A stretch of 63,477 bases of DNA, counting the filler, from Neoconidiobolus thromboides FSU 785 (taxonomy: Eukaryota; Fungi; Entomophthoromycota), in the NCBI GenBank assembly GCA_025603075.1. It is 8 parts of 8 records of this genome, joined end to end, with 100 filler letters (N's around TTAATTAATTAA, not from the genome) between each part and the next. Parts side by side here need not be neighbours in the genome. Positions count along the whole stretch, not along the records: positions 13,448 to 28,452 come from MU626599.1; 7 more parts are not named here. One strand, given 5' to 3'. The notes under the pieces were generated by a model. The model saw only the letters and a list, made by a program, of their open reading frames with translations, ran no database searches and had not been told where the DNA came from. Below, one piece after another: positions 1 to 63,477 of the stretch; positions within the stretch are counted from its first letter, which is position 1; each line of letters opens with the position of its first letter. The translations under genes were made by a program, and so were the position numbers.

Positions 1-1
1 A

Positions 2-415
2 AATCGTGATGAAATTGCACAGGATATTGAAGATATTATTAGTGCACCAGCAGCTAGTTGGGGTGTTAAAGTTGAATCTGTGTTAATTAAAGATTTGGTA
101 TTTTCTCGTGACCTTCAAGAGAATTTATCTAGTGCAGCTCAAGCTAAACGTATCGGTGAATCTAGAGTTATTGCTGCTCAAGCTGAAGTTGATTCTGCTA
201 AATTGATGAGAGAAGCAGCTGATATCCTTAATTCACCAGCTGCTATTCAGATTCGTTATTTGGAAACTATGCAACAAATGGCTAGAACTTCCGGATCAAA
301 AGTTATCTTTATGCCATTTAATTCTGGTGCAAATGGAGAAATCGGTGAAGATGCAGCTGCTACAAACAAAGCTCTTCAAACTGCAATCACTCCTGCTATA
401 ATTGATCAAATTTAA
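2..415 (+). CDS. Stomatin / band-7 (SPFH) family protein, 3' part (5' end outside window)
   Basis: Open frame from nt 2: NRDEIAQDI...WGVKVESVLIKDLVFSRDLQENLSSAAQAKRIGESRVIAAQAEVDSAKLMREAADILNSPAAIQIRYLETM, the typical stomatin C-terminal coiled-coil region. Confidence 0.93.
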   Translation, partial: NRDEIAQDIEDIISAPAASWGVKVESVLIKDLVFSRDLQENLSSAAQAKRIGESRVIAAQAEVDSAKLMREAADILNSPAAIQIRYLETMQQMARTSGSKVIFMPFNSGANGEIGEDAAATNKALQTAITPAIIDQI

Positions 416-653
416 ATTATAATATGAAACTTTAATACTTATGCTCTATGTAGATAACTTTAAACAAACTGTTAATCAAATAAATAATAATAAACATATA
501 TTTAAACAAAATATTAAAACTTTTTGTATATAGATTCAAACTATTATTAACACTTAAAATTTTATTACTATTTAAAAAGTATAAACTTGTTAAAACAAGG
601 TTAAAACAATCATAGAAGAGATAAAAATTACTTTCTCAAACTAAAAGCTAACT

Positions 654-2704
654 TTATAATAAATTCAAGTATCTAGCTTCCGTTTCAAAGATCAACATTC
701 TCCAAATTTTGGAAACAAAGGTGATAGCTTCTTCTTCCAGTACCTAAAAAAAACTTAGAAGCTGTTAAATAACGGCATTTGGATTGCTTACCTTTTCCAA
801 TTCCAATTTAAGTTCTTCAGCAGAGAGATGATTTTTTAAATGTCTTTTAATAAAAGATGAAATACTTTTTTCTTCTTCACCTAAAAATTCAATTATCTTT
901 TTATCCGCAAAGTTCATAATTTTGGTCAATGCACCCTAAAAATCTAATTAACGTCTAACTAGTAATTCACTATATTATCCTTACCTCAGATAAATACTTC
1001 CAACGAATTTTCCACTCCCATAATTTTACGTGATCAGGTGGTATCCGATTCATTAGCTTTTTGATTTCTTCTTTCTTTTGTCTTTCACTTAATCTTTCTC
1101 TCCTGCTCTTTTTATTATGATCTTCCTCATCAGAATATTCCAATGGAATGAGTACTCTTTTGGTTCGGTTATTTGAATACGTATCATCATCATCATCCAT
1201 AGGATTAGAAAAGGTACTAATAGCTGGCGAAGTATTCCCAGTGTTACTTGTTTCTTTTTGTACTTTCTTTAATATTGGGTTAATAAAATTAATTTTAACT
1301 TTTGCTTTAAACTCCTCTTTTTCTTCTTTTTCTTCTTTTTTAATTTCTTCTTCTTCTTCTATCTTTGTGTCTTCTGGATTCTTTTCTTTCTTTTCTTTCA
1401 TTCGATCAATTGCATCTTCTTCCAATTCCCTTTGTCTTATTTGCTTTCTTCTTTCCCACCAGCGTGACCTTAAAACTGTAAGCATTGCTTTTTAGACAAA
1501 TAATTTGCTATTTACCTATCCTTATAATAATCTTCTCTACCCAACTCCAACTCTTTATCATCATCCCATTCTTTAAATCTTAAATAATGTTCAGCCCTAT
1601 CTTGTTCTCTTCTTTCTTCAGATTCCCTATCTCTAATCCTACTTTTCTCATAAGATTTGCCTCTATAAAGTTCTCTTTCTTCCCAATGTTTTAAATTTTG
1701 ATAATATTCTTCACTACGGCTACGTTGCCTTTGGATTTCTTGTTCTTTATATCTTAATATTTGTCTTTCTTCTTCGCTAAAATCGCTATCTTCGCTATCG
1801 CTTATATATTTTTTTCCATTTTTTTCCTCCTCTTTACCTTCCCCGTCCGCTTTGCTATTGGGCTCCACATAGCCTTCCATTTCTGAAATAACTTGTTGTA
1901 CTTTGTCGTGTACTTCATTAATTACATCATCGTCTAACTCCTAAATTTTATTTATGTTAATCTTTATTTTATAATAGGCAGCATTACTCACCTTGATTTT
2001 GTTATCTCTTTTATATTTTTCAAGTACCTTTTCAACGTCTTCTTCATATTTGACCTAATAAACAATTATCATAAATCTAACAAAGTAAAATCAACTTACC
2101 ATAATTGACTTAGGTTCAACTCCCTGTGCTGGTGAAGGCAATTTAATTTGCTTGTCTTTAACCAATCCAGACAAAAGAAGTACTGCTTTGGGTTCATCAA
2201 AATCAGCAAACCCAAATGATTTTGGTAAATTACTTGTTGGATCCTTAAGTCGTTTCCATTTTAATAAAGTTCCAACGCACTATTTTAAATTTAATCATTA
2301 CTCTTACATAGAATTAGCCTATACTTACTCTCAATATCTTTTCCATTGATTCGTCTGTCACTCCTTTATTAATACCTCCAATAAACAATGTTAAAATTGG
2401 ACCTGTTGGTTGTTGTTGCATAACTGGCATAGGTGGTCTTGAAATAAAAGGCGGTGGTATGCCTGATGGAGCAAAGTTAGGTGGAGGATAAGCATAACCT
2501 AAGTTGGGATTATAGCCCCCAGGACCATATGGACCTGGAATTGGTGGCGGAGCCATGTAATTCATTGGTGGAGGCATATATCCAGGTGGAGGCATCCCAG
2601 AGTTTGGTGGTGGTTGGTAGCCTAAATTTCTTTTAATATTTCTTTTTTAAATCCTCGTTTTGGATATGCTTACCGTAATTGTTGTTCGGATTGTAAGGAT
2701 CCAT
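654..2704 (-). CDS. RBM25: RBM25/Snu71-like U1 snRNP-associated splicing factor (Pro-rich N-term, RRM, RE/RD-rich region, C-terminal PWI); 8 exons inferred
   Basis: ATG at 2704 (MDPYNPNNNYG). RRM TLFIGGI...LKWKRLKD...FGFADF; ERE-rich middle; PWI-like end WEWKIRW...IIEFLGEEE...VLEEEAITFVSKIWRMLIFETE; TAA at 656-654. Seven GT-AG introns restore the frame. Confidence 0.9.
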
Positions 2705-3223
2705 TAATTATAGCAAGTTAATGAAGTTATAAAGTTAATTTTGAAAAGTCTTTGTTGGTTTAGTGCTTGGAGGTTTATATAGCCAATTAAGTTGAAACTT
2801 TAAAAACGTTTAAACTCAATTAGAGTTGAATAACAGATGATCTAGATATTTAATTGGCTAAATAGCTTCCAGGCTAATAAGTTGCTATTTTGGAAATAAT
2901 TTTTTAATATTGCTATACTCGAAAATTTTTAACATCCGCTTTTCTAAGTCAGATTGGTTTCTAATATTTTAAATTTTAAAATTTAAACTTGCTTACCAAT
3001 CAAAAAGGATACCAAAAAATATAGTAAATTTGAATCTTTAACTAAAAAGGTAAATTTGGATGATCCCTAAAATAAAAAATGACAGATATCTTTAATATTG
3101 CCAATCAATTAAACCAGCATGAGAAAGAGCTAACACTGAGGAAGATCTTTAATAAAAAAAGTATAAAAGTAAGAAAAGTGTTTTATTTTTTACATTAAAT
3201 CTGAGATTTAAACTTAAATACTA

Positions 3224-4096
3224 ATGAAACATACCAATCCTTTAATAACCCTTGCTCTGGTAGCAATCACATCCGTTAATGGGCTTAAGAATCCATGCCC
3301 ACCAAATGGCACCTCATGTCGTAGTAATGAAGGTATGAAACAATCTGGAGATCCAGGTTTCCCATGTTGGTATAATGATGGTTATGGTAACTGGTATTGT
3401 GCCGCTTTAGGACCAGAAGGTCAGTGTCCATATGGTTATGAAGATGTAAGTAAATGTAACCCAGATCCATATGGTGGACCCAAAAAGAATTGTCCACCAC
3501 CAGATAAGGGAGAAACTCAATGCTATGGCCCAACTGGACCAGCGGGCACCTTTGCTGATCCAGGTAGATTGACTTGTTGGAGGTTTGTAAATAGTTTTTA
3601 TACTTGTACTTTCCCATTACCTCCCTTCGGCAATTGCCCACCAGGTTCCTTTAATATTAAAGAATGCCCAATTAATCCAAAACCTCCTGTGTGTCCCGAT
3701 AGAAATAGACCAGCTACTAGCTGTCGTGGTATGGATGGGCAAAGATATAGTTTTTCTAGACCGGGCACTAATGTTTGTTGGTCTGTTGGCGGCGATGGTT
3801 CCTTCAATTGCAGGCCTTATACAGCAGGTGGTAATTCATGTAGTTCCAATGAAATTGATGTTACTACTTGCCCAATTCAAGATTCTTTTTGTCCACCTCC
3901 AAATGCTCCAAATACTGAATGTATTGGTCCAAACGGTCCAGCTGGTACTTTTAGAAGACCTAATGGCTACACCTGTTGGTCCAATGTTGGTAGATCTTAC
4001 GCTTGTAATATGCCACAAAACGATGGTACATGTGGAAGAGGGGAAGTCAATGTTGAAGATTGTCCTACTAGTGGCGGCTATGGATATAACGGTTAA
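3224..4096 (+). CDS. Secreted Cys/Pro/Gly-rich protein with four tandem ~60-aa six-cysteine repeats; family not recognised
   Basis: Intronless 290-aa ORF with a hydrophobic signal-peptide-like N-terminus (MKHTNPLITLALVAITSVNG). 24 Cys arranged as 4 x (CP..C..CW..C..C..C). Confidence 0.88.
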   Translation: MKHTNPLITLALVAITSVNGLKNPCPPNGTSCRSNEGMKQSGDPGFPCWYNDGYGNWYCAALGPEGQCPYGYEDVSKCNPDPYGGPKKNCPPPDKGETQCYGPTGPAGTFADPGRLTCWRFVNSFYTCTFPLPPFGNCPPGSFNIKECPINPKPPVCPDRNRPATSCRGMDGQRYSFSRPGTNVCWSVGGDGSFNCRPYTAGGNSCSSNEIDVTTCPIQDSFCPPPNAPNTECIGPNGPAGTFRRPNGYTCWSNVGRSYACNMPQNDGTCGRGEVNVEDCPTSGGYGYNG

Positions 4097-5336
4097 GTTT
4101 CATCAAAATAAAGAAATTAATCTTATACATTTAAATTTGTTTTTTTCAAATAAGCTATTTAACTATAATTGTTTCAGTGTTTTGGAAAAATTAAAAATAT
4201 GGAATATAGTAAAAGTAGCTTATATTAATTAAATAAAGCGTTAAACTATAGATACAAAATTAAGTTACTATTTCACTATTTTGAATTTTATGGGTATTAC
4301 GTACATTATATGACCTGGGTTATTGTTCAATTAAGTTACTTATAACAACCGTAATAATATAAATATTCAATAATAATAATGTTTTTTTTGTTTACTATGA
4401 TAAAAATTAATTCAACAAATCTACAACGTTAAACTATAAATGTTAGGGACTAAAATAAAAATGTAATTATAAAGCTAGAAATAATAAAATTAATAGTATC
4501 CTTATTTTTATTGCATTTTGCTATTGAAATGTTTATAATCGACATAGCTAGTTTCAAATCTTTATATATTAAATAAGTCCAATCTCTCGTTTACTATGAA
4601 ATTTCTATAAACTAAATACAGCTGTCAACTTCAATGTGATGTTTCCAATCGTTTATTCAATGGTGAAAGTTCTCTCTAAAATTCTATCAAAAATTAAGAA
4701 AATTTCAAGGTAAGCAGCTATTGCTATGTTTTAATAATAAATGTTATTTACAAAAATTAATTCAAATAAACTGCTTTTTTTAATAGCAATGTCTCCATTT
4801 TAAACTACACCTATCTCTTATAAATATCCATAGTATCACAGTTGCCTTAATTTTTCTTTTTATTATAATAAACACTAACATCGGTATGTGATCTAGAGAA
4901 AGTACTAATAAGACTTTAACTAACTAGTATTTTTAAGCTAAATTGTGATAAGTTCCTATAGAGTTGCTACATAAACTTAATACCATACTCTGGATGTTAC
5001 AATTACAATGGTAACCAATCCAATTTTTAAGCATCAGTCATAAGAAGAATCAGTAATATAAATACTTGACTCTAGAAATTACTATTAAAAAGATCTCATT
5101 AGTTGAACGCCCGTATGTATTTATATATCTCAGTAAATACAAAGCGTGCTGTTCGAACTAAAATTTACTGTTATTACTACAAATATTACTACAATCAACT
5201 CGTTCTTAACAAAATCTTATTAGTATTGAAATACCACATCGCTTTGAAGATTATTAGAAGCATTGACAAGCTCAAATATTTACTACTGCCCTTTAACTCA
5301 AAGTTATCAATTTTTAATGCTTGTTAATATTATGAG

Positions 5337-5395
5337 TTTCGGATCAATCTTAATAATGAGTGTATCAAGTTCTTATTATTAAGGTTGATCCGAAA
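5337..5395 (+). other. 24-bp stem / 11-nt loop hairpin (inverted repeat)
   Basis: TTTCGGATCAATCTTAATAATGAG pairs with CTTATTATTAAGGTTGATCCGAAA: 22 Watson-Crick pairs plus 2 G-U pairs on the + strand. Confidence 0.8.
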
Positions 5396-6123
5396 TTTTT
5401 TGATAATTTAAGTGACATAAGCTCATCAGCTTTTAGTAAACTAAAGTATCTTTCTCCATAATGAAAACCTATGGTAAATAAAAGAAAACGATAGGCTGAT
5501 ATCATCTAAGCCGGGATTTTTTTTATATAAAACCGGCAAATAATAAAATAGAACTGGTGACTTGCATTTTTAACATAATATCTCAAATCAATATAAATAA
5601 ATGAGCATAAACTAAATTTTTTTATTGTTATTTTTGGATTTCTAATTAAGAAGTTAATTTGTCATTTATAAATAGTCTATTCTAAATGTGCTCTATTGCT
5701 ATTTCATTAATTCAAATATGCTATTACTATACTTTCTACTGAAGACACGACTTAGATTATTTTAGATTCGTCTTTGAGTTTTTTATAAATTTCTAAAACA
5801 ATATAGCAAAAGATATATAAAAGAGCCTAATAAACATAGCATTTTATATTTATTTGTTTCCCCTTATCTTTATGAGACTATTAACTTATCTAAGGCGACT
5901 TTGTAATAAGCAATGCGAATAATCTAGAAAATAGAAATAAAATAAGGTGACGCAGCAAGTCTTAAATCTAAATTAATTAGATAGCTTTTTGTGGAACGTA
6001 GGAGGTACAGATACAAAAAATGTAATATGAATTCAAAAGGTATAAATAAAGATGATTTTACTTTGATTTTATAAACATATTTGATTAACAAAATTTTTGT
6101 TTATATAAATTTTATCAAACTCA

Positions 6124-6882
6124 ATGGAGTACACTAAACAAGTTCCAAAAGACGATAGGAGTCAATCCAAAAGTAAATAAGTTAAGAATAAATATAAAAT
6201 AACCATAATAAAATTACACATTTTAGACATAATAGATCCCTATTTCCCAATTCAATCGAAATATAAAGTAGGAGCTATTTTATTTGAAGGTTTTACAATG
6301 TTAGATTTGATCGGTCCCGTTGATATATTAAGTGGGGTTAATGATAAATTTGAAATTGAAACTATAGGATTAAAATCCAACTCAATAGTTACGCCTATGT
6401 TTGAAGCCATGTCATTCAATAACAAATTAAGTATAAAAGAGGCAATCAAAAAAGATTGGGATATATTATTAACTCCAGGTGGTTATGGTATCTATAGTTT
6501 AGTTCAAAATCAAGAGTTTATTGAAGATTATAAAAATTTAGTAGCAAAATCTAAAGTAGTGTTTACAGTATGTTCCGGTTCCGTTGTGTTAGCTAAAACG
6601 GGGCTATTAAATGGTTTTAAAGCCACGACAAATAAAGCAGGTTATAAAGAAATAATTCCTTCTTATCCAGAAATTGATTGGCAACCTAATGCTCGTTGGG
6701 TTCATCATTGCCAGTTCATTACTTCTTCTGGTATTGCAGCTGGTATGGATGCCGCCTTTTATATAGTATCTTTAGCTAAAAGTAAGGAAGAAGCTGAAAG
6801 ATTTTCAAAGGTTATTGAATATGTACCTAATTGGGACCCAGATAATGATCCATTTGCTGTAGATATTGCAGATGCAAAATAA
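6124..6882 (+). CDS. DJ-1/PfpI (ThiJ) family protein, isocyanide-hydratase-like; 2 exons (6124-6172, 6227-6882)
   Basis: ATG 6124 and a phase-1 GT-AG intron 6173-6226 join in frame to KVGAILFEGFTMLDLIGP...LLTPGG...TVCSGSVVLAKTGLLNG..ATT...ITSSGIAAGMD...EY...DPFA. Confidence 0.9.
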
Positions 6883-7236
6883 AACGCCTACCTATTTTTA
6901 TCTCTATTAGCGTGTTTTATATATATTATTATATAAATTTGTTATGCTTATGTTGTATTAATAAATGGTTTATCTGCACCAAATTGGTTTTTTTGTTTAA
7001 AACAAATTGATAGAATTATTTAATAAACATTGAGTTTGTTGTACATAAATTTTATGGATTATATTTATGAAAATAAGGAATGATAATATGGTACTATTAT
7101 ACAAATGACGCTAGCTACTTTACTGAAAAATCAATGATAGGGACATTAAATTACGGTATCAAATTGCTTTTACTTTAAAAGAATTTTTGTGTCAGCAATA
7201 AAATAACTGCTATTGCAATGAATAATTTAAAGGTAT

Positions 7237-7335
7237 GAGGATATGTTTTTGTGTTTAAGAGTTTTACTGATAACCTTTCTATCCAAATAGCGCTTAAAAG
7301 ATGGAAAAAGTAATGAAGCCAAGAAAAACATCCCC
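7237..7335 (+). mobile_element. MITE family A copy (~98 bp, TIR GGGGATGT...ACATCCCC)
   Basis: Matches family consensus; degenerate left TIR GAGGATAT; AT on both flanks. Confidence 0.85.
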
Positions 7336-7728
7336 ATATCTAATGAAAAATTTCAAGGATTTGTAAAAAGATCATTATAGCTTAATGCCTTTAAAAACTT
7401 TTTGATTCTTAATTATTTCAGAAAACTTGTCAATTTAGTTCATTTAATTAACCACAGCTGTTGTAACTCGTTTTAAGTTTTTTAATAATAGATTTTATAA
7501 GCAAATTATCAATGTAACTAGTTTTTAAAACCTAGTTTTTATTTTTAGCTATATTTTAATGTAAATTTTCTTTTAAATATACTAGGAATTGGGGTTCAAA
7601 AAAGTTACAATAACTGTAAAGCAATTAAATTAGCAAAAAAGTTTAAGCATTAGATATTGTTTAAGTTTAAATACGATCTGACTAAACATTAATTTTAAAA
7701 TATAATATAAACAAAAACAAATAATATT

Positions 7729-8008
7729 GGGGTTGTCCGAATTGGTTTCAGAGTTTACTTAGAAACTAATCCAAATTTTAAATTTTTAAATTTGTGTCTT
7801 TAATGTGATGATCAAATCTAAAAAGTCTAAAATTAAATCTCTTTATTTAAAACTTATTTAATTGTTTCCTTTTCTTAAACAGTTAATTTTCCTAACTATA
7901 TGTTCTATGTTGTTTCTGTTAAATATTTAATAAACATATAATATATAATTATATAATTATATAAATAGAGCTATTCGACTTTATTTTTTGTTGAAATAAA
8001 AATAAAAT
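7729..8008 (+). mobile_element. TIR element family B, left-end copy interrupted by a second copy
   Basis: GGGGTTGTCCGAATTGGTTTCAG... aligns over ~280 bp with 8011, 13025 and 41795. Confidence 0.8.
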
Positions 8009-8010
8009 AT

Positions 8011-8761
8011 GGGGCTGTCCTAATTGGTCTCAGAATCTACTTAGAAATTAATCCAAATTTAAAATTTCAAGTTTGTGTCCAATATAACGGTTAAATCTAA
8101 AAAGCCTAAAATTAAATGTCTCTATCTAAAACTTATTTTAATTGTTTCCTTTTCCTAAATAGCTAATTTTCCTAACTATATATTTTATGTTAGTTCTGTT
8201 AGATATTTAACAGATATATAATATATAACTATATGATTATATAATTATATAAATACANNNNNNNNNNNNNNNNNNNNNNNNNNNNNNNNNNNNNNNNNNN
8301 NTTAATTAATTAANNNNNNNNNNNNNNNNNNNNNNNNNNNNNNNNNNNNNNNNNNNNGTAATATGTAAAAACTATTATTACTTGTACTATATAGGGATAG
8401 TTAATTATAGTTTTAAGGCTAATCACTCCTTCCCATGTAGCTATTTGTTAACTTAGCAATATATTAATAATGTAATTATAACATTAAAATAGTTTATTTA
8501 TTTGATAACAAACCTGAAACGTTGGTTATAAAGCAGTCGATAATAAATATTTCTCAATAAAGTTTTATAAGAATATGTATTTAAGATCTAGTAGAAATTC
8601 AACTAAATTACAGTATAAACTATAATAGAATGATTTAGAACTGTGTCTGGGTACTTTTGTTTTAACAAAAGATGTGATTTTATAGAATTTTAAGCAAAGT
8701 TTTTAAAATAATTTTTTTTTCAAAAATTGGATAAAATAATGAAATTAATTTAGACAGCCCT
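8011..8761 (+). mobile_element. TIR element family B: left end (8011-8257) and right end (8358-8761) either side of an assembly gap
   Basis: Left TIR GGGGCTGTCCTAATTGGTCTC; right end GAAATTAATTTAGACAGCCCT is its approximate reverse complement. 8358-8761 also aligns with 27298-27696. Confidence 0.75.
8258..8357. other. Artificial contig spacer N44-TTAATTAATTAA-N44 (same spacer at 13348-13447, 28453-28552, 37580-37679, 42722-42821, 57028-57127, 61352-61451)
   Basis: Seven identical 100-nt blocks; the 12-mer puts stop codons in all six frames. Confidence 0.98.
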
Positions 8762-9676
8762 ATATTTTAAATAATGTGCTATCTTCATTATCTTAACACT
8801 TAATTCATGTTATTTTTAAATAATTTTATTAATCCAAAGCTAATAGTAATATCAAAAATTTCACTTTTGAAATAACTCAGAATCCAAAAGTCAATTCGAA
8901 ATCCTTGTTTGATTTAAGCTTGGTGGGGAGGTTTTTAATTCATTTATGTATTTGACAAGCAACCCCGCCATTGGATTCAAAAATTAGCATTTCAACCAAA
9001 TATTCTGAAGTTAAATTTAGTGTTGACTTTTTATTTACTATACTATAAATAATAGGTGTAAACTTGTCCAATTAAACTAACTTTATAATTTGAAGCTGTT
9101 TTATTTTCAAAAACGATTAATAAAGTAGGTAGTTTTAAGACTTTGTGGTGGTTTTAAAATCAAACCAAACCACTTTAACTCCATAACTGGCAAAATTTAA
9201 AGCTTAAGTTTAAAAATCTAATCCATTTTTGAAATAAATCAAATGATCTAAATTGCAGATGCATTTAAATAACGATCAGTTTATTTCAAAATCAGCCTCT
9301 GATTTCATTTTCCATCCCTACTAATTATACGATACATTTTTAGGGATTCTGGAGTAATTAGGAGCTTAATGGAAAATAATTTCAAGAATTAAAATCTATT
9401 GTAATTTTTTGTTGTTTTTAGTCAATTTTAAAGCAAAAAGAATTAAAGATTATATTTGACTGTATTATTTTGATACACCACTATAAGAAATTCAATTGTT
9501 AAATTTACAGATCATTTGGTATTCTTGTTATATTTTGAATTTTATAGGTTTCTAATACTGCTAAATTTAAGAATTTGTTTTTTAAAAAAAGGTCGTTATT
9601 ATTTTCCCAGAAATTTCAATCTAAGCCAAAAATCGATCATTTATGCTTTTTGTGTTGGACTTAAAACAACATTAAA

Positions 9677-9774
9677 GGTGATGTTTATTTTATTTTATTA
9701 CTTTTTCCATTTTTTAAGCACTATTTAAGCGGAAAGATTGTTAATAAAATTCTTAAACACAAAAATACATCCCT
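9677..9774 (-). mobile_element. MITE family A copy
   Basis: Reverse-oriented consensus match ending AAAAATACATCCCT. Confidence 0.85.
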
Positions 9775-10479
9775 CTTCTATAAGTTTAAATTCTTAGATA
9801 TATTTTATGGTTTATCAAAATCTAAAAAACAGAAAAACCAACACTCTCTTCTCACTTTATTTCCCCCCTTCCATGTTTTATCAAACTATTTTATAAATGA
9901 CATCTACTTCTCTTTTTTAATCTCTAAACTTTTTGATATTAGAAATATAAAGCTTATATTCTCTTTATCTCTTATTATGCATCAACCATAGTCACTTTTG
10001 ATATATACTCCGTTTGATCCAATATCCAATATTACTTGTAAAAAAAGCTTTAGAATTTTATTTTCAAATCTCACAATAACTGATACTAAGTGGTGTTTTG
10101 AGGAGAATATAAGCCTATACAAAAAGATCATATAATACTGTCTATAAGTATTTTGCATTTTTAAGTTTTAGCTTTTAGTAACTTTGTTTGGATAGCTCAA
10201 CATTCTCTTTTCTTTTAATACTCTCCATTTTACAACTAAAACCCAGAAAGGCTATTTTAATCTGAATTTCATCTTCTGATTTTAAGCATTATTACCCGCT
10301 AATAAATTATAGGAGCTTTGGTTGACTTTTTCAAGATTTTTTTAAGTTTTGATCTTGTTTAGGGTCATTAGCAGTGAAATTAATAAAATATTAACTCTAA
10401 CAATTCTGAGCTTAAATAAATGAAATAAAATAACGCTTAAAAAAATACGGATTTATTAATCTTATGTTTACCATTAAAC

Positions 10480-10960
10480 TACTTACTGCCAGACAAAATT
10501 GAATTTGATTCAACATTAATCGGTTAAAAGAGAGAGTGGCAAAGATTTGTAAACCTGAAATTTCTTATAGAAATTTTCTAACCACATATTATTTGTTAGC
10601 GTAAAAACTCTCTAGTAGTTTACTATACTTTAGTATTGTATATACTATAATCCTTGCTCTTTGCCTTCATTTTAAAGTTTTTTATATACAATTGTATTTT
10701 TATTCTATAACTTGAAATATTTATACACAAGCTTTTATTTTTCCTACCAAACTAACTTCTCCATAGTAGTTACTCATAGATAAGCCCAAGTAAGTCTATG
10801 TACTGATATTTTAAATTTTATTTCGTGATTGATTGATTTTTCAATTTTTTAAATGTTGTTTTAATTCCTATTTACCCCAACTATTCTATATTTATGACTT
10901 TTTTATATTTATGGTTATAACTTGCTTCCCATCATGTGTTCAGTTTGATTTCATATCTGT
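10480..10960 (-). pseudogene. Heavily decayed non-LTR retrotransposon (L1/Tx1-like) ORF2 relic; boundaries approximate
   Basis: On the minus strand, broken by stops and frameshifts, in the expected order: INIKKS (10912-10895), YLG (10792-10784), GKRARII, FNFVW. Confidence 0.4.
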
Positions 10961-13024
10961 TAAAAACTGTAAATTTTTGAGATAGCTTGCTTAAATACTT
11001 ATTTCAATCGTTCTTATCTAATGTTTGAAGTTTGGTAAGAGATGACACACAATTTAAACCAAAATGATATAATAAATGTTTTCTGTATTACGAGATGATT
11101 AAAATAATACTATTATAACTTACCGTAACCACTTAGCACTGATGATTTGTTGTACTTTTTATACCTATTGTATTAGTTATTTATATTGATTACGGTTTTT
11201 TTATCAAATATCATGTTTTTATTGGAATCGTGGATTTTGAAATTTTTTAGAAAATAAAATAAAGTAAATTTAAGCTCTATTTAAATATTATATAATAACA
11301 ATACACCCCCAACCAACCGAGACATGGTACGGATTTTTAATTACAATTTTATAAATCAGATTTGGTTTTATCTTAAATTGAGTGACTTAACCACTAAAAT
11401 ATATTCAAAACTACAAAAGTGAGAGGGGGGTCAAGATGATAGGTAAGTTAAGTTAGCAGCGGTATTTTCAACTTTAACCTTTGATGACAATAAATTAGTC
11501 AACATTTAGCTTATTACAATCAATAACTATAAGTCATAAATTAAATACCGGGTTTTTACACTATTTTGATTATATTAAAAGATTTACTTAATTTTTTCAA
11601 GTCAAGGGGAACCTTCTTGATTTATTGAAAATTACCAAAATTATGTTTAATTAAGGTCCCAAGCCCCAGGTCTGTAGATTATTATATTATGCGAAAAAAA
11701 TCTCACTAACCTTTTATTCTTCCTTTTTTCTATTAGCAATTTTAATAATTGATTGGGCTTTGTTGTCAACAAATAGTTTTTGATCTACGTCTTTTACATC
11801 ATCACTTAATTGAACTTGGTTACAATTATAGTCAAACATTTGCACAATTATCGGATTTTACAAATTATTATTTCTATATAATTTTCGGTTAAAGTAGCCA
11901 TATTTTTTAAAAATAAAATAATTCTAAATGCTACCAACATTTAGAGCATTAGATCAAACACCACCCCACTCACTAACCTTTAACTTTGACTGACCAAGCT
12001 CCTCCTCAAATTCTTTAGTACTTTATAATAGCTTTAGTAATATTGGTTAAACCCTTAATCATAGGTTTTTTTGACTTTAATCGAAAGTCAAGGTAGATTT
12101 ATGTAAATTTATATTATAGGATATTGAAATATTATACTTAATCACATAGTGCTGCTATTAATGTATATTTTGATGTACTTAACAGAATTTAGAAGAAAAC
12201 AATAAGCGGGATATTTTAAAATCAATTATAACTTTATAAAGCTTATATAACAATAAAAATTGTAAAATACCAAGGGAAAACTTTAAAAACAAATAATATT
12301 AGCTAGAGCTCCCCTTTTTTATCGCTAATGGATGGAAATGTTTAGCAATATATAAAATAGATTGCATAAACATGTAATAAAACTACAATTCTTATTATAG
12401 TGTCTTATTAATATTAATACAAAACAGTTCGCTGTATTATATTAAATCTGAAATATCCTAAGTAAACATGCTTGAAAATAGCTTTTCATAGAGTCTAGGA
12501 ATTTTTTAAAAATTTTAGTATTCAAATATCCCACTTACTCACTCCAAAAAGACAAAGATTCTAAAAAACTATACCTGGGCTGCATTTGAGCAGGCTTTAT
12601 TCATTCAGAAAAGACTATTTTTACTTCATATCCCAGTTTAAGGTTTACTTTTTCAATTTTTGTAATTTATTAAATAGAAACTGGGAGCCTCCCCCTTTGA
12701 GACGGAAGAAAAACACCCGATTTTACCCAACAAGGGTTCATCTTTGGACCATTTTTATTCTTATCAATAAATCATTTGAATTTTGAATTAAGAGCTTAGC
12801 TTAACTATAAGCAGAATCATCCAATTAGAAAATAACCAAACTTGCTTTCGTCATAAAAGGTTAACTGTGACTGACATTTATATAATACAGTAAACCCAGG
12901 GAATATTGAATAACTTCAAGTAATCATATTTTGTTTTTGTTTTTGAGAGTCAAAAGAGAGAAGGGGGATTATCTGGTTTTTATAAAAGGCTTTACCTTAA
13001 TAATTTGGAGAACAACTATTAGAT

Positions 13025-13347
13025 GGGGTTATTCGAATTGATTTCAGAATTTATTTAGAAATTAATCCAAATTTTAAATTTTCAAATTTGTGTCTAATAT
13101 GATGGTTAAATCTAAAAAGCCTATAATTAAATGTCTCTATTTAAAACTTATTTTAATTGTTTCCTTTTCTTAAATAGCTAATTTTCCTAACTATATGTTT
13201 TATATTAGTTCTGTTAGATATTTAATAGATATATAATACATAACTACATGATTATATAATTATATAAATACACTTATTTACTTTTTTTTTGTTGAAATAA
13301 AAATAAAATGCAGACTTTCATAACTAAACTTTCGAAATGGAATTTTT
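13025..13347 (+). mobile_element. TIR element family B, left end running into a gap
   Basis: AT|GGGGTTATTCGAATTG...; ~320 bp aligns with the other B copies. Confidence 0.82.
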
Positions 13348-13447
13348 NNNNNNNNNNNNNNNNNNNNNNNNNNNNNNNNNNNNNNNNNNNNTTAATTAAT
13401 TAANNNNNNNNNNNNNNNNNNNNNNNNNNNNNNNNNNNNNNNNNNNN

Positions 13448-14061
13448 ACAGCCAATAAAACTAAAGTTAATTTCCAACCTTTGACAAAAGCAATAACAAA
13501 ACCAGTAATAAAAGTGGATACATATTGTATCATTAAACCAATTTTTTCTGAGATACCTTCTTGAACTAAATTAACATCACCTGAAATTCTTGAAGAAATA
13601 TCACCAGAAGAGGAGGAATCAAACCAACCCATTTCTTGAGATAAAATAGCACGGTAATAATGGTGACGAATTCTAACTGCTTGTAGTTCACCAGCAGCCA
13701 TCCATAAACTCATTTGGCCATAAGCGGTAACTAAAGTAGCTATACCAATCCAAACAAATTGTAAACATAAGCCATTGACACTAGATTGTAAGGTTTCCCT
13801 AGCACCTACTGGGTCTATTTCGACTTGTTGGACAAAAGTAGTAAATATATTGATGACACCAGCAAAGATTAAAGACATTAAGGGTTGAGCTACGCCATTC
13901 AAAATAGAACATACAATAGCTAAGAAAATGATAAATATATCTTTAGTGGTAGCAAAAGTCCATAATTTTAGTAATGGAACTGGAACAATAACTTCTCCTT
14001 TTTCTTCGACTTTTGACTTTTCATCAACAACAGCAACTTCTTTATCTTTCTTTTTAAACAT
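13448..14061 (-). CDS. ABCB (MDR/P-glycoprotein-like) transporter, 5' part truncated by a gap
   Basis: VPLLKLWTFATTKD...ILNGVAQPLMSLIF...AAGELQAVRIRHHYYRAILSQEMGWFD...GDISSRISGDVNLVQEGISEKIG...AFVKGWKLTLVLLA, the ABCB TMD1 signature. Confidence 0.95.
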
Positions 14062-16346
14062 TATAAATTATATTTTTATTGTTATAATAAATATTTTAAA
14101 TTGAATTTAAAACTTATAACAAGTTTATTTTTTGATTATTATTTTAATAGTCGAGTTGTTTTCATCTTCTTTTTATTTATATACCTAAATGATTATAAAA
14201 CAAAGTATATTTTCAGCTGTCCTTTGAATTGTGCCAGATTAGTCCAACTCTGGATAAACTCTACTGACCAATTAGATGCTACTTATATTATTATATCACT
14301 TTTTATTGGATAGATCGGAACTACGCCATCTTCTATGTTGACCCGAAATTAAAAGGATAAACTGTGCTTATTCTTAGGATTTAATGCTTTTTATTTAAAG
14401 CTAATTTTGATGCCAAACTTTAAATGTTAGATTTTCATTACCTTTACACAGGGGCTAAACTGTAAGCTTCCATTTATAATTTTAAGAATAGTATTTTTAT
14501 TGAGAGTGGTTTATTTTTAGAATTGCTATGGAAATGAGGGGAGTGGAGTTGGATTATGTAAGAATAAGATGAAACCTAAAGATGTTGTAAGTTGTCCCGA
14601 TATTTAAAAGAAAAGGGAAATTCTGGTTGGTAGTGTTTTTATTTATATCTTCAGTCTAAAATTTTAAAAATTGTATTAAGTTGGATTACTAATATCAAAA
14701 AAGAAATGTTTATTGTATACTCTTTTGCGCTGAGATAAGCAAATAACTTATCGGCTATTTCTTTTAAGCAGACTCAATTTTCTCCAAACAAAAACTTTTT
14801 GAAAATCAAAAATGCTAATCATTTACAGTTAAAACAATACTAAATGCCTAAAAAACTCTAAACTTTGTATTTGAAAATCAATATTTTAAACTTCAATTAT
14901 CAACTCCACCATATCTATCTCATTTTAAGCTCCTTCATAGCTTTAAACATCGAAACTAACTGACCTTGAGCAATTTGATTGTCTCATCTTCTCCTCAGCT
15001 TAAAAAAGAAATTCTATCACAACCAATCGGATAAGGCTATCTATGACATAATATACATTTGGATAAACTTTAATTGTATGCATAATAAAGTAAATTATAC
15101 GGTTGTCCCAGCTCTTTTATGACTTTTTAGTGATGATTTTATAATTAAATTATTTGCACAGCTCATTTTTTATAAAGCTTAATCTATAGATTTTAATTGA
15201 GTGTACTATAATTTTTTTCTTCAAATGAGTAGTTAGTTAAGTCGCAAAGAATCTGCAACAGTTATAAAATTAAAGATTTTTCTTAAGATGAAATCGGAAA
15301 TCTAACTTGTCCCGATATTATTTCTTATTAAACACACACAGATTAAGATTACGATTGAAACATTAGTTGGTTATTAATCCATTTATGTTGTCATCAAGTT
15401 GCATTAAAATCAAAGATAAATTTCTATTAAGTTCAAATATGTATAAAAGGTTAGTTTTACTATAGTAAGAGGTTTGATTTGTGTTGGCGGAAATTAGATT
15501 GTTGAAGATGCTATTAGTTTAAATAAAGTAAGTTTACTTTTATTTCATTTTGAATGTTCATATATTGGATTACTTTGTTGGAATCTATTAGCAAAAATAG
15601 CGTTATAGTAAGCTATATAAAAAAGATAAACTAAGACATCACCCTTGAATTTATTCAATAAAAATTATTATACTCCCTGATATTATAAATCAAACTTGAA
15701 ATTTAATAATTTTTAAATTTCTAATTAAAGTAAGCTATGAAACTAGTTGAATTAAACTTAAAATCAAGAAAGTTCTAAACTATCGGCTTAAAAAAATATT
15801 TTTTTAGTGGATTAATAATCATTAAATACAACTCAATCAATTTTAATAAGAATCAGACTATTAAAACTTATAAAATTTAAATGAAAGAGATAAACAAAAT
15901 GATAAAGTATAGAAATCAGATAATATATCATGTTGTTTTTATAAGCATTAGCATCTTGGTTTCAATCAGAACACTAATAAAATTTAATCTATTAACTATT
16001 CTTAGAAATTCAAAGTATATAATATGAATAAAAATCAATTTATTAAATTATGTTGATTTTTACGCCAATAAATAAGGTAGTATTCGGGTAATATACTATA
16101 TCAAGAATCAAACAATATAAACCATTTTCATCTTAAACTTTTAAAATAAACCCAATAGAAACTCACATATCTAGTTTGATTGCCTCAGCTATTATAACAA
16201 ACTCACAGAATCCAATTTATTAAACAGTTAAAAAATTCATACGAAGTTATAAATCAAACTCTTAGAACCAAGTACTATTTTAATGCAAACTTTACAATAT
16301 TGAAATTTAAATACAAATTACCAGGAAAAACTACTAATTAATAAAT

Positions 16347-16418
16347 TTCTTCATGGTCCAGTGGTTAGGATTTTCCGCTTTCACCGGAACGGCCGGGGTT
16401 CGATTCCCCGTGAGGAAG
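16347..16418 (+). tRNA. tRNA-Glu(TTC): tRNA-Glu, anticodon TTC, intronless
   Basis: Acceptor stem TTCTTCA/TGAGGAA, D-arm TGGTCCAGTGGTTAGGA, anticodon loop CTTTCAC, T-loop GGTTCGATTCC; 72 nt. Confidence 0.96.
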
Positions 16419-16465
16419 TAATGTGATTATATTAGTAAAATGTTGGACATTAATTTTTAATATAT

Positions 16466-16563
16466 GGGGATGTATTTTTGTGTTTAGCAATTTTATTAAC
16501 AATCTTTCCACTCAAATAGTGCTTAAAAGATGGAAAAAGTAATAAAGCCAAAAAAACATCCCC
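16466..16563 (+). mobile_element. MITE family A copy (near-consensus reference copy)
   Basis: AT|GGGGATGTATTTTT...TTTCCACTCAAATAGTGCTTAAAAGATGGAAA...AAAAAAACATCCCC|AT; 98 bp. Confidence 0.92.
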
Positions 16564-16659
16564 ATATATAGGTCTAGTTAATACTTTTAAATTAAAATCT
16601 TTATTAAATAGAAAAATGAAATAAAATAGTTTAATAATCTTCCACTCCTGATTTTATTT

Positions 16660-18682
16660 TTACTTATCAAGTCTAAACGAAAAAAGGTTCTAATAAATAC
16701 ATATTCTAAAACAATAAAATAAAAATTCAACTTACCTACAAATTGGATTATTATTAACCATAGAAAGATCCGTTTTATGACCAACTAAAGAACGTATATT
16801 ATCAATACCATATTTAATCATTGTTGGTCTTTCTAACGATAATCCCCAAGCAATCACTCGAACTTCTGGATCAAGTCCCATGGGTAAGATCATTTCAGGA
16901 CGGAACATACCACTGTTTCCGATTTCAACCCATTTACCAAAACCTAATTGAATTTAAGGTAAATTAAAATACATGTTAATATATTATAATATAATATAGT
17001 ATAATTCTATTCTTTTGAATATTATAAAACTTACCTTCATGCCAAGAAAAAATTTCCAAAGATGGTTCAGTATATGGATTATAAGCTGGTTTAAATCTTA
17101 AATTAGTCACACCCATTTTCATGAAAAATTGATTTAAAAAGCCAATTAAATCACCAAGAGTTAGATTTTTATCGGCAATAACACCTTCTACTTGATGAAA
17201 TTCAGCTAAATGAGTAGCATCTACCGTTTCATTTCTAAAGACTCGGTCAATTGAAAACCATTTGACGGGTTTAAATTCTTTCTGTTAAACAGAATATTAA
17301 TAAAAACAGAATAAAAAACAGAAAATATTAATTGGTTTTTACTTACCTGCTGAGCTAACTCATATAACATATTAGAAGAAATCGCAGTAGTATGAGTTCT
17401 TAATAATAATTTTTGTGCTTCTTCTTCTTTCCAATCATAACCATAGCCAAAGGAACCATACCCACCTTCAGAATGAACTTTTTTAACACGTTCCATATAA
17501 TCTCTTGGATATTTATCGGATAAAGCTGGATCTTTAATAAAAAAAGTATCATGAGCATCACGAGCTGGATGTTGTTGAGGTTGAAATAAAGCATCAAAAT
17601 TCCAAAAGGAAGTTTCAACAAATTTATTACTTGGCATTTCAGAGAAACTAGAAGAAAAAAACAAAGGTTAGTGAAGAGAAGAGAGAAGGAAAATACTTGA
17701 TTTACCCCATTTCAAAAAAAATTTTACGGAATTCTTCTCTTACTTTTAATAAGGGATGGAAATGTCCACCCATGGGATCTAAACCTGTAGCATCAAAATT
17801 ATATTGCTTAAAGCTTAATTTTTGCCATAAATCACTAAAATTAATTTGTTGAGATTATTATTGAGTATTCTTATTTTATAATTAAAAAAATTACTTTTGT
17901 AGCATATCAACAGTAAGATCAGTAGCTTGTTTTACAACAGTTAAAGCAAAGTTCACATCTTTTTCAATATCATAAGATATAATTTTTCTAATTATAAAAA
18001 GTTAGATATTATATATTGGATATTTATTGTATGTTTACTTTGGTTCAATAAGTTTACGTTTTTTGAGTTCTTTTAAAATATTTTTATCATCATGATTAAA
18101 ATTAGTTCTAATTTTAATTAAATCTTCTTTAGTATTATCAACAATAGAATCAACCTAAATAATATTCAATAATTAGTCTCAAATCAAATATTAAACTTAT
18201 AAAATCAAAACTTACACTTCTATAAATCATATCCCCATCTTTTTTTAACCATTGATTTTTAAAAGCTTTACCTTGCCCAACTTTTAAACTATTTTTATCT
18301 ACTTTATTACCCAACTCACTCAAACTAATCCCTTCAACTGGTACCGCATAATATACTTTACTTTCATGACTACCTTCATTAGCTAACAATTCACCTTCTT
18401 GAGTTAACAAGTGAATTTCTTTTTCAATAATTTTATATTTTAACATCTAATATAGAAATGAAATATAATAAAGAGTAAATAAATAAATATTTTTAGTTAG
18501 TTAGCTTCTATTTTTATGTTCTATTTTACCTCTTTACTAGCAAGTGAGTTTAATACCCCTAAGATCACTTGTTGATCTAGTTCTTCTCCATTAATGGGAT
18601 CTTTCATACCCTTACTATTGAGGGTATCAACATTCTCAATCAATTTTAAAATATATGTTTGTAATGCTTCGGTAGTTGCCAT
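16660..18682 (-). CDS. FRS2: Cytoplasmic phenylalanyl-tRNA synthetase alpha subunit; 9 exons inferred
   Basis: MATTEALQ start. Motifs [92 protein letters not shown]; ends PICRLDK* across a final intron. Confidence 0.97.
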
Positions 18683-19603
18683 ATTGTTTTTTATTTGGAA
18701 GTAAAAAGCAAGTGACTTAAAGAAATATGGAATTTCGAACTTGATGTAGATTGAGATTGTAGTTTGATTGGTGAGTCATATTTGTTGGTTTCCCATAATT
18801 TATGAAAAGATTAAATTTTTGGACAAATAATGGGCATAAAATAATGTTGATTTTGAAAGAAAAAGATAAATTTGTTAGATTAAGAGTTGTGCGTAGTTGG
18901 ATGTCTATGTATGAGTCAATTTGATATAGGATTTCTATTTAATTTAATATCATGGAATAACTAGCTTATTGATTTATAAGTTTATTTTATTTTTCATTTG
19001 TTAGTTATATTATAACAGTATAAAAATCAAACTTTATAGTTAATCTTAAGTTTTTTTTAAAATTTAAAAGATTATCCTAAAGTGTTCAATTTTGAAAACA
19101 AATGAATTATACTAAAGTAATACAAAGGAGAAAAAAAGAGTAGTTTTAATAGTTCAAGTTAACTAGGATAAGTATTTAAATTAGTAGTTATAATATTGAT
19201 TCTTTATAAAGGATAAAATAAGTAATTTAATAAATGAAATTATTTTATTGAAAATTATTTAAAAATTAATCTTTAATTAATAGTATACAAATAGCTATAG
19301 TTGTAGTATATAGCTAATAAATAAACAAAAAAAATTGAAACTTTTAAATAAAAATATAAAAATGTTTCAAAAGTAAATTTCATTAATATAATAATTTAAA
19401 AGTACTAAATAATTAATAAACATAAAACTTATACAATTAATGATTTTTATTTATTTATAGTGTTAGTTTCTATAACTTTATAATATATTTCAAAATAAAT
19501 GAAATACTTATATAATAAAGTAAAAATATTAAAACAGCTGCTATAATTGGATAAAGTTAAATAAAATAAAAACAAAAAGGATTTTTACTTAATAAATGTG
19601 TAT

Positions 19604-19701
19604 GAGGATGCTTTTTTAGTTTCATCACTTCTTCCATTTTTTAAGCGCTATTTGAGCAGAAATATTATTAGTAAAATCCTTAAGCAAAAAAATACATCCC
19701 T
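19604..19701 (-). mobile_element. MITE family A copy
   Basis: Reverse consensus match with both TIRs. Confidence 0.88.
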
Positions 19702-20216
19702 ATATGTTATATATTATGTTTTTAACTTATAATAATTTTAGGCAAAAAACATTTTGGTTGCCTTTTTTATATATTAAATTCTATATTGTCATGTTACTAA
19801 TTTTTTGTATTAATATATATATGAAATTTTCGTGTTATTCTACTTTAAAATTTATTTTATTAATTTTTATACACCCAAATTTGTATGATTTTTATTTTTT
19901 TATTTTTTTATTTTATTTTTAAGCCAGGCTATTAACTTAAAATTAAGCAGATAAATTGAAAAAAATATAAAAATAAATAATATTTAAAATACTAATTAAA
20001 TGAATATTAAGTGACAGTAATAAATAAGAATTATAGTATTAGATCAATTAATATACATGATAATTCTAACCATTTTTTCTTTCTTTGATATTTTTTATAT
20101 TAAAACTATAAAAAATGCTATAATTGATATTGAGTAAAAATTGAGCTTTAATAAACAAAAATTGTAATAAAAAATTTTAAGAATAAAATGATTTAGGGTA
20201 AACACCTTTATTGTAT

Positions 20217-20312
20217 GGGGATGTTTTTTTTAGTTTTGTTACTTTTTCCATATTTTAAGCACTATTTGTACGGAAAAATTGCTAGTAAAACTCTTAAACA
20301 AAATACATCCCC
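20217..20312 (-). mobile_element. MITE family A copy
   Basis: AT|GGGGATGTTTTTTT...AAAATACATCCCC. Confidence 0.88.
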
Positions 20313-20625
20313 GTATAGTGTTGGTTACTAGCTTTTGTTTAATAAATAGTCTCTTATTAAATATTAGTTTTATTATTATCTCAAATATTATGTAACGGTA
20401 GTGGGTTTTTTTACCCCAGACTAAATAGGTATTTTTATTTACTTAAAGCACGTTATAGTAATGTTTTTTGACCTAATAGTTTATTACTAATATTTTTCAA
20501 ATTTATGCCTAAAAAATGACCAAAACAAAGTAAAACAGGTACTCTTATCAAAATTTTAGATAAGGGTTTATAATCAAAAGAGCAATCAATACATTAAATC
20601 TTTATGTTATAAAAATTCATAAAAT

Positions 20626-20660
20626 GGGGATGTTTTTGGTTTCATCACTTTCCCATTCTA
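20626..20660 (-). mobile_element. MITE family A, truncated end fragment
   Basis: AT|GGGGATGTTTTTGGTTTCATCACTTTCCCATT, then diverges. Confidence 0.65.
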
Positions 20661-21052
20661 ATATAATAAATTACATTAAATATAAATATTTTATTAATTT
20701 ATTAATCTTATTATTTTCATTAATTTATTAATAAGGTTCTTTCACCAAGAATAAAGTTTAAAGAGCGAACCAATTATATTCATGTATTAATTATTATTGG
20801 CAATTTGGAGAATCATTTGATAAAGCTATAAACCAATAAAATAAAGAATATAATAAGTTTTATCATAATATATAGAAATTTTTCACAATTGATCCTTAAT
20901 TTTAATTCTTATACCAAAAGATTAAATTCCGCAACTAACACATCAACAAAATATAAATTTCATCATTTAGATTAGAAATATTAATCTGAACCTTTTTTAA
21001 TTTATTAAATTTAACTCAAGCAATTCACTTTATCAAAACATAAACTAAAAGA

Positions 21053-21972
21053 ATGAACAGTATCACTATAAAAAAATCCCCATCCCCAACTCAAGAGCAG
21101 AAAGACTTAAAAGCATTTATACATGCCAAAGAATTTATTCCCTCCCAGCAGAAATCTTTCAACTTCAATAGTAACATAAACAATAACTTAAACTATAACT
21201 CCTCACCACAAGGTATAATACCAATTGACAATTCAGCTTACAGTAACCAATATTATAATGAGATACCTTATTGGATGAATGAAGATAATGAAGGTAATGA
21301 TATGTATGAAAAGATGGCACAATTAGATAAAAAGGAACGATATCAAAGTAATAATAAAAGTATAGATTATGATAATTTATTAACTGGATGGGAACCTATG
21401 AGTGAAGGATATAACAATATTAAACAAGATAAAAACAATGATAAATTTCAATATAATAATATTGATAATAATATTAATAATAACATAGATTTTGAGAATT
21501 TATCTAATGAATGGGATCCAGTAAGTGAAGTTTATGATAGTAGAAAACAAATTAAAAGAGAAAATAAATCAATCTATGATAAGAATAATTTGTTAGGCTA
21601 TGACAAGGTAAGTGATTAAATTGTTGTTAAGGGTTATGGGCTAATATTTTTTGTTATTAAAGGAGAAAGGGATGAAACAAAAAAATAATAAAAAGGAGGA
21701 TTGGATTAATAATTTATTAGATGATAAAACTAATGAAGTGAATAAAAATATTTTCAATACAAATGAACAAGTAAGTAAAAATAAACTGTTAATAAAAATT
21801 ATAATTTAATATTTTTATTTTTATTAAGGAAAAAGAGAAGGATATAAAACAAGAAGACAATAACAGTAAGAAATCTAATTGGAAAGATTATTATTTAGAA
21901 GATAAATATAAGGAATTAAAATTAAAATATAATCTAGATTTTAAATTAACAAATAATAAGGGACTGGAGTTA

Positions 21973-22009
<37 letters not shown>

Positions 22010-22884
22010 TCACAAATATTGATAAAGAAAAAACCGTATTAAAAGAAATAAAAAAAAAGACAACGTTATTAACTGAAGCTGTAGAGAATATAAGTATCAA
22101 TAAAAAAGAAGAGGTTAAAAAAAGGGGTGAAATAGAAACTACAACCAATAATAATAGTCCTAAAAAAGAAGAAAAAGAAAGTAAAGTACGAATTATTTAT
22201 CCAATAAAAAGAGAGAATAATAAAATTAATAATAATTCTAAAGAAGTATTAATAAGTACCAATTATGATATCTTCCCCTTAACTAAAATTCATCGATCAG
22301 GTGTAGCTTATGGGTTGTTATTGGATTTATCTAATATTAATCAACAATCAACAATGCAAAATAATAATAACCAACAGTCAATTGAATCTATTATAATACA
22401 AACAATTAATAATACATTCCAACACATAAGTTGTTTAGAATATCGAAGTAAAACTAAATTAGAAATCGGTTTTTATAATAATAAAGATAGAGAAAGGGCA
22501 TTAAATACTCCATTAACAATTAACAATCACTCCATAGATAAAGTTAAAACCTATCATTTTGATGATCCCATCATTGGAATCACTATCACTAATCTTCCTT
22601 GTGACTATGTTGGTGAAGTAGTAGAATCTCAAGTAAACAAATTTTTATCCAAGTATGGTAATATTGTTTATTGTAAACATTTAAAGTACACCAACACCAA
22701 TATTTATATGAGATTGGTAGCGGCGGCTATTATTCCATTTGAAGGAGTAGATAAAGAGGATATTGATAGATGTTTTAAATTGAATAATTTTACTGTGTTT
22801 TGTCATCCTGAAGGAGCTGCTGAGAGGTGCTTTAAGTGTAATTCGGAAGAGCATAAATCAAATCAATGTGAAGTTGTAAACTAA
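21053..22884 (+). CDS. Three-exon gene (21053-21607, 21663-21770, 21829-22884; 572 aa): Asn-rich low-complexity N-terminus, C-terminal LINE-ORF1-like RRM region and CCHC zinc knuckle
   Basis: Two phase-0 GTAAGT...AG introns give one continuous frame. The C-terminus has LEIGFY..RERAL, ITITNLP, FLSKYGNI and CFKCNSEEHKSNQC (C-x2-C-x4-H-x4-C). Confidence 0.8.
21973..22008 (+). repeat. (AAT)12 microsatellite encoding poly-Asn
   Basis: Twelve AAT units in frame within exon 3 of the ORF1-like gene. Confidence 0.9.
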
Positions 22885-23080
22885 TAGATCTATTAGCTTA
22901 TTAACTTGATTCTACTCGACTATTCTTATTTTCTTATTAAATTCACAAATAAAGCTATAAAAAAATCAAACTTTATAAATTTATAAACCGTCTTTATTTT
23001 ATTTAAAAAAAAGATAAAATTTATCAACTGGGTCAATCTACTCAATAATCTATATTTTAATCTATATTAAATTGTATTTT

Positions 23081-24705
<1,625 letters not shown>

Positions 24706-25034
24706 TTTTTTAATTTAAAAAAAAAATTGAATCCAGAATTTGAAACTTTCAAAGATATTAAAATTGAATGGAATAAACTTGGATACTTTTTTGCAGCCAA
24801 TTAAGCTTTAATTTAGGATTTATGGAGTTGTTTTTTGGATTTTATGGTTAGCTATTAGGAGTTTTGATTTTTATGTTAGATAAGAAATGAACAAAACTAA
24901 AATTCAATGTAGTTTCTAAGAATTAGAATAAAATTAATTTTATACTGATCATTTAACCCCCCTTTAATAAAAAAAAGTAATTTTTAATACTAAAATTTCC
25001 AAATTCTTGTAAAAATGATAATCAACCTTTAAGC

Positions 25035-25106
25035 AGGACCCACCGAGAATCGAACTCGGATTACAAGGATCAAAACCTTGGGTGCTAACCATTACACCAT
25101 GGATCC
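25035..25106 (-). tRNA. tRNA-Gln(TTG): tRNA-Gln, anticodon TTG, intronless
   Basis: Reverse complement GGATCCATGGTGTAATGGTTAGCACCCAAGGTTTTGATCCTTGTAATCCGAGTTCGATTCTCGGTGGGTCCT folds as a 72-nt cloverleaf. Confidence 0.96.
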
Positions 25107-25576
25107 CGAATCTACTAGCAATACGCAATATTTTAAAATTTATAAATACTAACTAAACCATAATCCAATCCAGCGGGAAGCATTTCAATAGAAATAAGAA
25201 AATAGACAATGGTCCTTGTATAAAGTTGAAGTATATCTTTTCGTATATCGATTGATAGTTTTTTCTAATATTTGTAAACTCGAAGCTTTTTTTATTGAAA
25301 AAAATTATTTTTATATTGATATATATTATTTTGACTTTGATTCTGATTTTAATATTTTATGTTTTAAGTTTTAAATTTATAAAATTTAGTTATTTTCTAT
25401 TTCTTTTGCAGTTCTAATAAAATAAATATCAGAGTACTATAATATCATATATCAAATATTTTACTATTATGCTATGTTTTTTTTTAAAGTGTATTTATAT
25501 TTTAATATTTATTATTTTAAATTTATGCAATTTAAAATTAAGTTGCTGATAAATTAATAAAAATATAAACAAATAT

Positions 25577-25674
25577 GAGAATGTTTTTTTGACTTCATTA
25601 CTTTTTCCATCTTTTAAGCGCTATTTGAGTGGAAAAGTTATTAGTAAAATTCTTAAACACAAAAATACATCCCC
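25577..25674 (-). mobile_element. MITE family A copy
   Basis: Reverse consensus match; right end AAAAATACATCCCC. Confidence 0.88.
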
Positions 25675-26003
25675 CTATATTAAATAAAAGTAGTTATAGT
25701 TTAAATCTTTAATTATAATTAGCTAAAAAATAACAAAATTAACAAAATTAATAGTTAAAATTTAGGCTAAAAGATATCGAAGTTATGATAGAAACTAAAA
25801 CAATATAAATAATAATAAAAATAACTCTATTTGATAAAAACAAGTTTAAAACTTATAAATATTTAAAAAGATTATTAACTAATATATAAAAAGCTATTTT
25901 AAATTTAAACAAGATTGCCTGAAACAAACTAAGTATAAAATTAGAATTCTACATTCATTGATTAATAAACTAAAACAGTATGTGTTGATTATTAAAATTG
26001 ATT

Positions 26004-26101
26004 GGGGGTATTTTTTTTAGTTTTATCACTTCTTCTATTCTCTAAACGCTATTTGAATGAAAAAAGTATTGATAAAATTCTTAAAAAAAGAATACATCAC
26101 C
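26004..26101 (-). mobile_element. MITE family A copy
   Basis: GGGGGTATTTTTTT...AATACATCACC|AT. Confidence 0.82.
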
Positions 26102-26752
26102 ATTGATTTATACTCAATATCAATACTATCTACATGGTTGTCAAATCAATCCTCAAAGTCCATCATTTTAGTATGCTGTAAGAAATACTCAAAGTTGCGT
26201 AATTCAATTTTTAGCAACCAAAAATGGAAATTATATACCTTGAATTTTAAAGTGTCAGCTGCTGCAATTTTATTGCGACTAATTATCAATTTGAGAACAA
26301 AATTTTGCTATATTTTAAAAAATGGCATCAAAAAAGCAAAACAAACATATAAGTGGTTCTAAAAATTACCGCAAATTTGCTCGTAATAGAGCTATAGTAG
26401 TTATATATAATTGAATTATTGTCTATGGTTATACCTTTGTAGTAGTTTATAATTTTCGACTTGGTTGGACAAGATAATTAACATTTATTAGGAGTAATGG
26501 AATTAAGGTGTGAGTCGGTAAGAAGTATTGCTTATTTTATTGATGAAGAGTTGATAGTGAAAGGTTAAATGAAGCAGGAGATAAAGTTAGTACATTAAAT
26601 TGATGATAAAAATGAACTAGTATTAGAAAATAGAATAAACTATTAGATATATTCTATTGCTTTTTACTAATAAAGAGGTTATCAAATCTTATATAACCAT
26701 TTGGATAACTTAAGACTATTAGATTAATGTTTAATAATTTCAAATAATGTAT

Positions 26753-26850
26753 GAGGATGTATTCTATTATTTGAGAGTTTTACTAACACTTTTTCGCTCA
26801 AATAGCGGCTTAAAAAGTGGAAAAAGTAATGAAACCAAAAAAACATCCCT
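26753..26850 (+). mobile_element. MITE family A copy
   Basis: AT|GAGGATGT...AAAAAAACATCCCT|AT. Confidence 0.82.
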
Positions 26851-27297
26851 ATCAGGTAAAATAGATATCAATCAATTTCAAGATTTGAGACTTTTATTTG
26901 TGAACATAATAAAATTAATAACTCAATTGTTAATAATGGAGAAATAGATATAATTTTTAAAAAGTATGAAAGAAACAAAAATATAAAATAATAGAAATAC
27001 AAGGTAAAGAAGTATTTACACTTTATTGAATGTAACAATAGACTACATTGTTATTCAGTATCCAACACATCAAAAAAAGCGACATAATTCCAATTAAAGT
27101 TATAGAGTCTATAGAAAATAGAAAAACTAAAAGATCAATTCCAGCTTACCTTACGAAAATAACAGAATTTAAAATTTTCGATATTTACTAAGCAAGTAAG
27201 CAGTTTGTTGAATGATAGAAATAGATTATTAAATGTTAATATCACTTAAGTCATTAATATATAAGTTAATAAATAGTCGAATGATAAGTAACTATAA

Positions 27298-27696
27298 TAA
27301 TATGTAAAAACTATTATTATATTACTTGTACTATATAGGGATGATTAATTATAGTTTGGGATTAATCACTCCCTCCCGTGAAGCTATTTATTAACTTTGA
27401 TATACCAATGATGCAATTACAACATTAAAATAGTTTATTTATTTGATAACAAATCTGCAATGTTGATTATAAAGCAATCGATAATAAATGTTTCTCAATA
27501 AAGTTTCATAAAAATATGTATTTAAGATCTAGTAGAAATTCAGCTAACTCACAGTATAAACTATAATACAATAATTTAGAACTGCGTCCGGGTACTTTTG
27601 TTCTAATAAAAAATTTGTTTTTATAGAATTTTTAAGTTTTTAAAATAAAAATATTTAAAAACTGGATAAAATAATGAAACTAATTTAGACATTCCC
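27298..27696 (+). mobile_element. TIR element family B, right end abutting the ABCB pseudogene (left limit uncertain)
   Basis: About 400 bp aligns with 8358-8761; ends GAAACTAATTTAGACATTCCC|AT. Confidence 0.78.
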
Positions 27697-28452
27697 ATAT
27701 GGTCTTTCACTAACAATGAAAATATTCTTATAGTCATCTTAGCCACCATGTATTCAATATTGATGGAGTAGCACAACCTTTAATATCTTCAATCTTTGTT
27801 ATTGTATTAAACATGGTTACAATTTATACTTCGAAATTTAAAACCGATACGGTAGGAGGAGCTAAAACATTACAATCTAATGTGAATGGCTTATGTTTAC
27901 AATTTGTTTGGATTGGTATAGCTACTTTAGTTACCGCTTATGACTAAATGAGTTTATGGATGGCTGCTGGTGAATTACAAGCAGTTAGAATTCGTCACCA
28001 TTATTACCGTGCTATTTTATCTCAAGAAATGGGTTGGTTTGATTCCTCCTCTTCTGGTGATATTTCTTCAAGAATTTCAGGTGATGTTAATTTAGTTCAA
28101 GAAGGTATCTCAGAAAAAATTGGTTTAATGATACAATATGTATCCACTTTTATTACTGGTTTTGTTATTGCTTTTGTCAAAGGTTGGAAATTAACTTTAG
28201 TTTTATTGGCTGTCGTCCCTTTATTAGCTGGTTGTGGTGCATTCATTGCCAAATTAATCTCTTCAAAGTCCGCTGGTGGTCAATCAGCTTATGGCGAAGC
28301 TGGTTCTATTGCTGAAGAAGTATTTGCTGCTATTAGAACTGTCCACTCATTTGGGTCTCAAAAGCGTGAAGTTGATCGTTATGAAACTAAAATCTTTAAA
28401 GCACGTAAAGATGGATTTAGGAAAGCCATTATTACTGGATTAGGTATTGGTA
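27697..28452 (+). pseudogene. ABCB transporter paralog: 5' end lost at a TE junction, one frameshift and one premature stop; runs into a gap
   Basis: IWSFTNNENILIVILATMYSIL/(-1 nt)GVAQPL... diverged from the 13448-14061 copy, then near-identical from about 27875. TAT GAC TAA ATG replaces TAT GGC CAA ATG. Confidence 0.8.
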
Positions 28453-28552
28453 NNNNNNNNNNNNNNNNNNNNNNNNNNNNNNNNNNNNNNNNNNNNTTAA
28501 TTAATTAANNNNNNNNNNNNNNNNNNNNNNNNNNNNNNNNNNNNNNNNNNNN

Positions 28553-28647
28553 TAAGGAACAGCAACGTCAAATTACTATTGATTAAGTGAATTAAGCTAT
28601 CTTATATATATTTTATAAATTTATTTTTTCATTGTAAATAAAATATT
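28553..28647 (+). repeat. 95-bp sequence identical to the reverse complement of 37485-37579; begins with a short frame KEQQRQITID* (possible ABCB C-terminus plus 3'UTR)
   Basis: Base-by-base identity of the two contig ends in inverted orientation; the ABCB assignment is inference. Confidence 0.85.
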
Positions 28648-29077
28648 CAAACATAATTCTAACTTTCTACATCATATCAATATCTACATTTGTGTACATT
28701 AATGTTTATTTTTATTGATCATTTAATAATAAGATCAATTTGAAAATGTAGCTAATTTTTTTTATTTTATGATTATAGCTAATAATATCAAAATTTAGTG
28801 ATGTATATTACATTTATTTTGAAGTAGACTTGTTATTTAATAATGTTATAAGTTATTATCTCTAAACAATATTAGTCATTCTCTTGTATAAAAACATCAG
28901 CTTCAAACTAAGCAACTATAAAAGGTAACTTTAGGATAAGGTTATCCCCAAAAAATGAATTGAACCAACCAATTGTTGTCGAAATGCAAGAATTGCACAA
29001 AAAAATTTTCAAGTGATATAAAATGTACAAAAATTACCAGGTTTCATTCTTTTTATAAAAAAGTTAAAAATAACAGA

Positions 29078-30634
29078 ATGGATTTAATTAATGTTGAAGA
29101 CCAACTATCTGATTTAATATCAGATTGTGCTACTACTTTTGAAAAGCCAGAGACAGCAGAGAACTGGAGCAAATATGAGATTAAAATGAAAAAATTAAAG
29201 ACACAGCTACTCGCAAATGAAGACTATTTGCAATGTAACAACTTTCAAACTTTATTTTCAAAAATCCATACACCAATAATGAAATCTGTATCTACAGATA
29301 GGACACGCTTATCATTAGCCACTCAAGAATTAGTATCAGTATTAGCTTTAGGATTGAAACAAGATTTTCAGCCGTATGTAATTAATTTCATAACCACCCT
29401 AATCAAAGTATTGGGAAAAAATCGGTTATTACGAGAAAAGGCATATAAGACACTATCAGATATAGTAGAGAGCTATCCATATCGTGGTATGTTACAAGAG
29501 TTTCAAAAAGGGTTAAAGGATAGCAATATTTATGTTAGAGAAACTTGCATAATTTTAATTGATTCTTTTATTTATAATTGGGAATTGGATTCTACAATGA
29601 ATTTTTTTGATACTATTGAAAAATGTTTATCACAGGGCTTATCAGATAAAGACATTAATGTTCGAAATGTTGTGAAACATACATATCAATTGTATACTTA
29701 TCGTTGTCCAGAAAGGCAGAAGAAAATAGATGGTTATTTAAGTGAAGCTATTTTGAAGAATATTCAAAAGTATCCATATCCTACATTAGCAAGGAAACTA
29801 AATCGAGAAGTTCAAGTCTTTGAGAAACAAAAAGAGGATTCAGAAGTTTTAAATAGGTCCCTATTGGAAAAAAGTACAGATCCCATTAAAGAAAGTCAAA
29901 TTTCTTCTCAGAGTAATAAGCAACAAGAAAGTTCAAACCCACGCAAAACCATTATTCAATATCCTATGGCTAATTATTCATTAGTAAAATCAAAAATAAG
30001 TTCATTTCACAATAAAGAGGTAGTTCAATTCCAATGTAAAGGTGAAAGGTTAATTAAAATTAATGAAAAAAGCGATAATTTACAAGATAAGAAGCAGATA
30101 ACGAAACTTCCAAGTAGATCCAACTCTGCTCTTTCAACTACCAAATTAGTTAAAAGGACGTTTACAGGGATTAGCAATCCTAGAGTAAGTAGCGTTGATA
30201 GCAAACCTAATTTAAAACGTAGCCATGAGACAATGAAGCAAAAAAGCAGTGTTACTTTAATCACTTCATCTCAAACCAAACCAGCTAAACGTATCATTTC
30301 TCATCCTATACCTGATTATTCTTGGGTAAAACCTAAAGTTCAAACCTTTCGTACACGTGAAGAAACAGAAAAGCTTAATAGTTCTAGTTTATCACTTAAA
30401 ACTAGATCATCTTCAATTTCAAGTATCAAAGCACCAACACCAATAATTAAATTACAAAAGAAGAGATCAGTTCAAAGTATCTCAAAACCGGATAATAATG
30501 GAAAACATGGAGTAGAGAGTAATGGAAATTCAAGTCAAAAGCAAGCTAATTTCAATAAAAATGGTTCAGTTAATCACAGTGAACCTAGTGAAGAATCAAT
30601 TTCTAGAGAATGTAAGCGAACTAAAAGTGAATAA
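29078..30634 (+). CDS. CLASP/Stu1-type single TOG (HEAT) domain protein with a basic Ser-rich tail; intronless
   Basis: First ATG at 29078. ETAENWSKYE...IMKSVSTDRTRLSLAT.ELV..LA..L...F.PY....VRE......IEKCLSQGLSDKD..VR, the CLASP_N pattern. Confidence 0.82.
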   Translation: MDLINVEDQLSDLISDCATTFEKPETAENWSKYEIKMKKLKTQLLANEDYLQCNNFQTLFSKIHTPIMKSVSTDRTRLSLATQELVSVLALGLKQDFQPYVINFITTLIKVLGKNRLLREKAYKTLSDIVESYPYRGMLQEFQKGLKDSNIYVRETCIILIDSFIYNWELDSTMNFFDTIEKCLSQGLSDKDINVRNVVKHTYQLYTYRCPERQKKIDGYLSEAILKNIQKYPYPTLARKLNREVQVFEKQKEDSEVLNRSLLEKSTDPIKESQISSQSNKQQESSNPRKTIIQYPMANYSLVKSKISSFHNKEVVQFQCKGERLIKINEKSDNLQDKKQITKLPSRSNSALSTTKLVKRTFTGISNPRVSSVDSKPNLKRSHETMKQKSSVTLITSSQTKPAKRIISHPIPDYSWVKPKVQTFRTREETEKLNSSSLSLKTRSSSISSIKAPTPIIKLQKKRSVQSISKPDNNGKHGVESNGNSSQKQANFNKNGSVNHSEPSEESISRECKRTKSE

Positions 30635-30939
30635 AAAAATTATGATTAAATATAAAGAATCACATTAGATCTTGAATAGCTGGTAATTAAGTATTTATAT
30701 AAATGAGTCCTATTCTTCTATGCAAAATAATTTAAAATAAAAAAAGTAAGGCTATTATTTTGTTATTTTTTAACTATTACTTGCTATTACTATTTTAATA
30801 TGACAAAATTAAACAAATTAACACTAACGAAAAGTTGAAATGCTTTATTATATAATATAGAGCCTTAATACCTAAATTTTTTATAAATCAAATAATAAAT
30901 ATATTTATAGATAATATAATGTTTGAATATTATTAACAA

Positions 30940-31107
30940 TTACTCCTCTTTTAAAGTAACAAACACGGCAATAGCTTCAGCTAATATATTATTTATAATC
31001 TTAATTGATTTTGGGTCACTATCAGGATCGGTATTCCCTAATATAGAAGGATGAAGATGCAAGGAGGTTATGAATGGAAGCAGAAGAAGATAATAGTGGA
31101 AGTGCAT
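30940..31107 (-). CDS. Small ORF (55 aa) with a signal-peptide-like N-terminus; below the ORF-track cutoff
   Basis: MHFHYYLLLLPFITSLHLHPSILGNTDPDSDPKSIKIINNILAEAIAVFVTLKEE*; visibly less AT-rich than its flanks. Confidence 0.4.
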   Translation of the reverse strand: MHFHYYLLLLPFITSLHLHPSILGNTDPDSDPKSIKIINNILAEAIAVFVTLKEE

Positions 31108-31880
31108 TGAAAGATGTAATAAAATAAAAGTAAAGAGTAAAATAGATTTAAAACTTGAATTCTCTTTTAACAGTTTTTATGTTGAATTTAAACTGTAACG
31201 TTCAATTTTATTAATTTCATTTTTACATTGATATAACTTAACTGAAAATCTTGTGCTTTTTTTAGGCAGTAATACAAAATCATGTTCATTTATTTTTAAA
31301 ATTCAATCGTGTTCAATTTTGGTCTCTTTAATTGTTAAAAAAAGAAATTTAAGTTAAAATTAAATTAAAATTTAAGTAAAAATTACTGCAATTTTTTCTT
31401 TTATCATTAGATAAAGGTTTCAACAAGTTGCTCATAAAACTTGCTTTATTTAGTAATGAGAGAGTTTATATTAATAAAATGAATGCTTTTAGTGTTTTAC
31501 TAAATAAGTTTTAGAAGTACCTATCTAAAATCTTCTTCTAGCGTATACTCCTCCTTTTCTTGATCAAAATATACTATTTTACTAACCTTATTGATGGATA
31601 AACTTACTAGTTTTCCTTTTTGTACTTTATGTTTAACCGAAACTTAAAGCGGATTTTCTCAATTGTGTAAAATTATTAGATTTATCAGATTTAAAATTTT
31701 GTAGTATGACGTACAATAAGACAGTGATTTCTATTTATCCTAATAAAAAGAATAAAAAGACAAACCAATAAGAAACTGAAAGCCGATAATAAAAAGAAGC
31801 GAATTGTACATAAAAGTAGAAAATAAACAAAAGCTCCTTTTTTATTGAAAAAAAAAGAAAATCAAAGCAATACATCAACT

Positions 31881-33915
31881 ATGGATCTCCATTTAGATGA
31901 ATTAAGTTATTGTTTATTATTAACTATAACTCTCTTATTAGTTTACAATTTCATTACCAACTTCAGTTATGATATTCATCCTAGTTTTATACTAAATCAA
32001 TGCATCACTTCACCAACCCGATTAAAAAACGAGTCTGTTGTTTACAGAAACCGTGCTACTCCTTTTAGTTCCGATTTAACTATTAGAGTAAGTCGACAAT
32101 TAAATGGACTAAACGATTGGTTAAATACTTGGATTAATGAGGCAAAGGTAAGTGTTAAGGGAGAAGTTCAAAATGTACCACAGGAATTACAAAAAGTCGG
32201 CAAAAGTATTAAAACATTGTGTGAGCGAAATTTATTCATTTATGATGATAGGAATTCATTTGAAAGTTTTACTGTATTTTTAGGTAATTATATTTTATTC
32301 TTATTTTTTGTTGTTTAATTATAATAATATCTTTTTTTAGCTTCGGTTTATTATGGTTTCCATTTAAATGTTATTGTGAATTTTGACCAAAAGATTAATG
32401 AATTAATTAAAGAAAATGATGTGTTTTTTATTAATGAAATTCAATTAGATGAAGCTATTAAAATAACTAAAGATAAAAATGTTATTTTAATTGTATTAGA
32501 TAAAGAGGTTGCATCTACTACTATCAATAATACAAAAGTTATATCTTTTAAGGAATTTATTAATAACGGATCAATTCAAGAGAGTACTGGTAAGTTTAGT
32601 TTTAATTTTAATTTTAATTATTATAGTTATTAATTTATATCTTATATCTTATACAAAACAGAAAGTAACAACAATGTTAAAATAAGTTATATTAAATATA
32701 ATAACAATGAGATTGATATTAATGAATTCAATGCCACTCATATTTATTCTAGCATCTCTGCTTTTTCACATTCATTTCCAATGCAGTTCCAAGTGGGACA
32801 AGAAGATAGCTATTTAACTACTAAAAATGCATTATTATCAGATGAAATTATGCGAATTTATTATTTTTTGTCCAAGAAAGTGACATATCATATTAAACCA
32901 CCAAAGGAGATCTCTAATTCAATTACTATTAAATATCAATCAAGTGAGGACCTAAATGATATTTTATTTTCCAACGAAATTCAATTCAATTTAAAATCAG
33001 AAGATTACGAGAATTTATATTCTACTAAGCCATGGTCTATAGTTACTTTTATTCAACAAGTTACTTTTGATTTTATAAAAAAAATTATGCAAAGAGATCG
33101 ACATTTATTGAATAATGTATTTACTAAACAAATATTAAATAACAATCATTCTAAATTAAGATTATTATATACTGATGATCCTTTTTTTCCAAAATCTCAT
33201 AGTCAAGCTATTAATGCTTTATTAGGCTGTCAATTAGTCAATAGTTTAACTCATAATAATATATTTGGTGTATTATCAAATACTTTGATTTATGATTATA
33301 TTAATCAAAATCAACTTGGAAGTCCAACATCTAGTTTAGAGTTTAAAATCATTTCAACTCAAGAAGAACCTTTAGACAATACTAAAATACTTGGTAAACT
33401 AGCATTTAAAGGTCATTCAAGTAATAAAGGAAATGAAGAGTATATAGTATCTGATTGGTTAGTTACTAATAATCAAACTGAATCATTAGTATTCTATGGA
33501 AGTGAAAAGGAACTTATTAAAAAGGAATATAACATTGAACAATTACCAGTTAGTCTAAAATTATTAGAAAGTATTATTGAAGCAAATTGTCCATATATTA
33601 AAAAAGCCGAATTAAATTTAAATCAATCTTATTTACAAGGTGGTTTTATACTTCGAGAGGGAAGAATTCAAGAGGTAATTATTTGTTATTTATTATTATT
33701 TATTATTATTTATTAAATTAAATCATATTTATTGATATTTTATTTATTACATTTAGTTATTAAAAATGCACCAATTAAACGAATTAGATTTAAACTCAAG
33801 TCGATTATTATCTTATATTACAAAAACTGTTCAAGTGGAAATTAATTCAACTTTAAAAGAATCTAATATTGAATTAGTATTGGATTTTAATAATTTTAAA
33901 TTAAAAAAAGAATAA
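31881..33915 (+). CDS. Membrane-anchored, degenerate acyl-CoA synthetase-like (ANL-fold) protein; 4 exons inferred
   Basis: N-terminal TM segment followed by DIHPSFILNQ..SPTRLKNESVVYRN, later LGSPTSSLEFKI and G.L..KG; three GT-AG introns; TAA at 33913-33915. Confidence 0.65.
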
Positions 33916-34086
33916 AATAAGATTGAATTTTGAATATAAATAATATTTTATTTTACGTTTTAAAACTTATTGTTTACTTATATAACAATTTTGCTAATAT
34001 AACATAATATATTATAATATAATAAATCTAAAAGTATTATGTAAAAAGAGAAAGAGATTAAATGTTGTATATTATAAAATTCATTT

Positions 34087-34986
34087 TTAACATCTAAATC
34101 TAAAATAAAAATATCGATCAATTTCTTGATAAAATTTAAATATTGTATGATTTTTCCAAGAACCCCAAAATAAATGTTGAACTTTAGCTTCTGGATCATA
34201 TTCTTCATCTGGTCCGTTAAACCCTGTATTAGGTAAAATATAAACTCCATTAATTAATTTTCCTTTTTTAATATCCAATTCCGTAGTATTCTTTAAACTT
34301 AAATAATCCATAACAGCATCCGTCCAAATTCCAGGTCCTGTCCAATTTAATACATCACAATAACTAGTATACGTTTTATTAATCATGATGGGTGTAATTT
34401 CTTTAATTTTATTAATCACATTTAATAAAATGGGATGTTTAGCTCTACTCATTATAGTCCACTGAGTAAATTGAATATCTCTTGCCATACCTTCTTCTTC
34501 ACAAACATATTCTTTGTTAGGTTCATAACCTTCCAAACCTAAGATCATATCAACATCTTCTTTACCATCACTCCAAGTATCTATGGGCCTTAAACAAATA
34601 GTATCTGTATCACTATAAATTCCTCCATAAAGATATAAAATTATATATCGAAAATAATCCGCTTTCAATACTGGTCTAGGTAGTAATTTAAATGCTTCAT
34701 ATACTTCTGAGTCCATATTATCTCGCACTATAGTATCAATTTCATAATCATTATATACTTTATATATATACTCTGGATTTCTAGACATCCAAAAATCTTT
34801 GATTTCTTTATATACATGGGTTTCATCTTTGGCCGTCATATGGATTAATTTATCAATTTTAGTATACGTTACAGTAGGATAAATGGCGGTATCTTCTCGA
34901 CATAAGCGACGTAAATTGTAAAGATAAATTAAAGTTATAAATACAAAACTTCCAATAATATAACCTATTTTTTTATATAGTCGCAT
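34087..34986 (-). CDS. GT32 (Och1/Hoc1-like) alpha-1,6-mannosyltransferase; intronless
   Basis: Type II membrane anchor; KLIHMT, PVLKADYFRYIILYLYGGIYSDTD (DXD), QFTQWTIMS...HPIL, WTGPGIWTDAV, VQHLFWGSWK. Confidence 0.93.
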   Translation of the reverse strand: MRLYKKIGYIIGSFVFITLIYLYNLRRLCREDTAIYPTVTYTKIDKLIHMTAKDETHVYKEIKDFWMSRNPEYIYKVYNDYEIDTIVRDNMDSEVYEAFKLLPRPVLKADYFRYIILYLYGGIYSDTDTICLRPIDTWSDGKEDVDMILGLEGYEPNKEYVCEEEGMARDIQFTQWTIMSRAKHPILLNVINKIKEITPIMINKTYTSYCDVLNWTGPGIWTDAVMDYLSLKNTTELDIKKGKLINGVYILPNTGFNGPDEEYDPEAKVQHLFWGSWKNHTIFKFYQEIDRYFYFRFRC

Positions 34987-35871
34987 TGTTGAAGAGAAAA
35001 GAACAGATTAAATTTATAATAAAAAGAAAAGATCAAATTTTAAGTAGAGTTGTATCTCAATTAATACTTGTGCTTATTCTTCAAGCAATTGATTGGTTCT
35101 TATATTTAATGTGGCAATTTTAATGGTGAATTTGAAAAGTATTCTTAGGTTAATTTAAGTTTAACCCCAACCCCCTGAATTGTTTAAATAGTTATGATAA
35201 CAATTAATTACTATTAACAGAGTTTAATATTATCAATGTTATCACTATTGATAACAATACATATAGCTATACTATAGTATATTTTATAGCATGTTATACT
35301 ATTGATATTATCCAATGAGTTTTTCTAATGATTATTAACAATTATTAAACTATGCATAATATTTTATTCTAAAGCTGCTTTCACAATCTTTGTTATCAAA
35401 ATGAATTGAATTCAATTTTTTATTGTTTTATTTTGATACAAAGCTTAAGCTTTTATATATTACATATTGCTTGAAACTTAATATAATATTAAAAACAAAG
35501 TAATGTAAATATTAATCTTATTAGCTTATCTCTCTTTATTCTTAGTAAATATTATTTACTAAAAATTTAATCATTAAAAACAAAGTTAATTGGTGGATCA
35601 AGTTAAAAGAACTCTAAAATCTGATTTTATGCTATTCAGGGTCTAATTAAGAAAAGTATTATATCAATTTTGGTAATATCAACTAAAATTGGGATTTATC
35701 TCAGAATAGAGTGTAGTATGGATAATGTTAGCTTTGATGTATTTTGCTATAGTATATATGGGTTTTAATAAGATTTTTGTGCTAAAATCACTTTTTAATA
35801 TTCTATTTCCACTTTATTATTATATTGTACTAATAAATAAATGATACTCATTAAAATAATACTTAATATAC

Positions 35872-35968
35872 GGGAATGTTTTTTGACTTCATTATTTTTT
35901 CCATCTTTTAAGCACTGTTTGAGTGGAAAAATTGTTAGTAAAGTTCTTAAACAAAAAAATACATCCCC
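35872..35968 (-). mobile_element. MITE family A copy
   Basis: Reverse consensus match, 87 bp beyond the trypsin stop codon. Confidence 0.87.
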
Positions 35969-36055
35969 ATTTCTTTACCTTGGATATCTTGAATGTTAAT
36001 AATAGTAAAAAAAAACTTGATAAATAAACTATAGTAAATCCCAAATTTACTTAAT

Positions 36056-36838
36056 TTAAGAATATTGGGCAATAAAGGATCTGAAAGCAGAGGTTCTTGC
36101 CCATACAGTAGGAACACCTTCGTAAGCACAAGGTTTACCGAAAGTAGTTGAACCAATTAAAACGTGACGACCATTAGCACCAGTAGTGAACAAAGGACCT
36201 CCAGAATCACCGTTACAAGCATCTTTACCACCTTCACCACCAGCACATACTTGCACCTTAATATCTACGTTGACGAAATGAGAGGTCCAATATTTAGAAC
36301 ACACGTTTTTATCAATAATTGGGATTGCAACTTCTCTTAAAACAGGAGATACTGACCCACCAGTTTGAGTTAATCCCCAACCAGCAGCAATCACTTTAAG
36401 CCCAGTTTGTTCACCATAAGTCCCATCATCCAAATCAATGCCATCAATATCTAAAGTAGTTGGAGTAGCTAATTTCCAAATAGAAACATCATTGGTATGA
36501 CGAGTTGGATTATAATTTGGATGGTTGATTACTTGAGATACTCCAATAGTTTCTCCATTTTCAGAAGATGAAGTTTGTGTCAAATTATGACGATGAATAT
36601 TCACGCTAAAAGTAGATACAGTCCCTTGAGAACAATGGGCAGCGGTTAAGACGGTGTTTTTGTTAAGGATTACACCACCACAGCCATGACGTCCATTGAA
36701 TTGTAAAGAAACTAACCAAGGATATTTGAATTTAGGAGAGACTTCAACACCACCAATGATACGATTATCCAAAGTTTGAGGGGAAGAGTAGATCGTACTG
36801 AAAAGGGTAATGAGGACGATAACAGATTTGATAAACAT
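36056..36838 (-). CDS. Secreted trypsin-like S1A serine protease
   Basis: Likely start MFIKSVIVLITLF (ATG 36838). Activation site R|IIGG; triad motifs TAAHC, NDVS and GDSGGP; Asp in the S1 pocket (KDAC). Confidence 0.96.
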   Translation of the reverse strand: MFIKSVIVLITLFSTIYSSPQTLDNRIIGGVEVSPKFKYPWLVSLQFNGRHGCGGVILNKNTVLTAAHCSQGTVSTFSVNIHRHNLTQTSSSENGETIGVSQVINHPNYNPTRHTNDVSIWKLATPTTLDIDGIDLDDGTYGEQTGLKVIAAGWGLTQTGGSVSPVLREVAIPIIDKNVCSKYWTSHFVNVDIKVQVCAGGEGGKDACNGDSGGPLFTTGANGRHVLIGSTTFGKPCAYEGVPTVWARTSAFRSFIAQYS

Positions 36839-37484
36839 TATTTTAATGCTCTCTTTATTTGAACAAAATAATTTTAGCCCTTTATTCAACTTATTTATAT
36901 AGTATTTATTGGCAACACGTCAAACTTTTTTAACCGATGATAATTCATGTTATAAGTCATTATTGTGGTTAGCGTTGGTGAATCTAAATTAGTCTGAAGA
37001 TTATCCATAATTTTAAAATGAGTGATTATTAACTTTTACTAAATGTAAGGTTAAATTCAATCAGATGAGAATATCATGTCTTTTTAATCATTTATTTTGT
37101 GCTAGTTGAATGGTTAGCTCGCTATTACTTATAGTTAATTAATGCATTTTATAAATTGAATTAGTAGGTTAATTGTTCTATTGATGGTTTACTCATATAC
37201 TTTAATAGATATTTTTTAATATATATGGATGTTAATTGATTTATGCAGATGATGGGCTCTGAATACAAATTTAATCTATTAAAACTAGTTTTTAGAAAAA
37301 AGTTAAAACTTATTTGAAGTTTTTGAATAATAATATCTTCTATTTTGTACTTTACAAGTAATAACATAATATTTTATAAACTTTTTATTAATATTTTTGC
37401 TTTGTAATTTATTTATAATTTATTTATATTTGAGATAAAATTAAAATTTCATAACTTTTATTACAAAACATTAAAATTAGTTTA

Positions 37485-37579
37485 AATATTTTATTTACAA
37501 TGAAAAAATAAATTTATAAAATATATATAAGATAGCTTAATTCACTTAATCAATAGTAATTTGACGTTGCTGTTCCTTA
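37485..37579 (-). repeat. Inverted identical copy of 28553-28647 at the opposite contig end
   Basis: 95-nt exact reverse-complement match. Confidence 0.85.
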
Positions 37580-38328
37580 NNNNNNNNNNNNNNNNNNNNN
37601 NNNNNNNNNNNNNNNNNNNNNNNTTAATTAATTAANNNNNNNNNNNNNNNNNNNNNNNNNNNNNNNNNNNNNNNNNNNNACTTTTAGAATATAAGATTAT
37701 TGAGAAACTAAAAGATATTTGTCTTTTACAAAATGATAGCCAGCGTTTGATTGTTCATAATTTTTAGTTCAAACTTCAAATGTTATTCTTTGATTTAATA
37801 TTTTGGGTATTTATTGATATTTGATAATACTTTTACTTTTATTCATTCAAAATAGTTTGATAGTAGCTATGATTTATTTGATCAGATATTGGACTAACTT
37901 GGTAAGCTGTCCAAAGACAACAAGATGTTTTTACTATCTGTTATTGATTTTACAATACAAACTGATATCAAGAAATAGAATTAAAATAGGCTTGCTCTTA
38001 CTTAATGATCATATTATCTTTGTAATTTCAAGCTATTTATAATTTTATTTAAAGTTATGGAATAATAACAAATTAATAAACCTTTAAATCAAAAGTGAAT
38101 TCATAGCTGCTGCAACTTTATTATAATATAATTTGACTGTTTGTTTAAAAATAAAGTTTTGTTAAAATTAAGTTAAAATTAAAAAAATATAAAATATAAT
38201 TTTATTAATTTAATAGTTATTTATATTAGTTATGAAAGCAATTGTATTTTTATGGCCAATTTAATTATAGTTTATATACTTAATTTAAATTAATTTAAAT
38301 AACTTTGTTACTAAAATTAATAGTATTT

Positions 38329-38426
38329 GGGGATGTATTTTTTCGCTTAAGGATTTTGCTGATAATCTTTCCACTCAAATAGTGCTTAAAAATGGAAAAA
38401 GTAATGAAGACAAAAAAAATATCCCC
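38329..38426 (+). mobile_element. MITE family A copy (first of a tandem pair)
   Basis: GGGGATGTATTTTT...AAAAATATCCCC|AT. Confidence 0.88.
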
Positions 38427-38442
38427 ATTTATAAAACTATAT

Positions 38443-38539
38443 GGGGACGTATTTTTGTGTTTAAGAATTTTACTAACAAACTTTCTGCTTAAATAGTGCT
38501 TAAAAATGGAAAAATAATGAAACTAAAAAAAACATCACC
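38443..38539 (+). mobile_element. MITE family A copy (second of a tandem pair)
   Basis: AT|GGGGACGTATTTTT...AAAAAACATCACC|AT. Confidence 0.88.
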
Positions 38540-39836
38540 ATATAAAGAATTACAAAAGAATTTATTCTATGTTTTAATATCTATATTTTATAAAATTTAA
38601 TACATAATGATCAGAACCAAAAGTTATTTTGGCTTAATAACTGGTTATAAATTAGTAAACTTTAGTTTGTATAATTAAAATAAATTCGAAACATAGAAAA
38701 TAATATATGAAAATGTATTTTTATCTTTAGTGATTTTGTTAAGAAAATAATTTTAAGAATAATTTATTATATTAAAAAGTTTTTTTACGATTTGCATTAA
38801 AATGCTATATATAAATATAATAGCTATTATAATTTTTTATTATAACTATCAAATATAAATATTAAAATATTAAAATATTAAAATAAAGTTTTCTGAAAAT
38901 AAAAAACAAAAAATTTTATAACAAATTTAAATAAAAAACTTCAAATCAATTACATGTAAATTTAAAAACATTAAATTTTAATAATAAAATTACTTAAATT
39001 TAGTTAAATTAACTATAAAAGTATAATTACTTTTATAATTAATTTGAATAGCTGCTATAGTATAGTTAATTATAAAATTGATAAAATAATGTTTTATAAA
39101 ACTTCAAAACAATATGATTGTTTTGAATTATATGTTTGACTCTGACTTTTAATATTTTGTATGACCTTAAGTGTAAATTTATTAACAAATTCAAAGTTTA
39201 ATTTAAAGAATTAATTTAAGTTTAAAGAATTAATTTAAGTTTATTAAATTCCAAGGATTGTAGCTGTTGCAATTCTATTATGATCTGATTTGTAATAGTT
39301 TTTGGAGTCAATAAATTACTTGGTTTTTTTAAGGTTAAATTATAGCTTTAGCCTTAATTTTAAAAGATTTTATTTTTAAGTGAGTAATTTATTAGGTCAA
39401 AATAAGTTATAGCACAGCTGTAAAATTAGAACATTATGCTATTCTATAAATCAAAATAAAGATTTTACTGTGCTAGGATTAAAGTTTTATTTACAATCAA
39501 TTAGATTGTTGTAAAATAAGTAAAAACCTTATCAAAATCATTTACATGGGATTTATAAGTAGAACCTGATCACCTGATATTGATCCTATTATTGAATCAT
39601 ACGCAAATAGTCTTTTTGTTTTTTTAGATTATATCACACTTTATGCATTATTTGAAAAAAAAAAAGAATATCCCTTATCTTGTCAAAGACCATAGTCTAT
39701 TTCATGTTCCTAATATCAAATATGGTAATTTAACGTAGAATTGGTACCAACGAATTAACACTTAAGTCAAGATCAGATTTTACTAGTTAAATATACGTAA
39801 TTCAATACTTATGCATTATTATTATTCACTGTTAAA

Positions 39837-41465
39837 ATGAACAACCAATTGTCAATTATCAAAACTAGAGTTAGACCATCTTGTGATCAGTGTTATTATG
39901 GAAAAAGAAGATGTAATTTAACAATGCCTGCTTGTAGCAGTTGTAAAAAAAGAGAGCTTACATGTACAAGCAATCGAAAAAATAAGCGAAAACCAATAAT
40001 GTGTGGCAATGAAGACTTTCACTCAAAGTCCTTTTTACTATTTCAATCAGATAAAGTGACAAGAAAAAGAAAGGCTAGAGATGCAATACTTCTAAGTTGT
40101 AAGCACACTAATCATTGCAGAATCTCCCTCGGTGGAAGTAGATTTAATTCTAATATATCAATTGTTTCTATTTTCCCAATTAAATCATTTCATTGTCCTT
40201 TGTTGTTTGATCAAAGCTCCAATTTCTTTTATAAAGTTGCACCAAATCAATACCTTAATTCTTTCTTCAGAAAAATGCCGCCAGTAGAGTCATGTAATAT
40301 CATAAAAGATAATATTGATATTCATTATAGTGTAATGCAACTTATAGCTATTTATTTCCAGAGGATTAATTTATTATTACCCTTATTTACTTATAATCAA
40401 TTTTTAAGTAAAAAAAGAGATATTGTATTAGTTTATTCCATGATATTAGTTGTTCTGGCCCATATTGATGATAGTGACAAATCATCTGGTTTAAAAGCAG
40501 CTTTAAGAGATAAAGTATTGGAACATTTACAGCCAAATCGATTAAAAGTTAGCTTAAATAACATTCAATCAATGGTGATATTACTAAATGGTTTGAAAGG
40601 GAATGGTTTAGCACTACCCTCTTACTACTTCTCAACTTTAAACAATTGTTGTGTAATGCTAGGCTTACACTTAAATTATAAAAATGACGCTGAGAGAAAG
40701 CTATGCTATTCAGCAGTTGTGTTTTTATTGTCTATTGATGATCCCTACTCTAACTTATCATTTGATAGCCACAACTTGTGGAAACAATATACGATATTAC
40801 CAGTACTAAATAAGAGCGAAACAATTGAAACGATAATACAACTAGTACTGTTAATTTACTCAAGCTATTGCTATAACTACGGTTTATTTTGCAAACATTT
40901 TTTTGATACTTTATTACATTTTGATTTATTAAATATAAGTAATGGAAAAGTAATTAAAATCAGTATCTTATTGGAAGCTTTATTGGAATTCATCACTGAA
41001 CGGATACTAAGCAAATATAAAATGCTCAAAGGAGCTGTTTTAAACAAGGCATTAGATGAAGTTATAAGTATATTCGTTGCACATATAAAAACAATTTTTC
41101 ATTCTAGCAAGGCTGTTTTATACGCCATTAAATGGGCAGCATTAGATGGTGACAAAGAAAGCTTGTTTTCTAAACACTCATTAAATGAGAAATCAAAAGA
41201 TTCAGAAGATTTGAAGAGTCTGGAAGCTAATATCCAGTCTTTTATCATACACAGTTCTAAATTAAAAGTAAAATACTATTCTCCTACTCGATTTTTTTCT
41301 TTTTTATTAGTTATTGGCACTATCTCGTCTCATTCTAAATGGATCAATAACTCTGGTATTTTATTAAATCAAACTTTAGTTCAATTTAACAAATTAGCAA
41401 AAAGCCATAGCGCAAGTCTGGTAGGAGCCATTGAGCTTATATTGCAGCTTTGTAGTTCAAAATAA
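39837..41465 (+). CDS. Zn(II)2Cys6 transcription factor; intronless
   Basis: SCDQCYYGKRRCNLTMPACSSCKKRELTC; middle-homology-like YFQRINLLLPLF. Confidence 0.88.
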   Translation: MNNQLSIIKTRVRPSCDQCYYGKRRCNLTMPACSSCKKRELTCTSNRKNKRKPIMCGNEDFHSKSFLLFQSDKVTRKRKARDAILLSCKHTNHCRISLGGSRFNSNISIVSIFPIKSFHCPLLFDQSSNFFYKVAPNQYLNSFFRKMPPVESCNIIKDNIDIHYSVMQLIAIYFQRINLLLPLFTYNQFLSKKRDIVLVYSMILVVLAHIDDSDKSSGLKAALRDKVLEHLQPNRLKVSLNNIQSMVILLNGLKGNGLALPSYYFSTLNNCCVMLGLHLNYKNDAERKLCYSAVVFLLSIDDPYSNLSFDSHNLWKQYTILPVLNKSETIETIIQLVLLIYSSYCYNYGLFCKHFFDTLLHFDLLNISNGKVIKISILLEALLEFITERILSKYKMLKGAVLNKALDEVISIFVAHIKTIFHSSKAVLYAIKWAALDGDKESLFSKHSLNEKSKDSEDLKSLEANIQSFIIHSSKLKVKYYSPTRFFSFLLVIGTISSHSKWINNSGILLNQTLVQFNKLAKSHSASLVGAIELILQLCSSK

Positions 41466-41794
41466 GATTAGAATATTCTTCAGTATAAATGTGTTAATTG
41501 ACAATTATAAATCAAATATCTGTAATGTTTTAAACTTTCCTTTGTACCCTGAGAAAATGTAATATTAATTAAGTAACTTTATAAACATCAAACCACATTC
41601 TTCCTCTGTTTTAAATAAATATCCAGTTCTAAAAAACATACAAAATTATTGCAAAATAAAATTGAGACATAAGATATTAAAAATTCACAACATTTAATAA
41701 TATTTTTTAGATTAGATAGTGTTATATAGAGATGTCTGAATGGTTTAAAAATTTAAAAATTAATTCAAATTAAATTTATAAGTCCTTAATATAT

Positions 41795-42721
41795 GGGGCT
41801 GTCGGAATTGGTTTTAGAATTTACTTAGAAGTGTGAAATATCGCTTTGTCAGTCCCATGGTTAATTATAGTATAACAATCGCCTAAGCTGCTGCGTTCTC
41901 GAGTTCAGAGAAAATCAATCCCACGTTCTTAGTTTGATTTGCTATGAGAATTTCTAGCTCCATCCCAGAGAATATTATCTTCTCATTTTGATATCTATAC
42001 TTTTCAGAGTATAAAAGAGTTTACAGAGTATAGTAGTTCGAGGCTTTTAACTGAATTATTCTTAGATATCTCGGACATTTAACAAAGCCACTAAGTTTTC
42101 TTAATAGTATTTTACGTAGATTTACATTAGTATTGTCTGTTCTATTTGTCTTATATAGCTTGTAACCTATTACGTCCTATTTCTCATAATCCAAGTCTAC
42201 CTTAGTCACATAAACTAAGACCTTTCGACTTATAGTGTAGTCAACCCAACAATAGCTGTTCTTGACTCCAAACACTGAGTACCAGATTTCATAGAAGTTA
42301 ATCCAAATTTTAAATTTTTAAATTTGTGTCTAATATGACGGTTAAATCTAAAAAGCCTAAATTAAATCTCTCTATTTGAAACTTATTTTAATTGTTTTCT
42401 TTTCTTAAATAGCTATTTTCATAATATGTTCTAGTTATTTCTGTTAGATATTCAATAGACATATAATATATAACCGTATGATCATATAATTATATAAATA
42501 CACTTATTTGACTTTATTTTTTGTTGAAATAAAAATAAAATGCAAACTTTCATAACTAAACTTCGAGATGGAATTTTTGAAAACTTCAATACAATAGGGA
42601 GGAGTACACAATATAAACATTGTAATTCGTTTACATCCAATTTTAAGAGCTACTTATAACAACCCAAGGTTTATGGAATTTTATAATAAAACAAAACAAA
42701 GAAAAGATATATTATCAAAGT
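41795..42721 (+). mobile_element. TIR element family B, left part carrying a nested solo LTR; runs into a gap
   Basis: AT|GGGGCTGTCGGAATTGG...; the B sequence resumes at 42294 after the 462-bp insert. Confidence 0.82.
41832..42293. mobile_element. Solo LTR (462 bp) with 4-bp TSD GAAG
   Basis: Termini TGTGAAAT...ATTTCATA; GAAG at 41828-41831 and 42294-42297; the empty site is visible in the other B copies. Confidence 0.85.
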
Positions 42722-42821
42722 NNNNNNNNNNNNNNNNNNNNNNNNNNNNNNNNNNNNNNNNNNNNTTAATTAATTAANNNNNNNNNNNNNNNNNNNNNNN
42801 NNNNNNNNNNNNNNNNNNNNN

Positions 42822-43143
42822 ATTATCTTCTCATTTTGATATTTATACTTTTCAGAGTATAAAAGAGTTTACAGAGTATAATAGTTCGAGGCTTTTTAAC
42901 TGAATTATTCCTTGATATCTCGAACATTTAATAAAGCCACTAAGTTTTCTTAATAGTATTTTACATAGATTTTACATTAGTATTGTCTATTCTATCTGTC
43001 TTATATAGCTAGTAACCTATTACATGCTATTCATCATAACCCAAGTCTATCTTAGTCACATAAACTAAGACCTTTCGACTTATAGTGTAGTTAACCCAGC
43101 AATAGCTGTTCTTGACTCCAAATACTGAGTACCAGATTTCACA
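42822..43143. mobile_element. LTR of the same family, left part lost in a gap
   Basis: Highly similar to the right ~320 bp of 41832-42293; ends ATTTCACA. Confidence 0.82.
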
Positions 43144-43287
43144 TCACACAGTTATTTAATTAAAAAAAGGTCTGATAAAGAGGAGGTTAAAAAAGAGCAA
43201 CCATCTTTATATACTGATTCATAAGCTTGGGTAATATGAAAGTCAAAGCTTATAATCAGCTAGTTGAACTAAGTTGATGCTATATAT

Positions 43288-43385
43288 GGGGATGTATTTT
43301 TGTATTTAAGGATTTTACTAACAATTTTTCCGCTTAGATAGTGCTTAAAAAATGGAAAAAATAATGATGTCAAAAAAACATTTCC
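43288..43385 (+). mobile_element. MITE family A copy
   Basis: AT|GGGGATGTATTTTT...AAAAAAACATTTCC|AT. Confidence 0.88.
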
Positions 43386-44627
43386 ATAGAAGAATGTCTT
43401 TCTAGTACACAATTTAAGGCTTCTAGTAAATAAAGTAAAAATAAATTAGGTAGATTTAAACTATTAATTTGGAAAATGGTATTTTCACTAAGAATTCAGA
43501 AGCGTTATTGGTGATACAGCATATATCTCATCATGTAATCAAGTAATTTCTATAAAGAGTAGTTTTTTTGTCAAAGGCTATTTGCCTTTAAAATTGTATT
43601 CACTTTGTTGAAAGTATGCTGTTATCTTAAATTTTAGACTTGTAATTAAAGTAATATCTGCGTTAAAGTCCACTGATAAATCGTGTTTATTTAATTCTGC
43701 CTTAATTTGTTATATCTCTATGGCGAAAATTTCATATACTTGCTTTAAAAACTAATTACTAACAAGCTAACATACTCTTTGATTAAATAAATGTAACAAT
43801 AGCAATGATTAACTTGAAATTCATCTTTTAACTATTTAATAGCTATAAAAACGCTCGATTTAATAATATAGTTATCTAAAACATCAAACATTTATCTGTT
43901 AGTTTTAAATTAAAGCTATATAAAGTTTTATGACCAAAACTAAATGATAACAATCATGATATAGAGTCTAATATTTCATATAAAAGGTGGATACTTATCA
44001 CACTTTTAGTGTTTGTAGTCATATTAAACTATCGAAACCTAAATTCTAGACTTCTAAGTTATAATTATATAAATTTAAAATTCTAATATAAAAAGCACTT
44101 GGTATACGAAGAATTGTTTTTGATAATGTGTTTTTATCTAGCACTTTAAATTCAATGTTTTTTCTATATAAAGCCTTGAGCGTCGTCTTTTATATCAAAG
44201 ATATTAAGGCTTTTATAAGCTTCACTCTTTCACTGAAATTCCAAATATTTTATTTGACAATAGGGGAACAAAAGATAAATGTAGAACATCTAAAGATGAT
44301 AGATAAATGAATTGATCAAAAAGGTTAAATAAGACAAAAAGAAGTTTAAGTTTGATTAACATAAACGTTCTGATTTAGATTATAATTAGCTTGAACCTTT
44401 ATAATTAAAATTGTAAGCATTTGTAAGAAAATTATGGTTATTTCTAGATTATACTTTTTTTTAGAATATCTACCATTTGAAAAGAACAAAAGATAAACTT
44501 CTTAAAAAGATCCATTGTCTTGTATAAAGCTACATTGTGAGATTTAGTTTTACATTAATTTATTTTTTTATGCTTTGAAATGGTTAAATATAAAGTATCA
44601 ATCTTTAATCACAACAAAGTAAGAAAT

Positions 44628-44726
44628 GGAGATGTATTTTTTTGTTCAAGAATTTTACTAATAATCTTTCTGCTCAAATAACACTTAAAAATAGAAAAAA
44701 ACGATGAAATCATAAAAAATATCCTC
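44628..44726 (+). mobile_element. MITE family A copy
   Basis: AT|GGAGATGTATTTT...AAAAAATATCCTC. Confidence 0.82.
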
Positions 44727-45493
44727 AAGTAATAATCTCAGTAATTTAATAGTGCTAAAAACTACTGAAGAAAGGAAATAAAAGAGTCTTTAAAACTGGG
44801 TACAAATCAATACGGATCTCAGTGAAAACACTGTATTAAAAATTGCAGTATATTAATTGACAAGATAATATAAAGTGAATTTTAATTTCAATTGTTTAAT
44901 TCAATTTATAAATTAAAACTAAATTAAGGATCAAATATAAATTAACTATCCTTAGTTAGGGTGGTTAAGTTGATTTTATATAAATAAAATAATAAATATT
45001 GAATTTTAAGTGATAATGAAACTGATTAATTGGGGTGGATAAAATAGAAATTTTAACTAAGAAAGAATGGAGACATTAAAAAGAATTTAACTAAACGTTT
45101 GAAATAATTATAATAAAAGTAAACTGAAATAAACAAAGTTTTAATTTTGTATAATATAAGTATACAACTTATTATTTAAAGTTTTGTATTAATTTTATAC
45201 TGTTCTTAATAACGATTTAAACTTTTACAAAAAAGATTAACCAAAGATTACAGAAAATAAAACGCCATAAGATTATCGAGCCAAATGAAACATTTATAAT
45301 AAATTTATTTAATAGTTATGCCATAACAAAAATCCAACTTCAAGGTGGGTGAAGATGAATAAAAATGATAAACAAGGACTTAAATAAGGTGAATAGTAAG
45401 GATGGTAACAAAAATAATAGTATTTAAACTAGCTTTGATGAACTTTATAAAAAAAAGAAATATTGCTGTCTTTTAGTAATTTTTTAAATAAAG

Positions 45494-46489
45494 ATGAATT
45501 ACGAGAATGATATTGCTATGGCAATGGCTTTTCCATTCCCAATTTTCGGCAACAATGGGGTAAGCTCGGTTAATAAGATCAATAAGTTAAACTCCATTAA
45601 AGAAGATGATGTCAACAATGATCAGGATGAGGCCATTGATTTAAAAGAAGATGAAGAAGAAGAAGAAAAGGAAAAGGAAATAGGTATGACAAATAACCCA
45701 GTTGAAATCAATGACTTATTTAATAATATGTCATTAAACAATAACAAATATGATAGTACAATTCCAGTTTCACGTAAAAGAGCCGATTCTGGTATCAGTT
45801 TAGGATCTGAAGATAACGGTGACATTCCAGCTTTAAACATTAACAAGTTCAATAATAGCAATAACAACAATTCAAGTTTATTAGACCAAGCAATTGATAT
45901 GCTTGGGCTTATTATTAATGGAAACAAAACAAACATAAATAATGATTCAGCAAAACCCCAAAGTAATGAAAAGGAGGAAGAAGTGATGGATATCTATAAC
46001 ACTTTATTAGATCTTAAGAGTACGATTCAACTACCAGATGAAAATGAAATTATTACTAATATTAATAATCAAATTGTTCATTCCCCAACAGAAGATCAAG
46101 AGATCAAAGAGGAAACAATTAAAGAAACCATCTCATTAAGTGAAGCTATAAATCAATTCGAAAAAGATAATCAAAGTGTTTTTGATGATGATGACGATAA
46201 TGCTACTTCCACTAGCTTGGCAAGCTTAAAAGAAGAAAATTATAAGGTATTATTTGATAGCTTGCTAGAATTAGATTCAACTGAATTAAATATCAACTCG
46301 CATGCATGGAATAGAACAAAAGAGTACATTGTTCGTTATTTAGGTAATTATACTGATTTTAGCAGATGGACTATGGATTCTTCAAATAAGTATATTGCTA
46401 TCCCTGTTGTTGTTTCTTTTACTTTAGCTATCTTCTTTTTAAATTTATCTAAGTTTACTATTAATTCCTTGTTAAAAAAAAAAAAATGA
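45494..46489 (+). CDS. Uncharacterised acidic/Asn-rich protein with a C-terminal hydrophobic segment and basic tail (tail-anchor-like)
   Basis: Intronless 331-aa ORF ending YIAIPVVVSFTLAIFFLNLSKFTINSLLKKKK*. Confidence 0.7.
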   Translation: MNYENDIAMAMAFPFPIFGNNGVSSVNKINKLNSIKEDDVNNDQDEAIDLKEDEEEEEKEKEIGMTNNPVEINDLFNNMSLNNNKYDSTIPVSRKRADSGISLGSEDNGDIPALNINKFNNSNNNNSSLLDQAIDMLGLIINGNKTNINNDSAKPQSNEKEEEVMDIYNTLLDLKSTIQLPDENEIITNINNQIVHSPTEDQEIKEETIKETISLSEAINQFEKDNQSVFDDDDDNATSTSLASLKEENYKVLFDSLLELDSTELNINSHAWNRTKEYIVRYLGNYTDFSRWTMDSSNKYIAIPVVVSFTLAIFFLNLSKFTINSLLKKKK

Positions 46490-46904
46490 TTTTATAAGTT
46501 ATTTTTTTATTTATTATTATTTACAAAATAAAGTTATATTTATTATTACAAGTATAATTTAAATTATGTTTTCAAGTTATTTTATAACTTGACATTGGCC
46601 AGTATAATTCAAATAAAAGATTGAAAGCTTAACTTCAATTTATTATCATGAAACATGTTATGAGTTTGTATTAAACACATAAATAGATATTGGAAATATT
46701 TCTCAATAGTATAAATTAGTAAGTAAACTATCAATTATTAGACGATATAAAAGCTGAAAACAGACCACTTTTTGTAACTTATAATTAATTATATATATTA
46801 AATTAATAGTTAATATGTATTTGTATTATGAAGGTGTTATGGTAGTAATCAAAAACTAGGCTGATGTTTAAAAACTAATAAAACTAGGGGCTAAAATATT
46901 ATAT

Positions 46905-47003
46905 GGGAGTGTCTTTTTTGACTTCATTATTTTTTCCATCTTTTAAGCACTATTTGAGCAGAAAAATTGTTATTAAAATTCTTAAATACAAAAATACATC
47001 CCC
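46905..47003 (-). mobile_element. MITE family A copy
   Basis: AT|GGGAGTGT...AAAAATACATCCCC|AT. Confidence 0.87.
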
Positions 47004-47679
47004 ATATTATTAAAGATTACACAAATGTAATAAATATAAAATTGATCAAATGGAAGATATAGATCAAAACCACAAACAATTAAATTAAAATAAGCTAGAT
47101 AAAAAGCTCAATGTTAAACTAGAAAAAGAATTTAATTTAATAATAATCCTTATTTTAATTATTGTATTATTAATAACATGATACAATATATTAATAAGAA
47201 TATATTCAAAATGGATAAAAACTTAAAATTCAATAACCCCAAAATGAGCAATTGTTTTAAGTGTATTGGACTAGAGTATAAACTAAACCTAAGCCTCAAG
47301 CTTAAATGGGAAGTAAAAAATAGGGTGAAATAATTAAGGTGAAATATAATTAATAAAGTCCAAAATTTGGGTTAAAACCAATTAAATCGAAAATATACTT
47401 TAGAAAAGTAATAATAAAATAAACAAACATTGGACAAAAAAATTATGAAGTATAAAAATAAAGTAGTAACTCTTTTTTTTTGATCTTAATACTATTTAAT
47501 TGTTCTGATTACTAAAATAATCCTATTTATTTATCAATTCTGACATTAAAGGGGAGACAAAAAGAGAACAATCTGGATATACGACTATTAATATAAATTT
47601 TATTTAAATCTTTTTTATTTATCAAACAGAACATTTATTTATATTTCTTTTTTTTTTTTTTGGAAAAAGCAAAAATAAT

Positions 47680-48426
47680 ATGAATAAATTAAATAATAAA
47701 GACAACAAGAATAGGAATTTATCATTACCTTCGATTACTCATTTGCTTGAACAACCCTCAAACGATTTTAATAATAGCAGTAATGTAAACAATATTTCTA
47801 TATGTGATAATATAAATAACATCAGTAGTGTACATAATAATAGTAGTAATAATTTGATACAATTTAATTCTAGTTTTAATAATCAGATCAACGACTTAAA
47901 CTTTGCCAATTTAAAGCAATCCTCCTCTTCATCGCTGACATATACTATAAATAATGATATAGTAAACCTATACAATAAAAATACTATCATAAACCAACCT
48001 CGGCAACCTTCATCAAATGTATTACTAAAAAATCAATTTAACCAAAATGAGGAAGAAGATGATAAGGAAGATATTAATGGCATTAATTTAATCTATAACG
48101 ATAGTTTATATACTAATAATCCAATCAGCGCTGTACTAGTCCATCCACATAACAAGATCCAAATGATTGAATACGAACAAAATTTTGATTTAGAGAAACA
48201 AGATGAGATGATCAAAGAGAGTCATAAACTTGCAGAAAGACAGCGACGAAAGCAAATGAAACAATTGTTTGAGAATTTACGTCAAGTATTACCTGCAAAC
48301 AAGTTAAATAAGGCCTCAAAATGGGAGATTTTATCACAAGCGATCAACTACATTAATTCTTTAAAGTGCAAGAATGACCAAATGTATAATGAATTACAAA
48401 GGTTGAAATCAACCTCTTTTAGTTAG
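47680..48426 (+). CDS. bHLH transcription factor (Myc/Max-type basic region)
   Basis: ESHKLAERQRRKQMKQLFENLRQVLP...KASKWEILSQAINYI; N-terminal LPSITHLL motif. Confidence 0.9.
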   Translation: MNKLNNKDNKNRNLSLPSITHLLEQPSNDFNNSSNVNNISICDNINNISSVHNNSSNNLIQFNSSFNNQINDLNFANLKQSSSSSLTYTINNDIVNLYNKNTIINQPRQPSSNVLLKNQFNQNEEEDDKEDINGINLIYNDSLYTNNPISAVLVHPHNKIQMIEYEQNFDLEKQDEMIKESHKLAERQRRKQMKQLFENLRQVLPANKLNKASKWEILSQAINYINSLKCKNDQMYNELQRLKSTSFS

Positions 48427-49221
48427 GATAGGTGGCGGTTTGTGGTATTTATTAAAGTATTTGTGTCTTCACTATTTTTAGCCCTCTTTTTAATTCTCAA
48501 CCTACCTTTTTTTGTACCAATAAAAATTTAAACTAATCACCTCTATTTTGTAAGGTATTATTACTTTTTTATTGACTTTCTTATAAGTATTATATTTATT
48601 TTCGTAATTAAATAACTTTTCAACCTTAACATTATCCTTAAACCCAATTTTTAGTTTAACATGTTATTATTAGGCATATACTCAAATAATAAAAAAGGGT
48701 TAAAATAAAGTTTGATTTAATTATTAGCTTTTACAACTTGTTTATTCTTTTAATGTAAAGCTAAAATATAATATAATTTGTTTTAAATTTGATTTCAATA
48801 GTGTTTCACTAAAAGAAAACTCCTTTTTATTTTTATTTTTATTTTTATTTTTAAAAAAAACCGATTTACTAAATAATTTATTGCAATTTCAACACTAGTA
48901 AGATCCCAACTTTGTCTATAAAATATTAAGTTATAAAAGCTACTTATATAAATTTTAAAATTCAAAATATAAAATATAAAATAAGAGTAATAAAAAAGTA
49001 TTTACTTTATTTTTGAAATAATAAATTATTTTTGTTCAAATTGTAGGTATAATATTTATAAATTTTAAGCTCAAAAGTGGACTAAAACTGAAATGGAAAA
49101 ATACTTTCCCATATAGTTTTAAAATAAGCTTACTATTGCATAATTTTATACCAATTAGTCCAATAATATACGTGAGAAAATAAAACAAAGGAATTTTAAG
49201 TAATCACTTTTTAAGTAAAGA

Positions 49222-49740
49222 ATGAGTATTAGTAGAATTAAATACATAGAAATTCAGCAAGTGAAAGAACTAATACTGAGAAATAAAAACAATTTGAAGT
49301 AACAAAGCAATAATAGCTTAATTGTTTAGCTGTTTACTAACTTTTTCTTATAGCAAAGATTATCTGATAGTAGATGTAAGAGATAACGATTATATCGTAA
49401 GTAAGCAATTTTAAATGATAAAATAAAAACTAAAGTCAGGAAGGGAGGTCATATAAAAGGAAGTATAAATATGCCCTCGAATGAGTTTAGAAATGAGGTA
49501 CAAAATTTCCATTCAAATAATAAAGGCATAAAAAAAATCATTTTCCATTGTGCTTTATCTCAAGTAAGGGGTCCGAAATGTGCTACAATTTATTCCAATT
49601 ATTTGGCTAGTCTAAATGATGACTTAAATCAAGATTCACAAATTTATATTTTAAGAGGTGGCTTTACATCTTGGCAATATTTATATGGTAACAATAGCGA
49701 ATTAACAGAAGATTATAATAGTGAATTATGGAAAGAATAA
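49222..49740 (+). CDS. YCH1: Cdc25-like rhodanese phosphatase / arsenate reductase (Ych1/Ibp1/Acr2 type); 3 exons
   Basis: YLIVDVRDNDYI|GGHIKGSINMPS...IIFHCALSQVRGPKCA...ILRGGFTSW...TEDY; HC(X)5R motif. Confidence 0.88.
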
Positions 49741-49754
49741 ATTAAATTAAATTT

Positions 49755-51109
49755 TTATTTTTGTTTTTTCTTTTTATCATTGTTATTATCTAACATGTAA
49801 TATTCCAATTGCTTCTCAAGGTTAGGGGCGTTCTCTCTTTTGCCAGCAACTTCCTTCTTTAAACTAATAATACGCTCAAACTCATTATTTAAATCTTGGG
49901 AATCCATTTTATGAGTTCTTTTATTTGGAGTATATAATAGTTTTTTATTGCTATTGTTGATATAAGTAGGTATTATTTTTTCAATATTCGTACCATTTAA
50001 ACCGATATCACTCAAAGATAATTGCTCATTATTAACAATATTATCAAATTTTAACAATTCAACTTGCTCTCTTGTTAATGAAAACAAACTAGGGGGCAAT
50101 TTTTCTAAAAAATAAGCTTGCAATTTGGCTACTTCCCATGGCAATGAAATAATCCCTCGTTTTAATTGACTATATTTCAATACAAGCTCCATAATTTGCT
50201 TATAGGTGTAAACTATATATATAAATTAACTATAGAATAATATAAATAATAAAGCTACCATTTGGTCCTCCAACTTCAAATAATTTGCCATTAAAGGAAT
50301 CATTGTTGGATAATATTTGAATAGCCTTTGCTAAATCCCAAACATAAATTGGCTGAAATTTCGTTAATCCGCCACCAAAAACAGGTAAAAAAGGTAAATA
50401 CTTTCCGATTTTCGCAAATCTCTATATAATTTGAAAGAATTAAGTTACTACTGAAATTAAGTAAATAGCAGTAATTACATTAATGAAATCGTCTTCGGGT
50501 CCAATAACTAAACTAGGTCTCACAATAATAGTATTTGGATTATGTTTCTTGACTGCTACCTCACCTAAACCTAATTTGTTTTTAGTAAATAATAAGATAA
50601 ATAATTAAATATTATACCCTTAGTTCTAGAATAAACAATAGAAGATTCAGGGTTGGCACCAATAGCAGAAATGTGAATTAGTTTTGAACCATTTGACTGA
50701 GTGATTTTAGCCAAGTTTTCAGCACCATTGATATGAATGTTAGTAGAATTTGTTTCATTTTGATTCATGACTCCCACTAAATTGATAACAACATTAGCAT
50801 CTTTACATAAATGTTCCATTTGGTCATAATTAGTAATATCTCCCTGTTGAGTAGATAATACTTGGTTCCCTAGCTGTTTAATTTTGGGATTTTCTTTCCC
50901 AGATTTACTTATAGGTTGAATCTTTACAAATGGGTCTTGGATCAAGGACTTAATCACATAGTTTCCTGTCATAATAATTAGTTTACTTTATATATTTAAC
51001 TATTATAAAGTATACCAATGAAGCCAGAGCCGCCTAAAATAGTTACTTTTGTAGAAGTGTTAAGATATCTTTTTGAATGATTTAATAAATGCTTGGTATT
51101 TAACAACAT
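49755..51109 (-). CDS. NDUFA9-like atypical SDR (NAD(P)-binding) protein with a presequence-like N-terminus; multi-exon
   Basis: MLLNTKHLL...KVTILGGSGFIG; VVINLVG; LIHISAIGA; YSRTKG.GE; IVRPSLVIGPED; PVFGGGLTKFQPIYVWDLAKAI. Confidence 0.85.
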
Positions 51110-51456
51110 GTTTAGTTTTGATAAATAGTTAATAGAGCTTTTTGTATTTGGCAACTGTAGTTTTTTATATTCAGCTACGTCACTTAACCATCACGCATCT
51201 TTGGCAAAATCGTCGATTTTATGCAAAAAATTACCTTTCTCATTTTACTAAACTGGAATTAAAAATATAATTGGCTGAATAAGGGGTAGCTTATACTTCT
51301 TTACCCATTTAGTACTAAAATGCAATTCCATAAAATTTATGCTTCACACAAATTTGTACACTAAAATAAAATAAGCAAAATTAGATATTGAATGCGTAGC
51401 AAGTTTTAAAATCTTTCTTTGATAAAGTAAGAAAAATAACATTATCTTAAAATTTA

Positions 51457-53262
51457 ATGAAGAGAAGAGAGGCCTGCGTAAGTTGCTATAAAAGAAAGCA
51501 AAAATGTAATAAACAGAAGCCATGCTTAAGATGCCATGAGTTAGGAATTGATTGTTATTATGAAATAGAAAAAGAAAAAGAAAAACAAAAACAAAAGGTT
51601 GAAGAAAATGATAAAGGAAAAAGCACTTCATTAACTAGATACAGAAAAGACTTTACAAAATCAAGATTAGTAGACAAGTACAGCAAGTTATTAGGATTAT
51701 TCAAAAAAGTATATGGAATTAATCAAGATATTAGAGAAGATGTTTTGTTTGGATTTTTAACAAAACAAATGAACCATTCTTTCCTTTATCAGCAAAAAAG
51801 CTTTTTAACTCTTGTGAATTTAAATTCAAATCAATTATTAAAAGGTAGAGTATATAAAAATGTTTAGTTATTATTAATAATATTAATATTTAGAACTTGA
51901 ACCTAAATTAATTGAAACATTTTTTACTTTTAATAATAAAATCCAATTATTGATATCTCCTGAAAAAAAAAGCCATATATTGGTTTCTAACAATGAGCAT
52001 GATATTGCTCTTAAATATGCAATATGTTGCTATACTTACCAAACTTACCGTTATTTAAGTAATTTGTCGCCAGTCAAATTAAATCAAATACCATTTTATA
52101 TCAAAGCCAAAACATTGATAAATTCATTAATTCAAAAGCCCAGTATTCAACTGCTTCAATGTAGTTTATTGTTATCGCAACAGGAATATGGGTTCGATTG
52201 TAAATATAAAGCATTAATGTCTTCAAGTAAATTTATTATATATTATTATTATTATGATTTAATTTTTGTTTAGTGTTTGCTACAAAGTAATATTATTTTA
52301 ATTAATTAATGTGATTTAACAGTATCAGGTTATACCAAATTTTAGGATTGAACTCTAAACTTGAAACAAAAGATATTAAAAGTGAAGAACTAGCAGAAAA
52401 ATATCGAATAAGTTTATTCTGTATTAATCAGGATTTGTTAGCCTCTTTTCCTTCTGCAAAACCTTCTATTATACCGTTTAAAAAGGATACGCTATCAGAA
52501 GACAAATACGGTTTCAATATAAATGAAAACTTAATTGAACCTTACAAAATTGTAATATAAATTTATTACGTTTTTATAAATTAAAATTAAATTTTTTATT
52601 AGACAGTTTTAGAAGCACAAACCAAATTAACCAAAACGTTCAATTATTTAGTAGGGATTGATTATGATATAAAATGGAACAATATACGACTTAAAAACAG
52701 GGAAATCGATGAAAAGGAGTATGAAATGACATTAGACCAGTTTGACAAAGAAACAAACCTTCTGGGGACATTTGTTTTTTTATCTTTTAAAATGAAGGAG
52801 ATTTTAGATACTAGAATTGACTTGATTCAGCACCCCTTTCTACTAACCTATGTAAGTATCTTTTATTTTTATAGAAGTGTGTTGCTACAAATCAAAATAT
52901 ATCAGGTCAAGTTGCATCAGACAAGAAATATAAAGGATTTATTTTATTACACAGAATATAGCAATGAAGCCAAAAAAATAGCTAAAGAAACGTATATCAA
53001 CAATGAGTTACTAGAAAAAAAACTCAAAGTTAATTTAAAGGATAAATTTAATGACATTTTTTATATATTACACTTTGGACATATTATCAATTTAGAATAC
53101 CTTACACTGCCATTTAGTTCGGAAGCTTGCTCTGTTTCTAATCATTTTAGTTGCAAAATCATTGAGAAGATTCAAGGATTAGCTAAGTATTGGCCGATAT
53201 ATACTAATTTCATGGCAAAAGCAAAGGGTTGTAATAGCGGATCTGGGGTTTTAAAGAAATAA
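51457..53262 (+). CDS. Zn(II)2Cys6 transcription factor; multi-exon
   Basis: ACVSCYKRKQKCNKQKPCLRCHELGIDC. Downstream ORF pieces (KPSIQLLQCSLLLS etc.) are separated by AT-rich GT-AG introns; exon limits are approximate. Confidence 0.8.
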
Positions 53263-53646
53263 ATATTATTGATAGAGCTACTCTTTTATGGACTGTATAA
53301 TTTTTTTAATTAATTTCATTTATTTTTGCAATGGCTAATATTTTAGATACCAGGACTAAAGTTGTATAAAAGTGTTAATGTTTGTATCAAATTTTATTTA
53401 TGTTATAAAAAACCAACACTATAAACTTGAAGAGGGTAATGTATTTAAAAATAATTAATTACAAGCGAAAAATTAAATATTGATAGGTTTAAAAGTTACT
53501 AAAGGCTAAACTAAAAAGTTTTATTTATGTTAAAAATTATTTATGGCTAAATCAACAATAAATTTTGATATAATTATAACAAAAGTGTTTTCTAATTCTA
53601 AGATTAGTAAAATCCTTAATTGGTAAATCTAGGATAATTACTATAT

Positions 53647-53739
53647 AAGGATGTATTTTTGCGTTTAAGGATTTTGTTAACAATCTTTACTCAAACAGTG
53701 CTTAAAAGATGGAAAAAGTAATGAAACCAAAATATCGCC
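53647..53739 (+). mobile_element. MITE family A copy
   Basis: Consensus interior, degenerate TIRs. Confidence 0.82.
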
Positions 53740-53740
53740 A

Positions 53741-54800
53741 TATCTAATATGGAGCGATCTTCACCTTTGTATGAATAAAGAGAGGAATTATTAATAATTT
53801 GGGGTAATTCTTGATTGTTAAAGAAATGTCCAGGGAGATTTGAGTTAACGACAAATGGGCGACCATGCACTATTGCACCTGCTTTACCATCTGCAATATA
53901 TATATATATCCTTCTTCAGCAGTAAAGCTACCGTTAATAAAAACTTTGGCATTTTTGATTAATAGGAAGGATTTTTTAACGTCAAGTTTAAGGTCATGAT
54001 TAGTTGGGCCAAAATGGGAAAGGTGACGCATAATTGAATATAAGCAACTTCACATTTATCAAGTTCATAAATTAAGTAGCTAAATAATTTATAAACTTCT
54101 CCTTGGATTTTTCACTCATATTGTTATAGCCACCACAAGGAGATAACTTGATACCAACTCTATCAGCAGGAAATACTTCAACAAAGTATCAATAGCTTCA
54201 AGAGCAAAGCGAGAACAGCTTTTAACATCATTGCCATGATCACCAGTACGTTCATTTGAGTTAGGGTCAAGGAACTGATGTGCTAAATAGCCATTGGCAC
54301 TATGTAATTCAACACCATCAAATCCTGCTCCTTTAACACTAATAGTAACTTTCTTTGAACATTTATACACATTTTTTAGGATCTTCAATAGCTTTTGGAA
54401 CAGAATAACTAGGCCTCTCTTCAAGTGAACCGAACTTTCTATCATTTGCTTTAATAACAGATGGAGCCGGTAGAGCTATACCAACATTATGCAAAGTATT
54501 AGCAGCTTTTTCTAAATACACAGCTATGTAAAAATATAGCTATGCTTTCCATATACTTTATCACTCATTATTTTCCATCCTTTTATTTACTCTTTACTCC
54601 AGATTTCAGTTGCTTCTGGACACTCAGTATCCTGTGACTCAATAAGGACACTTTCAGATAACATCAAGCCTGTTAACGTTCTTTGGCCATAACACTCAGT
54701 ATATATTGTACCAAGAACAATCTCACAATTTTGAGTCAATGAAGCAAGAAGTTTCGATCCTTAAGTTTCGATATTTTAAGATTTGATGGCTTCTATAAAT
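53741..54800 (-). pseudogene. Old Yellow Enzyme (NADH:flavin oxidoreductase) pseudogene
   Basis: GFDGVELHSANGYLAHQFLDPNSNERT, GLMLSESVLI, ATEIWSKE and GAIVHGRPFVVN, all broken by stops and frameshifts. Confidence 0.85.
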
Positions 54801-54867
54801 TTATGCTATATTACACTGACTGTAACTTTCAATATAGCATAAATTATATTGTTGTTGATTTAAATAT

Positions 54868-54967
54868 GGTGATGTGTTTTTATATTTAAGAATTTTACTA
54901 ACAATTTTTCCGCTCAAATAGTGTTTAAAAGATGGAAAAAGTGATGAAGCAAAAAAAAAACATCCCC
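54868..54967 (+). mobile_element. MITE family A copy
   Basis: AT|GGTGATGT...AAAAAACATCCCC|AT. Confidence 0.9.
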
Positions 54968-55851
54968 ATATACTATCAATCTATATTGTATGCATCAACG
55001 ATCCACTTAATCAAATAGCCGTGCTATCTAGACACAACAACTTAACCTTTACTGATTATTATATTATATCTCAAATACTTTATGCTCTTTTCTATCAGCA
55101 TACATTTTTTGGCTTTTCCTTAGTGTTGTTATAACATTATAAAGAGTTCGGGTATGGCGTTTGGATGGTTTATTTCTTTAAGAATACTGATTTTTTGAAG
55201 CAGAAAGCTTCTTTAAAGTAAATAACAATAAACTAATATTACTTTTTTCAAGCTAATATGAAATAGCATATCTACAAAAGCCATTATAAGTTATGTGACC
55301 GACATAAGTGCAAAAAAAAACAGTGTGTAGGTTATGTAAGGAACATTTGAACTAAATAAATAGCCTCGTATTTTTATGCCTTTAAGAGTTCTTCGAAAAT
55401 AGTAGCTTCTATAAGGAAATCAACAGTCAATATAATATTAAGATATTATGCAGGTAAAAGTTTAATCGTTGTCTTTCGGTTTTATTTCTTAAGCCAGAGT
55501 ATTAAGTTTTACACCCCAAACTAAATTTAATTGTCTATGGAGTAAGAGGAAAATAACAAACTGTACTTTTTAATATTGGATCGTTTCAAAAAGACGTTTA
55601 TTATCCTCAACGAAATGATCGAATACAATCGTCTTGTTAGAAGAGATACTTCACATTTATGTGAATAATGAAGTAGTTAATAGATCAAGAGAACCCTTCG
55701 CCTTGAGTAGTTGAATTTTTTATTTAAAATACAAATGTAATAAATAGATAGAGATTTTCTTTATTTCCAACTTAACTTAGATCAATAGTTAAAGTTAAGT
55801 TAAGTTAGAAGTTTAAATACAACATAAGTTTCTGATATTCCAGAATCTTCA

Positions 55852-57027
55852 TCATGATCCTTTTGAAATCTTCATTCCATTAGGCAATATACGATCAATG
55901 TGAGTAAGTCTCCAAGCTTCTAAATGATAAGATCTATGTCTTAAGGTTTCGCGGATAGCAGAATTTAAATTTGAGAATTTATCAATATCCTCTTTACTTA
56001 GTAATGGACTCCCAGTTGCATCCTTTTCTACATGTTCAGTTATTCTTTTTTGTTCTTCACGTAAAATTGCAAAGTTTTCAGGATGTGCTAACAAATCAGT
56101 AATAAGGAGACTAGAGCTTCTAGTGGTAGTAGAAATAGAAGCAAAGCCAAGAACCATAATAGCTTGTGAAATTTGACTAATATTATGCCCTTTGTCACTC
56201 AATGTATCTACAAGTCCTTTTGCCTCAACTTCCTCCCCACCCTTAATCTTTTGTCTTCTATTTTGAATATGCTTTTCAATTCTAGAGTAGATAAATTCTC
56301 TTTCACTGACAGATGGGTTTCCATACTTGATTTTGTAATTGACAATATAACTCCCAATGAAAGGAACTAAATGCCAAAGCAATCCTTTTCTTAAACACTT
56401 ATCTATCTTATTGGCATAGTCACGTAGCAAAAAGATTAAATCTTTATCCTTTGATAATTCAGGACCAAGTAGAAGAACAGCAACAGAATTTGCAATTACA
56501 TTCGAAAAAAAGTATTCAATATTAATACCTTCTGGACCGGTTCCTTCACCTATTTCTTCTTGAATAACTCTGTTCATGGTTTTTAAAACTTCTGGAAGCA
56601 TGGTTTTTAGCATGGGTGTGATTTCTTCTTTGACAATTGCAACGTTATCTAATATTTGATCTGGTTTGCCTGGAGAATCCTTTCCCTCTCCAAGTACTTC
56701 ACTAATAAAAAATATCTTATCTCTGCCTTCAACAATACCCATATCATGGGCCTTAGCTAAGTACTCAGAAGCTTTGTTAGTGAATACAAATATTTTCTTC
56801 CCTAAAAAGTTGACTCCAAATATATCCCCATATTTTTTTTGACATTCTAATAGAAATCTTCTAGGATTGTTTCTCAACTGTAAAGTATGGCCGATAATTG
56901 GAAGATGAGGTACCATCGGAGGCTCATCCTTTGTGGAATAAACATTATAGGCAGTATATGCTACCCAAAGTAGAAGAGAATAAATGATGAATTTATCTAA
57001 AGATAAGTAATCCTTCAAATTTAAGTA
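55852..57027 (-). pseudogene. Cytochrome P450, apparently 3'-truncated (no heme-Cys motif); start codon lies in the gap
   Basis: TM anchor, PPMVPHLPIIGH, KKYGDIF, I-helix GFASISTT and ETLR, then TGA. No PERF or FxxGxxxCxG found in any frame downstream. Confidence 0.75.
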
Positions 57028-57127
57028 NNNNNNNNNNNNNNNNNNNNNNNNNNNNNNNNNNNNNNNNNNNNTTAATTAATTAANNNNNNNNNNNNNNNNN
57101 NNNNNNNNNNNNNNNNNNNNNNNNNNN

Positions 57128-57445
57128 CGAAACTTACCTTTAATTAATGCCTCAAAGTTCGCTTATAATAATAAAGCTTTAGATATTATGAGAACTGCTG
57201 TAACTGCTGGTCTTTCTGCCGTTCCATATGCAGGATTGATTTTAGCTGCCACTTCTAATGCTATTTTAGGCCCCACTGCAGACGAAATGATTCTCAATGA
57301 ATATAAAGGAGCCCAGTTTAATGAAAAACTGATTGTCCTTAACGGGGTCCGTAAACAAGTTTTAAAAGAAAGTGGTGAACTTGCGAAAGGGTATATCAAA
57401 GATAACTTCAGTGATATTATCAAATCTGTTAAAAAGATATTATAA
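57128..57445 (+). CDS. 3' end of an unknown protein (5' end in the gap)
   Basis: Frame open from the contig edge: RNLPLINASKFAYNNKALDIMRTAVTAGLSAVPYAGLILAATSNAILGP...KKIL*; codon composition looks coding. Confidence 0.6.
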   Translation, partial: RNLPLINASKFAYNNKALDIMRTAVTAGLSAVPYAGLILAATSNAILGPTADEMILNEYKGAQFNEKLIVLNGVRKQVLKESGELAKGYIKDNFSDIIKSVKKIL

Positions 57446-57544
57446 CCTTGAATTTTTAAATAAACATATACTATTAGACTATTACATGCTATTGTTATTT
57501 TATTATATATATTATCTTTATTTATGGTTTGCACACTTTCATAA

Positions 57545-57611
57545 AAGGATGTTTTTAAGCGCTATTTGACCAGAAAGATTGTTGGTAAAATTCAAACAAA
57601 AACACATCCCT
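57545..57611 (-). mobile_element. MITE family A, internally deleted copy
   Basis: GGATGTTTTT joined directly to TAAGCGCTATTTG...AAAAACACATCCCT. Confidence 0.7.
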
Positions 57612-57955
57612 ACTCACTCACTTTTTTGAGTATTTTCAAAAGTCTGTATTTGCTTGAAAAACAATCTATACATTTTCAAGTAAACCCAGGGTTGACTTTT
57701 TCAGATCCTCTACACAAAAATTCTCAAATTTTTCAACCAAATGACAAACATTCTATTTGAAAATATTTACTTTTTTATGATAGTTCATAAACCATAAATA
57801 AAAACAATGTATTTTGAAACTCGACTTATTTTATTAAAGCAAATATAAAATAAATTAATTAATTTAAATAAAGTTACTAACTTTGATTAATGTTGAGATA
57901 AAACTATTTTAATAATGCTCAATTTGTTGGTGTATAATTGCAAAAACTAACAAAT

Positions 57956-58052
57956 GGGGATGTGTTTTTTTATTTAAGAATTTTACTACAATCTTTCCAC
58001 TCAAATAGCGCTTAAAAAATGGAAAAATAATGAAACTAAAAAAAACAGCCCC
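57956..58052 (+). mobile_element. MITE family A copy
   Basis: AT|GGGGATGTG...AAAAAACAGCCCC. Confidence 0.87.
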
Positions 58053-58297
58053 AAATCTTAATTTTGATTCTAATCTTAACTTTTACTCTAATATTAATAA
58101 AATTTTGTTAAATTAAAATGAATTAAAATTGCTGAATTAAATTTTTTGAACCCTACTTTATTGTATTAATTAAAAAAATTTTAATAAAATAATGTTATAT
58201 ACAAATCAATTTAAAAAAAGAAATTTTGAAGCTAATTTGAAATTTTAACAATTTCAGATAGTTTAATAAAACAATATAAACCATAAAAAATAACTTA

Positions 58298-58761
58298 TGT
58301 GAAATATCACTTTGTCAGCTCTGTAATTGATTATAGCATAATAACCATTTAAGTTATTGTACTCTCGAGTTCAGAGACAATCAATCCGAGACTCTCATTT
58401 TGATTTGTTATGAGGATTTCTAGCTTCATCTCAAAAAATATTATTTTCTCATTTTGATATCCATACTTGTTGAATATAAAAGAGATTTTAGGACATAGTA
58501 ACTCAAGGCTTTTTAACTAAATTATTTCTTTGATACCTTGTACTTTTGATAAAGCCACTAAATTTTCTCAATAATATTTTACATAGGTTTTACAGTAGTA
58601 CTGTTTATTCCATTTGTCTTACATAGTCATTGGCATATTACTTGCTATTCTTCATAAACCAAGTTCATCTCAGTTACATAAACTAAAACCTTTTGACTAA
58701 CAGTATAGTCAACCAGGAGATAGCTGTTTTTGACTCCAAACCCTGAGTACCAGATTTCACA
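58298..58761. mobile_element. Solo LTR (464 bp), older diverged copy; TSD CTTA/CTTT
   Basis: TGTGAAATATC...CAGATTTCACA, collinear with 41832-42293. Confidence 0.83.
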
Positions 58762-58775
58762 CTTTTCAATATTAT

Positions 58776-58873
58776 GGGGGTGTTTTTTTTGCTTCATTAC
58801 TTTTTCCATTTTTTAAGCACTATTCGAATAGAAAATTTATTAGTAAAATTCTTAAACACCAAAATACATCCCC
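58776..58873 (-). mobile_element. MITE family A copy
   Basis: AT|GGGGGTGT...AAAATACATCCCC. Confidence 0.87.
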
Positions 58874-59025
58874 TTATTATACTTTATTTTTATATTAAAG
58901 CCTGTATATATTACTTATTTTTTATTAGTTTATTAATTATAAGTTGAAATAAAAAACCTAAAAATAAAAAAAGCTAACAAAGGTATTTTTTTAGCTTTAT
59001 TACTTTTTCTACCTTTTAAGCATTA

Positions 59026-59122
59026 GGGGATGTATTTTTTTGTTTAAGAACTTTACCAACATCTTTCCACTCAAATAGCGCTTAAGAAATGGAAAAATAA
59101 TGAAACCAAAAAATACATCCCC
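59026..59122 (+). mobile_element. MITE family A copy
   Basis: GGGGATGTATTTTT...AAAAATACATCCCC|AT. Confidence 0.88.
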
Positions 59123-59130
59123 ATTATTTG

Positions 59131-59176
59131 AAAGGAAAGATTATTAACAAAATTCTTAAACACAAAAATACGTCCT
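59131..59176 (-). mobile_element. MITE family A half copy
   Basis: GGAAAGATTATTAACAAAATTCTTAAACACAAAAATACGTCCT. Confidence 0.72.
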
Positions 59177-59184
59177 AATATAAT

Positions 59185-59283
59185 GGGGATGTTTTTTTTG
59201 GCTTCATTGCTTTTTCCATCCTTTAAGTACTATTTGAGTGGAAATTTTTTTAGTAAGATTCTTAAATACAAAAATACATCCCT
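59185..59283 (-). mobile_element. MITE family A copy
   Basis: AT|GGGGATGTTTTTTT...AAAAATACATCCCT. Confidence 0.88.
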
Positions 59284-61451
59284 AATATTTAATATTATTG
59301 TATGATTTTAAAGTTATAAAAGTAGTTAAGTATAAATATAAATATGAAATATGAAATTTGACTTAAAAAAATAGTCAATAAATTAAAAAAGCAAAATAAA
59401 TTAAAATTAAAAAAACTCACTATAAAAATAAATAAAGAATTGTCTTAAAAAGTAAAATAAGTTTTAATAATTTATAAAAAAACACATTATTAAAAATTTT
59501 TAAACTAAAAAACATTTATCTGACTATTTTACATAGCTTTTGAAGCATTTTTCTAACTAACAATGAATTAGTGTATTTTCTTAGTCTTAATTTATCTTTA
59601 CTTTTTTGTTTTTATTTTTTAATTATCTTTTTTTAGCACCTGAGCCATTTTTTCCCATAACCAATTATTAAAAATATTTATAAAATAGGTGATTATAATA
59701 AATATTCTACCAAATGCAATATTTAATCTTTAATATTTAATATGTGAGTTTTATAATAATGCTCTTCTTTATAAGTCTTTTTTCATTTACTTTCACAGAC
59801 TTTTTAGTATCCTATTTGTAACTCTTTTTATCCAACTTTTTGTTTCCTTTTTATTTTTAACTTTAATAACTTTTCTAACCTATCCACTTTATTTTCATTT
59901 TTAAGTCAATTTTTTTCACCATTGTTGGTGCTATTTTCTTAGCCATTGTAACTTTCTATATCAAAAAGTTTCAACCCTACCTCGTTTATTATTGATTCCT
60001 TTTTACATCTTTAAGTCTCTGATTTTAAACAAATTATCTTTTTTAATAAAACAAAAAATCTATTGGTTAGCTAGATCCCCTTTTAAATTTTTTTAGAATT
60101 TAACTGTCTTATTTGAAAATGTTCTAGCTTTGGTACATTATTTTTTTAAGGACCTAGACTTCCTCTCCCACCTTTTACTTTAAACATTCCTTTTACTTTT
60201 ATATATAATAAGTATCACAGGTTTCCAGCCTGACCTTGGAAAAACATTAATAGTTTAGCGTAGTTGACTTTTAGTTATAATCAAAGTTAAATTTAAGATT
60301 ACATTTTAAATAAACATGAGATATTTATTAACGAATTAGAAAATCAGGCTGTGAGATTTTGGGACTTAGAACAGAATACCTATTAATATATGAAATTCTG
60401 GATATCGATTTTGGTATTATGTAATAATAATGATGTCCTTGGACTAGAAGCGGCTAATTTTAGTCCATGTTAATAAATTTCAAACTATAACTTCAAATTT
60501 ATGAATCTTTTTCTGATTAATAATAATATTGCCAAACTTTATTATTTAATTTAATTAAATCTACTAAATCATTAAATATATTGCACTATGATTATTAAAA
60601 CGATGTGTAACCTTGAAAAAGTCATTACATATATACTTATCTTCATAACTTTTAAATAAATAAATAAATAATAAAGCCATATGCATTTAACTTAAATATT
60701 CATATCTATGTTAGAAAGTAACTTGTAAACAATTTAATATAAATCGTAGTTACATTGTATTCAAGAACTTCATTAAAATCGATTACATATTTTGATAATA
60801 AATAGCATGAGGAACTTTAGTAGATAATATTAATATGACAAACTAATACAGGGGTAATTTTTATAAAAAAGCTTAACACATTACTTCAAATATATTCAAT
60901 TAGCGGCAAATTGAGTAGCTTTATAGCTTTAAACTACAATGAACAGTTTAGCATGATATTGAAGAGCCAATTGTTTTAAACTAAAATCACAAAGAATAGA
61001 ATTAGTAAATTGCAACAGGGTAAGAAAACTAGCAAAGGTTAAAAATAGAAATTATGCTAGTTTTGTAACGTATAACTTTACAAAACGCAATTACCAGTAC
61101 TAATATAAATTCCTTTATGCCTACGTTACAATAGTATCTGTTTTAAAAGAATTATATCTATTAATTCTTTACCGATTCATATTCATTAGCTAAAATTATT
61201 AAGCTAGAATCTTGTTATTAATTAATATTTAACTTATGTATAGTATCTGAAATATTAAAAAAACTATATATATGAAACAAAAAGGTATCAAAAGTATACA
61301 AAAAAATGTTTCTATTATTATCGCTTCTATTTCTCATCTCTGCTATCTTAANNNNNNNNNNNNNNNNNNNNNNNNNNNNNNNNNNNNNNNNNNNNTTAAT
61401 TAATTAANNNNNNNNNNNNNNNNNNNNNNNNNNNNNNNNNNNNNNNNNNNN

Positions 61452-61760
61452 CTTCAAATTGCTTCTTAAAAGGTGGGTTCAATACTTTACGATGTCTTTT
61501 CCAAACTTGATGGTTCGAAAACACTAAATTGATTCCCAAAAATTTTAAAAACAATATATTGGGACGTATTTGACTATGGATTTTTTTTAATAAAGGTAAT
61601 GATGACTTTTTAAAGAAGATGAAATATATTAAGGGCAAGATGGTGTCCAATCTTAGTAAAATATTTGTTGCTATTGACATTTTTTACAAATCATATCTTT
61701 GCTCTCTTCGTTTAATTTATATACTTCTACAGTTATTGCTCCAATTTTTTTATCTTCAAC
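61452..61760 (-). pseudogene. Cytochrome P450 N-terminal fragment, frame disrupted upstream; runs into a gap
   Basis: LGINLVFSNHQVWKRHRKVLNPPF (WxxxR, C-helix). The upstream part (KDMICKNVNS) lies in another frame that contains stops. Confidence 0.65.
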
Positions 61761-63080
61761 AATTTTCAGTTTTATTCATTTTAGTTTTTTGTCTTACATA
61801 TACATCACCTATACTATTAGTTGTTTTAGTTTATTACTAAAGGTGATTTGTTTAATAACACTTGAAATCAAGAATTTCAAATATTATAGTTTAGTGTAGC
61901 TAAGCTTTTTATATAAAATAATTAAAAATAGGAAGTGGTTTGTAATGTATTTAATTCACCTATTATAAGCGCTTTCATATTAGTCTAAGGATATCAACTA
62001 TGAATGGAATGTTTTATAGTATTTATAGATAGGATTTTTTTAATACATCTATATTGATCAAAAATTGGAATAAAATAATTTATATAATGTAATATTTTTT
62101 ATGATTTAAAAATTTTTAAAATTTGTTTATTAAATTAAAAAAATTGCTTAAGAGTAGAATAAGCAGTAAACTGATACACATTTTTTTCTTTTTAATATAA
62201 AAACTTTTAAACTTTTTGAAGAACTCTATACAAACTTTGTTTCATTGTTGACTTTGGCAGCTAAAGTAATTGAAGATAATTAAAGATAGTCTTTGTAATT
62301 TACTGTACAAAATTATCATGTACTTTATTTTTCATGTTTTATGACAATTTAGTTAGCATTGAATATCATTATTAATTCTATAATATAATAAACTTTGAGT
62401 TTTAATATATTCTACAAGTTTTAGAATTTATTTAAATTTGTTTAGAAACTAATTTTAATTAGTCATAAAACCTGGTCTATTATTTTTATTGCATTGAATC
62501 ATTTACAAAATCCAAATAGCTTTTAAAAATGTAATTAAACTGAACATATAATGTAAATAAAACAATATAAAAGCATCAAATTCCAAAAATTCCAAAACTA
62601 AACAACAAAATATAGTAGCAATTACTACATGTAAATAATGTTAAAAAAACATTTTTAATTGCAATCAGTTTTAAACCTATCTTTGCTACAACCTTTATTG
62701 GATCAGACCTTTGGGCTATCTACCGTTCATACTCTAACATTCTATCAGGGATCAGGATGCTACTTTGTTATCTCTAAATATCTTTGTTGAATAGAACATA
62801 GCTTGGACGGATTTGATTCATTTGGTTTTTCCCCACCTCAATCGTAATTTAAGTAAATCAGTTAGGTTAGATTGACCTTCTAGTTTCTTTCTATAAATTT
62901 AATTTGATCTAATAAAACACTTGCCCACTAGAGTCCAAAATCCTCAAAAAAATACAATTAATAATAAATACTTAAAATTTTATAATATTTTTAACTTTAA
63001 ACAATTTTAGTTATAAATAAGTAATAATCGATTATATTTATTAATTTTGCTCTAATTTATTAATACAAATTGCTATTAAA

Positions 63081-63476
63081 TTATAATAACGTAAAGTTAA
63101 GAGAATAGTCTTTAGGAGAAAAGAGCGGGGCAGGACTCAAGCTTAAACCTTCTCCATGAATTTGAGGAGAACCTTTAGGATAGTTTACTTTATATCTTAA
63201 TAGGATCATAGCAAGTACGGCCTTTTGTTCCAATAGTGAAAAGTTCATACCAATACATGATCTAGCACCTCCACCAAATGGAGTCCAGGCTGAAATATCA
63301 ACTGGATTATTTTGTGCATAAGATGATCCTTTGATAAATCTTTCTGGAATAAACTTTTCTGGCTCATTCCAGTATCTTTCATCGTGGTGTAATGTGTAAA
63401 TACTTAAAAGGACATCAGTGTTAGCAGGGATTGTGTAACCATCGACTACAACATCTTTAGACGTTGTTCTGAGTGG
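63081..63476 (-). CDS. Cytochrome P450 C-terminal part (5' end outside window)
   Basis: PLRTTSKDVVVDGYTIPANT...LHHDERYWNEPEKFIPERF...WTPFGGGARSCIGMNFS; TAA at 63083-63081. Absent from the ORF track. Confidence 0.93.
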   Translation of the reverse strand, partial: PLRTTSKDVVVDGYTIPANTDVLLSIYTLHHDERYWNEPEKFIPERFIKGSSYAQNNPVDISAWTPFGGGARSCIGMNFSLLEQKAVLAMILLRYKVNYPKGSPQIHGEGLSLSPAPLFSPKDYSLNFTLL

Positions 63477-63477
63477 A

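Follow-up and report, generated by a model that had tools for sequence, protein, structure and literature searches.

Host genes derived from the ORF1 of LINE retrotransposons are very rare. In mammals, L1TD1 was domesticated from L1 ORF1 and is an RNA-binding RNP/condensate protein linked to L1 control (PMC4161310, PMC11014241, PMC11925450); it is reported to be alone among the protein-coding genes of that group in having been domesticated from L1 (PMC4161310, PMC11014241). The sole fungal case that we found in the literature is the EKA family (AVRk1/AVRa10) of Blumeria graminis, effectors that evolved from a LINE ORF1 and are represented by more than 1000 truncated TE copies (PMC4641428). The vertebrate protein ZCCHC3, in which the RBD_ZCCHC3_1st and RBD_ZCCHC3_2nd domains are combined with CCHC, restricts L1 and localizes to stress granules (PMC10351740). 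Among the proteins of the elements themselves, the type I ORF1 of the Khazina and Weichenrieder class carries at least one RRM directly upstream of a gag-like CCHC knuckle (PMC4120745), a feature it shares with the gene described here. This gene lies at positions 21053 to 22884 on the plus strand of the window, that is, the whole stretch of 63,477 nucleotides. We consider it likely to be a transcribed, spliced host gene whose C-terminal ~200 aa come from a type I LINE ORF1, and thus most likely another case of the rare kind represented by L1TD1 and EKA.

The coding sequence opens with an ATG at 21053, ahead of which the transcript holds no other ATG, and is distributed over three exons. Exon 1 (21053-21607; 185 codons, aa 1-185), which is rich in N, K, and E, and exon 3 (21829-22884; 351 codons and a TAA at 22882-22884, aa 222-572) were read directly from the sequence, and exon 2 (21663-21770; 36 codons, aa 186-221) from the sequence together with cDNA contigs. 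Both introns (21608-21662, 55 nt, and 21771-21828, 58 nt) are bounded by GT..AG and lie in phase 0, and joining the exons yields a frame of 572 aa with a single stop, at its end. The sequence-only reading had proposed exactly this intact frame, with two canonical phase-0 introns, and the C-terminal strings that it quoted are all found in the translation. At the stop probability of 0.089 per codon set by the base composition of the 15-kb piece of the window that holds the gene, an open frame of 351 codons would be expected by chance with a probability of ~6e-15. The N-terminal ~370 aa are probably disordered, and no relatives of this region were detected with Pfam, by an Atlas feature search (which gave no usable match), or by tblastn against related loci. 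Within it, exon 1 encodes a W-containing 15-aa motif twice, at aa 105-119 (21365-21409) and aa 147-161 (21491-21535), and the first ~150 aa of exon 3 are of low complexity, with 12 consecutive Asn at 21973-22008.

Expression and splicing are documented by cDNA contigs from four public runs (X1, X2, X5, and X6) bearing three organism labels, which possibly denote close relatives. The same contigs lack the five introns of the neighboring KRR1 gene and hence are cDNA. They span ~21009 to ~22940, giving a 5' UTR of 21009-21052 (the X1 and X5 contigs begin at 21009 and that of X2 at 20992; 20 letters ahead of the X1 contig are presumably Illumina adapter) and a 3' UTR of 22885-22940 (the last position is 22940 in X1 contig 2 and 22946 in X6 contig 20). 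Depth over the 572-aa gene is at least that over KRR1. In all four runs, the contigs join 21604 to 21660, which is the same as the predicted 21607/21663 junction with the cut moved by 3. For intron 2, predicted at 21770/21829, an X1 piece stops exactly at 21770 and pieces from X2 and X5 start exactly at 21829. In addition, X6 contig 19 bridges all three exons, linking 21660-21771 to 21854-21963 through 21 letters that match the beginning of exon 3 in diverged form. Both introns are therefore spliced out at the junctions that had been singled out for checking in transcripts. Like L1TD1, the gene is thus processed as a host gene is, with an intact ORF that is transcribed and, in four runs, spliced.

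The C-terminal module is predicted to comprise two RRM-like units followed by one zinc knuckle. The first unit (aa ~380-464; 22303-22557), in which strand 1 is followed by an N/Q-rich insertion, is modeled by AlphaFold2 as β-α-β-β-α-β with a pLDDT of 65-90. The second (aa ~468-550; 22567-22815), delineated from the family alignment, the model, and Foldseek, contains the best-conserved stretch of the family (ITITNLP...YGNIVYCKHL). The model, computed from an 8-sequence alignment (A1), has an overall pLDDT of 74.6 and places two β-α-β-β-α-β units ending 4 residues before the knuckle; it rests on that alignment, as the single sequence gave a pLDDT of 36 and an unusable result. In a Foldseek search of the PDB, the top matches of the model are the tandem RRMs of HuD, HuR, Sxl, UP1, and Hrp1, with a probability of 1.0; Sxl (1b7f) and Hrp1 (2cjk) are also the reported templates for type I ORF1 RRMs (PMC4120745). 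The family profile matches the hnRNP A1 RRMs with an E value of 4e-3 and retroviral nucleocapsid knuckles with an E value of 1.6e-4, while a phmmer search of PDB sequences with the domain returned nothing meaningful. The single knuckle, C-x2-C-x4-H-x4-C (aa 555-568; 22828-22869), is read directly from the sequence, aligns with the knuckles of five family members (P0001, P0002, P0004, P0006, and P0009), and is matched by Pfam zf-CCHC at an E value of 0.013 (16 bits, under the cutoff of 20.8). In the 572-aa protein, the Pfam RRM families (including RRM_1), Transposase_22, and the ZCCHC3 RBD families find no match even at an E value of 10. ESM Atlas features and shape lead to arthropod CCHC proteins and to ZCCHC3-type proteins of RBD and CCHC domains. 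The modeled module thus appears to have the type I ORF1 architecture, with RRM folds directly upstream of a CCHC knuckle (PMC4120745), and the tandem RRM-like folds and knuckle noted from the sequence are borne out by AlphaFold2 and Foldseek. The stop does lie just past the knuckle, as had been noted, although the distance from the last Cys is four residues (EVVN) instead of five.

The homologs of this module point to a retrotransposon. A phmmer/HMMER search of the C-terminal ~200 aa against 1.84 billion (1.84e9) representative proteins gave 9 matches, of which 7 are real, with identities of 25-34% and none above 34%; the repeat proteins P0003 and P0008 were discarded as spurious. One of the seven (P0002) is Conidiobolus coronatus KXN70332 (phmmer E value of 7.6e-9; pairwise BLASTP E value of 3e-13; 30% identity), encoded at L002 8001-9272 of strain NRRL 28638. 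Its stop overlaps, as TAATG, the start of an ORF2 (9272-12556) of at least 1094 aa that carries Exo_endo_phos and RVT_1 (APE and RT) and whose closest PDB match is human L1 ORF2p (E value of 2e-38). This arrangement indicates that KXN70332 is a genuine LINE ORF1. When a profile of six family members without the window protein was aligned with the window domain using hhalign, a probability of 99.3% and an E value of 1.7e-20 were obtained. By sequence, the window module is therefore homologous to the ORF1 of a verified LINE, and the comparison of best matches that had been proposed from the sequence came out with a TE ORF1 relative and no Air1/Gis2-type host protein among the 1.84e9 representatives. 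No ortholog of the 572-aa gene was found in the protein collections searched by word index and by exhaustive HMMER. The word-index search gave no match with exon 3 region 150-351, and with alignment A1, it returned only two of the alignment's own members, indicating that the word index is too coarse for this family.

The window protein and the C. coronatus ORF1 have the RRM-RRM-CCHC order in common, and their homology extends across the knuckle and both RRM-like units. The latter, however, is the intronless first cistron of an intact LINE and has a Pro/Thr-rich C-terminal tail, whereas the window gene lacks an ORF2, contains two introns, is host-like in GC content, bears an N-rich extension of 370 aa at the N-terminus, and terminates 4 aa past the knuckle. 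Its RRMs resemble those of type I ORF1s generally in being noncanonical and missed by Pfam RRM_1. In contrast to these ORF1s, it lies outside any retrotransposon and has one knuckle rather than the three of many type I ORF1s.

The setting of the gene bears on whether it could instead be a relic or a nonautonomous, HAL1-like element of ORF1 alone, that is, the 5' part of a LINE minus ORF2, or a copy mobilized in trans, with no host function. In favor of this stand the Neoconidiobolus thromboides members of the family: at least six ORF2-less copies, several of them broken, some with in-frame stops and some in tandem, occupy MITE-rich, gene-poor stretches, and tblastn detected no ORF2 following them. 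With several of them broken, ORF2-less copies can evidently also be decaying relics. Three of them, from strain FSU 785 (P0001, P0004, and P0005, i.e., KAI9291625, KAI9292422, and KAI9292270; phmmer E values of 3e-10 to 2e-5), are of the same family as the window gene, lack ORF2, and come from an AT-rich genome with the same MITE family; yet, they are only 178-268 aa long, lack the long N-terminal region, share 25-28% identity with it, and are not orthologs. The presence of MITE copies upstream of the window gene likewise speaks for a relic. Against it, two spliceosomal introns are removed in vivo, and retrotransposed copies lose introns. Dead LINEs are usually 5' truncated and so lose ORF1 rather than ORF2. 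A tblastn search of the whole 15-kb piece with a related ORF2 uncovered no endonuclease/RT remnant, nor is there a poly(A) tract or LINE 3' end past the stop in the sequence. The convergent neighbor KRR1 (23081-24700, minus strand; its five introns are spliced in the same runs), identified by Pfam KH_KRR1_1st and KH_KRR1_2nd, has its stop as the reverse complement of 23081-23083, leaving 196 nt (22885-23080) between the two stops. The gene and the 3' UTR of KRR1 apparently overlap in convergent orientation. The sequence-only reading was accordingly right about the distance to KRR1 and about the absence of both an ORF2 and a poly(A) tail. With no ORF2 downstream, two spliced introns, and no A-tract, the locus is not a LINE; with introns present and spliced and no LINE 3' end, it is also unlikely to be a HAL1-like ORF1-only element. 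Its base composition is fully that of a host gene: GC is 25% in the 572-aa gene and 27% in the KRR1 exons, unlike the C. coronatus LINE, which has 47% GC within flanks of 26-31% in a genome that is AT-rich.

Selection on the frame tells further against a relic. Transcripts are conserved under the three organism labels, with a divergence from organism C of only ~6-10%. Over 22371-22836, 11 of the 12 differences listed against organisms B and C affect the third position of a codon (P = 4.7e-5), and 10 of the 12 substitutions listed from the relatives' transcripts are synonymous; this is a partial sample, with 40 of the 173 differences listed, and not a formal dN/dS. In the cDNA contigs, the insertions in the coding sequence are of 3, 3, and 18 nt, all multiples of 3, while one in the 3' UTR is of 8 nt. 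Judged from this partial substitution sample, the ORF1-derived domain is under purifying selection, and the intact frame and mostly synonymous changes agree with the earlier claim that the ORF1 was kept intact, against neutral drift. With the synonymous changes listed strongly in excess and the 572-aa frame intact, a relic is improbable.

We give equally low credence to a reversed direction or shared ancestry, in which an old host RRM-RRM-CCHC family gave its module to the Conidiobolus LINE and the window gene was never a transposon. ORF1 evolution is modular and reticulate, and module exchange is known (PMC4120745); in the exhaustive search, the family is so far almost confined to this fungal lineage. 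A tree of 10 members leaves the place of the window gene undecided, supporting neither its orthology with an N. thromboides copy nor its nesting within LINE ORF1s, and gives it the shortest terminal branch. On the other side, one or more RRMs followed directly by CCHC represent a widespread, ancient plan of type I ORF1s, seen in the I, Jockey, R1, Tad1, plant L1, and L2 clades (PMC4120745), and in the Atlas, the clusters closest in features and in shape consist of animal CCHC and ZCCHC3-like proteins built on the RRM-CCHC plan. The other host-resident copies are decaying, as TE debris would, and the family also includes the environmental sequences P0006 (from a marine metagenome), P0007, and P0009.

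The homology of the window module to LINE ORF1, the lack of an RT partner, and purifying selection together make it most likely that a protein of a transposon was recruited here as a host gene, and we infer that the transfer ran from TE to host. RBM4 has two RRMs and a CCHC knuckle, and ZCRB1 has one RRM and a CCHC knuckle. That the window gene simply encodes a conventional RNA-binding protein of the host, of the RBM4/Lark, ZCRB1, or Air1/Gis2 kind and ORF1-like in architecture only, is very improbable and already largely refuted: it shares the RBM4 and ZCRB1 plans and weakly matches ZCRB1 (2e5h, E value of 0.019) and RBM4B (2dnq, E value of 0.62) by profile, but RRM_1 goes unmatched even at an E value of 10, no RBM4-, ZCRB1-, or Air1/Gis2-type protein appears among the exhaustive or word search matches, the significant homology is to LINE ORF1, and there is one knuckle against the 5-7 of Air1/Gis2. 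An Air1/Gis2-type protein was ruled out as a candidate by the single knuckle after two RRM-like folds in place of an RRM-less knuckle array, and a host RRM and CCHC protein (RBM4/Lark, ZCRB1, or SRSF7) by the lack of RRM_1 at E values up to 10 and of any such protein among the significant matches.

How the recruitment may have come about can be outlined for the presumptive host, an AT-rich fungus that the relatives of the family and a shared MITE place in the Conidiobolus/Neoconidiobolus lineage (Entomophthoromycotina). The ORF1 of a type I non-LTR (LINE) retrotransposon would have supplied the module of two noncanonical RRM folds and one CCHC knuckle; with ORF2 (endonuclease and reverse transcriptase) gone, the gene could no longer move, and the module, fused to the Asn/Lys-rich N-terminal region of ~370 aa, would have been kept by purifying selection. 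The sequence-only reading that this is an ORF1-derived host gene is supported by the LINE ORF1 homology, the spliced cDNA, the synonymous excess, and the lack of ORF2. Its further proposal, in which a host gene captured an ORF1 as its last exon, finds no support: there is no intron at the junction, exon 3 is common to the ORF1-like aa ~375-572 and ~150 aa of N-rich sequence, and the N-terminal 370 aa are without relatives. The gene sits between the housekeeping genes for PheRS-alpha and KRR1. MITE copies are found upstream of it, and this MITE family is common to the N. thromboides loci that bear family copies.

Parallels with the described systems are accordingly those of origin and plan. L1TD1 is likewise a host coding sequence from a LINE ORF1 with ORF2 lost; however, it is mammalian, comes from a type II ORF1 (coiled coil, single RRM, and CTD; Transposase_22), and is unrelated to the window gene in sequence. 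EKA resembles the latter as a fungal gene co-opted from part of a LINE ORF1, but the EKA genes encode effectors of an ascomycete plant pathogen, whereas here we see one intron-bearing locus between housekeeping genes with a conserved RRM-CCHC module and no secretion signal. ZCCHC3 has two RNA-binding domains followed by CCHC knuckles and offers a functional analogy for a knuckle protein associated with LINE RNPs, although there is no Pfam or HMMER domain match to it and the Atlas feature similarity of 0.91, being one of language-model features only, is a lead.

In functional terms, the tandem RRMs and knuckle would bind single-stranded RNA and act as a nucleic acid chaperone like ORF1 proteins, and the low-complexity N-terminus would promote multivalent RNP or granule assembly. 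By analogy, the cellular role would most likely be that of an RNP component on retrotransposon or other mRNAs, comparable to mammalian L1TD1 or ZCCHC3. More tentatively, and in our estimate with a rather low likelihood, the protein might be a lineage-specific retrotransposon control factor of early-diverging fungi, in which the ORF1-derived binder recognizes related LINE RNA or ORF1 protein and traps LINE RNPs in granules by means of the Asn-rich, prion-like N-terminus, working as a dominant-negative decoy or restriction factor. If true, the fungal protein would correspond to L1TD1 or ZCCHC3 while having an independent origin in a type I ORF1. More generally, a type I ORF1 module would here reside in an intron-bearing, expressed, and constrained gene of Entomophthoromycotina, while a related intact LINE persists in a relative. 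The two would offer a tractable pair, an active ORF1 and its domesticated cousin, for studying the function of ORF1 proteins and whether their recruitment by hosts, to control or exploit retrotransposon RNPs, is a recurrent event.

The ORF1-like gene (21053-22884, + strand) lies in an AT-rich piece of the window (13448-28452; GC ~25%), between the genes for PheRS-alpha (~17.2-18.4 kb, - strand) and KRR1 (23081 to ~24.7 kb, - strand), both recognized with Pfam. Its three exons, at 21053-21607 (185 codons), 21663-21770 (36 codons), and 21829-22884 (351 codons plus stop), are separated by two phase 0 GT..AG introns of 55 nt (21608-21662) and 58 nt (21771-21828). Joined, they form a 572-aa frame whose sole stop is the terminal one, and both introns and frame were read directly, as the sequence-only reading had them; at the base composition of the piece, the chance of a 351-codon open frame is ~6e-15. 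The protein ends in a C-x2-C-x4-H-x4-C knuckle (aa 555-568; 22828-22869), beyond which lie four residues rather than the five first counted. The KRR1 stop on the other strand (the reverse complement of 23081-23083) was measured at exactly the reported 196 nt from the stop of the ORF1-like gene.

Logan contigs of four public runs (X1, X2, X5, and X6, with three organism labels) were aligned to 20400-24800 and are cDNA, since the five GT..AG introns of KRR1 are removed in them. Both proposed junctions of the ORF1-like gene are likewise spliced in these contigs. The intron 1 joint is seen in all four runs; for intron 2, an X1 piece stops exactly at 21770, and X2 and X5 pieces start exactly at 21829. 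One X6 contig spans exons 1, 2, and 3, and the 21 letters between its aligned parts are the start of exon 3 in diverged form. The contig start at 21009 is directly preceded in X1 by what we take to be adapter sequence, contigs over the gene end at 22940-22946, and the first ATG of the transcript is at 21053. Contig depth is at least that of KRR1 and, being a poor measure of expression, limits us to saying that the gene is well expressed. The 196-nt spacer is wholly covered by cDNA contigs (22837-23080 region), one of which links the last exons of KRR1 to 22837, inside the final 48 nt of the ORF1-like coding sequence; given the ORF1-like contig ends, the two convergent mRNAs, judged from strandless contigs, probably overlap by ~100 nt at their 3' ends. 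In X2 and X5 (organism B), the 3' part of the gene (22638-22836) occurs as two variants of similar depth: one is identical to the window, and the other shares its 11 differences, most of them synonymous, with organism C. Two alleles, nuclei, or paralogues could account for the pair, as could a mixed sample.

An AlphaFold2 model of the C-terminal domain, built on an 8-sequence alignment (mean pLDDT 74.6; 85-93 across most of fragment residues 70-210), predicts two b-a-b-b-a-b units ahead of the knuckle, in agreement with the tandem RRM-like folds first proposed. Foldseek against PDB returned only tandem-RRM proteins (HuD, HuR, Sxl, hnRNP A1 UP1, IMP3, Hrp1, and PABP) at probability 1.0, with TM-scores that are low because the mutual domain orientation differs. 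The family sequence profile has weak matches to the RRMs of hnRNP A1 (E 4e-3) and to the nucleocapsid knuckles of retroviruses (E 1.6e-4). Atlas feature and shape searches gave arthropod/cnidarian CCHC proteins and ZCCHC3-like RBD+CCHC proteins as leads only. Type I LINE ORF1s are defined by an RRM directly ahead of a CCHC knuckle, with Sxl (1b7f) and Hrp1 (2cjk) given as their top templates (PMC4120745, summarising Khazina & Weichenrieder), and these are likewise best templates for the present domain.

Pfam found nothing in the gene but a sub-threshold zf-CCHC, and a word-index protein search gave no match. An exhaustive phmmer search of 1.84e9 representative proteins, with the C-terminal 233 aa as query, yielded nine matches at E below 1e-3, none above 34% identity; two, both repeat proteins, were discarded as spurious. 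The others are P0002, a hypothetical protein of Conidiobolus coronatus NRRL 28638; P0001, P0004, and P0005 from Neoconidiobolus thromboides FSU 785; and P0006, P0007, and P0009, short environmental or Logan sequences. No orthologue was found among these representatives, and the gene therefore appears never to have been annotated before. P0002 occupies 8001-9272 of its contig (L002) and is followed by an open frame, its ATG sharing the last base of the preceding stop (TAATG), with Exo_endo_phos and RVT_1 domains and human L1 ORF2p as closest PDB match (E 2e-38). With this APE+RT frame downstream, P0002 is ORF1 in a LINE that appears to be intact. Its alignment with our protein spans both RRM-like units and the knuckle, and a six-member family profile made without the window sequence matches the window domain at an hhalign probability of 99.3% (E 1.7e-20). 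The LINE itself (L002 8001-12556) has an intact 423-aa ORF1, the only part annotated as a gene, and an ORF2 that runs without a stop for at least 1094 aa, until an assembly gap; its GC (47%, with flanks at 26-31%) makes it a strong outlier, which suggests recent activity or recent arrival.

An Air1/Gis2-type or RBM4/ZCRB1-type host protein is rejected: best matches of the Air1/Gis2 type, named at the outset as the refuting case, did not occur, and LINE ORF1 homology was found. The gene is also not a LINE, as it has introns and lacks ORF2 and poly(A). Transposon debris is the reading to be weighed against a host gene. N. thromboides has at least six ORF2-less copies of the family, some in tandem and some with in-frame stops, so that such copies can also decay. 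Of those at L003 1644-2078 and 8001-8585 and L004 7036-7584 and 7962-8807, two have in-frame stops; one such stop is skipped in the annotated model KAI9292422, and translating the gene of this model from the locus does not give the product on record. A tandem pair has 73% nucleotide identity, and its products lack a complete knuckle. In favor of a host gene are the two spliced introns, the intact frame, and the transcripts under three organism labels. Of the 12 differences listed within 22371-22836 (40 of 173 are listed overall), 10 are synonymous and 11 fall at third codon positions (P = 4.7e-5). Over the gene, insertions measure 3, 3, and 18 nt in the coding sequence and 8 nt in the 3' UTR. 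GC is 25%, equal to the host (KRR1 exons, 27%), in contrast to the C. coronatus LINE. The absence of ORF2 noted earlier extends to any remnant in the whole piece, 13448-28452; dead LINEs normally lose the 5' end, and hence ORF1, not ORF2. A tree of the family leaves the gene unplaced, yet gives it the shortest terminal branch.

The N-terminal 370 aa (20% Asn, 15% Lys, and 10% Glu, with one run of 12 Asn) have no relatives by Pfam, Atlas features, or tblastn against related loci. A Trp-containing 15-aa motif occurs twice (aa 105-119, 21365-21409; aa 147-161, 21491-21535), with the consensus [YF][DE]NL(L)[TS]..W[ED]P[MV]SE[GV]Y and a GW dipeptide in the first copy, and may be a short linear interaction motif. 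Nucleotide divergence between organisms is about 8-11% in this region and about 6% at the C-terminus, with the frame kept. It is not set apart from the ORF1-like part by an intron, so the terminal exon capture originally envisaged is one of several possibilities, as is 5' extension and low-complexity expansion followed by intron gain.

A dispersed ~105-bp repeat in the piece has terminal inverted repeats, ATATGGGGATGT ... ACATCCCCATAT, and is therefore MITE-like. Its six copies in 15 kb (16457-16569, ~19564-19717, 20214-20317, ~25549-25730, 26003-26103, and 26735-26855) include two that lie upstream of the ORF1-like gene, in a very AT-rich spacer. The family has many copies in loci L001, L003, and L004 (80-92% identity) and fills the gene-poor stretches around the N. 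thromboides ORF1-like copies, a shared repeat that links the organism of the window to this lineage. The tRNA-Glu(TTC) (16346-16419, +) and tRNA-Gln(TTG) (25033-25107, -) genes each lie 30-450 bp from a MITE copy. An inverted repeat of 349 nt (98% identity) occupies both piece ends (13448-13796 and 27865-28213). Each arm corresponds to the 5' portion of a gene for an ABC transporter (ABC_membrane; left arm -, right arm +), and the repeat may be longer, as one arm begins at the piece edge. Either a genuine inverted duplication, with a 14-kb segment between the gene copies, or an artefact of assembly could explain it.

The gene fits with the rare ORF1-derived host genes, represented by mammalian L1TD1 (PMC4161310) and the EKA effectors of Blumeria (PMC4641428), from both of which it differs in its probable origin from a type I ORF1, its lineage, and its intron-bearing locus between housekeeping genes. 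By analogy with ORF1 proteins, binding to single-stranded nucleic acid and a chaperone role are probable for the tandem RRMs and knuckle, and the Asn-rich region would likely drive multivalent RNP or granule assembly. The analogy with L1TD1 and ZCCHC3 (PMC11925450, PMC10351740) makes LINE RNPs a possible target of the protein.
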